Source: an uncultured delta proteobacterium
GTDB taxonomy: Bacteria > Desulfobacterota > Binatia > UBA9968
Direction: 5' to 3'
DNA: 39,218 nucleotides
NCBI GenBank assembly: GCA_963840855.1
Contig: CAWJBB010000093.1
Coordinates: 1-39,218, forward strand
A program made the position numbers and the translations under genes. This document shows, piece by piece, positions 1 through 39,218 of this stretch; within the stretch, counting starts at the first letter, position 1; each line of letters starts with the position of its first letter. Below the pieces are notes generated by a model. It saw nothing but the letters and a program-made list of their open reading frames with translations, was not told the DNA's origin and did no database searches.

Positions 1-20
1 AGGGCGCCCGGGCGCTGCCA

Positions 21-41
21 TAGAGACATTTTAGAGACATT
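21..41. promoter_or_regulatory. Tandem direct repeat TAGAGACATT x2 (11-bp period), possible regulator site upstream of the UbiD gene
   Basis: TAGAGACATT at 21-30 and 32-41, about 35 bp upstream of the putative -35 box. Confidence 0.35.
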
Positions 42-77
42 GACGGTCTTTGGTGAAGGGTAAGGTGGGATAAGTGC

Positions 78-107
78 TTGAAAAGTAATTGCCCCCGGCG
101 CTATTAT
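78..107 (+). promoter_or_regulatory. Putative sigma70 promoter (TTGAAA-18 nt-TATTAT), possibly giving a leaderless mRNA
   Basis: -35-like at 78-83, -10-like at 102-107, ATG at 114, no Shine-Dalgarno in between. Confidence 0.45.
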
Positions 108-113
108 CCGCGA

Positions 114-1544
114 ATGCCCCAAGACATGCGCACGTGGATCAGCCAGTTGGATGAAGCAGGACTGCTGGCGCGTATTAGCAAACCGGTCGACCCGCGCACC
201 CAGATGGGCGCGTTGCTTTGGCAGGCGCGCGACCGCGGCCTGCTATTTGAAAATCTGCCCGGCTATCCGGGTTGGCGCTGCCTGGGACAGGCGCCTGGCG
301 ACGTGTCTTTGGCGCCTGTGGCGTTCGGCACACCGCGTGACGAAATGATACCGGAGTTCGTGCGTCGCACCGAGAAGCTCGGTAGGACGCGCTTGGTAGA
401 AGCCGGACCGGTTCAACAAACGGTTATCGTCGGTGATGAAGTCGATATCACCAAGATGCCGATCCACCAGGCAGGAATTCGCGATGGCGGCCCGTTCATC
501 GGTTCGGGTTTGATGATAACGAAAAACCCCGACACCGGGCGGCGCAACTTGAGCTTTCATCGCCTGCAAATGAAGGGGCCGAAGAAAACCGGCATCCTGC
601 TCTATCCCCGCCACGCTTGGGCGAACTATCAGATGTATGAGGCGCAGGATAAAGCGATGCCCGTGGCGATCATGATCGGGCACCATCCCATGTATTACTT
701 CGCCGCGGCGACCACGACTCAGTACGGCGTCGACGAGCTCGAGATCGCTTCGGCCTTGTTAAAGGAGGATGTGGAGCTGGTCAAATGCCGAACCGTCGAT
801 CTGGAAGTGCCGGCCTGGGCCGAGATTGTTCTCGAAGGCGAAATCCCGCCGAAAGTTAGGGAACCGGAAGGACCGTTCAGCGAATTCCAAGATTACTATC
901 TCACCGGTTCCGGCATGAATCCCATTGTCAATGTCAAAGCCATTACGATGCGGCAGGACGCGATATTTAAAAACGTCCAGAATGGCACCGAGGTTGAAGG
1001 TTGCGTTTATCACAAAGTGCCGATGTCAGCGCAAATCTTGCGCCGGTCGCGGACCGTCGGCGGTTTGGCGGATGTGAAAAACGTGCTGGTGCTGCCGGGA
1101 ATTTTCGGCGTCGTGGTGCAGATGAAGCCGCGCTACTACGGTGAGGCGAGAAATGTGCTCATGGCGGTGCTGTCGAGCGAGTATCAACATCCCAAAGTCG
1201 CCATTGCCGTCGACGAAGATGTCGATATTTTTAATTACGCCGAGGTGCTCTGGGCGCTGAACACGCGCGTAAACCCCGCCGAGGACATCATCGTGATTAA
1301 CGGTGCCAAGATCCACGCCATGGATCCATCATGCCCGGAGTTCGGCCATCCCGGCGCGCCCGGTTGGCATCGCATCGGCGGCAAAGTCATCATCGACGCA
1401 ACCAAACCGCCGGAGTGCGATCCCAAGCGCCGCGATGAATTCGAGCGGCTCAGGCCGGTGGGTTGGGAAACGGTGCGCTTGGAAGATTTTCTCCCGCAGG
1501 GAGCGCCGCCATTGAGGATTAAACCGAAGATACCGGGAAATTAG
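114..1544 (+). CDS. UbiD-family (prFMN-dependent) decarboxylase
   Basis: UbiD-like N-terminus (DMRTWI..L...G.L..I..PVDP) and motifs DGGPFI, HRLQ, EGPFSEF, VDEDVDI, IDATKP. ATG 114 preferred over TTG 78. Confidence 0.9.
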   Translation: MPQDMRTWISQLDEAGLLARISKPVDPRTQMGALLWQARDRGLLFENLPGYPGWRCLGQAPGDVSLAPVAFGTPRDEMIPEFVRRTEKLGRTRLVEAGPVQQTVIVGDEVDITKMPIHQAGIRDGGPFIGSGLMITKNPDTGRRNLSFHRLQMKGPKKTGILLYPRHAWANYQMYEAQDKAMPVAIMIGHHPMYYFAAATTTQYGVDELEIASALLKEDVELVKCRTVDLEVPAWAEIVLEGEIPPKVREPEGPFSEFQDYYLTGSGMNPIVNVKAITMRQDAIFKNVQNGTEVEGCVYHKVPMSAQILRRSRTVGGLADVKNVLVLPGIFGVVVQMKPRYYGEARNVLMAVLSSEYQHPKVAIAVDEDVDIFNYAEVLWALNTRVNPAEDIIVINGAKIHAMDPSCPEFGHPGAPGWHRIGGKVIIDATKPPECDPKRRDEFERLRPVGWETVRLEDFLPQGAPPLRIKPKIPGN

Positions 1545-1547
1545 ACT

Positions 1548-1602
1548 GTTCAAGGTGCAATGCGATTCGATCCGGATTCCTCTAAACGTTGAACCTTGAA
1601 CG
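1548..1602. repeat. Heptamer-array inverted repeat (GTTCAAN ... TTGAACN)
   Basis: GTTCAAG GTGCAAT ... CTAAACG TTGAACC TTGAACG between convergent genes; same family at 22750 and 28632. Confidence 0.65.
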
Positions 1603-1630
1603 GCACGTAGGCGTTGAGCCGCAGTGGGGC

Positions 1631-1876
1631 TTATTCATCCGTGTCGCCAAAATAATCGCGCAGGATCCGTTCCTTGATGTATTCCAGGGCGCCGAGGTCC
1701 TGGATGATGTCGCCGCCGGTGTCGTAGAAGAAAATATCTCCCTTTTTGTTGCGGCCGATGGCCACGAGCCAGTCCAACTCGTCGCGGTCTTCCAGTAGAT
1801 AATTGATCGTCTGGTGCGCGCCTTTGTTGGCGATGATCGTAACTTTGGGGTTGGGAGATTTTCGTGCCTCGCTCAT
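1631..1876 (-). CDS. Hypothetical protein, 81 aa
   Basis: AGGAGG RBS upstream of the ATG, protein-like composition, no recognised motif. Confidence 0.7.
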   Translation of the reverse strand: MSEARKSPNPKVTIIANKGAHQTINYLLEDRDELDWLVAIGRNKKGDIFFYDTGGDIIQDLGALEYIKERILRDYFGDTDE

Positions 1877-1948
1877 CAGCCTGCCTCCTGCCTGCTCAAA
1901 AACCTTATAACAGAACAGTACCTACCACAACATTGCGGCAGGGCCGAT

Positions 1949-2025
1949 TAGCCCGGTTCATTCTCCTTCGCCGAATACCTCGTAGCTTGCTGCGAGGATG
2001 AAGGGGAGGAGAATAAACCGGGCTA
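1949..2025. mobile_element. MITE-like 77-bp element with 18-bp terminal inverted repeats and an internal hairpin
   Basis: TAGCCCGGTTCATTCTCC ... GGAGAATAAACCGGGCTA (1 mismatch); internal CCTCGTAGCTTGCTGCGAGG; 23 nt identical to 30056-30078. Confidence 0.6.
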
Positions 2026-5000
2026 GCGGAGCGAGAAATCAACCCGGCTCAGTTTGGCTTTAGCTTTTTCTTCCGAAGAAACCGGTTTTGCACCCACGAT
2101 GGAAAGGCGATCGCCGGTGACCTGTCCGCTCGCGAGTAAGCGCTCCTGTACCGTTTGAGCGCGCCGGTTGGCAAGATTGCGCAGATCGTCGTCGGTGGCC
2201 TGCGCATGTTTGAGCATCAGGCTCTCCATCTCAGCCACCGGCAAGTCTTTGGCAAGACCGATGACATTGCGCGGTTTTGGAAAGCTCTCATCGCCATAGG
2301 CTGCCTTGAGGTAGCGCTCGTATTCACCTTTGTCGACCTGGACATCGTCCACTGATTTAGGGGCGGCCCCTTGCCGCACCAAATCTTTCATCTTTTGCGC
2401 TTTCACCTTGCGTTCGATCGACGTTTGCTTCAGACCCTCAAGGTCGTTGACGGGGTCGACGCGACCGCTGATGTCGAGTTTGAGGGCAGGCCGGTTGTTC
2501 ATCGCAGTCGCGATCGATTTGATTTTGGCTTCCGCGCTCTGCGACAGATTAGAGCGGCCGTAATCGAATTCGATATAGCTCAACTCCCCGCCACTTCCCC
2601 CGCCGAAAGCGGCGCCAAGCAGAGCAAAAGGGGACGTTACGGCCCGGGTGATAATATTGATAATGATCCTCAGGATGATTCCGCCAACGCTGAACTCAGG
2701 ACTGTCCAGGGAGCCGCTGATAGGAAGATTGACGTCGATGACGCCGTTACGATCCTTGAGTAACGCAACGGCGAGCAAGACCGGCAGCTTCGTGGCGGTT
2801 GGACTCTCCACTTTTTCTCCGAAGGTTAGCTGGTCGAGAATAATCTGGTTTTGCGCGTCCAGCTTGCGGTTCTCCACTTTGTATTTGACTTTGAACGAGA
2901 GCTCGCCTCTCTCGATGCCGTAACCCACGTACTTAACCGAGTAGGGGGACATGGGATTGAGCTCGATTTCCCTGGCATCCGCCGCAATGTCCAAATAGAG
3001 ATCTTTGGATAGCGGGTTGATCTTGCCCTGGATGTCAACGGGGGCGGCGTTGTCGAGCTTCGCCTGGATCGCAAGATCACCCGGAGCTTCCGGTTTGAGT
3101 TCGGAAATCGAACCCTGTACGCCGGTCAGGTTAGCCGAGTAGTTGGGCTTGACGAAAAAGTCGCTGAAATAGACATTGCCCGCTTGCAAGTTGATCTTGC
3201 CGATGGAAATTTGTTTCTCGGCGGAGGGCGCGGCTGCTTGGGGTTCCGGTGGTTTTGCCTCCTTTGTCTCCTCTGGATCGCTTGCCTGGGTTTTTTGGGC
3301 CGCCAATTTTTGCAAATTGAGCCTCCCGTCAGCGCCGAGGATCATCCGCGAATAGAAGTCGGCGAGATTGATCTCGTTAATCCGAAGCTGCATGGGCTGC
3401 AGGGCAAATTGGATTCCACCGAGATCCAATGACTTCCATTTAAGAAGATCTTGGGAAGCATCCTTCTCAACCGAGGCGAAATCCGTCACTTGAACGCCGC
3501 CTTCATAGTTGACCTTGAGGGCGCCATCGCCACCGGTTTCTATGGTGAGAACACCTTTGCTGCCGACTTCTCCACCCGTTAACGAGAAGTTAACCTGATC
3601 CGCGAGATAGGGCTGGAACGGGACAACAGCGATGCCCTGAGCATCGACATTTAGGCGGCCCCGAACCGGGCGCGTCCCAAGGCCACCCGCCAGCCTCAAG
3701 CGCCCCTTATTGTTGATCGTGGCTTGGAGGCGGACTCTGGCGCGCGCATTCTTGGCATTGGAATGATTTTCTCCCCGGAACGACAGGGCGGAAACCGTCA
3801 TGCGCGCCGGCGGACTCAGCATGCGGTCTTCAAACGTGACTCGAAAACGATCTAGAGCGGAGCGTTTTATTTCAACGGACCATTCTGCCGTGTCTTCTTT
3901 CTCCGGCTTCTTGGCCTCGCTTGCGCCAGGCTGCGTTTTGATAAGCCTGGCGTAGCTGAAGATCCCGTCTGGATTACGATGGATAGAGCCGTTGCCGTCG
4001 CGACTTTCAAAGGAACCCACCACGATGGATTTTTTTTCAACGTCCACTGTGGTGTCTTTTATCTCCAAGAGCGGAGCGCGCCAAAGCGGCTCACGGTCGC
4101 CCGGCACGTCTAGCCGCAGGGTCCGTAACGCGGCATTCAGCTCTGAGAGTTTTGTCTCCAGTTGCTTATTCTCTTTCTGCCCGGCGACAAAGTGAGTGGT
4201 GAGATCCAGCAGCCCTTCCGTGATCTCCAGCCCAACCACGCTCTCGTAGTATGGACGAAGTCCTTTGAGCTGGAGGCTTTTAACCTCAATCTGGCCTTCG
4301 GCCGCAAGCGGTGTAAGCTGAAGCATCCCCGTGTGGTTAAACTGTTCTTTAGCATCGGTCTGGAAGGATATTTCAGTGGTGGCTTTCTTGTCGGCCTCGT
4401 TGGTAAGCCCCTTGACGCCGGCGTGGATATTTTCCACTCGCTTTTCAAAAGGCCGCTCTGGGCTACGATCGGTAAGAAACAGCTTGCCTTGATCCACCAG
4501 AATTTCATCGACACGGTAACCGAAGGGCTTCTCATCTCTCTTCTGCTCCGAAGCTTTTTCGGTTTTGCTTTCTGCGATCAGCGAAGCGAGATTCAGCGTC
4601 CCGTCGCGGTTGTGGGTCACATGCAACTCCGGCGACTCTACCTTGACCGATTTCAGACTTGCCTTCTGTGCAAAAACCTCAACGGCATCGATGACGACAT
4701 CGAAGCTCAGCAGGTTCAGAAGCGGCGCGTCATTTTTTTCCTGCAGCTTTAGCTCCTTGATCCCGACGTTGCCGGAGATCGACAGCTCAGCCGGTTTGTC
4801 TTTGCTGGTTCTGAATGAGGCCGTGAGTTTGCCATCAAGTTGTCCGGACGGAACTTTGAAATTCAGCTCCACGGGCGAGTATTCGAGATACTTAGGAATT
4901 TGCAGGTTGTCGATGTCGAGTTGAATAGTGCTCTCTCGCGAATCCTTGAAGGGCTTGGTCTCGCCGTCGATTTGAACGGGAGCGTCGTTTACCAACGCGT

Positions 5001-5616
5001 AGAAAGCCGGTTGGACATTGATCTCTACGTGAGAGGGTATGCTGGAAACGAAGGGCACGCCGATTTTGATGGCGGAGATCGTGTGTTTCGTTTGTTCCGG
5101 CCGATCGTCGAAGTCGATTTTTCCATCGAGAACTTGAATATTGTTCAGGGCGAATCGCGGCGTGGGTCCCGGCGGGCCTTTGGTAAACTCGTCAATCAGG
5201 TCAGTGAAATTATACGTACGGTCTTCGTTCCTGATCAGGTTGACGTAGGGTTTGACAAGTCGGATTTGATTCAAGACCGGTCCCCAACGGAATAGCGATT
5301 GAAGCTCCAAGTTTGCGTAGAGCTCGTCAAAGGAAACCGCAGTTGCCGATCCTTGGCGTTCCTTCATAAGAAAGCCACGGACGGTGACGGACATCGCAAA
5401 AGGATTAATGCGAATTTGTTGGATGGAGACTTGGCGGTGAAGCTTCGCGGTTAACTGGTCGGCGAGCACTCCGCGCAGTAGGTAAGGGGCAACCAGCGCG
5501 CCCAGGATACCGATGGCTACGACAATCGATATAACCCAGATTGCGATTTTGCGAGTCCGCGGCGCCCGCGCAAGTGCCGTGGCGCGCGCGCGGATTGTTT
5601 GGGTGGGGTTAGCCAT
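2023..5616 (-). CDS. DUF748-domain membrane-anchored protein with OmpA-like C-terminus
   Basis: N-terminal TM segment, repeated beta-rich AsmA-like blocks, LAVALLKDRNGVIDVNLPISG, C-terminal LA.RRA..V...L and RVDFSL. Confidence 0.85.
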   Translation of the reverse strand: MANPTQTIRARATALARAPRTRKIAIWVISIVVAIGILGALVAPYLLRGVLADQLTAKLHRQVSIQQIRINPFAMSVTVRGFLMKERQGSATAVSFDELYANLELQSLFRWGPVLNQIRLVKPYVNLIRNEDRTYNFTDLIDEFTKGPPGPTPRFALNNIQVLDGKIDFDDRPEQTKHTISAIKIGVPFVSSIPSHVEINVQPAFYALVNDAPVQIDGETKPFKDSRESTIQLDIDNLQIPKYLEYSPVELNFKVPSGQLDGKLTASFRTSKDKPAELSISGNVGIKELKLQEKNDAPLLNLLSFDVVIDAVEVFAQKASLKSVKVESPELHVTHNRDGTLNLASLIAESKTEKASEQKRDEKPFGYRVDEILVDQGKLFLTDRSPERPFEKRVENIHAGVKGLTNEADKKATTEISFQTDAKEQFNHTGMLQLTPLAAEGQIEVKSLQLKGLRPYYESVVGLEITEGLLDLTTHFVAGQKENKQLETKLSELNAALRTLRLDVPGDREPLWRAPLLEIKDTTVDVEKKSIVVGSFESRDGNGSIHRNPDGIFSYARLIKTQPGASEAKKPEKEDTAEWSVEIKRSALDRFRVTFEDRMLSPPARMTVSALSFRGENHSNAKNARARVRLQATINNKGRLRLAGGLGTRPVRGRLNVDAQGIAVVPFQPYLADQVNFSLTGGEVGSKGVLTIETGGDGALKVNYEGGVQVTDFASVEKDASQDLLKWKSLDLGGIQFALQPMQLRINEINLADFYSRMILGADGRLNLQKLAAQKTQASDPEETKEAKPPEPQAAAPSAEKQISIGKINLQAGNVYFSDFFVKPNYSANLTGVQGSISELKPEAPGDLAIQAKLDNAAPVDIQGKINPLSKDLYLDIAADAREIELNPMSPYSVKYVGYGIERGELSFKVKYKVENRKLDAQNQIILDQLTFGEKVESPTATKLPVLLAVALLKDRNGVIDVNLPISGSLDSPEFSVGGIILRIIINIITRAVTSPFALLGAAFGGGSGGELSYIEFDYGRSNLSQSAEAKIKSIATAMNNRPALKLDISGRVDPVNDLEGLKQTSIERKVKAQKMKDLVRQGAAPKSVDDVQVDKGEYERYLKAAYGDESFPKPRNVIGLAKDLPVAEMESLMLKHAQATDDDLRNLANRRAQTVQERLLASGQVTGDRLSIVGAKPVSSEEKAKAKLSRVDFSLR

Positions 5617-5742
5617 GAGCGTCTCTCACTAAATGCGCGCTAGATTTTGATCATATCTTGCGATTCGGGCTGCGTCTACCCGCGAAACGTGGGGTTGGAA
5701 AAGTTCCCTTCGGCGTGCTCAGGGCCTGAGCTTATCTAAGGC

Positions 5743-5810
5743 AAACCGTTCCAGCCGTTCAAGATGAACTTCGGATTGTCCGACGGCATGAACGGTTTGA
5801 ACGTCTTGAA
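5743..5810. repeat. Nonamer-array inverted repeat (CCGTTC units / TGAACG units), preceded by a degenerate CCCTTCG..GCTCAGGGC REP-like unit
   Basis: AAACCGTTC CAGCCGTTC AAG ... TGAACGGTT TGAACGTCT TGAA; CCCTTCGGCGTGCTCAGGGCCTGAGC at about 5706-5731. Confidence 0.55.
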
Positions 5811-5822
5811 GAGTATGCGCGA

Positions 5823-6266
5823 TTAACTTGTCGCGGCCTGGATCTGTTCCAGCATGAGACAGTATTCGGCGGGCAACTTCCAGTAATGCGCGCCTTCGAG
5901 CATGAGCCGCTTGTACTCGGCATTAGGCAAAGGGACGCCAGTCTCTTTCGGCGCGATGTAAACGATGACTTCCAATGGAGATGCGTTACCGTTGATATTA
6001 TGGACCAAAACTTTCTCCCGGCTATATCCATCTTCAAATCTGTCCATGGTGCCCATGTCGTTCTCGGTTACGTCGTAGACGATGCCCCATACTTCGCTTC
6101 TGGGGTCCGCATAGATGTTGGCCGTGCCGCAATCGCGCAACCGCGAGTGGCGCGCGATGCCGAAACCATAACCGGGCAAGCGAGCGACGCAAGCAAAGCG
6201 TGCAGAGGGACAACGCAGCTGCATCTGTGACCAGTTCATGTTCGAGCCATAGGCGAAATAGAACAT
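5823..6266 (-). CDS. Gamma-glutamylcyclotransferase (AIG2-like) family protein
   Basis: N-terminal YFAYGSNM, VWGIVY, MDRFEDGY. Confidence 0.88.
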   Translation of the reverse strand: MFYFAYGSNMNWSQMQLRCPSARFACVARLPGYGFGIARHSRLRDCGTANIYADPRSEVWGIVYDVTENDMGTMDRFEDGYSREKVLVHNINGNASPLEVIVYIAPKETGVPLPNAEYKRLMLEGAHYWKLPAEYCLMLEQIQAATS

Positions 6267-6408
6267 TTAAACACCGCTCCTAATCAGCTGAATATATTAA
6301 AAACTATGACGATAAATACAAGGAGCGGGATGCCTCGCCAAAGCTCCTAACGCCGCTGTTTTGCAATTCCGCGCGTCCAAGTATACATTTAAATCTTCAA
6401 CGAAACTC

Positions 6409-7014
6409 ATGGTTGGACGAAAGGTGGCTTCTGTGACTGCCAAAGTGACTGTCAGGATCCTAGCGTTGGGTTTATTCTTGCTGCCGCATTCGTCCTTTGG
6501 CGGCCAGGCGACCGAACAATTGCAGGCAACGATCAGCGAATTTGTAAATATTTTGTCCAATACACCAGTGCCTGAACTCCAAGCAGCCGGTTTACCCGAA
6601 GCGGCGCGCCAGTTGGTGTTTGCCCGTTTTGATTTTCCCGAAATGACAAGGCTTTCACTGGGGCGGCATTGGAAATCGCTTGAAGTTAATGAGCAGGCGG
6701 AATTCGTCGCCGCTTTGGCCCAGAGGATGCTCGTTACCTACGGCCGGACCGTCCGCTCGGGAGCTGAAAAGATCCAGTTCAAAAGAGAGGTGCAGGACGG
6801 CAGACAGGTCAGAGTCGAGACTGAAGTCGTTGATGATGGCCAGCCGGTGGCGATCAATTATCGGTTGCATGACATCGAGGGCCAGTGGAAAGTGTTTGAC
6901 GTGGTCATCGGCAACGTCAGCATCGTCAAGAATTTTCAAGCGCAATTCGAGCGTGTTATCGCGAAGACCTCGCTTAAAGAGCTGCTGCAAAAGATCAAAC
7001 AAACCGATTCCTAA
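6409..7014 (+). CDS. MlaC/Ttg2D-family phospholipid-binding periplasmic protein (start uncertain: 6409 or GTG 6433)
   Basis: Signal peptide; FDFPEMTRLSLGRHWK, WKVFDVVIGNVSIVKNFQAQF. Confidence 0.8.
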   Translation: MVGRKVASVTAKVTVRILALGLFLLPHSSFGGQATEQLQATISEFVNILSNTPVPELQAAGLPEAARQLVFARFDFPEMTRLSLGRHWKSLEVNEQAEFVAALAQRMLVTYGRTVRSGAEKIQFKREVQDGRQVRVETEVVDDGQPVAINYRLHDIEGQWKVFDVVIGNVSIVKNFQAQFERVIAKTSLKELLQKIKQTDS

Positions 7015-7255
7015 TCGCTTGCGCATACCCGGCGCGAGCCTAAATTGCGTTGCAGCGCCGGAATCTTTGTTCGTCCGTTCTTCAATTCAATCGTTGGCTG
7101 AAGCGTTGATCGAATCCGCATCAACGGCCCGGCATATTTCGACCTGCATTTGGTTAAACTGCCGTTCGATTGACGGCAGAAGCGCAATTCGTGTAGGTTT
7201 TGCTTATCGTCGCGGGACGAAGGCCAACGAAACCAGGCAAGGAGGGATTTCGGTC

Positions 7256-8070
7256 ATGAACCAGACTGTGACTGCTGAATATTCCGTACACCATCGACAC
7301 GGGGGAAAAGCTCGTTAACGAGACGTTCGGCCCGAACAATATTCGCCGGCGAAAGACGGGAACACATGAGCTGATGCGGATGGAGGTTCGTAATGGCCGC
7401 CTGCTCGCCGATAGAATTTCGCTGGAGCGCGAGGGGTTTGTGCTTGTCGAGCACAAAACCAACGTTGCGGATTTCTTCGACCCCGAACAGCTGAAATCAG
7501 TTTATTATCCGGAGGTCGAGCAATTGATCAAGAACACTTCCGGTGCTTCCAGAGTAGTGATCTTCGATCATACGCTACGCTCGGGCGACGAGACCGAGCG
7601 GGAGGCCAGGCTCATCCGTGAACCGGTGCTCTCTGCGCACAACGACTATACCGAATGGTCCGGGCCAAACAGGGTGCGCGAGTTTCTCCCCGAGGAAGCC
7701 GAGGAACTGCTCGCGCGGCCGTTTCGCAATCATTCAGGTGTGGCGCGCAATCAATCAGCCGATCCAGAAAAACCCCCTGGCCGTTGCCGATGCGACGAGC
7801 ATTGCGATGGAAGACTTGATGGTCGCCGAGCGCCGCTACCCGCACAGGGTGGGGCAAACTTATCGATTAAAGTATCGTCCCAATCATCGATGGTTTTACT
7901 TTCCGGAAATGCGGCGTGACGAAGCCCTGGTGTTCAAAGTTTACGATTCGGAAAAAGATGGCCGGGCGAGGTTTACGCCTCATACTTCGTTTGAGGATCC
8001 TAATTCACCGCCATCGGCGCCGCCGCGGCAAAGCATCGAGGCGCGCGCTTTTGCGTTTTTTTTGCCGTAG
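7256..8070 (+). CDS. CmcJ/NvfI-family oxidoreductase, split by two +1 frameshifts (about 7280 and about 7720)
   Basis: AAGGAGG RBS before ATG 7256. Joined frames read MNQTVTAE-IPYTIDTGEK...YYPEVE..FDHTLR..AHNDYT..FAIIQVWR..PHTSF..RQSIEAR. Confidence 0.8.
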
Positions 8071-8105
8071 CTTGCAGGCGGTGGGTGGCCTGATAGGTTT
8101 ACTGA

Positions 8106-9200
8106 ATGAGAGAAGAGCTGCCGGCGACGGAAAACTCGTCTCAACAGTCAAAACAAAATCCGCCGACCAAGGCCCGGCCTCGCGTGCTATCCCCTGGCTC
8201 GGATTCGGTTGTTGGTCGAATACTCACTCTGCAACGCGCCATCGGTAATCGGGCGGTGCAGCGGTTTTTTAGTTCCGCGATAGATCGGGGAAGACTCAAT
8301 ATCTATCCGCCAAGTGCAGTTAACGAGGTGGAAACTGGTAGCTCGCGTAGGGGTTTGATACGCTGGTCCAGTAACGAGCGGGCAGGTGCTACCTTGCGGG
8401 GCGCTCCAGGGCATCATGCCAACGTTGCTGCCACGGGACGTGGGCCCTCAATCCAAAGACTCTGTGCAGACCGTGCCGCGGAAGATGACAAACTGCGGCG
8501 GCGCGGGACTTCAGAATCTCTTGCGTCGCGTGAGCTGTTCGCCTTGAATCACCTCATCGATGAGCAGTTTGCGTTTTCCACCCGAGAACCTACAATTCAA
8601 AAACAGAACGATGAAGAGCAAAGCTGTGGGCCCCTCGGACGCATCAAAGTAGATGAGATGTATCAGCTGAGGGCAACGGGCGGCACCGAACGGTATCGAA
8701 TTGCGATTATCGGCCGACGAGGCGAGCTACCTATATTTGCCAAAGTCTATCATATTGGCGATTGGTTGAATGATGAAATGGTAATTGTCGATATTCCCTG
8801 GGATTCGATCAGTGTTATCGTCGTCCACTGTGATCATCAAGAAATTCTCGTAGCTGATCCACGGGAGCTTCCGTGCGCGGCGCCGGAGATCATCGTCCAT
8901 GTGGAAAATGGAAAATTAGGCCACGGGACCGTCAAAATCGCGAGGCGTTGCCAAGAGGTCTGTTTTGACCCCGCAGATAAGCTCAAACCTTCGCTCGCTT
9001 ACACCCTGGATGCTGGGGCAGGGCTGTGGGTTCTCCAGGATGGCAAAGGCGGCGTAACGGCCTATCCCACCTCGCAACTTGAGGATATGCTGGGGGTGCA
9101 TTTACAGGACGAAAACTGTGGGAAGCCGAAAACAGAAGAGGAAGTCGTGGAGCCGGCGCCAAGTCCTGAGGAGGACTGGGAACAGATTTTCGGGCCATAA
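8106..9200 (+). CDS. Hypothetical protein with LQRxIGNRAV N-terminal motif (eCIS/DUF4157-effector-like leader)
   Basis: ILTLQRAIGNRAVQR plus IQR/IQK motifs; C-terminal domain not recognised. Confidence 0.55.
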   Translation: MREELPATENSSQQSKQNPPTKARPRVLSPGSDSVVGRILTLQRAIGNRAVQRFFSSAIDRGRLNIYPPSAVNEVETGSSRRGLIRWSSNERAGATLRGAPGHHANVAATGRGPSIQRLCADRAAEDDKLRRRGTSESLASRELFALNHLIDEQFAFSTREPTIQKQNDEEQSCGPLGRIKVDEMYQLRATGGTERYRIAIIGRRGELPIFAKVYHIGDWLNDEMVIVDIPWDSISVIVVHCDHQEILVADPRELPCAAPEIIVHVENGKLGHGTVKIARRCQEVCFDPADKLKPSLAYTLDAGAGLWVLQDGKGGVTAYPTSQLEDMLGVHLQDENCGKPKTEEEVVEPAPSPEEDWEQIFGP

Positions 9201-9412
9201 CGCGACCAGCAAATTGGCGTCATTTGTCGTCGAAAGTGTCGGGCTTCCCGGCTAAATTCGACCGTCCAACATCCAGTAACGTGGCTCCGTCTTTAAATTG
9301 GAAGCCTTCCTCTGAGCGACCGCAACTGCTCAAAATTGACAATTCGAACCGCAAAAGCTCACGCAATGCTAAAGTTTCGCTCGTTCCCGCCGACTGGAAG
9401 TATTGCGGACTT

Positions 9413-10021
9413 ATGAAGCTAAAATTAAAAGACGAGAGCGAAATCCACGTCCTGAATAAGGCCCAGTTCCACGCGCGAGGGCTTCGGGCCATTGGGCATG
9501 ATCTTAGTAATTTGTTTCCGCAAACTCTCGAGATCACACTGCAGGGAATGAACTTTCAGGTCATTGGGCGATATCTTCCGCGAGACCCTAGCGGGATGGG
9601 CGCTCAAGGCAGCAGGCAATTGCTGGACAAGCTGAAGAGCAAACTCCTGCGGGATCAATCTCCTGTCCCGCCGGCTGAAAACTCTACGGTGCCCATCAGT
9701 TTTGATCGCACCTACACGCCCGTCGATATCGACCGGATGGAGGAGAGCGGCGCCAATCGCAGAAATGAAATCGATAAGGTGCCGGATATCTATAGTCTGG
9801 GCGAGATGTTGCGCATGGTGGGACGAATCGTGGATTCCGACGGACGGCGATTGCTCAGCCTATCGAGGGACAAGTACGGTGTGGCATTCGAATATGAAGA
9901 CGGCGCCGGCCAGAAACAAAAACGCGAGTTCAGTAACTTGCAATTATACAAGCTGCAACAACAATATTACGCTGAACGAGGCACCTACGTGCCGATCGAT
10001 GACTGGAAAGGTTCCTTTTGA
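9413..10021 (+). CDS. Hypothetical protein, about 202 aa (start uncertain)
   Basis: Long ORF with two similar segments (ARGLRAIGHDL / GEMLRMVGRIVD); ATG 9413 preferred over TTG 9224. Confidence 0.6.
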   Translation: MKLKLKDESEIHVLNKAQFHARGLRAIGHDLSNLFPQTLEITLQGMNFQVIGRYLPRDPSGMGAQGSRQLLDKLKSKLLRDQSPVPPAENSTVPISFDRTYTPVDIDRMEESGANRRNEIDKVPDIYSLGEMLRMVGRIVDSDGRRLLSLSRDKYGVAFEYEDGAGQKQKREFSNLQLYKLQQQYYAERGTYVPIDDWKGSF

Positions 10022-10193
10022 GCGGCAGAACGGGTTGCGCTCGCTTTCATGGAATTTCCGACGCCTGATCTACGCACTTCTTGATCAGAAATCTCGCTTT
10101 GTTTCCCGACAACTTTCCGCCCTCTCATACGCCCCGATAACCAAGGGCAAATAATCTTCAGCTCTGCCACCTGCAGCCGGACCCGAGACTGTT

Positions 10194-10388
10194 TCAGAAG
10201 TTTCTGCCGCCCCAAAGCACCTTCAGAAAACCGCTCTGCTCCAAATGCTCGGCAAAGCTGTTGTCGACGAAGTCCCAGGCTTTCTTGGTGATCTTGCCGC
10301 CGGCTTCACGCGCCACTTCCACCGAATCCGCCACGGCATCGAGCGGCACGACGACGCGGCGGTTCACATGTTTTTTGGCATAGGCGCC
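10194..10388 (-). pseudogene. 3' remnant of a NitT/TauT-type SBP gene (not in the ORF track)
   Basis: Translates GAYAKKHVNRRVVVPLDAVADSVEVAREAGGKITKKAWDFVDNSFAEHLEQSGFLKVLWGGRNF*, similar to the DFIDSRLVKKLEESGFFKKL end of the 25242-26265 SBP. An in-frame TAG lies directly upstream. Confidence 0.7.
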
Positions 10389-10495
10389 CTATAACAGGAA
10401 TCGCACCGCCGGCTGGAACGCGCGTGTTTTTCGTGACAGCCCTCTGGTCGAAGGTTTCATGAATCGCGCCGTTCTTCGGCAAGATAAGCTGACGC

Positions 10496-12202
10496 TCAGC
10501 CCAGTGGTTGGGCGCCCGCGCCGTTTCCCAGCACCCTGCCGGGATAGACGCCCGTATGTTCGCCGTCCTCGACCAATACCTTGCCGTTTACGACGGTCAA
10601 CTTGACTCCTATAGCTTTTTGTACGAGGCGCTTCTCGCCGCCCGGCAAGTCGTTGACCATCTCGGGTTCGCACTCGCGCACAGTGTCGGGGTTGAAAAGC
10701 ACCAGATCCGCCGCCATTCCTCTGCGGATGAGGCCGCGGTCGTCCAGGCCAAACAGCGAAGCAACCATAAATGTAAGCTTGCGGATGCCTTCCTCCAAGC
10801 TCATCACTTTTTGCTCGCGAATCCAGTAACCGAGAAAGCGGGTAGCGTAGCCGTACCCCGCGTGGTAAATGAGGTGCGCTCCCGCGTCCGACTGGCCCAC
10901 CAGGGTGATGGGACTCTTGAGGATTTCCTTTGTCGCTTGTTCGTCTCTGGCGCCGGAGTTTTGGAACATCGTCTCCAGATTTTCTTCCAGGGCGATGTCG
11001 AGGAAAGTATCGATGACGTCCTTGTCTTGAGACCGGGCGATTTCCTGCAAATGTTTTCCTTCGAATTCCTTATGCTTCGGCAACGCGGCTTTGATCAGAA
11101 AGATCTGGTCCCAGCGCCGGGTAAAATTCACGGAGCGCGTGTCGTCCACCGCTTCGAAGCGGAGCTTTTGGCGCATTTCCGGATCGCGAAACAGCTCCGC
11201 GCGGTTTTCTACGGGCAAAAACATGATCTTCTTCCAGGTTGGCAGCTCGTCGAAGGTCTGCGCGTTCTTGAGCGTAAAGCGGCCATTGAAAAGCCGGGCA
11301 TTGCAGAGAGGGTAAGAAGGCACGCCGCTGGCGAGAGAGTCCTGGGCGAGGCCGAGGAGTCGCTTCCAGAGATCCGGCGCATTCAAGCGATGAGCGATGC
11401 TCTGCCATATCACGGGCCGGCCGGATGTTTCGGCCAGACGGTGAAACAGGTTGACATCTTCCTCGGCGGGCCGGGCTATGCCTAACGTGCCGCGCGAAAT
11501 CTGCATGGAGCCGCGATTGACCTCGCCAAGCACGCCGGCCAATTCGAGAATCTCCTCATCGGTTGCCAGACGGCTTGGAATCGGCCTGCCGTCCTCGCGC
11601 ATGTGGCGGCGATTCTGGTTGGTCGAAAAGCCGATGGCGCCGGCGCTCAAGCCCTCGCGCAGGATATTTTTCATCTGTTCGATTTCATCTGGAGTAGCGG
11701 CGCGCTCCGAGGATTCTTCCCCCATGACGAATTGGCGCATGGCACAGTGCCCCATGAGAGCCGCGACATTGACGCCGAGTTTTTGCCTGAGCCGCGCCAG
11801 GTATTCCGGGAAGGTTGTCCATTCCCATTTTACTGCTTCGCGCAACACCTGAGACGGCATAGCCTCGACTCGTACAAAGGAGCCGATGACGTTTTCGCGA
11901 TCTTGCGGATGACAGGGCGCGAGAGAGAGGCCGCAGTTCCCTGGAATCAGGGTGGTCACGCCGTGAAAGCATGAAGAAGTGGCAAGCGGATCCCATAAAA
12001 GCTGGGCATCCATATGAGTGTGGAAATCGATAAAACCTGGTGCCACAGCCAAGCCATCCGCGTCGACGACTCGATGCGCGCTACCGCTCACCCGCCCGAC
12101 CTCGGCAATCCGATCACCGATGACGGCGACGTCTCCCATCCGGGACGGCAGGCCGCTGCCGTCGTAGATCCGGCCCCCCTTGATTATCAAGTCGTAGGTC
12201 AT
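10496..12202 (-). CDS. N-acyl-D-amino-acid deacylase (amidohydrolase family)
   Basis: PGFIDFHTHMD, GNCG, SDAGAH, G..ADLVLF. Confidence 0.9.
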   Translation of the reverse strand: MTYDLIIKGGRIYDGSGLPSRMGDVAVIGDRIAEVGRVSGSAHRVVDADGLAVAPGFIDFHTHMDAQLLWDPLATSSCFHGVTTLIPGNCGLSLAPCHPQDRENVIGSFVRVEAMPSQVLREAVKWEWTTFPEYLARLRQKLGVNVAALMGHCAMRQFVMGEESSERAATPDEIEQMKNILREGLSAGAIGFSTNQNRRHMREDGRPIPSRLATDEEILELAGVLGEVNRGSMQISRGTLGIARPAEEDVNLFHRLAETSGRPVIWQSIAHRLNAPDLWKRLLGLAQDSLASGVPSYPLCNARLFNGRFTLKNAQTFDELPTWKKIMFLPVENRAELFRDPEMRQKLRFEAVDDTRSVNFTRRWDQIFLIKAALPKHKEFEGKHLQEIARSQDKDVIDTFLDIALEENLETMFQNSGARDEQATKEILKSPITLVGQSDAGAHLIYHAGYGYATRFLGYWIREQKVMSLEEGIRKLTFMVASLFGLDDRGLIRRGMAADLVLFNPDTVRECEPEMVNDLPGGEKRLVQKAIGVKLTVVNGKVLVEDGEHTGVYPGRVLGNGAGAQPLG

Positions 12203-12378
12203 AATCGAGCTCCTTTTATTCGCTGCGCCTCACTGGCTACTGCTAAATTTACACTCGTTTGTTTATAACCAACATGCTTCGTGACTGTCAATGCAAATAA
12301 CGCCCGCATGCAAATAACGGCCGCATCGACGAGCGCGGTTTTTCGTGCTACCGGTTGAATATTTAATCCCCACGGGAA

Positions 12379-14016
12379 ATGGAACCTTCCACGACTGAAG
12401 TCCCGCGTCCCAACGTGGCGCGCAACGCCGGAGTCATTAGCCTTGCCGTGATGGCGAGCCGAGTGCTCGGTTTGGTGCGGGATCAAGTGTTCGCGATTTT
12501 CTTCGGCGCCGGCTTTCACTACGACGCCTTTCTCACCGCTTTTCGTATTCCCAACCTCCTGCGCGACCTATTCGCCGAGGGCGCTCTCTCTTCGGCGTTC
12601 GTGACCACCTTCACGCAGGTGCTGGAGAAAAAAGGCGAGAAGGAAGCGATCCGTCTTTCCAATCGCGTTGCGACGTTGATCATCATCGTTATCACCATCA
12701 TATCGGTGTTCGCCTGGTTCGAAGCGCCGGCGATCGTCGGCGCCCTCGCTCCCGGGTTTTTCGCGCTCCCCGGCAAGGCCGAGTTGGCCACTGAACTTAC
12801 ACGCATCATGATTCCGTTCCTGCTGTTTATCGCGCTGGCGGCGCAGGCGATGGGAATCTTAAACGCCCATGGTCGCTTTGGCGTTCCTGCTATGGCGTCG
12901 GCGTTCTTTAACCTCGGATCCATCATCGGCGGTCTTTTGCTCGGCTTCGCGCTGGGCCCTCATATCGGCCTTAGTGCTATTGCGGGAATGGCGTATGGCA
13001 CGGTGATCGGTGGTTTCCTGCAATTCGCCGTTCAATGGCCGAGCTTGAGGCGCGTTGGTTTCAATTATCGCCCGATGCTCAGTCTGAGCGATCCCGGTGT
13101 GCGCCAGATCATTGGCATGATGGGGCCGGCCATCATTGGCACGGCGGCGGTGCAGATCAATATATTCGTCAATACTAACTTCGCCTCGTCGATCATCGAT
13201 CCGGCCACCGGCGCCGTGGCCAACGGGCCGGTGTCGTGGCTGAATTATGCTTTTCGCTTCATGCAATTTCCCATCGGCGTCTTTGGCGTCGCTATTGCGA
13301 CGGCGGCGCTGCCGCAACTTTCGCGCGACGGCGCGCGCGCCGACTACGATAGTTTTCGCCGCACGCTGGTCCATGCGCTGACCTTGGTTTTCGTGCTGTG
13401 CATTCCGGCCGCCGCCGGGCTCGCGGTATTGGGACGGCCCATCATCGCATTGATCTTCGAGCATGGGCGCTTTACCGCTTTCGACACGGTGCAGACGGGT
13501 AACGCCTTGGCAGCTTATGCGATCGGTCTGGCGGGTTACGCCGCGGTGAAGGTGTTGTCGCCGGCATTTTACGCCTTCGGCTCGGCGCGCACGCCGATGC
13601 TTATCAGTCTCGGCTCGATTGCGGTCAATTATCTGATGAATGCAGTTCTCGTCGGTCCCTTCGGTCACGTCGGCTTGGCGGTTTCAACTTCCAGCGTGGC
13701 GCTGGTCAATTGTCTACTACTCGGGGTTTTCATGCGCCGCAAGCTCGGCGGTATCGCGGGGCGCGAGTTGAGCCTGAAGGCGCTGCGGATTGCCGCTGCT
13801 TCGGTGCCGATGGCCGGGGTGGCGTGGTTGGTGAACGATTTCGCCACCCTGCTGCCGCTGGTGGGATTGGCGCTCAATTTAGTGCGCGTTCTCCTGGCCA
13901 TCGCGCTCGCGGCGATTACCTTCTATTTTGTCTGCCGTTGGTTTCGGATCGCCGAGGTGGACGAGGCCGTGGGCGCCGTCGGTGGGCGATTGCTTCGGAG
14001 GTTACGGCGAAAGTAG
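12379..14016 (+). CDS. murJ: Lipid II flippase MurJ (MviN)
   Basis: SRVLGLVRD, AFRIPNLLRDLFAEGA, QFPIGVFGVAI, many TM helices. Confidence 0.95.
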   Translation: MEPSTTEVPRPNVARNAGVISLAVMASRVLGLVRDQVFAIFFGAGFHYDAFLTAFRIPNLLRDLFAEGALSSAFVTTFTQVLEKKGEKEAIRLSNRVATLIIIVITIISVFAWFEAPAIVGALAPGFFALPGKAELATELTRIMIPFLLFIALAAQAMGILNAHGRFGVPAMASAFFNLGSIIGGLLLGFALGPHIGLSAIAGMAYGTVIGGFLQFAVQWPSLRRVGFNYRPMLSLSDPGVRQIIGMMGPAIIGTAAVQINIFVNTNFASSIIDPATGAVANGPVSWLNYAFRFMQFPIGVFGVAIATAALPQLSRDGARADYDSFRRTLVHALTLVFVLCIPAAAGLAVLGRPIIALIFEHGRFTAFDTVQTGNALAAYAIGLAGYAAVKVLSPAFYAFGSARTPMLISLGSIAVNYLMNAVLVGPFGHVGLAVSTSSVALVNCLLLGVFMRRKLGGIAGRELSLKALRIAAASVPMAGVAWLVNDFATLLPLVGLALNLVRVLLAIALAAITFYFVCRWFRIAEVDEAVGAVGGRLLRRLRRK

Positions 14017-14084
14017 TGGAAGTAATTTATCGTGTCAGTCCAAGATGGGCGAAATTTTTCGTCTCGAAGACTGCTTTCCGATTT

Positions 14085-14175
14085 CGTCATTCTCGCGGAA
14101 GCGGGAAGCGGAATCCAGACTTTACCGCATTGCCCCTCTGTCGTCGCCTGGATGCCCGCTTGCGCGGGCATGACG
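14085..14175. repeat. REP-like inverted pair (CGTCATTCTCGCG...AATCCAG / CTGGATGCCCGCTTGCGCGGGCATGACG)
   Basis: Two imperfectly complementary arms, each with an internal palindrome, downstream of murJ. Confidence 0.75.
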
Positions 14176-14346
14176 GACTTTCAGTGCGACAGTTTTGAAC
14201 CTCTGGGCTTGGATCCCAGGGCGATTCAGTAACTCCTAAATCGTATTTTCGTTTAAGCGCCGGATTAAGGCGCCTTGACGCCCTTTAAAGTTCCCGTGTA
14301 ATGTCCGGCTGTCAAATAAGTGTTTGAGGGCATTGAGGAGTGATTT

Positions 14347-16098
14347 ATGACTGAAAAGAGTAGAACGGTTCCCGTCGGCAGTGGAGCGGAGGCGTTTTTA
14401 GCGCAGGCGCAGGCGCTTGGTTGCGTGCGCTATCTTTTTGCCAATACCGGCACCGATCACGGGCCGCTCATCGAAGCGCTGGCGAAAGCGGCCAAGGAAG
14501 ATCCCCGTGATATTCAACCCATCGTCGTGCCTCACGAGTTGGCGGCGGTGTCAATGGCGCATGGTTACTACAATGTCACGCAGCAGCCGCAGATGGTGCT
14601 GGTTCACACGTTGCCCGGAACGGCCAACGCGCTGGGCGGCCTTATCAACGCCAATTCGTCCAATGTGCCGCTGTTTCTGCTCGCGGGGCGGACGCCGATC
14701 ACCGAAGGCGAAGTGCGCGGCGGCAAGAGCCAGAATATTCACTGGCGGCAGGAGTCGCGAGATCAAGGCGGCATTGTCCGCGAGTTCGTCAAATGGGACT
14801 ACGAGCTTCGCACCAATCAAAATCTTCCAGCGGTGGTCGCGCGGGCGTACAAAATTGCCATGAGCGAACCGCGCGGGCCGGTTTATCTGACCCTGCCGCG
14901 GGAATGGCTGTGCGAAGTGATGGAGTCCACCCAGGTGATATCGGAGCCGCTGGTGCCCGCCTCCAAGGCGCAAGCGGATCCCGCGGTGCTGGAGCAAGTC
15001 GCCGAGTTATTGCTCGGCGCGGAAAGCCCGCTCATCGTAACCAAGTACCTCGGCCGCAATCCCGAGGCGGTGGCGCACTTGGTTACGCTCGCCGAGGCGC
15101 TATCGATTCCGGTTGTGCAGAATCTAAATTATGTCAATTTTCCAACCGATAACCCGCTGTACGTTGGCAACCAGACACTCAAATATGCCAAGGATGCCGA
15201 CGTGCTCTTCTTCATGGATATCGATGTGCCTTGGGAGCCGCCGCGCCGCGACGCGATCAGGTCTGACGTGAAAATCATTCATCTCGAACGCGATCCGCTG
15301 TTTACGGGGATTCCAGGCTGGGGTTTTCCGGCTGATCTGCCGGTGACGGCCTGTTCGGAGATCGCGCTTCCCGTGCTGAATTCTATCGTCAAAAACAAAT
15401 TGGCGGCTGGCGCAGGCGATAAAGGGAAACTGGCGGAGCGCCGAAAAAGGACCGAAGCCGAACACAACGCGTTGATGCGTGAAATTGCATCGAGCATCGA
15501 TGCGGCGAAGAACCAGAAACCGATCAATCCACTATGGGCGTCGAAATGCATCGGCGACATCATGGATGACAAGACGATTATTTTCAACGAAACGGTGACA
15601 TCCAAGCTTGCCGAGGTGATTCCTCTCAACCGGCCGGGCGCGCAGTTCAGCACTCCGCCGGCGGGCCATTTGGGCTGGGCCCTCGGCGCCGCGGTTGGCG
15701 CCAAGCTTGGCGCCCCGGACGCGACGGTGATCGCCGCGGTGGGCGACGGCTCCTATATGTTCTGTGCGCCGACGGCCTGTCATTTTACGGCGCAAAAATA
15801 TCGCATCCCATTTCTCACCGTCGTCTACAATAATCAGGTCTGGAACGCGAGCATTGCGGCGGCGCGCGGGCTTTATCCCGACGGCGTGGCGCGAAAGACG
15901 AACAACTTTCCGGGCACCGATTTGAGCCCGTCGCCGCAATTTGAATTGACTGCGCAGGCGTGCGGCGCTTACGCCGAACGGGTCGAAGACCCGGACCAAT
16001 TACCGCGGGCGCTGGAGCGCGCCTTGAAAGCGGTGAAGCAAGACGGGCGCCAGGCATTGCTGAACGTGGTCTGCAAAAATCCCATGGGGGATCGGTAG
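14347..16098 (+). CDS. Thiamine pyrophosphate-requiring enzyme (acetolactate synthase/benzoylformate decarboxylase-like)
   Basis: PHE..AVSMAHGY, GPVYL, TPP-binding GDGSYMF...NN; GAGGAG RBS. Confidence 0.9.
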   Translation: MTEKSRTVPVGSGAEAFLAQAQALGCVRYLFANTGTDHGPLIEALAKAAKEDPRDIQPIVVPHELAAVSMAHGYYNVTQQPQMVLVHTLPGTANALGGLINANSSNVPLFLLAGRTPITEGEVRGGKSQNIHWRQESRDQGGIVREFVKWDYELRTNQNLPAVVARAYKIAMSEPRGPVYLTLPREWLCEVMESTQVISEPLVPASKAQADPAVLEQVAELLLGAESPLIVTKYLGRNPEAVAHLVTLAEALSIPVVQNLNYVNFPTDNPLYVGNQTLKYAKDADVLFFMDIDVPWEPPRRDAIRSDVKIIHLERDPLFTGIPGWGFPADLPVTACSEIALPVLNSIVKNKLAAGAGDKGKLAERRKRTEAEHNALMREIASSIDAAKNQKPINPLWASKCIGDIMDDKTIIFNETVTSKLAEVIPLNRPGAQFSTPPAGHLGWALGAAVGAKLGAPDATVIAAVGDGSYMFCAPTACHFTAQKYRIPFLTVVYNNQVWNASIAAARGLYPDGVARKTNNFPGTDLSPSPQFELTAQACGAYAERVEDPDQLPRALERALKAVKQDGRQALLNVVCKNPMGDR

Positions 16099-16135
16099 AT
16101 GGAAAGACGGAAACATTTGGCGGTGCAATAGAATT

Positions 16136-16195
16136 GTAGGGGCGACCCTGCGTGGTCGCCCGTCCCAGAAGGCAGACACATAGGTCTGCCCCTAC
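16136..16195. repeat. GTAG-family REP doublet
   Basis: GTAGGGGCGACCCTGCGTGGTCGCCC ... GGCAGACACATAGGTCTGCCCCTAC. Confidence 0.8.
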
Positions 16196-16224
16196 AAATT
16201 CATACGGCATGTGGAGGAATAACG

Positions 16225-17217
16225 ATGGCGCAAAACAAACCGAAGATTACTTTCAGCACGAATCCCAACCCGCGTAACCGCGCGCTCATCGATGGCTTGA
16301 TTCCAATCGACGGTTACGATCTCGAATATGTCGGCGACAAATATTCGCCGGGAGAAATGCATTATCGCTTTGTGCAGGGCGAGTTCGATGTCGCCGAGAT
16401 GTCGACGGCGACCTTGATGCGCGCCAAGGAGAAGGGCAAGCGCTTCGCCGCGTTGCCGGTGTTCTTTCAGCGCGGCCCGCGGCAGCGTAATATTTTTTAT
16501 CGCGAGGGCAGCCTTAAACATCCAAGCGAGCTCAAGGGTAAACAGATTGGCGCATTCCGTTATGGCGCCACAGCGGTATCATGGGCGCGCGGATACCTTT
16601 TGGATGAACATGGCATCAAGACGACCGATGTCGGCTGGTTCGTATCTGGCCAGGAAGTTTACATCGGCACCGAGCTGCCGGTGAAAGTCGAGCGGCTTGA
16701 TCCGCCACCGCCCTTCGGCCAAGAAAAAGCGCAGCTCTCAAAGCTTGTCAGCGAAGGCAAGCTCGCGGCGGCTTTGGTTGCCGGCGACTCGGGATACCCG
16801 GCGCTCTTCGGCGGCGGAACTTTGCCGGCCTCGATGGGGAAGTCTCCCGGTGTGAAACCGTTGTTCGAAGACGCCGATGAAATCATACGCTACGTGAAAC
16901 GGACGCAGATTTATCCAATCATTCATATCGTGACGATCAAAGAGGAAACGGTAGAGCAATATCCCGATCTGGCGGCGAAATTGATCGAAGCCTTTCGGGA
17001 GGCGAACCGGCTCGCACCGAAATACTTCAAGGAAGGCGATGCCGCCGGTTACGCCAAAGAGCGCGACGTGCTCGGTTACGATCCCTACGCCTGCGTGCTC
17101 ACCGAATCCGACAAGAAATCTATCCAGGCGTTAAACCGGTACCAGATCGAGCAGGGGTTGGTGAAGAAAGAACTCCCTCTCGAGAGTCTGTTCGTGAAGG
17201 AAGCCTTTACGATGTAA
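16225..17217 (+). CDS. 4,5-dihydroxyphthalate decarboxylase-like protein (PBP2 fold, no signal peptide)
   Basis: RALIDG, EFDVAEMS, LPVF, IYPIIH, DPYA..L motifs typical of this family. Confidence 0.7.
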   Translation: MAQNKPKITFSTNPNPRNRALIDGLIPIDGYDLEYVGDKYSPGEMHYRFVQGEFDVAEMSTATLMRAKEKGKRFAALPVFFQRGPRQRNIFYREGSLKHPSELKGKQIGAFRYGATAVSWARGYLLDEHGIKTTDVGWFVSGQEVYIGTELPVKVERLDPPPPFGQEKAQLSKLVSEGKLAAALVAGDSGYPALFGGGTLPASMGKSPGVKPLFEDADEIIRYVKRTQIYPIIHIVTIKEETVEQYPDLAAKLIEAFREANRLAPKYFKEGDAAGYAKERDVLGYDPYACVLTESDKKSIQALNRYQIEQGLVKKELPLESLFVKEAFTM

Positions 17218-17230
17218 AGCTCGGCCGGCA

Positions 17231-17337
17231 CGAAAAAACCGGCCGTCCTCTACATGGACACGCTCATACAGCTCAGACCCACCACACGGCAATAAATTCC
17301 CAGGCGGCGTGACAGGCGTGGGCGACCGGTTTTTTCG
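17231..17337. repeat. Long-loop inverted repeat with A/T-tract ends (possible bidirectional terminator or structured RNA)
   Basis: CGAAAAAACCGGCCGTCC (17231-17248) vs GGGCGACCGGTTTTTTCG (17320-17337), 16/18 complementary. Confidence 0.5.
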
Positions 17338-17399
17338 CCAACGCTGTCCGCCGGAGTGGGTATTTCTAGAACTTGTTGCTCAAGGAGTGAAGTACGGCA

Positions 17400-18284
17400 A
17401 TGAAAATCGTTGTTACAGGGGGAGCAGGAAGACTTGGACGATATGTCATAAGAGAACTTCTAGGACACGGTCATGAGGTTTCATCCATCGACATGGTTGT
17501 GCCCGCGGAACAGGCCTGCCCCTCATTCGCCGTGGATTTGGCAGAGGTAAAGGGCCTTTTTAGTGTCTTTGAAGGCGCGCAGGCGGTTATGCATCTGGCG
17601 CGAATACCGTTTCCTTACACGGCCAATGGCTTCGATCCTGCGAGCAGGCGTTGGAATACTCCGGATGTCGCGGCAGACACAGAGAGATTTTCTCGCAATG
17701 TGACGATTAGCTACAATGTCCTGGTTGCGTCGCTGGAGGCGGGAGTAAAAAGGATTGTTTCCGGTTCGAGCCTTGCGGTCTACGGGCTTTACTATCCTTC
17801 CTGCCCGAATGCGCCTGATTACCTACCCATTGACGAGACTCACCCTCTCATTCCGCAGGATCCCTATGGAATGACGAAGCTCGTGGGAGAAAAAATCTGT
17901 GATGCATTCGCCAGGAAGAAGGAGATCCAGATTGCCAGCCTGCGCTTTGCCGGTATCGCGACGGATGAGCAATATCCAATTTTGCTGGAGAGACGAAAGG
18001 ATCCTCTTTGGCGGGGGACGGGGGCGTTGTGGAGCTACATCGACGTGAGAGACGCGGCGGCAGCTTGCCGATTGGCGGTGGAGCGGGATTTTTCCGGCCA
18101 TGAAGCGTTCAATATATGCGCGCCCAAGACGATCATGCAGGAACCCACCAGCGAGCTTGTTGAGCGCTATCTGCCTCAGGTTAAGCTCATCAAGTCAAGC
18201 CTGAAGGAAAACTGGTGCGGCTATGATGCCGGTAAAGCCGAGAGCATCTTGGGTTTCCGCGCCGCACGCCTCCTCGTGGTTTGA
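17400..18284 (+). CDS. NAD-dependent epimerase/dehydratase (extended SDR)
   Basis: TGGAGRLG, PYGMTK (YxxxK), YIDVRD. Confidence 0.88.
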   Translation: MKIVVTGGAGRLGRYVIRELLGHGHEVSSIDMVVPAEQACPSFAVDLAEVKGLFSVFEGAQAVMHLARIPFPYTANGFDPASRRWNTPDVAADTERFSRNVTISYNVLVASLEAGVKRIVSGSSLAVYGLYYPSCPNAPDYLPIDETHPLIPQDPYGMTKLVGEKICDAFARKKEIQIASLRFAGIATDEQYPILLERRKDPLWRGTGALWSYIDVRDAAAACRLAVERDFSGHEAFNICAPKTIMQEPTSELVERYLPQVKLIKSSLKENWCGYDAGKAESILGFRAARLLVV

Positions 18285-18314
18285 CGTATTGTATCTAGCG
18301 GAAGGAGAATTGAT

Positions 18315-19004
18315 ATGAAATCGCAAGGCTCTCTTAGACAACGCCTCGAGGCTGCGGTCATGGAGCGTCACTGCGCCAACCATCCACTTACCGAGAAGTG
18401 GGTTGGGGGCCAGATCAGCCGCAACGCCATGATGGGATGGGCCATTGAGCACTGGCATTGGGTGAACAAGATGCCGGAGGCAGCCTTCTCTATCTGCGCT
18501 AAGGCGCCAAAAGACGTGATCGCCATGGAACTGGAGAATCTCCGTGAAGAGACCGACGAGGCGCGACCTCATCTGGACATCGTGCTCAGATTTGCCCAGG
18601 CTAACGGCGCCGATATCGAAGCGGTTAAGACGGGTCGCGGATTGCCAACCACGGAAGCATGGGCCAACTGGCTTATCCGGGCGGCGAAAGAACAACCTTG
18701 GATTAAGGGTGTTGCGGCCCTTCGCATCGGTACCGAATCGCAATCTCCTCTCCTTTACGGGCGCATGCTGCCAGCCCTGCGAAATATCTATCGCTTCAAA
18801 GAGGAAGACATTGAACATTTCTGGCTGCATGTCGGGGCCGATACCGAACACGGAGGTCGCGCGTTCGATCTCCTGGAACGACACTGCACGACCCCAGAGC
18901 TCCAGGAAATGGCGATCCATTACGCCCGCGAAAGCGCCAAGATGCGCTGGTTCTATTTCGATGGTATTTATCTACACTATGAGACGGGCTATAAGTTGGC
19001 CTGA
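18315..19004 (+). CDS. Heme-oxygenase-like diiron protein (CADD/PqqC/TenA superfamily)
   Basis: NHP at N-terminus; E-x6-H (ETDEARPH), ESQ, H-x3-D-x2-H (HVGADTEH). Confidence 0.8.
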   Translation: MKSQGSLRQRLEAAVMERHCANHPLTEKWVGGQISRNAMMGWAIEHWHWVNKMPEAAFSICAKAPKDVIAMELENLREETDEARPHLDIVLRFAQANGADIEAVKTGRGLPTTEAWANWLIRAAKEQPWIKGVAALRIGTESQSPLLYGRMLPALRNIYRFKEEDIEHFWLHVGADTEHGGRAFDLLERHCTTPELQEMAIHYARESAKMRWFYFDGIYLHYETGYKLA

Positions 19005-19024
19005 CGAAAGGGCGGGGTGATGCC

Positions 19025-20050
19025 ATGAGTCCAAAATTTTTGGGATTAATTGGCTCGATCGCAGGGATCGCGCTGGCAGCGACCCTGGCCCGCGGCGCGG
19101 ATGAGCTGTTTTACAAGGGCAAAACAGTGCGCCTCATCGTCGGGGCTCCGGCCGGCGGCGGATTCGACGCCTATTCGCGCAGCCTGGCGCGCCACATGGT
19201 CAAGCATATTTCCGGCGCTCCCACTATCGTTGTGGAAAATATGGCTGGAGCAGGAACCCTTGTGGCCGCCAACTATACTTACAAGGCGGCAAAACCCGAT
19301 GGCCTATCGATCGGGAACTTCATAGGAGGACTCATTATAGGACAGATTCTGGGCCAGCCTGGAATCGAGTTCGACGCGCGCCGGTTTGAATGGATCGGCG
19401 TGCCTTCGAAAGATAACGTCGCCTGCGCCTTCACCAAGGCCAGCGGGATCACAAGCATCGAAAAATGGATGGCCTCCAAGACCCCGGTCAAAATCGGCGG
19501 CACCGGAAGGAGCACGGCGCCCGAGGACGCGCCAAAAATCCTCAAAGCGGCCTTGAACCTGCCTGTGCAGTTGGTCTCCGGTTATAAAGGCACCGCCGAC
19601 ATCCGTCTGGCGGCTGAGAGCGGAGAGCTCGCCGGCGGTTGTTGGCAATGGGAGTCTATCAAGGCGACCTGGCAAAAGGCGCTGGAAACAGGAAATGTGA
19701 TCGTGGTGTTGCAGGCCACCCCGAAGCCCCTCCCGGATCTCCCGGAGGTTCCCTTGGCGCTTAGCTTCGCCAAGACCGAAGAGGCGCGCAGGTTGATCCA
19801 GATAGGCATTCAGGATCAGGGCGCTATCACTCGCCTCTACGCTTTGCCTCCGGGAACTCCCAAAGAACGCACCCAGATCCTGCGCAAGGCCTTTATGGAT
19901 ACGCTAAAAGATTCCGAGTTTATTGCAGATGCGAGAAAGGGTAGACTCGACATAGATCCTACCCCGGGTGAAGAGTTGGAGACGATCGTGAACGACCTCT
20001 TCAAGCTAGAGACTGGTTTCTCCACAAGACTTAAGGAGATCCTTAAATAG
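19025..20050 (+). CDS. Tripartite tricarboxylate transporter substrate-binding protein (Bug/TctC)
   Basis: Signal peptide; GGGFD, VVENMAGAG, KPDG, GYKG, PPGTP. Confidence 0.88.
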   Translation: MSPKFLGLIGSIAGIALAATLARGADELFYKGKTVRLIVGAPAGGGFDAYSRSLARHMVKHISGAPTIVVENMAGAGTLVAANYTYKAAKPDGLSIGNFIGGLIIGQILGQPGIEFDARRFEWIGVPSKDNVACAFTKASGITSIEKWMASKTPVKIGGTGRSTAPEDAPKILKAALNLPVQLVSGYKGTADIRLAAESGELAGGCWQWESIKATWQKALETGNVIVVLQATPKPLPDLPEVPLALSFAKTEEARRLIQIGIQDQGAITRLYALPPGTPKERTQILRKAFMDTLKDSEFIADARKGRLDIDPTPGEELETIVNDLFKLETGFSTRLKEILK

Positions 20051-20091
20051 AAGAGTGCTTTTCTTGCGACGACTTTTGTAGGCGTTAAGAC

Positions 20092-21411
20092 GTGGATAAC
20101 GAAACGTTGCCAGTGAGTAGACGGGCGCACTTGATCAGTCTGCTGCGGCAAGATGTTCATCCTGACCAGGGCCAGATTCCGGCCTACATTTTTTCCAGCC
20201 CTGAGGTCTTTGGGTTGGAGATGGAGCGTATTTTTCCGCGCTGTTGGTTGCTCGTGGCTCATGAATCGGAGATCTCGGAACCGGGCGACTATGTGACCCG
20301 GTCTTTAGGTCAATACCCAGTTATTGTAGTTCGCGGCGAGGACGGCAAAATCCGGATTCTCTTGAATGTCTGCCGCCATCGAGGAATGCGGGTTTGTCGT
20401 ACGGATTCAGGCAAAAGCTCGGATTTCCTGTGCCCCTATCACGGCTATAACTACAAAAACACCGGAGAGCTCATCGGCGTGCCCTTTGAAAAGGACTCCT
20501 ACGGTACGTTGGACAAATCCAAGTATGGTCTATTAGAAATGAGGACAGGCAGTTTCCAAGGACTTGTTTTCGGCGCGCTACCCGGACGGGAGGAGTCCTT
20601 GGATCAATACTTAGGCGGAATGAAATGGTACCTCGATCTTTATCTGAAGAGGGCCGAAATGACTGTGATGGGACCTCCTCAGAGGTGGGTTGTTCAGTCG
20701 AATTGGAAGCTTCCCGCTGAGAATTTTGCCTCCGATGCGTATCACGTAACCAACACACATGCGTGCATGCCCAGCTTGGGACTTTTTCCAAACATCGCCT
20801 ATGCGAAGTTCGGCTACCATATTCATGCGGGTAACGGCCATGGTATCGGCATCGGCACTGGAGTTGCCGATTCTCCCAGCATCTGGCCCGAGACATTGCT
20901 TGAGCAGTTTGAGAAAAATTTAAGCCCTGAGCAGTTTTCCCTCCTCAAGACAGTGAAAAATGCGCACGCGACAGTTTTCCCCAATCTATCTTTTCTTATC
21001 TCTTCGATGACCTACGAAGGTCAACCGATCTACCACACCACGATGCGGCTTTGGCAGCCCGTTGGATACGATACCATCGAGGTGGTTTCGTGGGTTTTGG
21101 TAGAAAAGGAGATTCCGGAAGAATGGAAGAAAAAAGCGCAAAGAGCTTATATCCACACTTTCGGATCTTCCGGCATGCTCGAGCAAGACGACACGGAAAA
21201 CTGGGTCAACGTCACGGAAAATAGCCGCAAGGTTAGCCAGCTCCCCGGCGTGACCTTTAACTACCAGATGGGTTTGGGCCGCAAGCCCATGGATTCTTTT
21301 CCCGGTCCCGGGGAGGTTTATGAGTGTAAATTTCACGAAGCCAATGCCCGAGCCTTTTACCGGCGCTGGCTCGATCTGCTTCTTAGGGATGAAGGAGATG
21401 TCTGTATTTGA
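20092..21411 (+). CDS. Aromatic ring-hydroxylating dioxygenase alpha subunit
   Basis: Rieske CRH...CPYH; NWK..AENF.SDAYH..TH; EQDD. Confidence 0.92.
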   Translation: MDNETLPVSRRAHLISLLRQDVHPDQGQIPAYIFSSPEVFGLEMERIFPRCWLLVAHESEISEPGDYVTRSLGQYPVIVVRGEDGKIRILLNVCRHRGMRVCRTDSGKSSDFLCPYHGYNYKNTGELIGVPFEKDSYGTLDKSKYGLLEMRTGSFQGLVFGALPGREESLDQYLGGMKWYLDLYLKRAEMTVMGPPQRWVVQSNWKLPAENFASDAYHVTNTHACMPSLGLFPNIAYAKFGYHIHAGNGHGIGIGTGVADSPSIWPETLLEQFEKNLSPEQFSLLKTVKNAHATVFPNLSFLISSMTYEGQPIYHTTMRLWQPVGYDTIEVVSWVLVEKEIPEEWKKKAQRAYIHTFGSSGMLEQDDTENWVNVTENSRKVSQLPGVTFNYQMGLGRKPMDSFPGPGEVYECKFHEANARAFYRRWLDLLLRDEGDVCI

Positions 21412-21898
21412 GTTAGAGCGAGAAGTTGCGGATTTTTTTTATCGTGAGGCGGAGCTGCTCGACTCCAATAGCCTCGCGGAGTGGCTCGAGCTTTTGACTG
21501 AAGACATAAGCTATGAAATGCCAGTGCGCATAACTCGCGAGCGGGGCCAGCGCGATATCTCCTCTCAAACGGGGCATTTCTCCGAGGATCGCCGCTCTCT
21601 CGAGCTGCGCGTTAAGCGCCTCGGCACCGACTTTGGCTGGGCCGAGAATCCGCCCTCCCGCACGCGCCGTTTCATTTCCAATATCCGCGTGGAAAACACC
21701 TCGAGCCCAGATGAAGTGAAAGCCTGCAGTTATTTTCTCCTGTACCGGAGTCGCGGCAGCTCTATCCAGGCGGACCTGATTTCCGGACAACGCCAGGATC
21801 TATTGCGAAAACTTGACGGCAAATGGAAACTTGCCAGCAGACTGATCATCGTCGATCAGTCTGTATTGGGGACGAGGAATTTAGCGATTTTTTTCTAA
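21398..21898 (+). CDS. Aromatic ring-hydroxylating dioxygenase beta subunit
   Basis: F.YREAELLD, WAENPPSRTRR..SN, NLAIFF; ATG 21398 overlaps the end of alpha, GAAGGAG upstream. Confidence 0.92.
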   Translation: MSVFELEREVADFFYREAELLDSNSLAEWLELLTEDISYEMPVRITRERGQRDISSQTGHFSEDRRSLELRVKRLGTDFGWAENPPSRTRRFISNIRVENTSSPDEVKACSYFLLYRSRGSSIQADLISGQRQDLLRKLDGKWKLASRLIIVDQSVLGTRNLAIFF

Positions 21899-21904
21899 AG
21901 AAGC

Positions 21905-22715
21905 TCACTTATTCTCGGCCAGAGAGAGCCCTCGTGCTCCCAAGCCTCCGTCACTGTGGATGATCTCGCCGGTCATCGTCCGGGTTTGGTCGGATGCCAA
22001 GAGCAAATACGCCGCTACATGGTCTTCGGCGTGCATTGCCAGCCGCAAGGGGTTCCGCGACCGACTGCGCGCTTCCCGCGCTTGAGCCTCCAGCGGAGCG
22101 GGCGCCAAGGACTTCAGACTGGCAACGACACGAAGATTAGTCACCGTCCCCCCAGGGGCCACGCCGTTAACCCGCACTCGGGGGGCCAGCTCATAGGCGA
22201 GTTCCTGGATAAGCCCTACGACAGCGTGCTTGCTGGCGGTGTAAATAGGGCCTCCGCCGTTCGGATAGAACGCCGCGCTGGAGACCGTAAATATTATATT
22301 GCCTGAGGTTTTGAGAAGCTCAGGCAGAGCGGCTTTGGCGCCTAGCAAATAACCTTTCACGTTCACGTGGAAGATCTCATCGAACGCCTCGCTTATCTTC
22401 TCGTCGGGGAGCTTCTCGATGGTGACGGAGCCGTCGAATAGCCCCGCGTTCCCCACGAAAACATCTAATCTGCCAAATGCATCCACAGCGGCCTTGACTG
22501 CCGCGGCGGTTGTCTTCCAGTCGAGTAACATCTCCTTGTACCGTGACCACGGCACCGCTCGGCAATAGCCGCGAGAGCTGCTGGAGCTTCTCGGCATCGA
22601 GGTCACAAATGCATACCTTCGCGCCCTCTTGGATAAAACGCTCAACTATAGCCCGGCCAATCCCCGAAGCGCCGCCGGTAACAATTGCTACTTTTCCGTC
22701 TAACCATCCTGCCAT
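21905..22715 (-). CDS. cis-dihydrodiol dehydrogenase (BphB/HcaB-like SDR), one +1 frameshift near 22502
   Basis: Joined frames: MAGWLDGKVAIVTGGASGIG...DNRR-AVKAAVDAFGRLDVFVGNAG..FDE.FHVNVKGY..GGG..YTASKHA..LAP..RVNGVAPG. Confidence 0.85.
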
Positions 22716-22749
22716 AGAGCTTCTTTCCTTCTAGGAAACCAGGTCTACC

Positions 22750-22812
22750 ATTCAGTGTTCAAAGTTCAAAGTTCAATGTTCAAGGTGGGGAGAGGAGGTT
22801 GAACGTTGAACA
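22750..22812. repeat. Heptamer-array inverted repeat
   Basis: GTTCAAA GTTCAAA GTTCAAT GTTCAAG ... GTTGAAC GTTGAAC. Confidence 0.75.
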
Positions 22813-22821
22813 TCCTCGCGG

Positions 22822-23805
22822 CTATTGCGGCTTCCAGTTCTTGAGTCTTTCGTTGGCCTTGCGGGCAAAGCTCAGGTCAAAGGGACGCTCCGGCGGCGGC
22901 AGTTCCTTGAGGCCCAGGGCGGCGGCTTGAATCTGCGCTTCGCTGCGCATGAAATCTTCCCCGCGCGTGCCGTCGGCAGTGAAGGTTTGAATCGTCGTGT
23001 CATAGACTTCCTTGACCCTTTCTGTATCCATCCTCATGTATTTCACCAATATCGGCATGACGCCTTCACGGTTGGCTATGAAATATTTAAGCCCCTTCAC
23101 TGCGCCGGTCACGAACTTTAGCACTGTTTCCGGCCGCGTCTCGATCATCTTGGCATGGGTGACCACGCCGCCGCTCAGGGCATAAACCTCATTGCCGAGA
23201 AAGACTATCTCTTTCAATCCCTCCCTGCGGGCCCTTATGCTTGTGGGAGTGTTGAAGACAGCCGCATCCACGGCGCCGCTCTTTAAGGCCAAAAAACGAA
23301 CATCGTCGGTGCCGGCGGCGATCATGGCGACCTCTTTGTCGGCCTCCACGCCCAGCTTTTTGAGCCCAAGCCTGGCGAGTGTATGGACCAGCGACCCAAA
23401 GGTCGAAACGGCAATCTTCTTGCCCTTTAGCTGCGACGGGTTGAGATTCTCCCGGGCGAAGATCCAGAAGCCCGGCTTGAAGGTATGGATGAGCAGGACC
23501 TTCAGAGGGACGTTGCGGGCGATGGCCGTCGACGCCGAGCCGCCTGCGGCGCTGAAGTCGAAGCTACCGGCGATAAGGCCGTTAATGCCAACGCCGGGAG
23601 TCGCGAGAATAAACAACGGCTCCAGTCCCTCCTCACGAAAATAACCCTTCTCCTGCGCGACGAACAGCGTGATGACGCTGATATCGAAGGACGGGTTATG
23701 GATCTTCAGCTGTTCCTGGGCAAGGCTGGTCTGAAACCCAAAAATGGTGCCGAGCAAAACAGTGAGGAGCGCGAGCTTTGCGGGTCCTTTCGGTTTTCGT
23801 TTCAT
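22822..23805 (-). CDS. NitT/TauT (NMT1/THI5-like) ABC substrate-binding protein
   Basis: Signal peptide from ATG 23805; A.EKGYF.EEGL, LKGKKIAV, AL.SG.VDA. Confidence 0.85.
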   Translation of the reverse strand: MKRKPKGPAKLALLTVLLGTIFGFQTSLAQEQLKIHNPSFDISVITLFVAQEKGYFREEGLEPLFILATPGVGINGLIAGSFDFSAAGGSASTAIARNVPLKVLLIHTFKPGFWIFARENLNPSQLKGKKIAVSTFGSLVHTLARLGLKKLGVEADKEVAMIAAGTDDVRFLALKSGAVDAAVFNTPTSIRARREGLKEIVFLGNEVYALSGGVVTHAKMIETRPETVLKFVTGAVKGLKYFIANREGVMPILVKYMRMDTERVKEVYDTTIQTFTADGTRGEDFMRSEAQIQAAALGLKELPPPERPFDLSFARKANERLKNWKPQ

Positions 23806-23882
23806 ATCGCTCCACCTAATCTTGAACTGATCGAGGCATTGGAAAGCCTTACGGTTCCATAGCCCCGGTAGAAAACTCTTTT

Positions 23883-25037
23883 CTACGCGGCGGCCGACGG
23901 GGACTCTACCGGCCAGACCAAGCACTCTTGGCTGGGAGCAATGCGTTTTTCCTCTCGCTGTGCCAGAAATGCTTTTTTGATGCGCTGGCGGACTTCATAC
24001 ATACTCTTGTCCGGCTCGAACAGGTGCTCGTGGTTGCGCGCCGTCACGAGGTCTCCCTGCGCGCAGGCGATCATCGCATCCTCGCGGGAGATTCCCTCCA
24101 GCCGCGGCCTGACGACATCATGAAAGAGTTTTTCCCAGCGCTCTTGGGCCTCGGCTCCGGTGGCGCGCTGGACCACGAAGCGCTGCACGATGGTTCGATG
24201 CGCGTCGAGGGGAAATTGCCACAGACGAGCGACGTACGGTTCGGCGCCCGGTACCGGGCTGATGACGTTGGTGGTGATGCACGGCAGAATGAACCGGTCG
24301 CCCTTCACAGCCAATAAGTGGCCGTGATGGATCGGCTTGCCCTGCCGATCGACGGCGATACCGCGGACGCCGTAGGTTGTCTCGACGATCTTGACTCGGC
24401 GCTCCGCCAGAGCGGCGGAAGGGCGTTGAACTTTTCCGCCTTGCCAGGTTTTGTCCGCCACCGCCTGGGTGTCGGAATGCAGGATCACTGCATGAAAGCC
24501 GTCTCCACCATCTACCGTTAGCAGCCAGTTGGCGTCCCAAATCTCCGTCGGCATCCTGAAACAGCGATACTCTTGTTCGCGCAAGATCTCTTCCGGCACC
24601 TCCTGTTCGAGGGGCGGCGGCGGAAAATGCGTCGCATCGCCGAGATAGGCCCAGATATAACCTGCCAGCTCTTTGGCGGGGTAGGCCTGAGCGCAAACCT
24701 CCTTTCGGGTCGGGCTCTCCTCGGGCTCCCAGGGGATGAGCGTGCATTGCCCGGTCTTGTCAAAGCGTAATCCATGAAACGCGCACTGAATTTGCCCTTC
24801 CAAGACGCGGCCCGCGGAGAGCTTCGCCGCCCGGTGCGGGCAGCGATCGAAAAGAACTCCGGGATGGCCTTCCGCGTCGCGCCAGACAACCAGGCTCTCA
24901 CCGAGACAATTGATTGCCACCGGGCTTCCTTGCGTTAGGTCCTCCGAGAGCAAGATGGGGTACCAGTAGTTCCTGAGCCCGCTCTCAAGCCCTGCCGGAA
25001 CGTCCGGTGCTATCTCGGCAATGTCCATTGCGGCCAT
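23883..25037 (-). CDS. Rieske non-heme iron oxygenase, alpha-only type (VanA/phthalate 4,5-dioxygenase-like)
   Basis: LRNYWYP, CPHR...CAFHG, D.FHA..LH, I..ED; GGAGGGAG RBS before ATG 25037. Confidence 0.88.
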   Translation of the reverse strand: MAAMDIAEIAPDVPAGLESGLRNYWYPILLSEDLTQGSPVAINCLGESLVVWRDAEGHPGVLFDRCPHRAAKLSAGRVLEGQIQCAFHGLRFDKTGQCTLIPWEPEESPTRKEVCAQAYPAKELAGYIWAYLGDATHFPPPPLEQEVPEEILREQEYRCFRMPTEIWDANWLLTVDGGDGFHAVILHSDTQAVADKTWQGGKVQRPSAALAERRVKIVETTYGVRGIAVDRQGKPIHHGHLLAVKGDRFILPCITTNVISPVPGAEPYVARLWQFPLDAHRTIVQRFVVQRATGAEAQERWEKLFHDVVRPRLEGISREDAMIACAQGDLVTARNHEHLFEPDKSMYEVRQRIKKAFLAQREEKRIAPSQECLVWPVESPSAAA

Positions 25038-25241
25038 GAATGCTCCCTCCTCTGACGGCTTTTCCTTAGCACTGGGGTCGGTATTGGGCAAGACTAAACG
25101 GCGAGATTAGACGGGTTGCCAATTCCATGCTTCGTCTATTCGATCGCCGCTTGATGTGTTATGCGTATTGCGTTTCGGCAAAACTGACCTTGGAAAACGG
25201 CAGTCGTAGCTCGGAAAGCAACTTCAAAACGGAGGGAGCTT

Positions 25242-26265
25242 ATGAGAGTCTGTCGGATCGCTTAAAAAAGTTTTCGGCGGGTTTTGTTTAGCGCTCGCGA
25301 TCGCTGCTTTGGATTTGAGTCTTGCTGTGGAGGCAGCAAGGGCGGGTGTCCCGTCCGCTAAACTTACCGTAGCTTACACGACGGTGGGAGCAATCCTTAC
25401 GCCCGTGTGGATCCCGCTTGAGAAGGGCATCTTTCAGAAATACGGCTTGGATGTGGATATGAAGCTCATCTCCACAGGGCCGGTGGTGGTCAGCGCTTTA
25501 ATCGCCGGCGAGATTGACATAGCCGCTGCCAGTGGAGAGCCGATCGTCAGTGGCATTTTAGGCGGGGCTGACCTGACCATAATGGGCTTTGGAACCACCA
25601 CGACCCCTGTGAGCTTGTACGTGATCCCATCGATAACGCAGGTCGAGCAGTTGAAAGGAGCCACGGTGGCCGTTTCGCGCCTGACCTCCAGCGGCGCCTA
25701 CATACTGAAAGTTGGACTCAAAAGAGCGGGCCTGGAAGCGATCAAGGATGTTACCTTGATCCAAGCGGGCGGCATACCCGAATCATTCGCCGCACTCCAC
25801 GGTGGCAGGGTCCAGGGGGCGATGCTTTCGCCGCCGACCACCTACAAGGCTGAAGCGCTGGGCTTCAAACGCATATGGAGTGGTTTGGGCGTGGAGTATC
25901 CATCCTTGGTCTTCGCCGTCCGGAAGGCATTCTTGAGGGATTCCGAAGGGGTGGCGCTGAGATTTTTACAGGCTATGGCCGAAGGCATCCACATTTTTAA
26001 TACGGATAAGGAAGAAGCTCTAAAGGTGATGGCTAAATACACTAAAGTCACGGACAGGAAAATTCTGGAAAATAGCTACGCCGACAATAGCGGGGTGCAT
26101 AGCCAGACTCTCGAGCCGACTCGGAGCGGAATAGGAAATATCCTGGAAACCATGGCTGGCACTAGTCCCAAAGCGGCGACGGCAAAACCCGAAGATTTTA
26201 TCGATTCCCGTTTAGTGAAGAAGCTTGAAGAGAGCGGCTTTTTCAAAAAACTCGCAGGCCGATAG
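25242..26265 (+). CDS. NitT/TauT ABC substrate-binding protein, probable +1 frameshift just after the start
   Basis: GGAGGGAG RBS + ATG 25242; signal peptide KKVFGGFCLALAIAAL lies in the downstream frame; EKGIF.KYGLDV; PEDFIDS..V..LEESGF. Confidence 0.82.
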
Positions 26266-26365
26266 GAATGCTAACGAGGTGAGCGCGTTCGGGATCTTCC
26301 ATCCACCGCTCCTCTTTAGATACTTACCGCTTAAATGTTTCACATAACGTCTTTAAGAAAGTTTA

Positions 26366-26444
26366 TCGCGCCAAGGCGCCAAGCACGCAAAGTAAGACAT
26401 TTTCCTATCCCTCAGAACTTGGCGAGCTTTGCGCCTTTGCGCGA
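26366..26444. repeat. Inverted repeat of CGCCAAG/CGCAAAG units
   Basis: TCGCGCCAAGGCGCCAAGCACGCAAAG ... CTTGGCGAGCTTTGCGCCTTTGCGCGA between convergent genes. Confidence 0.7.
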
Positions 26445-26504
26445 GTCACAGCGTTTTTGATTTCCTTGATCTAAAATTCGGCCGGAAATTACAAGTATCT
26501 ATGC

Positions 26505-27476
26505 CTAAGTTTTTTTCGTGATCGGAAAGCCGTCGATTTCAGAGCCGAGATTTTTCTCGCGGGCGCGCTCGAAGATGCGCGCCGCGATGGCGACATCCTG
26601 GTGCGCCGAGCCCACCGATTTGAATAACGTAATCTGTTTCTCGTCGCTACGCGCCGGCGCGCTGCCTGTGACCAGCTCGGCCAGTTCGTATACTTGCTCG
26701 GGCGAAACAACGTCTTTGGCAGCGATGGCATCCCCGGCTTCGCCGAACACGCCTTCGCGCGTGTCCACGACAATCACGGCGCTGCGCTGGAATGTCGCCG
26801 CATCGATCTCTCGCTGCTCCGGGCGCGCCGTGCCCACTGAATTGACATGGGTTCCGGGCTCCAACCATTCACCCAACAGCGCCGTTTCGGCTGACTTGAC
26901 CGCGGCAACAACGAGGCCGCAGCCTCGCACTGCGTCTTGCGCGTGGCCTACCGGCAACACCTCTATTCCCAGAGACCGACTGTAATCGGCGGCGAACTTC
27001 TCGCGATTCGCCTGAGTCGGGCTGTAGACACGCGCCGAGCGCGCCAGACCCAAGGCGTGCATCGCTTCGAGTTGCGCCCGGGCTTCAATCCCGGAACCGA
27101 TCACCCCTATAGTCGTCGGCTCACCACCGGCGAGGCGCCGGGTCGCGACGGCGCTGGTGGCGCCGGTGCGCAAAGTGGTGAGATGGAGCGCGTCCATAAT
27201 GGCTAAAAGTTCGCCGTCAGCTATCCGATAGAGATGGACTTGATAACGGACTCCGTGGCCTGGAGCTAAATTCATCGCCTTGAAGCCCATGTAGCCGGAG
27301 CCTTCCAGCACCGCGGGTCCGACGCGGAGCCATCCTTTGCCGGCCTTGAGGTTGAGTCTGTGCGGTTGGATGACTTTGCCCTCGGCCTGTTCGCGGAATG
27401 CGCCCTCCATCGCGTCCATCGCATCCAGCATGGTTACGCTGGCCGAGACATCTTCGTGGGTAAGAAACAGCGCCAT
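26505..27476 (-). CDS. Ornithine cyclodeaminase/mu-crystallin family protein
   Basis: LT.LRTGA.SA, IGSG.EA, G.HVNSVG, EID, FKSVG...D. Confidence 0.9.
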   Translation of the reverse strand: MALFLTHEDVSASVTMLDAMDAMEGAFREQAEGKVIQPHRLNLKAGKGWLRVGPAVLEGSGYMGFKAMNLAPGHGVRYQVHLYRIADGELLAIMDALHLTTLRTGATSAVATRRLAGGEPTTIGVIGSGIEARAQLEAMHALGLARSARVYSPTQANREKFAADYSRSLGIEVLPVGHAQDAVRGCGLVVAAVKSAETALLGEWLEPGTHVNSVGTARPEQREIDAATFQRSAVIVVDTREGVFGEAGDAIAAKDVVSPEQVYELAELVTGSAPARSDEKQITLFKSVGSAHQDVAIAARIFERAREKNLGSEIDGFPITKKT

Positions 27477-27486
27477 GTGTGATTCT

Positions 27487-28500
27487 TTAGGCCGGATTGC
27501 GGCCGGCGAAGAATGCCGCGGGATCTTCCTCTGCGATTTCCACTCCGGACCGGCTGAGCGCTTCTCGAAGGCGCCTCATCTGGCCGTTGTTGAGCTTCAT
27601 GACGGGCTGGCGCACGGGGCCGCCGTTATAACCATTGAGCCAAGCCTGGTATTTCCACATATAGCGATGGATGAAATTGGCGCCGCCGAAAGAGTTCTGC
27701 TCGGCCATGCGCGCGGCGCGCGCCGGTTGGATCTGCCAGTAAATCTTCATGGCCTTATCGAACTGGCCTTCGCGGAGGAGCTTAAAATATTGCGGCACCA
27801 TGCCGCCCCAGTATTCGTAATTGCTTGTTCCCATCCATTGCTGGCCAAACATTTCTACGGTGAGCGGGGAGTTGGCCTCGAGGGGATCGGAAAAGAGGAC
27901 CCCTTTGTCCCGGATCGTTTTCCAAAACTCATAGGCCGCGCCGAGCCCCGGCCGCCCCACCTCGTGCTTGATGGCGACGACATTGGGGAGTTTCGCGGCC
28001 CGCAACAAAACCTGGGGCGGATAGCCGCTGGGATGAAGTCTTTCAAAATTCCAGTGATGCGCGGCAAATAACACGGTGGCGAGATCCGTGCGGTCGCAAA
28101 CGTAGGCGAGGTACTCGTAGAGCTGATCCGCGTCCTTCGGATAAAACGAATTCGGGTGACCGAGCAGCAAGCCGTCCACGCCTATGGTCTGTCCTTCTCG
28201 GGCCATCTGCACGATGTCATCCGCGGTATCAAAGGTGCCATGAAGCAAGAAACGGTGGCGCCCTCTGGCTTCGTCCACCGCGATCTCCATGAACTGCTTC
28301 ATTTCCGCCATGGTTGTTCCCGCCTCAGATACGAGCAGCGCGCCCCAGAAGCCGAGTTCAATGTTGCGCTTCACGTCGTGGCGGATGGCTTTTTCGTTGA
28401 GCCGTTTGAGGTCCGCAGTATAGCTCGGGATAATAACGTTGCAGACGCCGTGAAAATCTCCCTTGGCCCACTCCTTAGCCGTTGCCTTGGTATATTCCAT
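27487..28500 (-). CDS. Dihydrodipicolinate synthase-family (class I aldolase / hydratase-aldolase-like) protein
   Basis: TIM-barrel pattern; PNVVAIK Schiff-base Lys; GGPVRQP. Confidence 0.8.
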   Translation of the reverse strand: MEYTKATAKEWAKGDFHGVCNVIIPSYTADLKRLNEKAIRHDVKRNIELGFWGALLVSEAGTTMAEMKQFMEIAVDEARGRHRFLLHGTFDTADDIVQMAREGQTIGVDGLLLGHPNSFYPKDADQLYEYLAYVCDRTDLATVLFAAHHWNFERLHPSGYPPQVLLRAAKLPNVVAIKHEVGRPGLGAAYEFWKTIRDKGVLFSDPLEANSPLTVEMFGQQWMGTSNYEYWGGMVPQYFKLLREGQFDKAMKIYWQIQPARAARMAEQNSFGGANFIHRYMWKYQAWLNGYNGGPVRQPVMKLNNGQMRRLREALSRSGVEIAEEDPAAFFAGRNPA

Positions 28501-28631
28501 CGAATAAGCCCTCCTATGTCGTGAGACAATTTCAAAACGCTGCGTCGATTTTCCCGGAATAACTGTCTCCTGAATTGATTATATTCGCTTATCTCTAACT
28601 ATCGGTTTTGTAAAGCCGATCTACATAGGAT

Positions 28632-28696
28632 GTTCAAGGTTCAACGTTCCGGGTTCAACGTTCTGTCATTGAACCTTGAACTTTGAACATTGAACT
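28632..28696. repeat. Heptamer-array inverted repeat
   Basis: GTTCAAG GTTCAAC GTTCCGG GTTCAAC GTTC ... TTGAACC TTGAACT TTGAACA TTGAAC. Confidence 0.8.
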
Positions 28697-28832
28697 GAGG
28701 GTCGCCCGTCGACGGTGGAACGGAACAAACATCTGTAGTACGGTCCGCAGAGAATGCATTTGGCCGGCGCGTCGTCTTCGGGCGATTTCACGCCGGCGGA
28801 ACCGAGTTACGTCAACATTAGAGGAGACCATC

Positions 28833-29864
28833 ATGATCAAAAGAGCTAAAGGATGCATTGTCACTAGCGTCTTCGTGGCGATGGCAGTCAGTCTCGGAGC
28901 GGCGCACGCGCAAGAATTCTATAAGGACAAGACGATAACGTTTATCGTCGGCTATTCGCCAGGCGGCATCTACGATCAATACACCCGGTTGATCGCCCGC
29001 CATATCACCAAGCATATTCCCGGCCAGCCGAATACGATCGTCGAAAACATGACCGGAGCCGGCGGCATCATCGCCGCCAATCATCTTTACAACCGAGCGA
29101 AACCCGACGGGCTCACCGTTGCGGCGTGGGCCTCGCCGCTGATCCTCCAGCAGATCATGGGCAACGACGCGACCAAGTTCGACGCTCGCAAAGTCGGCTG
29201 GGTTGGCATACCGGGTCCTTACGATACGGCCTGCCACTTCAACCGGGAGAGCGGCATCAAAACAGTGGACGATTGGTTTGCCTCCAAGAAGCCCGTGAAG
29301 ATTTCATCGATCGGCCCGGGCACGGGCCTGTCGGATGTTCCCAAGCTTCTTAAAGCAGCGCTCGGTCTTCAGTTGGAAGTCGTCGAGGGATACAAGGGCG
29401 GAGCCGAGGCTCGGGTGGCGGTAGAAAATGGCGAAGTCGACGGTCTTTGCGCCTCCTGGCAAGCGACCAAGATTACCTGGCGCAGTCAAATGGACTCGGG
29501 AAAGATTCGCGTGGTGCTGCAGGCTACCTTGAAATCACATGCCGATTTGAAAGACGTTCCCCTGGCCAACGACTACGCCAAAACGGATGAGGCTCGAATA
29601 CTTCTAAAAGTCGCGGACAATGTTCATGTCTACCAGTTTCCTTATTCTGTTGCTCCGGGCACTCCGCCTGAGCGGCTACAGATTCTTCAGCAGGCTTTCA
29701 TCAAAGCGCTGCGGGATCCCGAGCTGGTCGCCGAAGCCAAGAAGGCGCAGTTGGAGGTGAACCCCATTGATGGCCCGACAACGGCAAAGACTTTCGCGGG
29801 TTTGTACGATCTCAGTCCTGCACTCGTAGCTAAACTGAAGGAGCTTCTCGTCCCGAAGCGATAG
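28833..29864 (+). CDS. Bug/TctC substrate-binding protein (paralog of 19025-20050)
   Basis: GAGGAG RBS + ATG 28833; signal peptide; GGIYD, VENMTGAGG, KPDG, GYKG. Confidence 0.88.
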   Translation: MIKRAKGCIVTSVFVAMAVSLGAAHAQEFYKDKTITFIVGYSPGGIYDQYTRLIARHITKHIPGQPNTIVENMTGAGGIIAANHLYNRAKPDGLTVAAWASPLILQQIMGNDATKFDARKVGWVGIPGPYDTACHFNRESGIKTVDDWFASKKPVKISSIGPGTGLSDVPKLLKAALGLQLEVVEGYKGGAEARVAVENGEVDGLCASWQATKITWRSQMDSGKIRVVLQATLKSHADLKDVPLANDYAKTDEARILLKVADNVHVYQFPYSVAPGTPPERLQILQQAFIKALRDPELVAEAKKAQLEVNPIDGPTTAKTFAGLYDLSPALVAKLKELLVPKR

Positions 29865-29918
29865 AAATTTACGGATCGGTTTGCATCACGTCGGAGCAAA
29901 GCCTTAGCGTTATTTCAG

Positions 29919-29950
29919 GCTCCGCAAGGGTTAGCCTAGCTTGCGGAGCT
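29919..29950. terminator. GC-rich hairpin, possible terminator
   Basis: GCTCCGCAAG-loop-CTTGCGGAGC; no strong U-tract. Confidence 0.4.
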
Positions 29951-29965
29951 TGTGCTCAGTCTGGA

Positions 29966-30055
29966 CTACGGTTTTGCGAGCTGCTGCTTTTTGGCGAGCG
30001 GTAACTTCGTCAAGTGGATCACCAACCGCAAGGCTTCGTTGACCGCTTCGGCGTT
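29966..30055 (-). pseudogene. 3' fragment of a small antitoxin-like (BrnA-like) gene truncated at a MITE-end copy
   Basis: Translates NAEAVNEALRLVIHLTKLPLAKKQQLAKP*; abuts ATTCTCCTTCGCCGAATACCTCG at 30056-30078. Confidence 0.45.
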
Positions 30056-30258
30056 ATTCTCCTTCGCCGAATACCTCGAGCATAAATCTCTTGAATGTTT
30101 TCTCAAGTTTCACATAATGACAACGGGCGTAGCCCTATTTGTTGATGGCATTCAAACTTCGGAGAAATCACCAAAGGAGCAACCGAAAATGACGTGTTGG
30201 ACTAAATTTCGGAGTGGCAACGTTAATTAAGGGTCAAAACATCTTTTTTGAAAACCTC

Positions 30259-30286
30259 TTGAACTGCGTTTTTTCAAAAATATAAT
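30259..30286 (+). promoter_or_regulatory. Putative sigma70 promoter TTGAAC-16 nt-TATAAT
   Basis: Consensus -10 at 30281-30286 in an AT-rich stretch, GAGGAG RBS downstream. Confidence 0.55.
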
Positions 30287-30310
30287 AAAAACTAAATTCG
30301 AGGAGATGTT

Positions 30311-30541
30311 ATGCCAGAGACAGTGTCTCGTACGACAGCGAAAAAGAAATCACCGCCTGCCAAAAGCCGAAAACATCCCATTGCAAATAAAACCGTCCCA
30401 GAATTCCCGGACGGGTGGGGGTTTGCGTCGCGGCCTACTATATCTGGGAAAAAGATGGCCAGCCGGACGGCCAGGACTTCGGTCATTGGATCGCAGCCAA
30501 GAGACAACTTAGTAATGTCTGGAAGGAAGGTAATCTCTTGA
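30311..30541 (+). CDS. Small basic hypothetical protein, 76 aa
   Basis: Promoter and GAGGAG RBS upstream; no recognised family. Confidence 0.4.
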   Translation: MPETVSRTTAKKKSPPAKSRKHPIANKTVPEFPDGWGFASRPTISGKKMASRTARTSVIGSQPRDNLVMSGRKVIS

Positions 30542-30552
30542 GAATCGAATAA

Positions 30553-30663
30553 CTAGATTTTCGGTTTACCAGATTTGCTGATTTTGTTTCGGCGTTGCTT
30601 CTTCGAAGCTTTGCGGACTTTTTTGGTTCCCCGAGTCTTTTTCAATTCTTTTTGTCCTGCCAT
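30553..30663 (-). CDS. Very small Lys/Arg-rich peptide, 36 aa (not in the ORF track)
   Basis: AGGAG 6 nt before ATG; MAGQKELKKTRGTKKVRKASKKQRRNKISKSGKPKI*. Confidence 0.45.
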   Translation of the reverse strand: MAGQKELKKTRGTKKVRKASKKQRRNKISKSGKPKI

Positions 30664-30819
30664 GCTCGTCTCCTACGAAACTGTTATTGTTCCTTTCCGG
30701 GGGCGAAATCAATATTCGTACCGGAGATCCAGATGCTGATACGCAATCATCCCGAGCTTATAGTGTGGAATCCCGACATGCTTTCATCCAGCGTAACAAA
30801 ACTTGCGTAAATTGTCCCG

Positions 30820-32481
30820 ATGGCCATAGACGACTACTGGTTCAAGAACTCCGTTATTTACTGCCTGAACGTCGCCACCTACATGGACTTCAACGGCGAC
30901 GGCATCGGGGACTTCGAGGGACTGAGCCGGCGGCTCGATTACCTGCACGGTCTCGGCGTCACCTGCATCTGGCTGCAGCCGTTCTACTGCTCGCCCAACC
31001 GCGACAACGGCTACGACGTCAGCGACTTCTACGGCGTGAGCCCGCGCTTCGGCACCTCCGGAGACTTCGTCGAGCTGATGAACCACGCCGAGGCGCTCGG
31101 CATGCGCGTCATCGTCGACCTTGTCGCCAACCACACTTCCGACAAGCACCTCTGGTTCCAGTCGGCGCGCGCCGATCCCGAGTCGCCTTTCCGGGATTGG
31201 TATGTCTGGAGCGACAAGCGGCCGCGCAGTCACGCTACCGGCACGGTGTTCCCGCCGGTGCAGAAGACCACCTGGACATGGGACAGCAAAGCGCGCAAAT
31301 ACTACTTCCACCGCTTCTACGAGTTCCAGCCCGATCTCAACACCCATCACGTCGTCTATCGCGACGAGCTCTACAAGATCATGGGCTACTGGCTGCAGCT
31401 CGGTGTATCGGGCTTCCGCATGGATGCGGTTCCTTTTCTGGTGGAGCGCAAGGGCGCGGGCGTCAAGCCGGTGAAGGATTTCGAACTGCTCCAGGAGATG
31501 CGGCGGTTCCTGCAATGGCGCTGCCGCGACGCCATCCTGCTCGCCGAGGCGAACGTCCCGGCCCGCGAAAGCATGAATTACTTCGGCGACGAGGCCGACC
31601 GCCTGCAGATGATGCTCAACTTCCCGGTGAACCAGCGGCTGTTCTATGCGCTAGCCACCGCGGATATCAGGCCGCTCGCGCGAGCGATACGCGAGACGCT
31701 CGACAACATCCCGAGAGACGCGCAATGGGTACAGTTCCTGCGCAGCCACGACGAGTTGGATCTGGGGCGGCTCACTGAGGCGCAGCGCGAGCGGGTATAC
31801 GCGGCTTTCGCTCCCGAGCCTTCGATGCAGCTCTACCACCGCGGTATCCGCCGGCGCCTCGCTCCGATGCTGGGCAACGACCGCCGGCGCATGGAGCTTG
31901 CCTTCAGCCTGCTCTTCGCGCTGCCAGGCACGCCGATGCTCCAGTACGGCGACGAGATCGGCATGGGCGAAGACCTGTCACTGAAGGAGCGCGAGGCGAC
32001 GCGCACGCCCATGCAGTGGACCGACGAGCTGAACGGCGGCTTCACCCGGGCGAAGAAGACCGTGCTGCCCCTCGTCAACGACGGCATTTTCGGCTTTCGC
32101 AAGGTCAACGTGAACGCGCAGCGGCGGGACCCTAACTCGTTCATGAACTGGACCGCACGCGTGATCCGCGCGCGCAAGGAATGCGTTGAGCTCGCGTGGG
32201 GTGACTGCGAGGTATTGGAGTGCGACGCACCAGCGGTCTTGGTACTGAGCTACCGGTTCCGCAAGGCCTCCATGGTCACGCTCCACAATTTCAGTGATAC
32301 CGCTCAGACCGTGCGCCTCAGGCTCAAGGAACCCGGCGGGCAGCGCCTCGTCGACATCCTCGGCAAAGAGCACAGCCACGCGGACAGCCGCGGCACCCAC
32401 GAGATCGCGCTGGACGGCTACGGCTACCGCTGGTACCGCATAGGCGTGGCCGACGAAACTCTGACTCGCGAGACCTTCTGA
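30820..32481 (+). CDS. GH13 alpha-amylase family protein, trehalose synthase (TreS)-like
   Basis: DFNGDGIGDF.GL, DNGYDV, NHTSD.H.WFQ, GFRMDAV, EAN, HDEL, GIRRRLAPML, YGDEIGMG. Confidence 0.88.
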   Translation: MAIDDYWFKNSVIYCLNVATYMDFNGDGIGDFEGLSRRLDYLHGLGVTCIWLQPFYCSPNRDNGYDVSDFYGVSPRFGTSGDFVELMNHAEALGMRVIVDLVANHTSDKHLWFQSARADPESPFRDWYVWSDKRPRSHATGTVFPPVQKTTWTWDSKARKYYFHRFYEFQPDLNTHHVVYRDELYKIMGYWLQLGVSGFRMDAVPFLVERKGAGVKPVKDFELLQEMRRFLQWRCRDAILLAEANVPARESMNYFGDEADRLQMMLNFPVNQRLFYALATADIRPLARAIRETLDNIPRDAQWVQFLRSHDELDLGRLTEAQRERVYAAFAPEPSMQLYHRGIRRRLAPMLGNDRRRMELAFSLLFALPGTPMLQYGDEIGMGEDLSLKEREATRTPMQWTDELNGGFTRAKKTVLPLVNDGIFGFRKVNVNAQRRDPNSFMNWTARVIRARKECVELAWGDCEVLECDAPAVLVLSYRFRKASMVTLHNFSDTAQTVRLRLKEPGGQRLVDILGKEHSHADSRGTHEIALDGYGYRWYRIGVADETLTRETF

Positions 32482-32610
32482 CAGCCAACGTCCCGGTTTC
32501 GGCACGAACTACGCGTTCGCGCAAACCCCCGTGCGCCTTTCTTAGGATCGAGAGCTCAGACAGAATTTGTGGGAAGGACGTTCGATCAAATAGACGTCGC
32601 TGTCATCCAA

Positions 32611-33747
32611 CTACCGACTCTTTAACGACTCTGCCCTGGGGAAACCGAAGGCTTCGACCGTCATCTCCACCCAGCGGTCGATGTTTTCATAGACGCTCCA
32701 ATCGCCGACCAGAAGTTTTTTCCCTCTGGTGATTTTTTCCAACTCCGAGCCCGGCGCATAGATGGAAGATTTCAAAGGCTCGTATTTGTCGATGATTTTC
32801 TGTCCGGCTGGGCTCGCCTGAAACTCGAGCCATAGAAGAGCGGCGTGCGGGCGCGGCGCATTGTGAAGAATTCCCTCTTCTTCGCTGAGGCGAACAGGGA
32901 TTGGCTCGACCACCTTGCAGGCGATGGATTTGGTTGGGTCCTTTTCCGCAATCTGCATGCAAGAATGAAAGTTCGCCTGCTGGTGAAGAGCGTATTCTCC
33001 CGCCGCAATCGCTGTCAGCGTTCGCGAGTAGCCGCGGACCCAAATAGGCTCCTGCTCCTTTAGCTTGCGGGCGTAATTCTGCACCCACTCTATCCCAAGG
33101 CCGGCCGCCATGGAGCCGAATCCATGAGGTCGAATGTCCATCATGAATTTCCTTCCCTTAAATTCAAGCCTTAGAAAGTCCTCCCAGGTGTTGGGTACTT
33201 TTCCCGCTGAGATTAGCGTCTTGTTATAAGCGACCGCCTGAATGGCGCTAGCGGGAGCTATAATGTTTCGATTTTTTGGATCGATCATCTTGACGGGAAT
33301 CGCGAGAATGCCCTGCTGAGCCATGCCAAAGATGTCAATTTTCCTTGCGTGCGGAGTGAACTTGCTGAAGAAATCGCGGGGCAGATGAAAAATGTCCCAG
33401 TCCTTTGTTTGCCCGGCTTGCATCTCGAGCAGGAAACGCTGCGCTCCCTCTGTACCTGCAACTTCCTGGCCTTCGACGCTGATGAACGGGTACTTTTCTC
33501 TGAATGCTTTGATAAGCTGGTTTGTCGTTTCGGCATCAAGCGTATTGAGGACGCGCAGTTTTCCTTCACGTTTGGCGCCGGCCAGAATTTCATTGTGACT
33601 GCCGATAAAAGTGTAACCCAGATTTTGAGCGTTGGTCTTGGCCTTTTCCAACTCCGGATTACCAGAGGCAGGGTAGATCGATCGCAAAATTGTCAAAGAC
33701 ACTAATGCAAAGAAAAAAACGGCGCGTCCGAAAAGGCGAGCATTCAT
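32611..33747 (-). CDS. Extracellular solute-binding protein, Fe(III)/thiamine ABC type
   Basis: Signal peptide; AKREGKL, F..KYPFI, YN..L, P..WED.L, GE..L, AP.PHAALL..EF. Confidence 0.85.
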   Translation of the reverse strand: MNARLFGRAVFFFALVSLTILRSIYPASGNPELEKAKTNAQNLGYTFIGSHNEILAGAKREGKLRVLNTLDAETTNQLIKAFREKYPFISVEGQEVAGTEGAQRFLLEMQAGQTKDWDIFHLPRDFFSKFTPHARKIDIFGMAQQGILAIPVKMIDPKNRNIIAPASAIQAVAYNKTLISAGKVPNTWEDFLRLEFKGRKFMMDIRPHGFGSMAAGLGIEWVQNYARKLKEQEPIWVRGYSRTLTAIAAGEYALHQQANFHSCMQIAEKDPTKSIACKVVEPIPVRLSEEEGILHNAPRPHAALLWLEFQASPAGQKIIDKYEPLKSSIYAPGSELEKITRGKKLLVGDWSVYENIDRWVEMTVEAFGFPRAESLKSR

Positions 33748-34053
33748 TCTAGATCACCTCCGTAATGTTATCTGTCGTTGAGGCACACCGGAGCTATGTC
33801 AAGCCAGCTACTTGTCGTCCATTTGCGGCTCATTTCGGGCGCTGTCTGACGTCTGGGTTAACCACAGCCAAACTTATACGGAAGAGCGAAACGGGAACTA
33901 CATTTGGTCGCCGCAAGCGAACCGCCAGCTCGCGTATGGTCATAGTCCTGCATCTCCCCCTTTGTGATGATCTTACCGTCGGCTTGCTGAAATCTCCCCG
34001 TTCACCTTTCGACAACCTCAAGGCCAAACGGGGGAAGGGGCCAGGAACCCGCG

Positions 34054-35178
34054 TTATTTCAACATCGCCTGGGGGAGGCCGAAAGCGTTGAGCGCATTCT
34101 TCTCCCACTTGTTGCTGTTCGGCAGAGTGTCCCAGCTATTCACCGCGAGTTTCTTTCCCTGCGTCACTCTAGCCGCTTCGGAGCCGGGCACAAAAACCGA
34201 TGTCTTGGGCTCGAGGCTCTCGATGATCGTCTGCGCCGCCGGCGAGATCTGGAACTCGAGCCACAGTAGCCCCGCGTGCGAATAAGGCGAGACCTGCGCA
34301 ATCGTGGTCATTTCCTGGGTGCGCACCGGCACCGGCTCGATCAGCTTACACTCCAGGGACTTGGAGATGTCCTTTCGTTTTGCCCGGATACACGAGTGAT
34401 AGTAGGACAAATGCAGCATGGACTGTTCGCCGGTCGTGATCGCGGTAATTGCACGGCTGATGCCGCGCACCCAGACCGGGTCCTGATCTTTGATCTTGCG
34501 CGCATAATCCAACATCCATTCTTCGCCGAGCCCGGCCGCCAGGGTTGCCATCCCTGTCGGGCGAACTTCGACCATGAACTTTCGGCCCTTGAATTCGGGC
34601 CTGAGGAAATCTTCCCACCGGTTGGGCACCCTTTCCGGGGCGACCAGGTTCTTGTTATACGAGAGGCTGTAAATCGTGCTGGCAAGACTGATGACGTTGC
34701 GGTTTGTCGGATCAATAATTTCGCCCGGGATCTGGAGCACTCCCTGCTTTGCCATCCCCAAGATATCGAATTTCTTAAGGTGCGGCAGGAAGTCCTGATA
34801 CAATTCCTGCGCGACTTCAAAGACGTCCCAGTTGCTTCTCCCGGCCTGCAGTTCGAGCGCAAACCGCTGCCCTCCTTCAACCCCGGAAATCCTCTCCGCA
34901 CGCGCGTCAATGAACGGGTACTGCTTCATGAAAGCTTTGCGCAGCGCTTCAATATTGTCCGGGTCCATATTACTCAACACCCGCACGCGACCTTCCTCTT
35001 TCGCCTTGGCAACGATCTCGTCCCGGTTGGCATAGAAGACGTACCCTCTGGACTCGGCTTCTTTCTTCGCTTTAGCCAGTTCTGCGCTTGGCGCCGTCGC
35101 CGCTCCCGCGCTATCGGCAAACATCCCTAGGGCTACCGCGCAAAACACAAGCCCGGCCGTCATGAACTTAACCTTCAT
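34054..35178 (-). CDS. Extracellular solute-binding protein, Fe(III)-type (paralog of 32611-33747)
   Basis: GGAGG RBS; WEDFLRPEFKGRKFM and AFG.P shared with the neighbour. Confidence 0.85.
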   Translation of the reverse strand: MKVKFMTAGLVFCAVALGMFADSAGAATAPSAELAKAKKEAESRGYVFYANRDEIVAKAKEEGRVRVLSNMDPDNIEALRKAFMKQYPFIDARAERISGVEGGQRFALELQAGRSNWDVFEVAQELYQDFLPHLKKFDILGMAKQGVLQIPGEIIDPTNRNVISLASTIYSLSYNKNLVAPERVPNRWEDFLRPEFKGRKFMVEVRPTGMATLAAGLGEEWMLDYARKIKDQDPVWVRGISRAITAITTGEQSMLHLSYYHSCIRAKRKDISKSLECKLIEPVPVRTQEMTTIAQVSPYSHAGLLWLEFQISPAAQTIIESLEPKTSVFVPGSEAARVTQGKKLAVNSWDTLPNSNKWEKNALNAFGLPQAMLK

Positions 35179-35443
35179 AAAATAACCTCCTCAGTTATTT
35201 TCTCTGCCTTTTAAAGATTCAACTAATACGCACGTCAGAATGTTTGTTACATTCACTTCCCTGTCCAGTCCATTAGCTTAGCTAATGGGTAGCATTTTGG
35301 TGGCCCTGGACTGCGCCCCTCCCGCTGGAAACTTTTCACCGAGATTTGAGGGGAGTACGATCGGCGGTTTTTGCCTTCTGAATCTTCATCTCGTATTCCT
35401 CCGCGGGTAAGGATCCCAGAGCCGAATGCAATCGTTTCTTGCG

Positions 35444-35471
35444 ATTGAACCGAAGGAGAATTCAATTCAAT
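35444..35471. other. Putative tyrosine-recombinase core site (11-6-11)
   Basis: ATTGAACCGAA GGAGAA TTCAATTCAAT; arms 9/11 complementary. Confidence 0.65.
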
Positions 35472-36542
35472 CCTAGCATCGCGCCGTCGTTATTTGATCA
35501 CCCGGTCCGCTCTCGCCAGCACATTCGGCGTTATCGTCAGTCCGATTTGCTTGGCGGTTTTGAGATTGATCACAAACTCAAACTTCATCGGCTGCTGCAC
35601 CGGCAGGTCAGCGGGCTTGGCGCCTTTGAGAATTTTGTCGACGTAGACAGCGGCGCGATGCCATAAGTCGGCATTGTCCGTTGCATAGGACATTAAGCCG
35701 CCAGCAACTACCCACTCTGAGCGCCAGTACATTGTTGGCAGTCTTGTCTTTGCCGCTAGTTCGAGGACTTGTCTTTGATGGCCGTTTAATAGTTGACCAC
35801 TTCTGAAAAGAATGGCCTGGGCTTTACTCCGTATCACTGCTTCGAATGCCCCTTCCAGTTCATTCGCATCCCAGATTCTTAAAGGTTGAAGCTGCACAGC
35901 TAAGGTCTTTGCCGCAGCCTCTGCTGCCGTATCCGAGCATACAGTACCGCTGCACAGAATGGCCGCTTGTGTGACTTTAGGAAAACCCCCCTTGATTATC
36001 TCCAGCCTTTTCCCAGTTAAATCCGTGGAAAGGGTAGACAGCCCTGTAACATTGCCCCCTGGCCTCGCCAGACTTTCGACAAGTCCGCTCCCGACCGGAT
36101 CACTACCAGCAAAGACAATGGGAATGATCCGAAATGCCTGTTTGGCAGCCCTGGCTGTCGATGTGTTACCGGTAACAATGACGTCGACCTTGAGCGTGGC
36201 TAGTTCCCTTGCAAGCTCAAGCTCCCGGTCCAGCTGGCCTTCCGCGAATCGGTACTCGATATGGATATTCTGCCCCTCGATATAGCCGAGTTTTTCTAGA
36301 CCTTGACGGAAAGAGTCAAGGTTAAATGTTCCAAAGCCCCCCAGGAAAGCTATCCGAGGGACTTTCTTCGGCTCGTGCTGTGCCTCGGTTATGGCCGCAA
36401 CAACGAGCAGTACCACTACAAGCAGGATTGATGGTGTTGCACGTGTCTTCATTGGGCACCTCGATTCGAGCGTTATTTATCACGCCGAACGCAGGGATTT
36501 GTCAAATAAGAACTGCTCGCGGACCCATAGGATTGAACTGAA
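35461..36542. mobile_element. Putative non-autonomous gene cassette carrying one SBP gene, bounded by 15-bp inverted ends
   Basis: TTCAATTCAATCCTA (35461-35475) and TAGGATTGAACTGAA (36528-36542), 14/15 complementary. Confidence 0.6.
35490..36452 (-). CDS. ABC transporter substrate-binding protein (PF04392/DUF534 type)
   Basis: Signal peptide; GYIEGQNI.IEYR.AEG, DPVGSGLVESLARPGGNVTG, KILKGAKPADLPVQQP.KFE.VINLKTAK. Confidence 0.92.
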   Translation of the reverse strand: MKTRATPSILLVVVLLVVAAITEAQHEPKKVPRIAFLGGFGTFNLDSFRQGLEKLGYIEGQNIHIEYRFAEGQLDRELELARELATLKVDVIVTGNTSTARAAKQAFRIIPIVFAGSDPVGSGLVESLARPGGNVTGLSTLSTDLTGKRLEIIKGGFPKVTQAAILCSGTVCSDTAAEAAAKTLAVQLQPLRIWDANELEGAFEAVIRSKAQAILFRSGQLLNGHQRQVLELAAKTRLPTMYWRSEWVVAGGLMSYATDNADLWHRAAVYVDKILKGAKPADLPVQQPMKFEFVINLKTAKQIGLTITPNVLARADRVIK

Positions 36543-36569
36543 CGACGAACGGCCAAACTCACAGCCCGG

Positions 36570-36597
36570 ATTGGGTCGTCGGAGAATTCAATTCAAT
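36570..36597. other. Putative hybrid recombination site (degenerate left arm, intact spacer and right arm)
   Basis: ATTGGGTCGTC GGAGAA TTCAATTCAAT. Confidence 0.6.
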
Positions 36598-37230
36598 TAC
36601 ACGCTAACTAACGCAGAAAAGGGCTGGAGCCGTGCTTGAAAGCATCGGTTCTCTCAACGGGAAGGTTAGGTGGACCGTCTGACGCTTAGGCAGGCAGACT
36701 CAAGGTGCTGTCTATGCTCCCTATCGAGTATTCCAGTCCGCCTTTCGGCGAACTTCGCTCTGGATGATGGGCTTGAACTCAAAAACATGGAGTGTAATTC
36801 CCCCCCTTGCCGTTCTTCGATGGCACTGGATCGAGTCGAGATTCCTGTCGTATAAGCGTCCGTCTACGTTCCATCTGGACCCCTCTCGGGCGGTAAGGGG
36901 CCCGAGAGCGACTGCCAGGACCCGGAAGAATCTCGCTTATTTGGTGTTACGCAAAGCTCGACCTCACCTTTCGCCACACGTTACACATAACGCCACCACC
37001 AAGCACTGGCCTTTTCCTTGATGGCCTTTATATTCCCAAGCGCTCGATGACTTCGGGAGATAATGCATTCGCGGATGCGCCTCCTCCTGCAGGGTTTGAT
37101 GTTAAGCGATGTCTAATTTTTCGGCGGATAACAGATGTTTTGCTTGAAAGAGTATCAGTACTCGAGATGTCCCGGCTTCCGGTGCGCCTTCGCGGACACC
37201 CACCCCGACTACCACTCGGCCAATAAACAC

Positions 37231-37590
37231 CTACGCGCTCACATCGGTAAATAAACCTCCGAAGATTTCTTCACCTTCGACATCTGCTCCATGGCCTCTT
37301 CGGTTACGATTAAACGATATCTGTTCGCTTCTCTTCTGTATCCCTCTCGGGTTCTTTTTTCCACCGCTCCCGTCGAACCGAAGGTGAACCGCACTTGAGT
37401 GACCCAGTCTCCCGTCTGAAAAGGCCCCTGCTAAGTGCGGTGAGCTGTACCGACTTTCACTAGATGTTTGTGACCTCTCAGGACCGCAATCTTCCGGTGC
37501 GCTCGGCCACCCAGGGGAACGTGGAGTCGCAGCTGGCCCGTGGCAACATGTGACGATCGCTAACCAAATATCCGATAGGCGTCGTTTCAT
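37231..37590 (-). other. Possible decayed gene downstream of the recombinase
   Basis: AGAGG RBS + ATG and a signal-peptide-like start; the rest is unrecognisable. Confidence 0.2.
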
Positions 37591-37644
37591 GAATACATCC
37601 TCTTTCTACTCTTCTCTTTTTTTCAAGGGGAGGACAAACTTGTC

Positions 37645-38547
37645 TTAGCCGCCTATTAGCTTCAGACCGTTTACGGCTTTTACCAGTTCTTGGCTGCGCG
37701 AATGGAGATATCGAGCTGTTGTAGCAAGGCTCTTGCGGTTCATTAGACTCTGAATAACTCTGATATTTTCTCCCTGACTTAAAAGCAAGCGTCGCAAAAG
37801 TATGCCGCAAAACGTGTGGTCCCATTCCGCTCGTTCTTATGCGAGATTTCTTAAAATATTTCTTCACCAAATACCAAACCGTCCACGCGAGATTCTTCGA
37901 TTCCGGCAAGAAATAAATAGTGCCCTTGCCCGGCTCCTCTTCCGCCTCTGCTTTAGTACGCCTTGATCTCTATTTTTGCAGAGTCGGCCAGCGGCAGAAT
38001 GTTAATGTCTCCACCTTTGCGATGCAACCGTATCGTCGATTGATGAAGGTCGATGTCGGCTTTGTCCAGCTGCACAATTTCACGCAATCGCGCGCCCGTT
38101 AAGAAAAATGTCGAAATTATTGCCCTGTCCCTGAGTTTTTAATGCATTTCTGATTCATTTCCACGACTTTAATGAGGCGGGCACATTCATCCTGGGACAA
38201 TGCGCGGATTTCACCCATCCTGATTTTTGGAAGGGGGATATCTCAGCGGGATTATCCCTCAGAAGCCCTGCTCGATGAGCATACTTGAAAAACGATCGTA
38301 TCGCTGCCAAGGCCCGTGCACGAGCGGATGGCCCGTTTGGCTTTTGATGACCGACTTCTGAGAGCCACATGAGGTAATCTCGTATGTGGTCGCGGGAAAC
38401 GTCACCTGGTAGGAACCTGCTTCCCAGTCGATGAGCCAGATAATCGTCGAATTTATTGAGATCGTAGCGATACGTATCTATCGTGGATGCACTTGCGTTT
38501 TTCTCCGCGTCGAGATGCTTTAGAAATCGTCTAATGACCTGTCGCAT
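37645..38547 (-). pseudogene. XerC/XerD-like tyrosine recombinase, multiply frameshifted
   Basis: Frames join to: SAM-like N-terminus (FL.HL..EKN.S..T...Y..DL..F; R.LAAIRSFF.Y), RDRAII..F.LTGARL.EI, RKGG, PHVLRHTFAT, IRVIQSLMNRKSLATTARYLH, stop at 37645. GGAGAGGAG RBS before ATG 38547. Confidence 0.88.
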
Positions 38548-38604
38548 AGCAATTCTCCTCTCCATTGGGTTTTGGAGAGCAAGATACGACAGGATCAGAC
38601 CGCT

Positions 38605-38632
38605 AATGTACTGGCGGAGAATTCAGTTCAAT
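38605..38632. other. Putative recombination site about 60 bp upstream of the recombinase (attI-like position)
   Basis: AATGTACTGGC GGAGAA TTCAGTTCAAT; left arm matches ATTGAACTGAA at 7/11. Confidence 0.6.
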
Positions 38633-39000
38633 CACAGGGCTACCGCCTTTTTAGCCAGTCGGTTGGTCGTGAATGGTCGACCCCGCACCGACACGGGATG
38701 ACGTTGCCCGATCGACCCTTCGAGAAACGGACCTCCGGGGCCCGCGCGGAGGAGATCGAGACCGCGGCGCCTCGGTAGCCACTCGGTCGAGGGCGCCACC
38801 GAAAACGTTCATGCCTCAGCGCATCGTTCAAACGCTGCCGGATAGCACGGTCCCTACTCTTTCACGTGGAGCCCTCGGAAAGCGATTTGTGGGCTTAAAA
38901 AGCACATAGTGCCGGGCACCTGCGCCGTGGAGACAGCAAAAATATGTCCGCGACCGTACAGGATCAAATCTACATTCCTGTGGATAAGCGGAGTTTTGGT

Positions 39001-39218
39001 TTACCTTGTCGCCTTGGGGAAGCCAAATGCCTCTACCGCCTTCGCCATCCACTCGCTGGAGTGATGGGAAAGGTCTCAAAGCTGTTGACACAGATTTTCT
39101 TTCGCTCGACCAGCTTGGCCACGACGCTCCCCGGGGAGTAAATGGATCCCTTGAGCGGTTCGTATTTGTCTATAATTTCTTGTCCCTCGGGACTCGCCTC
39201 GTGCTCGAGGAAGAGCAG
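39001..39218 (-). CDS. 3' part of a third Fe(III)-type SBP paralog (runs off the window; frameshift near 39068)
   Basis: LLFLEHEASPEGQEIIDKYEPLKGSIYSPGS...NSFETF-HHSSEWMAKAVEAFGFPKATR*, matching the C-terminus of 32611-33747. Confidence 0.85.

What the first reader, a model, noticed from the sequence alone, without database searches (positions are those of the whole stretch)
35444..38632. Candidate recombinase-driven cassette system: repeated 11-6-11 sites partition SBP genes around a Xer-like integrase
Seen: GGAGAATTCARTTCAAT occurs three times in direct orientation (35455, 36581, 38616), always intergenic. Its complementary arm ATTGAACYGAA occurs at 35444 and 36532. At 35444-35471 the two arms flank a 6-bp spacer. 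One site lies about 60 bp upstream of a XerC/D-like gene that is transcribed away from it, and all SBP genes from 32.6 to 39.2 kb are co-oriented. Known: 11-6-11 inverted-arm geometry is the core-site layout of tyrosine recombinases (dif, pdif modules), and integrons place attI next to intI. The arms do not resemble canonical dif or attC (GTTRRRY). Inference: this is a site-specific system that inserts or shuffles gene units here and could contribute to SBP gene expansion.
Basis: partly seen in the sequence, partly recalled or inferred. Interest (0 to 1): 0.88.

Follow-up and report, generated by a model that had tools for sequence, protein, structure and literature searches.

The report
Xer-type recombination sites bounding transporter gene modules
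The repeated motif belongs to 28-base recombination sites that, with their own Xer-like recombinase gene, divide binding-protein genes of soil bacteria into units that appear to be shuffled between places and genomes.

Summary
GGAGAATTCARTTCAAT occurs 3 times in the window (0.01 expected) and 51 times exactly in the genome (reversed control 0).

It is the spacer plus conserved arm of a 28-bp 11-6-11 site, here called class A. A second class, B, has the same arm but the spacer CGACGC. The usual unit is B, a ~10-nt linker, then A. PF04392 binding-protein genes lie between such units.

The neighbouring recombinase is Xer-like, not IntI. Its relatives sit in the linker. Of 43 soil-metagenome loci, 27 have A about 50 nt before the start and 8 more have it 700-850 nt upstream. 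Of 51 loci, 45 have B 6-7 nt after the stop.

Flanks are mosaic, and the breakpoints fall inside the site. Window 37643-38632 matches genome G002 at 96%, and 38616-39218 matches G003 at 96%; the overlap is the 17-mer.

The site occurs in MAGs labelled as five phyla. The arms do not covary.

Best reading: a dif-module-like cassette system with its own recombinase. The window's copy is a pseudogene. Recombination is inferred, not shown.

The parts
35444..35471 (+). Class A core site, short form: arm ATTGAACCGAA (35444-35454), spacer GGAGAA (35455-35460), arm TTCAATTCAAT (35461-35471). It lies 18 nt past the stop of the PF04392 gene.
   Evidence: (one of 5 short forms in the genome)
35490..36452 (-). 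Gene module: PF04392 (ABC_sub_bind) substrate-binding protein, 320 aa. It is flanked by the conserved arms of B (5' side) and A (3' side).
   Evidence: 162 bits, E 2e-47
36532..36559 (+). Class B core site: conserved arm ATTGAACTGAA (36532-36542), spacer CGACGA (36543-36548; consensus CGACGC), degenerate arm (36549-36559).
   Evidence: homology to G003 contigs ends at 36544-36547
36560..36569 (.). 10-nt linker between B and A. In intact elements this is where the recombinase gene lies.
36570..36597 (+). Class A core site: degenerate arm ATTGGGTCGTC, spacer GGAGAA (36581-36586), conserved arm TTCAATTCAAT (36587-36597).
36603..36672 (.). attC-like stretch that begins 5 nt after the A arm (CGCTAAC ... 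GTTAGGT). Its fold is weak.
   Evidence: z -0.19 and -0.37; flank class counted
37643..38565 (-). Xer-like tyrosine recombinase pseudogene with frame changes and in-frame stops. It is 96% identical in DNA to the intact 307-aa gene of same-genus genome G002. The B site expected after its stop is missing.
38605..38632 (+). Class A core site beside the recombinase: inner arm AATGTACTGGC (7 of 11 like the conserved arm when read on the other strand), spacer GGAGAA (38616-38621), conserved arm TTCAGTTCAAT (38622-38632).
38633..39218 (-). 3' flank and C-terminal end (39033-39218) of another binding-protein gene. It is 96% identical to G003:C8, where a different unit lies on the other side of the A site. 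The G003 homologue is PF13343-type.

Best explanation
The 17-mer is the 6-bp spacer plus the conserved 11-bp arm of a double-stranded tyrosine-recombinase core site with an 11-6-11 layout.

Two site classes share the arm ATTGAACTGAA/TTCAGTTCAAT. Class A has the spacer GGAGAA and class B has CGACGC. The second arm of each site is a looser copy of the first. A and B alternate along arrays in opposite polarity. Conserved arms therefore face the gene modules, which are mostly PF04392 binding-protein genes. Loose arms face a short linker.

In intact elements the linker holds a dedicated Xer-like recombinase gene.

Inferred mechanism. The recombinase pairs sites that have the same spacer. A with A, or B with B, between neighbouring units would release one circle that carries a module, an A site, a linker and a B site. 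That circle could re-enter at any A or B site. Two such exchanges would swap a module, as in engineered cassette exchange with heterospecific sites. Different spacers would keep A from recombining with B.

Shown here: site anatomy, distribution, linkage to the recombinase, and mosaic flanks. Inferred: binding, catalysis, circles and direction.

In this window the system is decayed. The recombinase is a pseudogene and its B site is lost.
For: Anatomy.
- 72 distinct B-linker-A units align with invariant spacers and arms.
- Five 28-bp short forms occur in the genome.
- Arrays read B, 47 nt, A, about 1140 nt, B, 47 nt, A. There are 84 A and 84 B sites at up to 3 mismatches, against 20 in total for the two reversed patterns.

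Recombinase linkage.
- In genus g1, 5 of 5 copies have A 48-50 nt upstream.
- 5 of 6 copies examined have GCGTCG-TTCAGTTCAAT just after the stop.
- In 72 metagenome loci at 62-92% identity: A within 140 nt upstream in 27 of 43; 8 of the other 16 have it at -698 to -852; B follows the stop in 45 of 51.
- The outer flanks of these loci differ from one another.

Mosaic flanks.
- Window, G002 and G003 share homology at 96% that overlaps only in the 17-mer.
- Five intragenomic pairs are 88-100% identical on one flank and unrelated or 72-75% on the other.
- Position R of the arm is linked to the outer flank (p 0.0009 in 200 sites). Position W is linked to neither side.
- Soil contigs join at 36547, 38616/38633 and 35443/35454.

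Conservation.
- The exact 17-mer is in 13 of 40 relatives, with 0 for the reversed control.
- It is in MAGs labelled Binatia, Acidobacteriota, Verrucomicrobiia, Chloroflexia and Syntrophobacteraceae.

Enzyme type.
- The intact orthologue scores 201 bits against the XerC and XerD models and 65 against IntI, whose cut-off is 265.
- The nearest solved structure is E. coli XerD.
- The family forms its own clade, with support 100.
Against: - No recombination product, circle or binding was observed.
- The sites are far more widespread than the recombinase. Only 3 of the 13 site-bearing relatives have a homologue at 66% identity or more.
- None of 5 genomes from other phyla has one; the best match there is 32-37% identical.
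- G000 itself has 51 exact sites but only a pseudogene.
- Three metagenome loci with at least 1479 nt of upstream sequence show no A site.
- G017 lacks the A site beside its gene.
- The linkage within genus g1 may descend from a single ancestral arrangement.
- The joints in soil contigs were laid at 90% likeness and may come from paralogous arrays.
- The constant gap of about 5 nt between attC-like palindromes and the A arm is unexplained.
- MAG labels for other phyla often rest on short contigs, which can be mis-binned. The Chloroflexia case is a 1.76-Mb contig.
Confidence: 0.6

Rival explanations
1. The sites are real Xer-type sites, but the host's own XerC/XerD recombine them, as proposed for Acinetobacter dif modules and for elements that exploit Xer. 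The nested recombinase would then be only one cargo module.
For: The sites occur in many genomes without the nested recombinase. G000 has canonical XerD (358 bits) and XerC (338 bits), both over the cut-offs. The conserved arm matches the XerD-binding arm TTATGTTAAAT, printed in Table 1 of PMC13141974, at 8 of 11 positions (passages seen).
Against: The best dif-like sequence found in G000 (C46) has an arm that matches at only 6 of 11 positions. Both arms of A and B are copies of a single 11-mer, which fits one recombinase rather than a XerC/XerD pair. The nested gene is bracketed by A and B in most of 72 independent loci, which is not expected of random cargo.
Confidence: 0.15
2. The mobile thing is the A-recombinase-B unit itself. 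It would be a small element with 11-14-bp terminal inverted repeats. The 66-nt B-linker-A units would be its miniature, non-autonomous copies, which insert after PF04392 genes. The binding-protein genes would be preferred neighbours, not cargo.
For: The conserved arms are inverted repeats at the outer ends of the unit. Both a version with the gene and miniature versions exist. Part of the linker resembles the sequence upstream of the recombinase gene (by eye). The same recombinase unit is joined to 5 different upstream flanks in genus g1.
Against: The two ends carry different 6-bp spacers in inverted order, so a tyrosine recombinase could not join them by the usual homology-dependent exchange. 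No target duplication is visible. Gene modules are also found nearly identical with unrelated neighbours on one side of the A site. No pair was traced across both sides, so this does not show that the modules themselves move.
Confidence: 0.12
3. The B-linker-A unit is an unusual integron attC site. It would fold as single-stranded DNA and be recombined by IntI, and the arrays would be integron cassette arrays without an integrase (CALINs).
For: G000 has a true IntI on another contig (442 bits). Twelve of 40 relatives have an IntI match at E no more than 1e-60 (10 reach the family cut-off), and 7 of the 13 site-bearing relatives are among them. In G002 an IntI lies 5 kb from two recombinase units. 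The outer 7 nt of the arms differ by one base from RYYYAAC/GTTRRRY (consensus recalled). attC-like palindromes begin about 5 nt from the A arm in 7 of 51 G000 sites and 22 of 105 sites elsewhere, against a chance rate of 0.9%. The unit folds at z -4.8.
Against: The two variable arm positions pair no better than chance: 41 and 39 of 72 are Watson-Crick, Fisher p 1.0. The inner stem is not conserved. A 1-kb gene can replace the loop. A 3.5-Mb Chloroflexia genome has at least 3 sites and no IntI match. The adjacent enzyme lacks the IntI signature. Each half is by itself a complete 11-6-11 duplex site.
Confidence: 0.07
4. The unit is a conserved regulatory or RNA-stabilising palindrome (an operator or REP-like element) inherited with a tandemly duplicated gene family. 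Mosaic flanks would come from ordinary homologous recombination.
For: It sits 14-30 nt after the stop of PF04392 genes and about 80-115 nt before the next start. All copies are co-oriented with the genes. It forms a hairpin. Paralogues without the site carry other short repeats, some containing GGATTG, in the same place.
Against: Site-bearing genes are scattered in the paralogue tree: 13 changes are needed, and well-supported branches force at least 7 (quick tree). The 17-mer is identical across phyla while the proteins are 50-70% identical. Between the window, G002 and G003 the only shared sequence at the junction is 17 nt, which is likely too short for RecA-dependent exchange. A recombinase gene is built into the unit. 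There is no pairing covariation and no Rfam match.
Confidence: 0.06

Closest known systems
Acinetobacter dif modules (pdif sites; PMC13141974, passages read)
   Same: The sites are 28 bp: an 11-bp arm, a 6-bp spacer and an 11-bp arm. One arm is well conserved and the other is looser. Neighbouring sites have opposite polarity, so modules alternate between two kinds. Exchange is reported there only between sites with the same or nearly the same spacer. Modules are found in many contexts.
   Different: Here a dedicated Xer-like paralogue is encoded inside the small module. Both arms derive from one 11-mer. Only two spacer classes were seen. The arrays lie on long, apparently chromosomal contigs of uncultured soil bacteria. 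The cargo is mostly one binding-protein family. No experiment has been done.
Integrons (IntI, attI, attC cassettes)
   Same: Co-oriented arrays of single-gene units are separated by conserved imperfect palindromes. A tyrosine recombinase is linked to the sites. The pool of units is shared across taxa. Integron integrases and attC-like sites occur in the same genomes and even the same arrays.
   Different: The recombinase fails the IntI model (65 against 265 bits). The sites look like duplex core sites with no pairing covariation. There are two heterospecific sites per junction.
Single-recombinase Xer systems (XerH/difH, XerS/difSL, archaeal XerA/dif; recalled)
   Same: One Xer-family enzyme would act on a site whose two arms are related.
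   Different: Those systems resolve chromosome dimers at one site per replicon. Here there are about 50-80 sites per genome, and separate XerC and XerD genes are present.
Engineered recombinase-mediated cassette exchange with heterospecific lox or FRT sites (recalled)
   Same: Two sites have the same arms and incompatible spacers and flank a gene unit.
   Different: This is a natural arrangement. Exchange is inferred only from mosaic flanks.
R64 shufflon, Rci and sfx sites (recalled)
   Same: The spacer plus one arm is conserved and the other arm is poorly conserved. The recombinase gene lies next to the sites.
   Different: Shufflon sites are inverted and give inversions within one gene. Here all sites of one class in an array are direct repeats.

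Membership tests
Integron | An integron integrase with the IntI-specific extra domain, encoded next to the array | tested here: not met
   The intact orthologue of the window's gene scores 65 bits on TIGR02249, whose cut-off is 265, and its match skips model positions of about 182-245. A true IntI exists elsewhere in G000 (C1, 442 bits) with no array seen beside it.
Integron | attC: a palindrome recognised as folded single-stranded DNA, with paired R and L boxes | tested here: not met
   At the two variable arm positions, 41 and 39 of 72 units are Watson-Crick, and Fisher p is 1.0 for Y against R. The inner stem is absent in many copies. IntegronFinder could not be run.
Integron | Core GTTRRRY at the crossover (consensus recalled) | tested here: not met
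   The arm ends GTTCAAT, with C at an R position. The apparent exchange zone lies between positions W and R of the arm or in the spacer, not at G/TT.
dif modules / Xer-site modules | 28-bp sites: 11-bp arm, 6-bp spacer, 11-bp arm | tested here: met
   B inner arms match the conserved arm at up to 10 of 11 positions, and A inner arms at up to 11 of 11 in short forms.
dif modules / Xer-site modules | Neighbouring sites of opposite polarity, giving two alternating module kinds | tested here: met
   The order B-linker-A-gene-B-linker-A is seen on C41, C50, C61, C69 and C85. Conserved arms face the genes and loose arms face the linker.
dif modules / Xer-site modules | Exchange between sites with matching spacers | tested here: inconclusive
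   Breakpoints fall inside A sites and at the B spacer. No event was observed directly.
dif modules / Xer-site modules | Sites resemble the host dif and are used by host XerC/XerD | tested here: inconclusive
   The arm matches the published Acinetobacter XerD arm at 8 of 11 positions and the candidate G000 dif arm at 6 of 11. A dedicated paralogue is nested in the unit. The enzyme that acts is unknown.
XerC / XerD (chromosome dimer resolution) | Score over the equivalog cut-offs | tested here: not met
   It scores 201.5 against 335 (XerC) and 201.4 against 330 (XerD). G000 has other genes that pass. It forms a separate clade (22 rows kept, 5 dropped for stops caused by my frame extension).
REP/REPIN with a RAYT transposase | A Y1 (HUH) transposase flanked by the repeats | tested here: not met
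   One Y1_Tnp cluster was found in 5 of 79 loci, at a median of 2.1 kb from a site and never adjacent.
Transposon or MITE with terminal inverted repeats | Inverted ends plus a target-site duplication | tested here: inconclusive
   Inverted 11-14-bp arms are present. No direct repeat flanks them in the alignments. No empty site was found.

The most novel reading that the evidence does not exclude
This is a third, self-contained kind of bacterial gene-cassette platform, beside integrons and dif modules. A single dedicated Xer-like recombinase and two heterospecific 28-bp sites (same arms, spacers GGAGAA and CGACGC) would carry out natural cassette excision, re-integration and exchange. This would have spread and amplified PF04392 binding-protein genes in uncultured soil bacteria of at least five phyla.
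Probability: 0.4. Interest if true: 0.9.

Novelty: new variant of a known kind. Interest (0 to 1): 0.8.

Why it matters
If the recombinase and its two site classes work as inferred, soil bacteria have a cassette system that is independent of integron integrases. It would be built from simple duplex sites with a pair of heterospecific spacers.

That would explain three things:
- how one binding-protein family reaches about 74 copies in one genome;
- why the paralogues are arranged as near-uniform 1.19-kb units;
- why the same 17-mer is identical in genomes of different phyla.

It would extend the dif-module idea, so far described mainly for Acinetobacter plasmids, to chromosomes of uncultured phyla. 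It would also give a small recombinase with defined 28-bp sites that can be tested directly. Annotators should know as well that these junctions are likely to break short-read assemblies.

Tried and rejected
- **Rfam.** A search of the window and three loci found nothing.
- **Promoter guess.** I read a TTGACA-type promoter between B and the next gene by eye. The consensus scanner did not call it, so I make no claim about promoters.
- **attC finder.** My own crude attC finder gave many hits inside ORFs. I dropped it, and attC-like sites are reported only as a flank class.
- **Recombinase on C35.** The recombinase beside a site on C35 is an IS91-type pair, an integrase plus a Y2 transposase, inserted into the B arm. 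It is not a relative of the window's gene.
- **Host dif.** The motif is not the host dif.
- **IntI on C1.** No cassette array was seen next to it.
- **Sequencing runs.** 20 runs from 9 studies hold 0.23-0.30 of the sampled words. The four runs I laid left 36610-37653 uncovered. I draw nothing from that gap.
- **Literature.** No paper in the searchable library holds either 17-mer. The 11-mers occur only in unrelated papers (listing only). Searches for integron/attC/Binatia and for Xer module systems gave nothing on this system (listings and abstracts only). Supplements were not consulted.
- **Unpublished genome.** The counts for relatives include G009. It had no motif match and two IntI fragments, and no claim depends on it.
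Full report
**Observation**

The window is the whole of contig C93 of a 7.10-Mb, 93-contig MAG with 56% G+C, 94% completeness and 8% contamination. The 17-mer GGAGAATTCARTTCAAT is at 35455, 36581 and 38616 on the + strand, against 0.01 expected. The complementary arm is at 35444 and 36532. 35444-35471 is a clean 11-6-11 palindrome.

**Genome-wide picture**

At up to 2 mismatches the genome holds 69 copies, mostly in co-oriented clusters on C27, C35, C41, C50, C61, C69 and C85, often about 1190 bp apart. There are 51 exact matches against 0 for the reversed pattern.

Flank alignments first suggested a 66-74-nt imperfect palindrome. With more sequences (72 distinct units from many genomes) it resolves into two complete 28-bp sites.

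- Class B reads ATTGAACTGAA, then CGACGC, then an arm. In some copies that inner arm matches TTCAGTTCAAT at 9-10 of 11 positions.
- Class A reads an arm, then GGAGAA, then TTCAGTTCAAT.
- About 10 nt separate B from A.
- Five sites in the genome are bare 28-bp A sites. The window's 35444-35471 is one of them.

At up to 3 mismatches there are 84 A and 84 B sites, against 20 in total for the two reversed patterns. The arrays read B, 47 nt, A, about 1140 nt, B, 47 nt, A.

**What lies between the sites**

The units are mostly genes of about 328 aa of Pfam PF04392 (ABC_sub_bind). A few other units hold GAF histidine kinases or a subtilase.

tblastn finds 74 paralogues aligned over at least 200 aa. 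Of these, 22 have an A site 14-30 nt after the stop and 20 have the B arm 79-183 nt before the start. Paralogues with and without sites are interspersed in a quick tree. The label needs 13 changes, and well-supported branches force at least 7. The careful tree search did not finish.

The two other binding-protein genes in the window (32611-33747 and 34054-35178, SBP_bac_1/6/8) have no site between them.

**The recombinase**

The ORF fragments at 37643-38565 on the - strand are a tyrosine recombinase broken by frame changes and stops. The same-genus genome G002 has an intact 307-aa orthologue.

- It scores about 201 bits on the XerC and XerD models, below their cut-offs of 335 and 330.
- It scores 65 bits on the integron integrase model, whose cut-off is 265.
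- Its nearest solved structure is E. coli XerD (E 2e-38). IntI4 reaches only 5e-6.
- G000 has separate genes that pass the XerD and XerC cut-offs.
- In a quick tree of 22 tyrosine recombinases the family is its own clade, with support 100, apart from XerC, XerD and IntI. Five rows were dropped for stops caused by my frame extension.

**Linkage of recombinase and sites**

In genus g1 all 5 copies (window, G002 twice, G003 twice) have the A 17-mer 48-50 nt before the start, and the sequence further upstream differs among them. Of 6 copies with downstream sequence, 5 have GCGTCG-TTCAGTTCAAT, which is a B site read on the gene strand, 6-7 nt after the stop. The window's copy lacks it. The gene therefore sits in the linker between an A and a B site.

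A metagenome scan returned 72 loci at 62-92% identity.

- Of 43 loci with at least 110 nt upstream, 27 have A within 140 nt.
- Of the other 16, 14 were re-examined. Eight have A at -698 to -852, with a divergent ORF (134 and 148 aa in the two loci checked) in between. Three have too little flank. Three with at least 1479 nt of upstream sequence have none.
- The remaining two, which I did not re-examine further, show degenerate A sites.
- Of 51 loci with at least 45 nt downstream, 45 have B. Most of the other 6 show degenerate versions.
- The outer flanks vary. Many are PF04392 3' ends on one side and the usual PF04392 upstream region on the other.

**Mosaic flanks**

- Window 37643-38632 matches G002:C23 at 96%, and that match ends at the last base of the 17-mer. 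Window 38616-39218 matches G003:C8 at 96%, and that match starts at its first base. In G002 and G003 the other side of the site is different.
- Window 36252-36547 matches G003:C17 at 95%, and the match ends in the B spacer.
- Within G000, five pairs of A sites are 88-100% identical over 450-600 nt on one flank and unrelated or 72-75% identical on the other. In the two most informative pairs the change falls between positions W and R of GGAGAA-W-TCA-R-TTCAAT.
- Over 200 distinct A sites, R is linked to the outer flank (p 0.0009; about 26 tests were made). W is linked to neither side.
- Soil contigs from four runs show joints at 36547, 38616/38633 and 35443/35454, with typical 20-31-nt linkers between the sides. 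These were laid at 90% likeness and may come from paralogous arrays. I take them only as showing that such junction types exist in nature.

**Distribution**

The exact 17-mer is in 13 of 40 relatives: 11 of 24 in the same family, 2 of 5 in a second family and 0 of 11 in a third. There are 1-7 copies per genome, against 51 in G000.

By record title most are Candidatus Binatia or 'delta proteobacterium' MAGs. Others are Pyrinomonadaceae and Blastocatellia, Verrucomicrobiia, a 1.76-Mb Chloroflexia contig and Syntrophobacter(aceae). One hit, in Mycoplasmopsis, is probably chance. The same architecture and the same PF04392 3' end recur in these genomes.

PF04392 is the only gene family common near the sites: 61 ORFs in 32 of 79 loci.

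**Against a folded, integron-like site**

- The two variable arm positions pair no better than chance: 41 and 39 of 72 are Watson-Crick, Fisher p 1.0.
- The inner stem predicted for one copy is absent in many others.
- A 1-kb gene can replace the 'loop'.

The system does overlap with integrons, however.

- G000 has a true IntI on C1.
- Twelve of 40 relatives have an IntI match at E no more than 1e-60 (10 reach the family cut-off), and 7 of the 13 site-bearing genomes are among them.
- In G002 an IntI lies 5 kb from two recombinase units.
- attC-like palindromes start about 5 nt outside the A arm in 7 of 51 G000 sites and 22 of 105 sites elsewhere, against a chance rate of 0.9%.
- One of these has the asymmetry of a normal attC, oriented like the genes. 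I judged this by eye, using attC rules recalled from memory.

The constant spacing is unexplained.

**Comparison with what is known**

The closest described system is the Acinetobacter dif module. I read passages of PMC13141974. It has 28-bp sites with a looser XerC arm, a 6-bp spacer and a conserved XerD arm. Site polarity alternates, giving C and D modules. [quoted passage not shown]

The present system shares all of this in its anatomy. It differs in four ways:
- it carries its own Xer-like gene in the small module;
- both arms come from one 11-mer;
- only two spacer classes were seen;
- it lies on long contigs of uncultured soil bacteria with one main cargo family.

Neither 17-mer occurs in the searchable literature.

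**Verdict**

The mechanism remains inferred. In this genome the system looks inactive, because its only recombinase copy is a pseudogene that has lost its B site. The main open question is which enzyme acts: the nested one, host XerC/XerD, or IntI.

Noticed in passing
window 35335-35443 (- strand): Directly inside the short A site, one frame reads like the C-terminal end of an IS3-family transposase (…HSALGSLPAEEYEMKIQKAK…) and starts abruptly at the site. It is probably an IS remnant. I judged this by eye only and ran no family search.
   Followed up: partly
G000 C35:33676-34530 and loci L032, L083, L112, L124: An IS91-type pair (a tyrosine recombinase plus a Y2 transposase) is inserted at the same point of the B arm in several genomes, including one labelled Pyrinomonadaceae. 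The junction sequence is the same each time. This insertion sequence appears to target these sites.
   Followed up: partly
G000 C6:465-12525, C30, C32, C68 (downstream of PF04392 genes without sites): Paralogues without sites are followed by tandem heptamer repeats of several kinds (for example GCGTGAG-like and CAGTGAG-like) or by repeats that contain GGATTG. Short heptamer runs also follow two chance-like motif hits on C17 and C80.
   Followed up: no
G000 C1:42288-46880 (locus L021): The true integron integrase lies next to three co-oriented tyrosine recombinase genes, which looks like a recombinase-in-trio element. No cassette array is visible beside it.
   Followed up: partly
window 15116 and G000 C85:14359: The same 24-base dif-like string with identical flanks occurs on both contigs. 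This suggests a duplicated segment or two strain variants in the MAG. A better dif candidate is at C46:43455 (- strand).
   Followed up: no
loci L170:2355-2801 and L175:2336-2740: In a subgroup of recombinase units, a divergent ORF (148 aa in L170, 134 aa in L175) lies between the A site and the recombinase gene. I ran no family search on it.
   Followed up: no
A sites followed by attC-like palindromes, e.g. window 36598-36672, L030, L082: The gap between the A arm and the first box of the palindrome is almost always 5 nt (range 4-6). No explanation so far accounts for this.
   Followed up: partly
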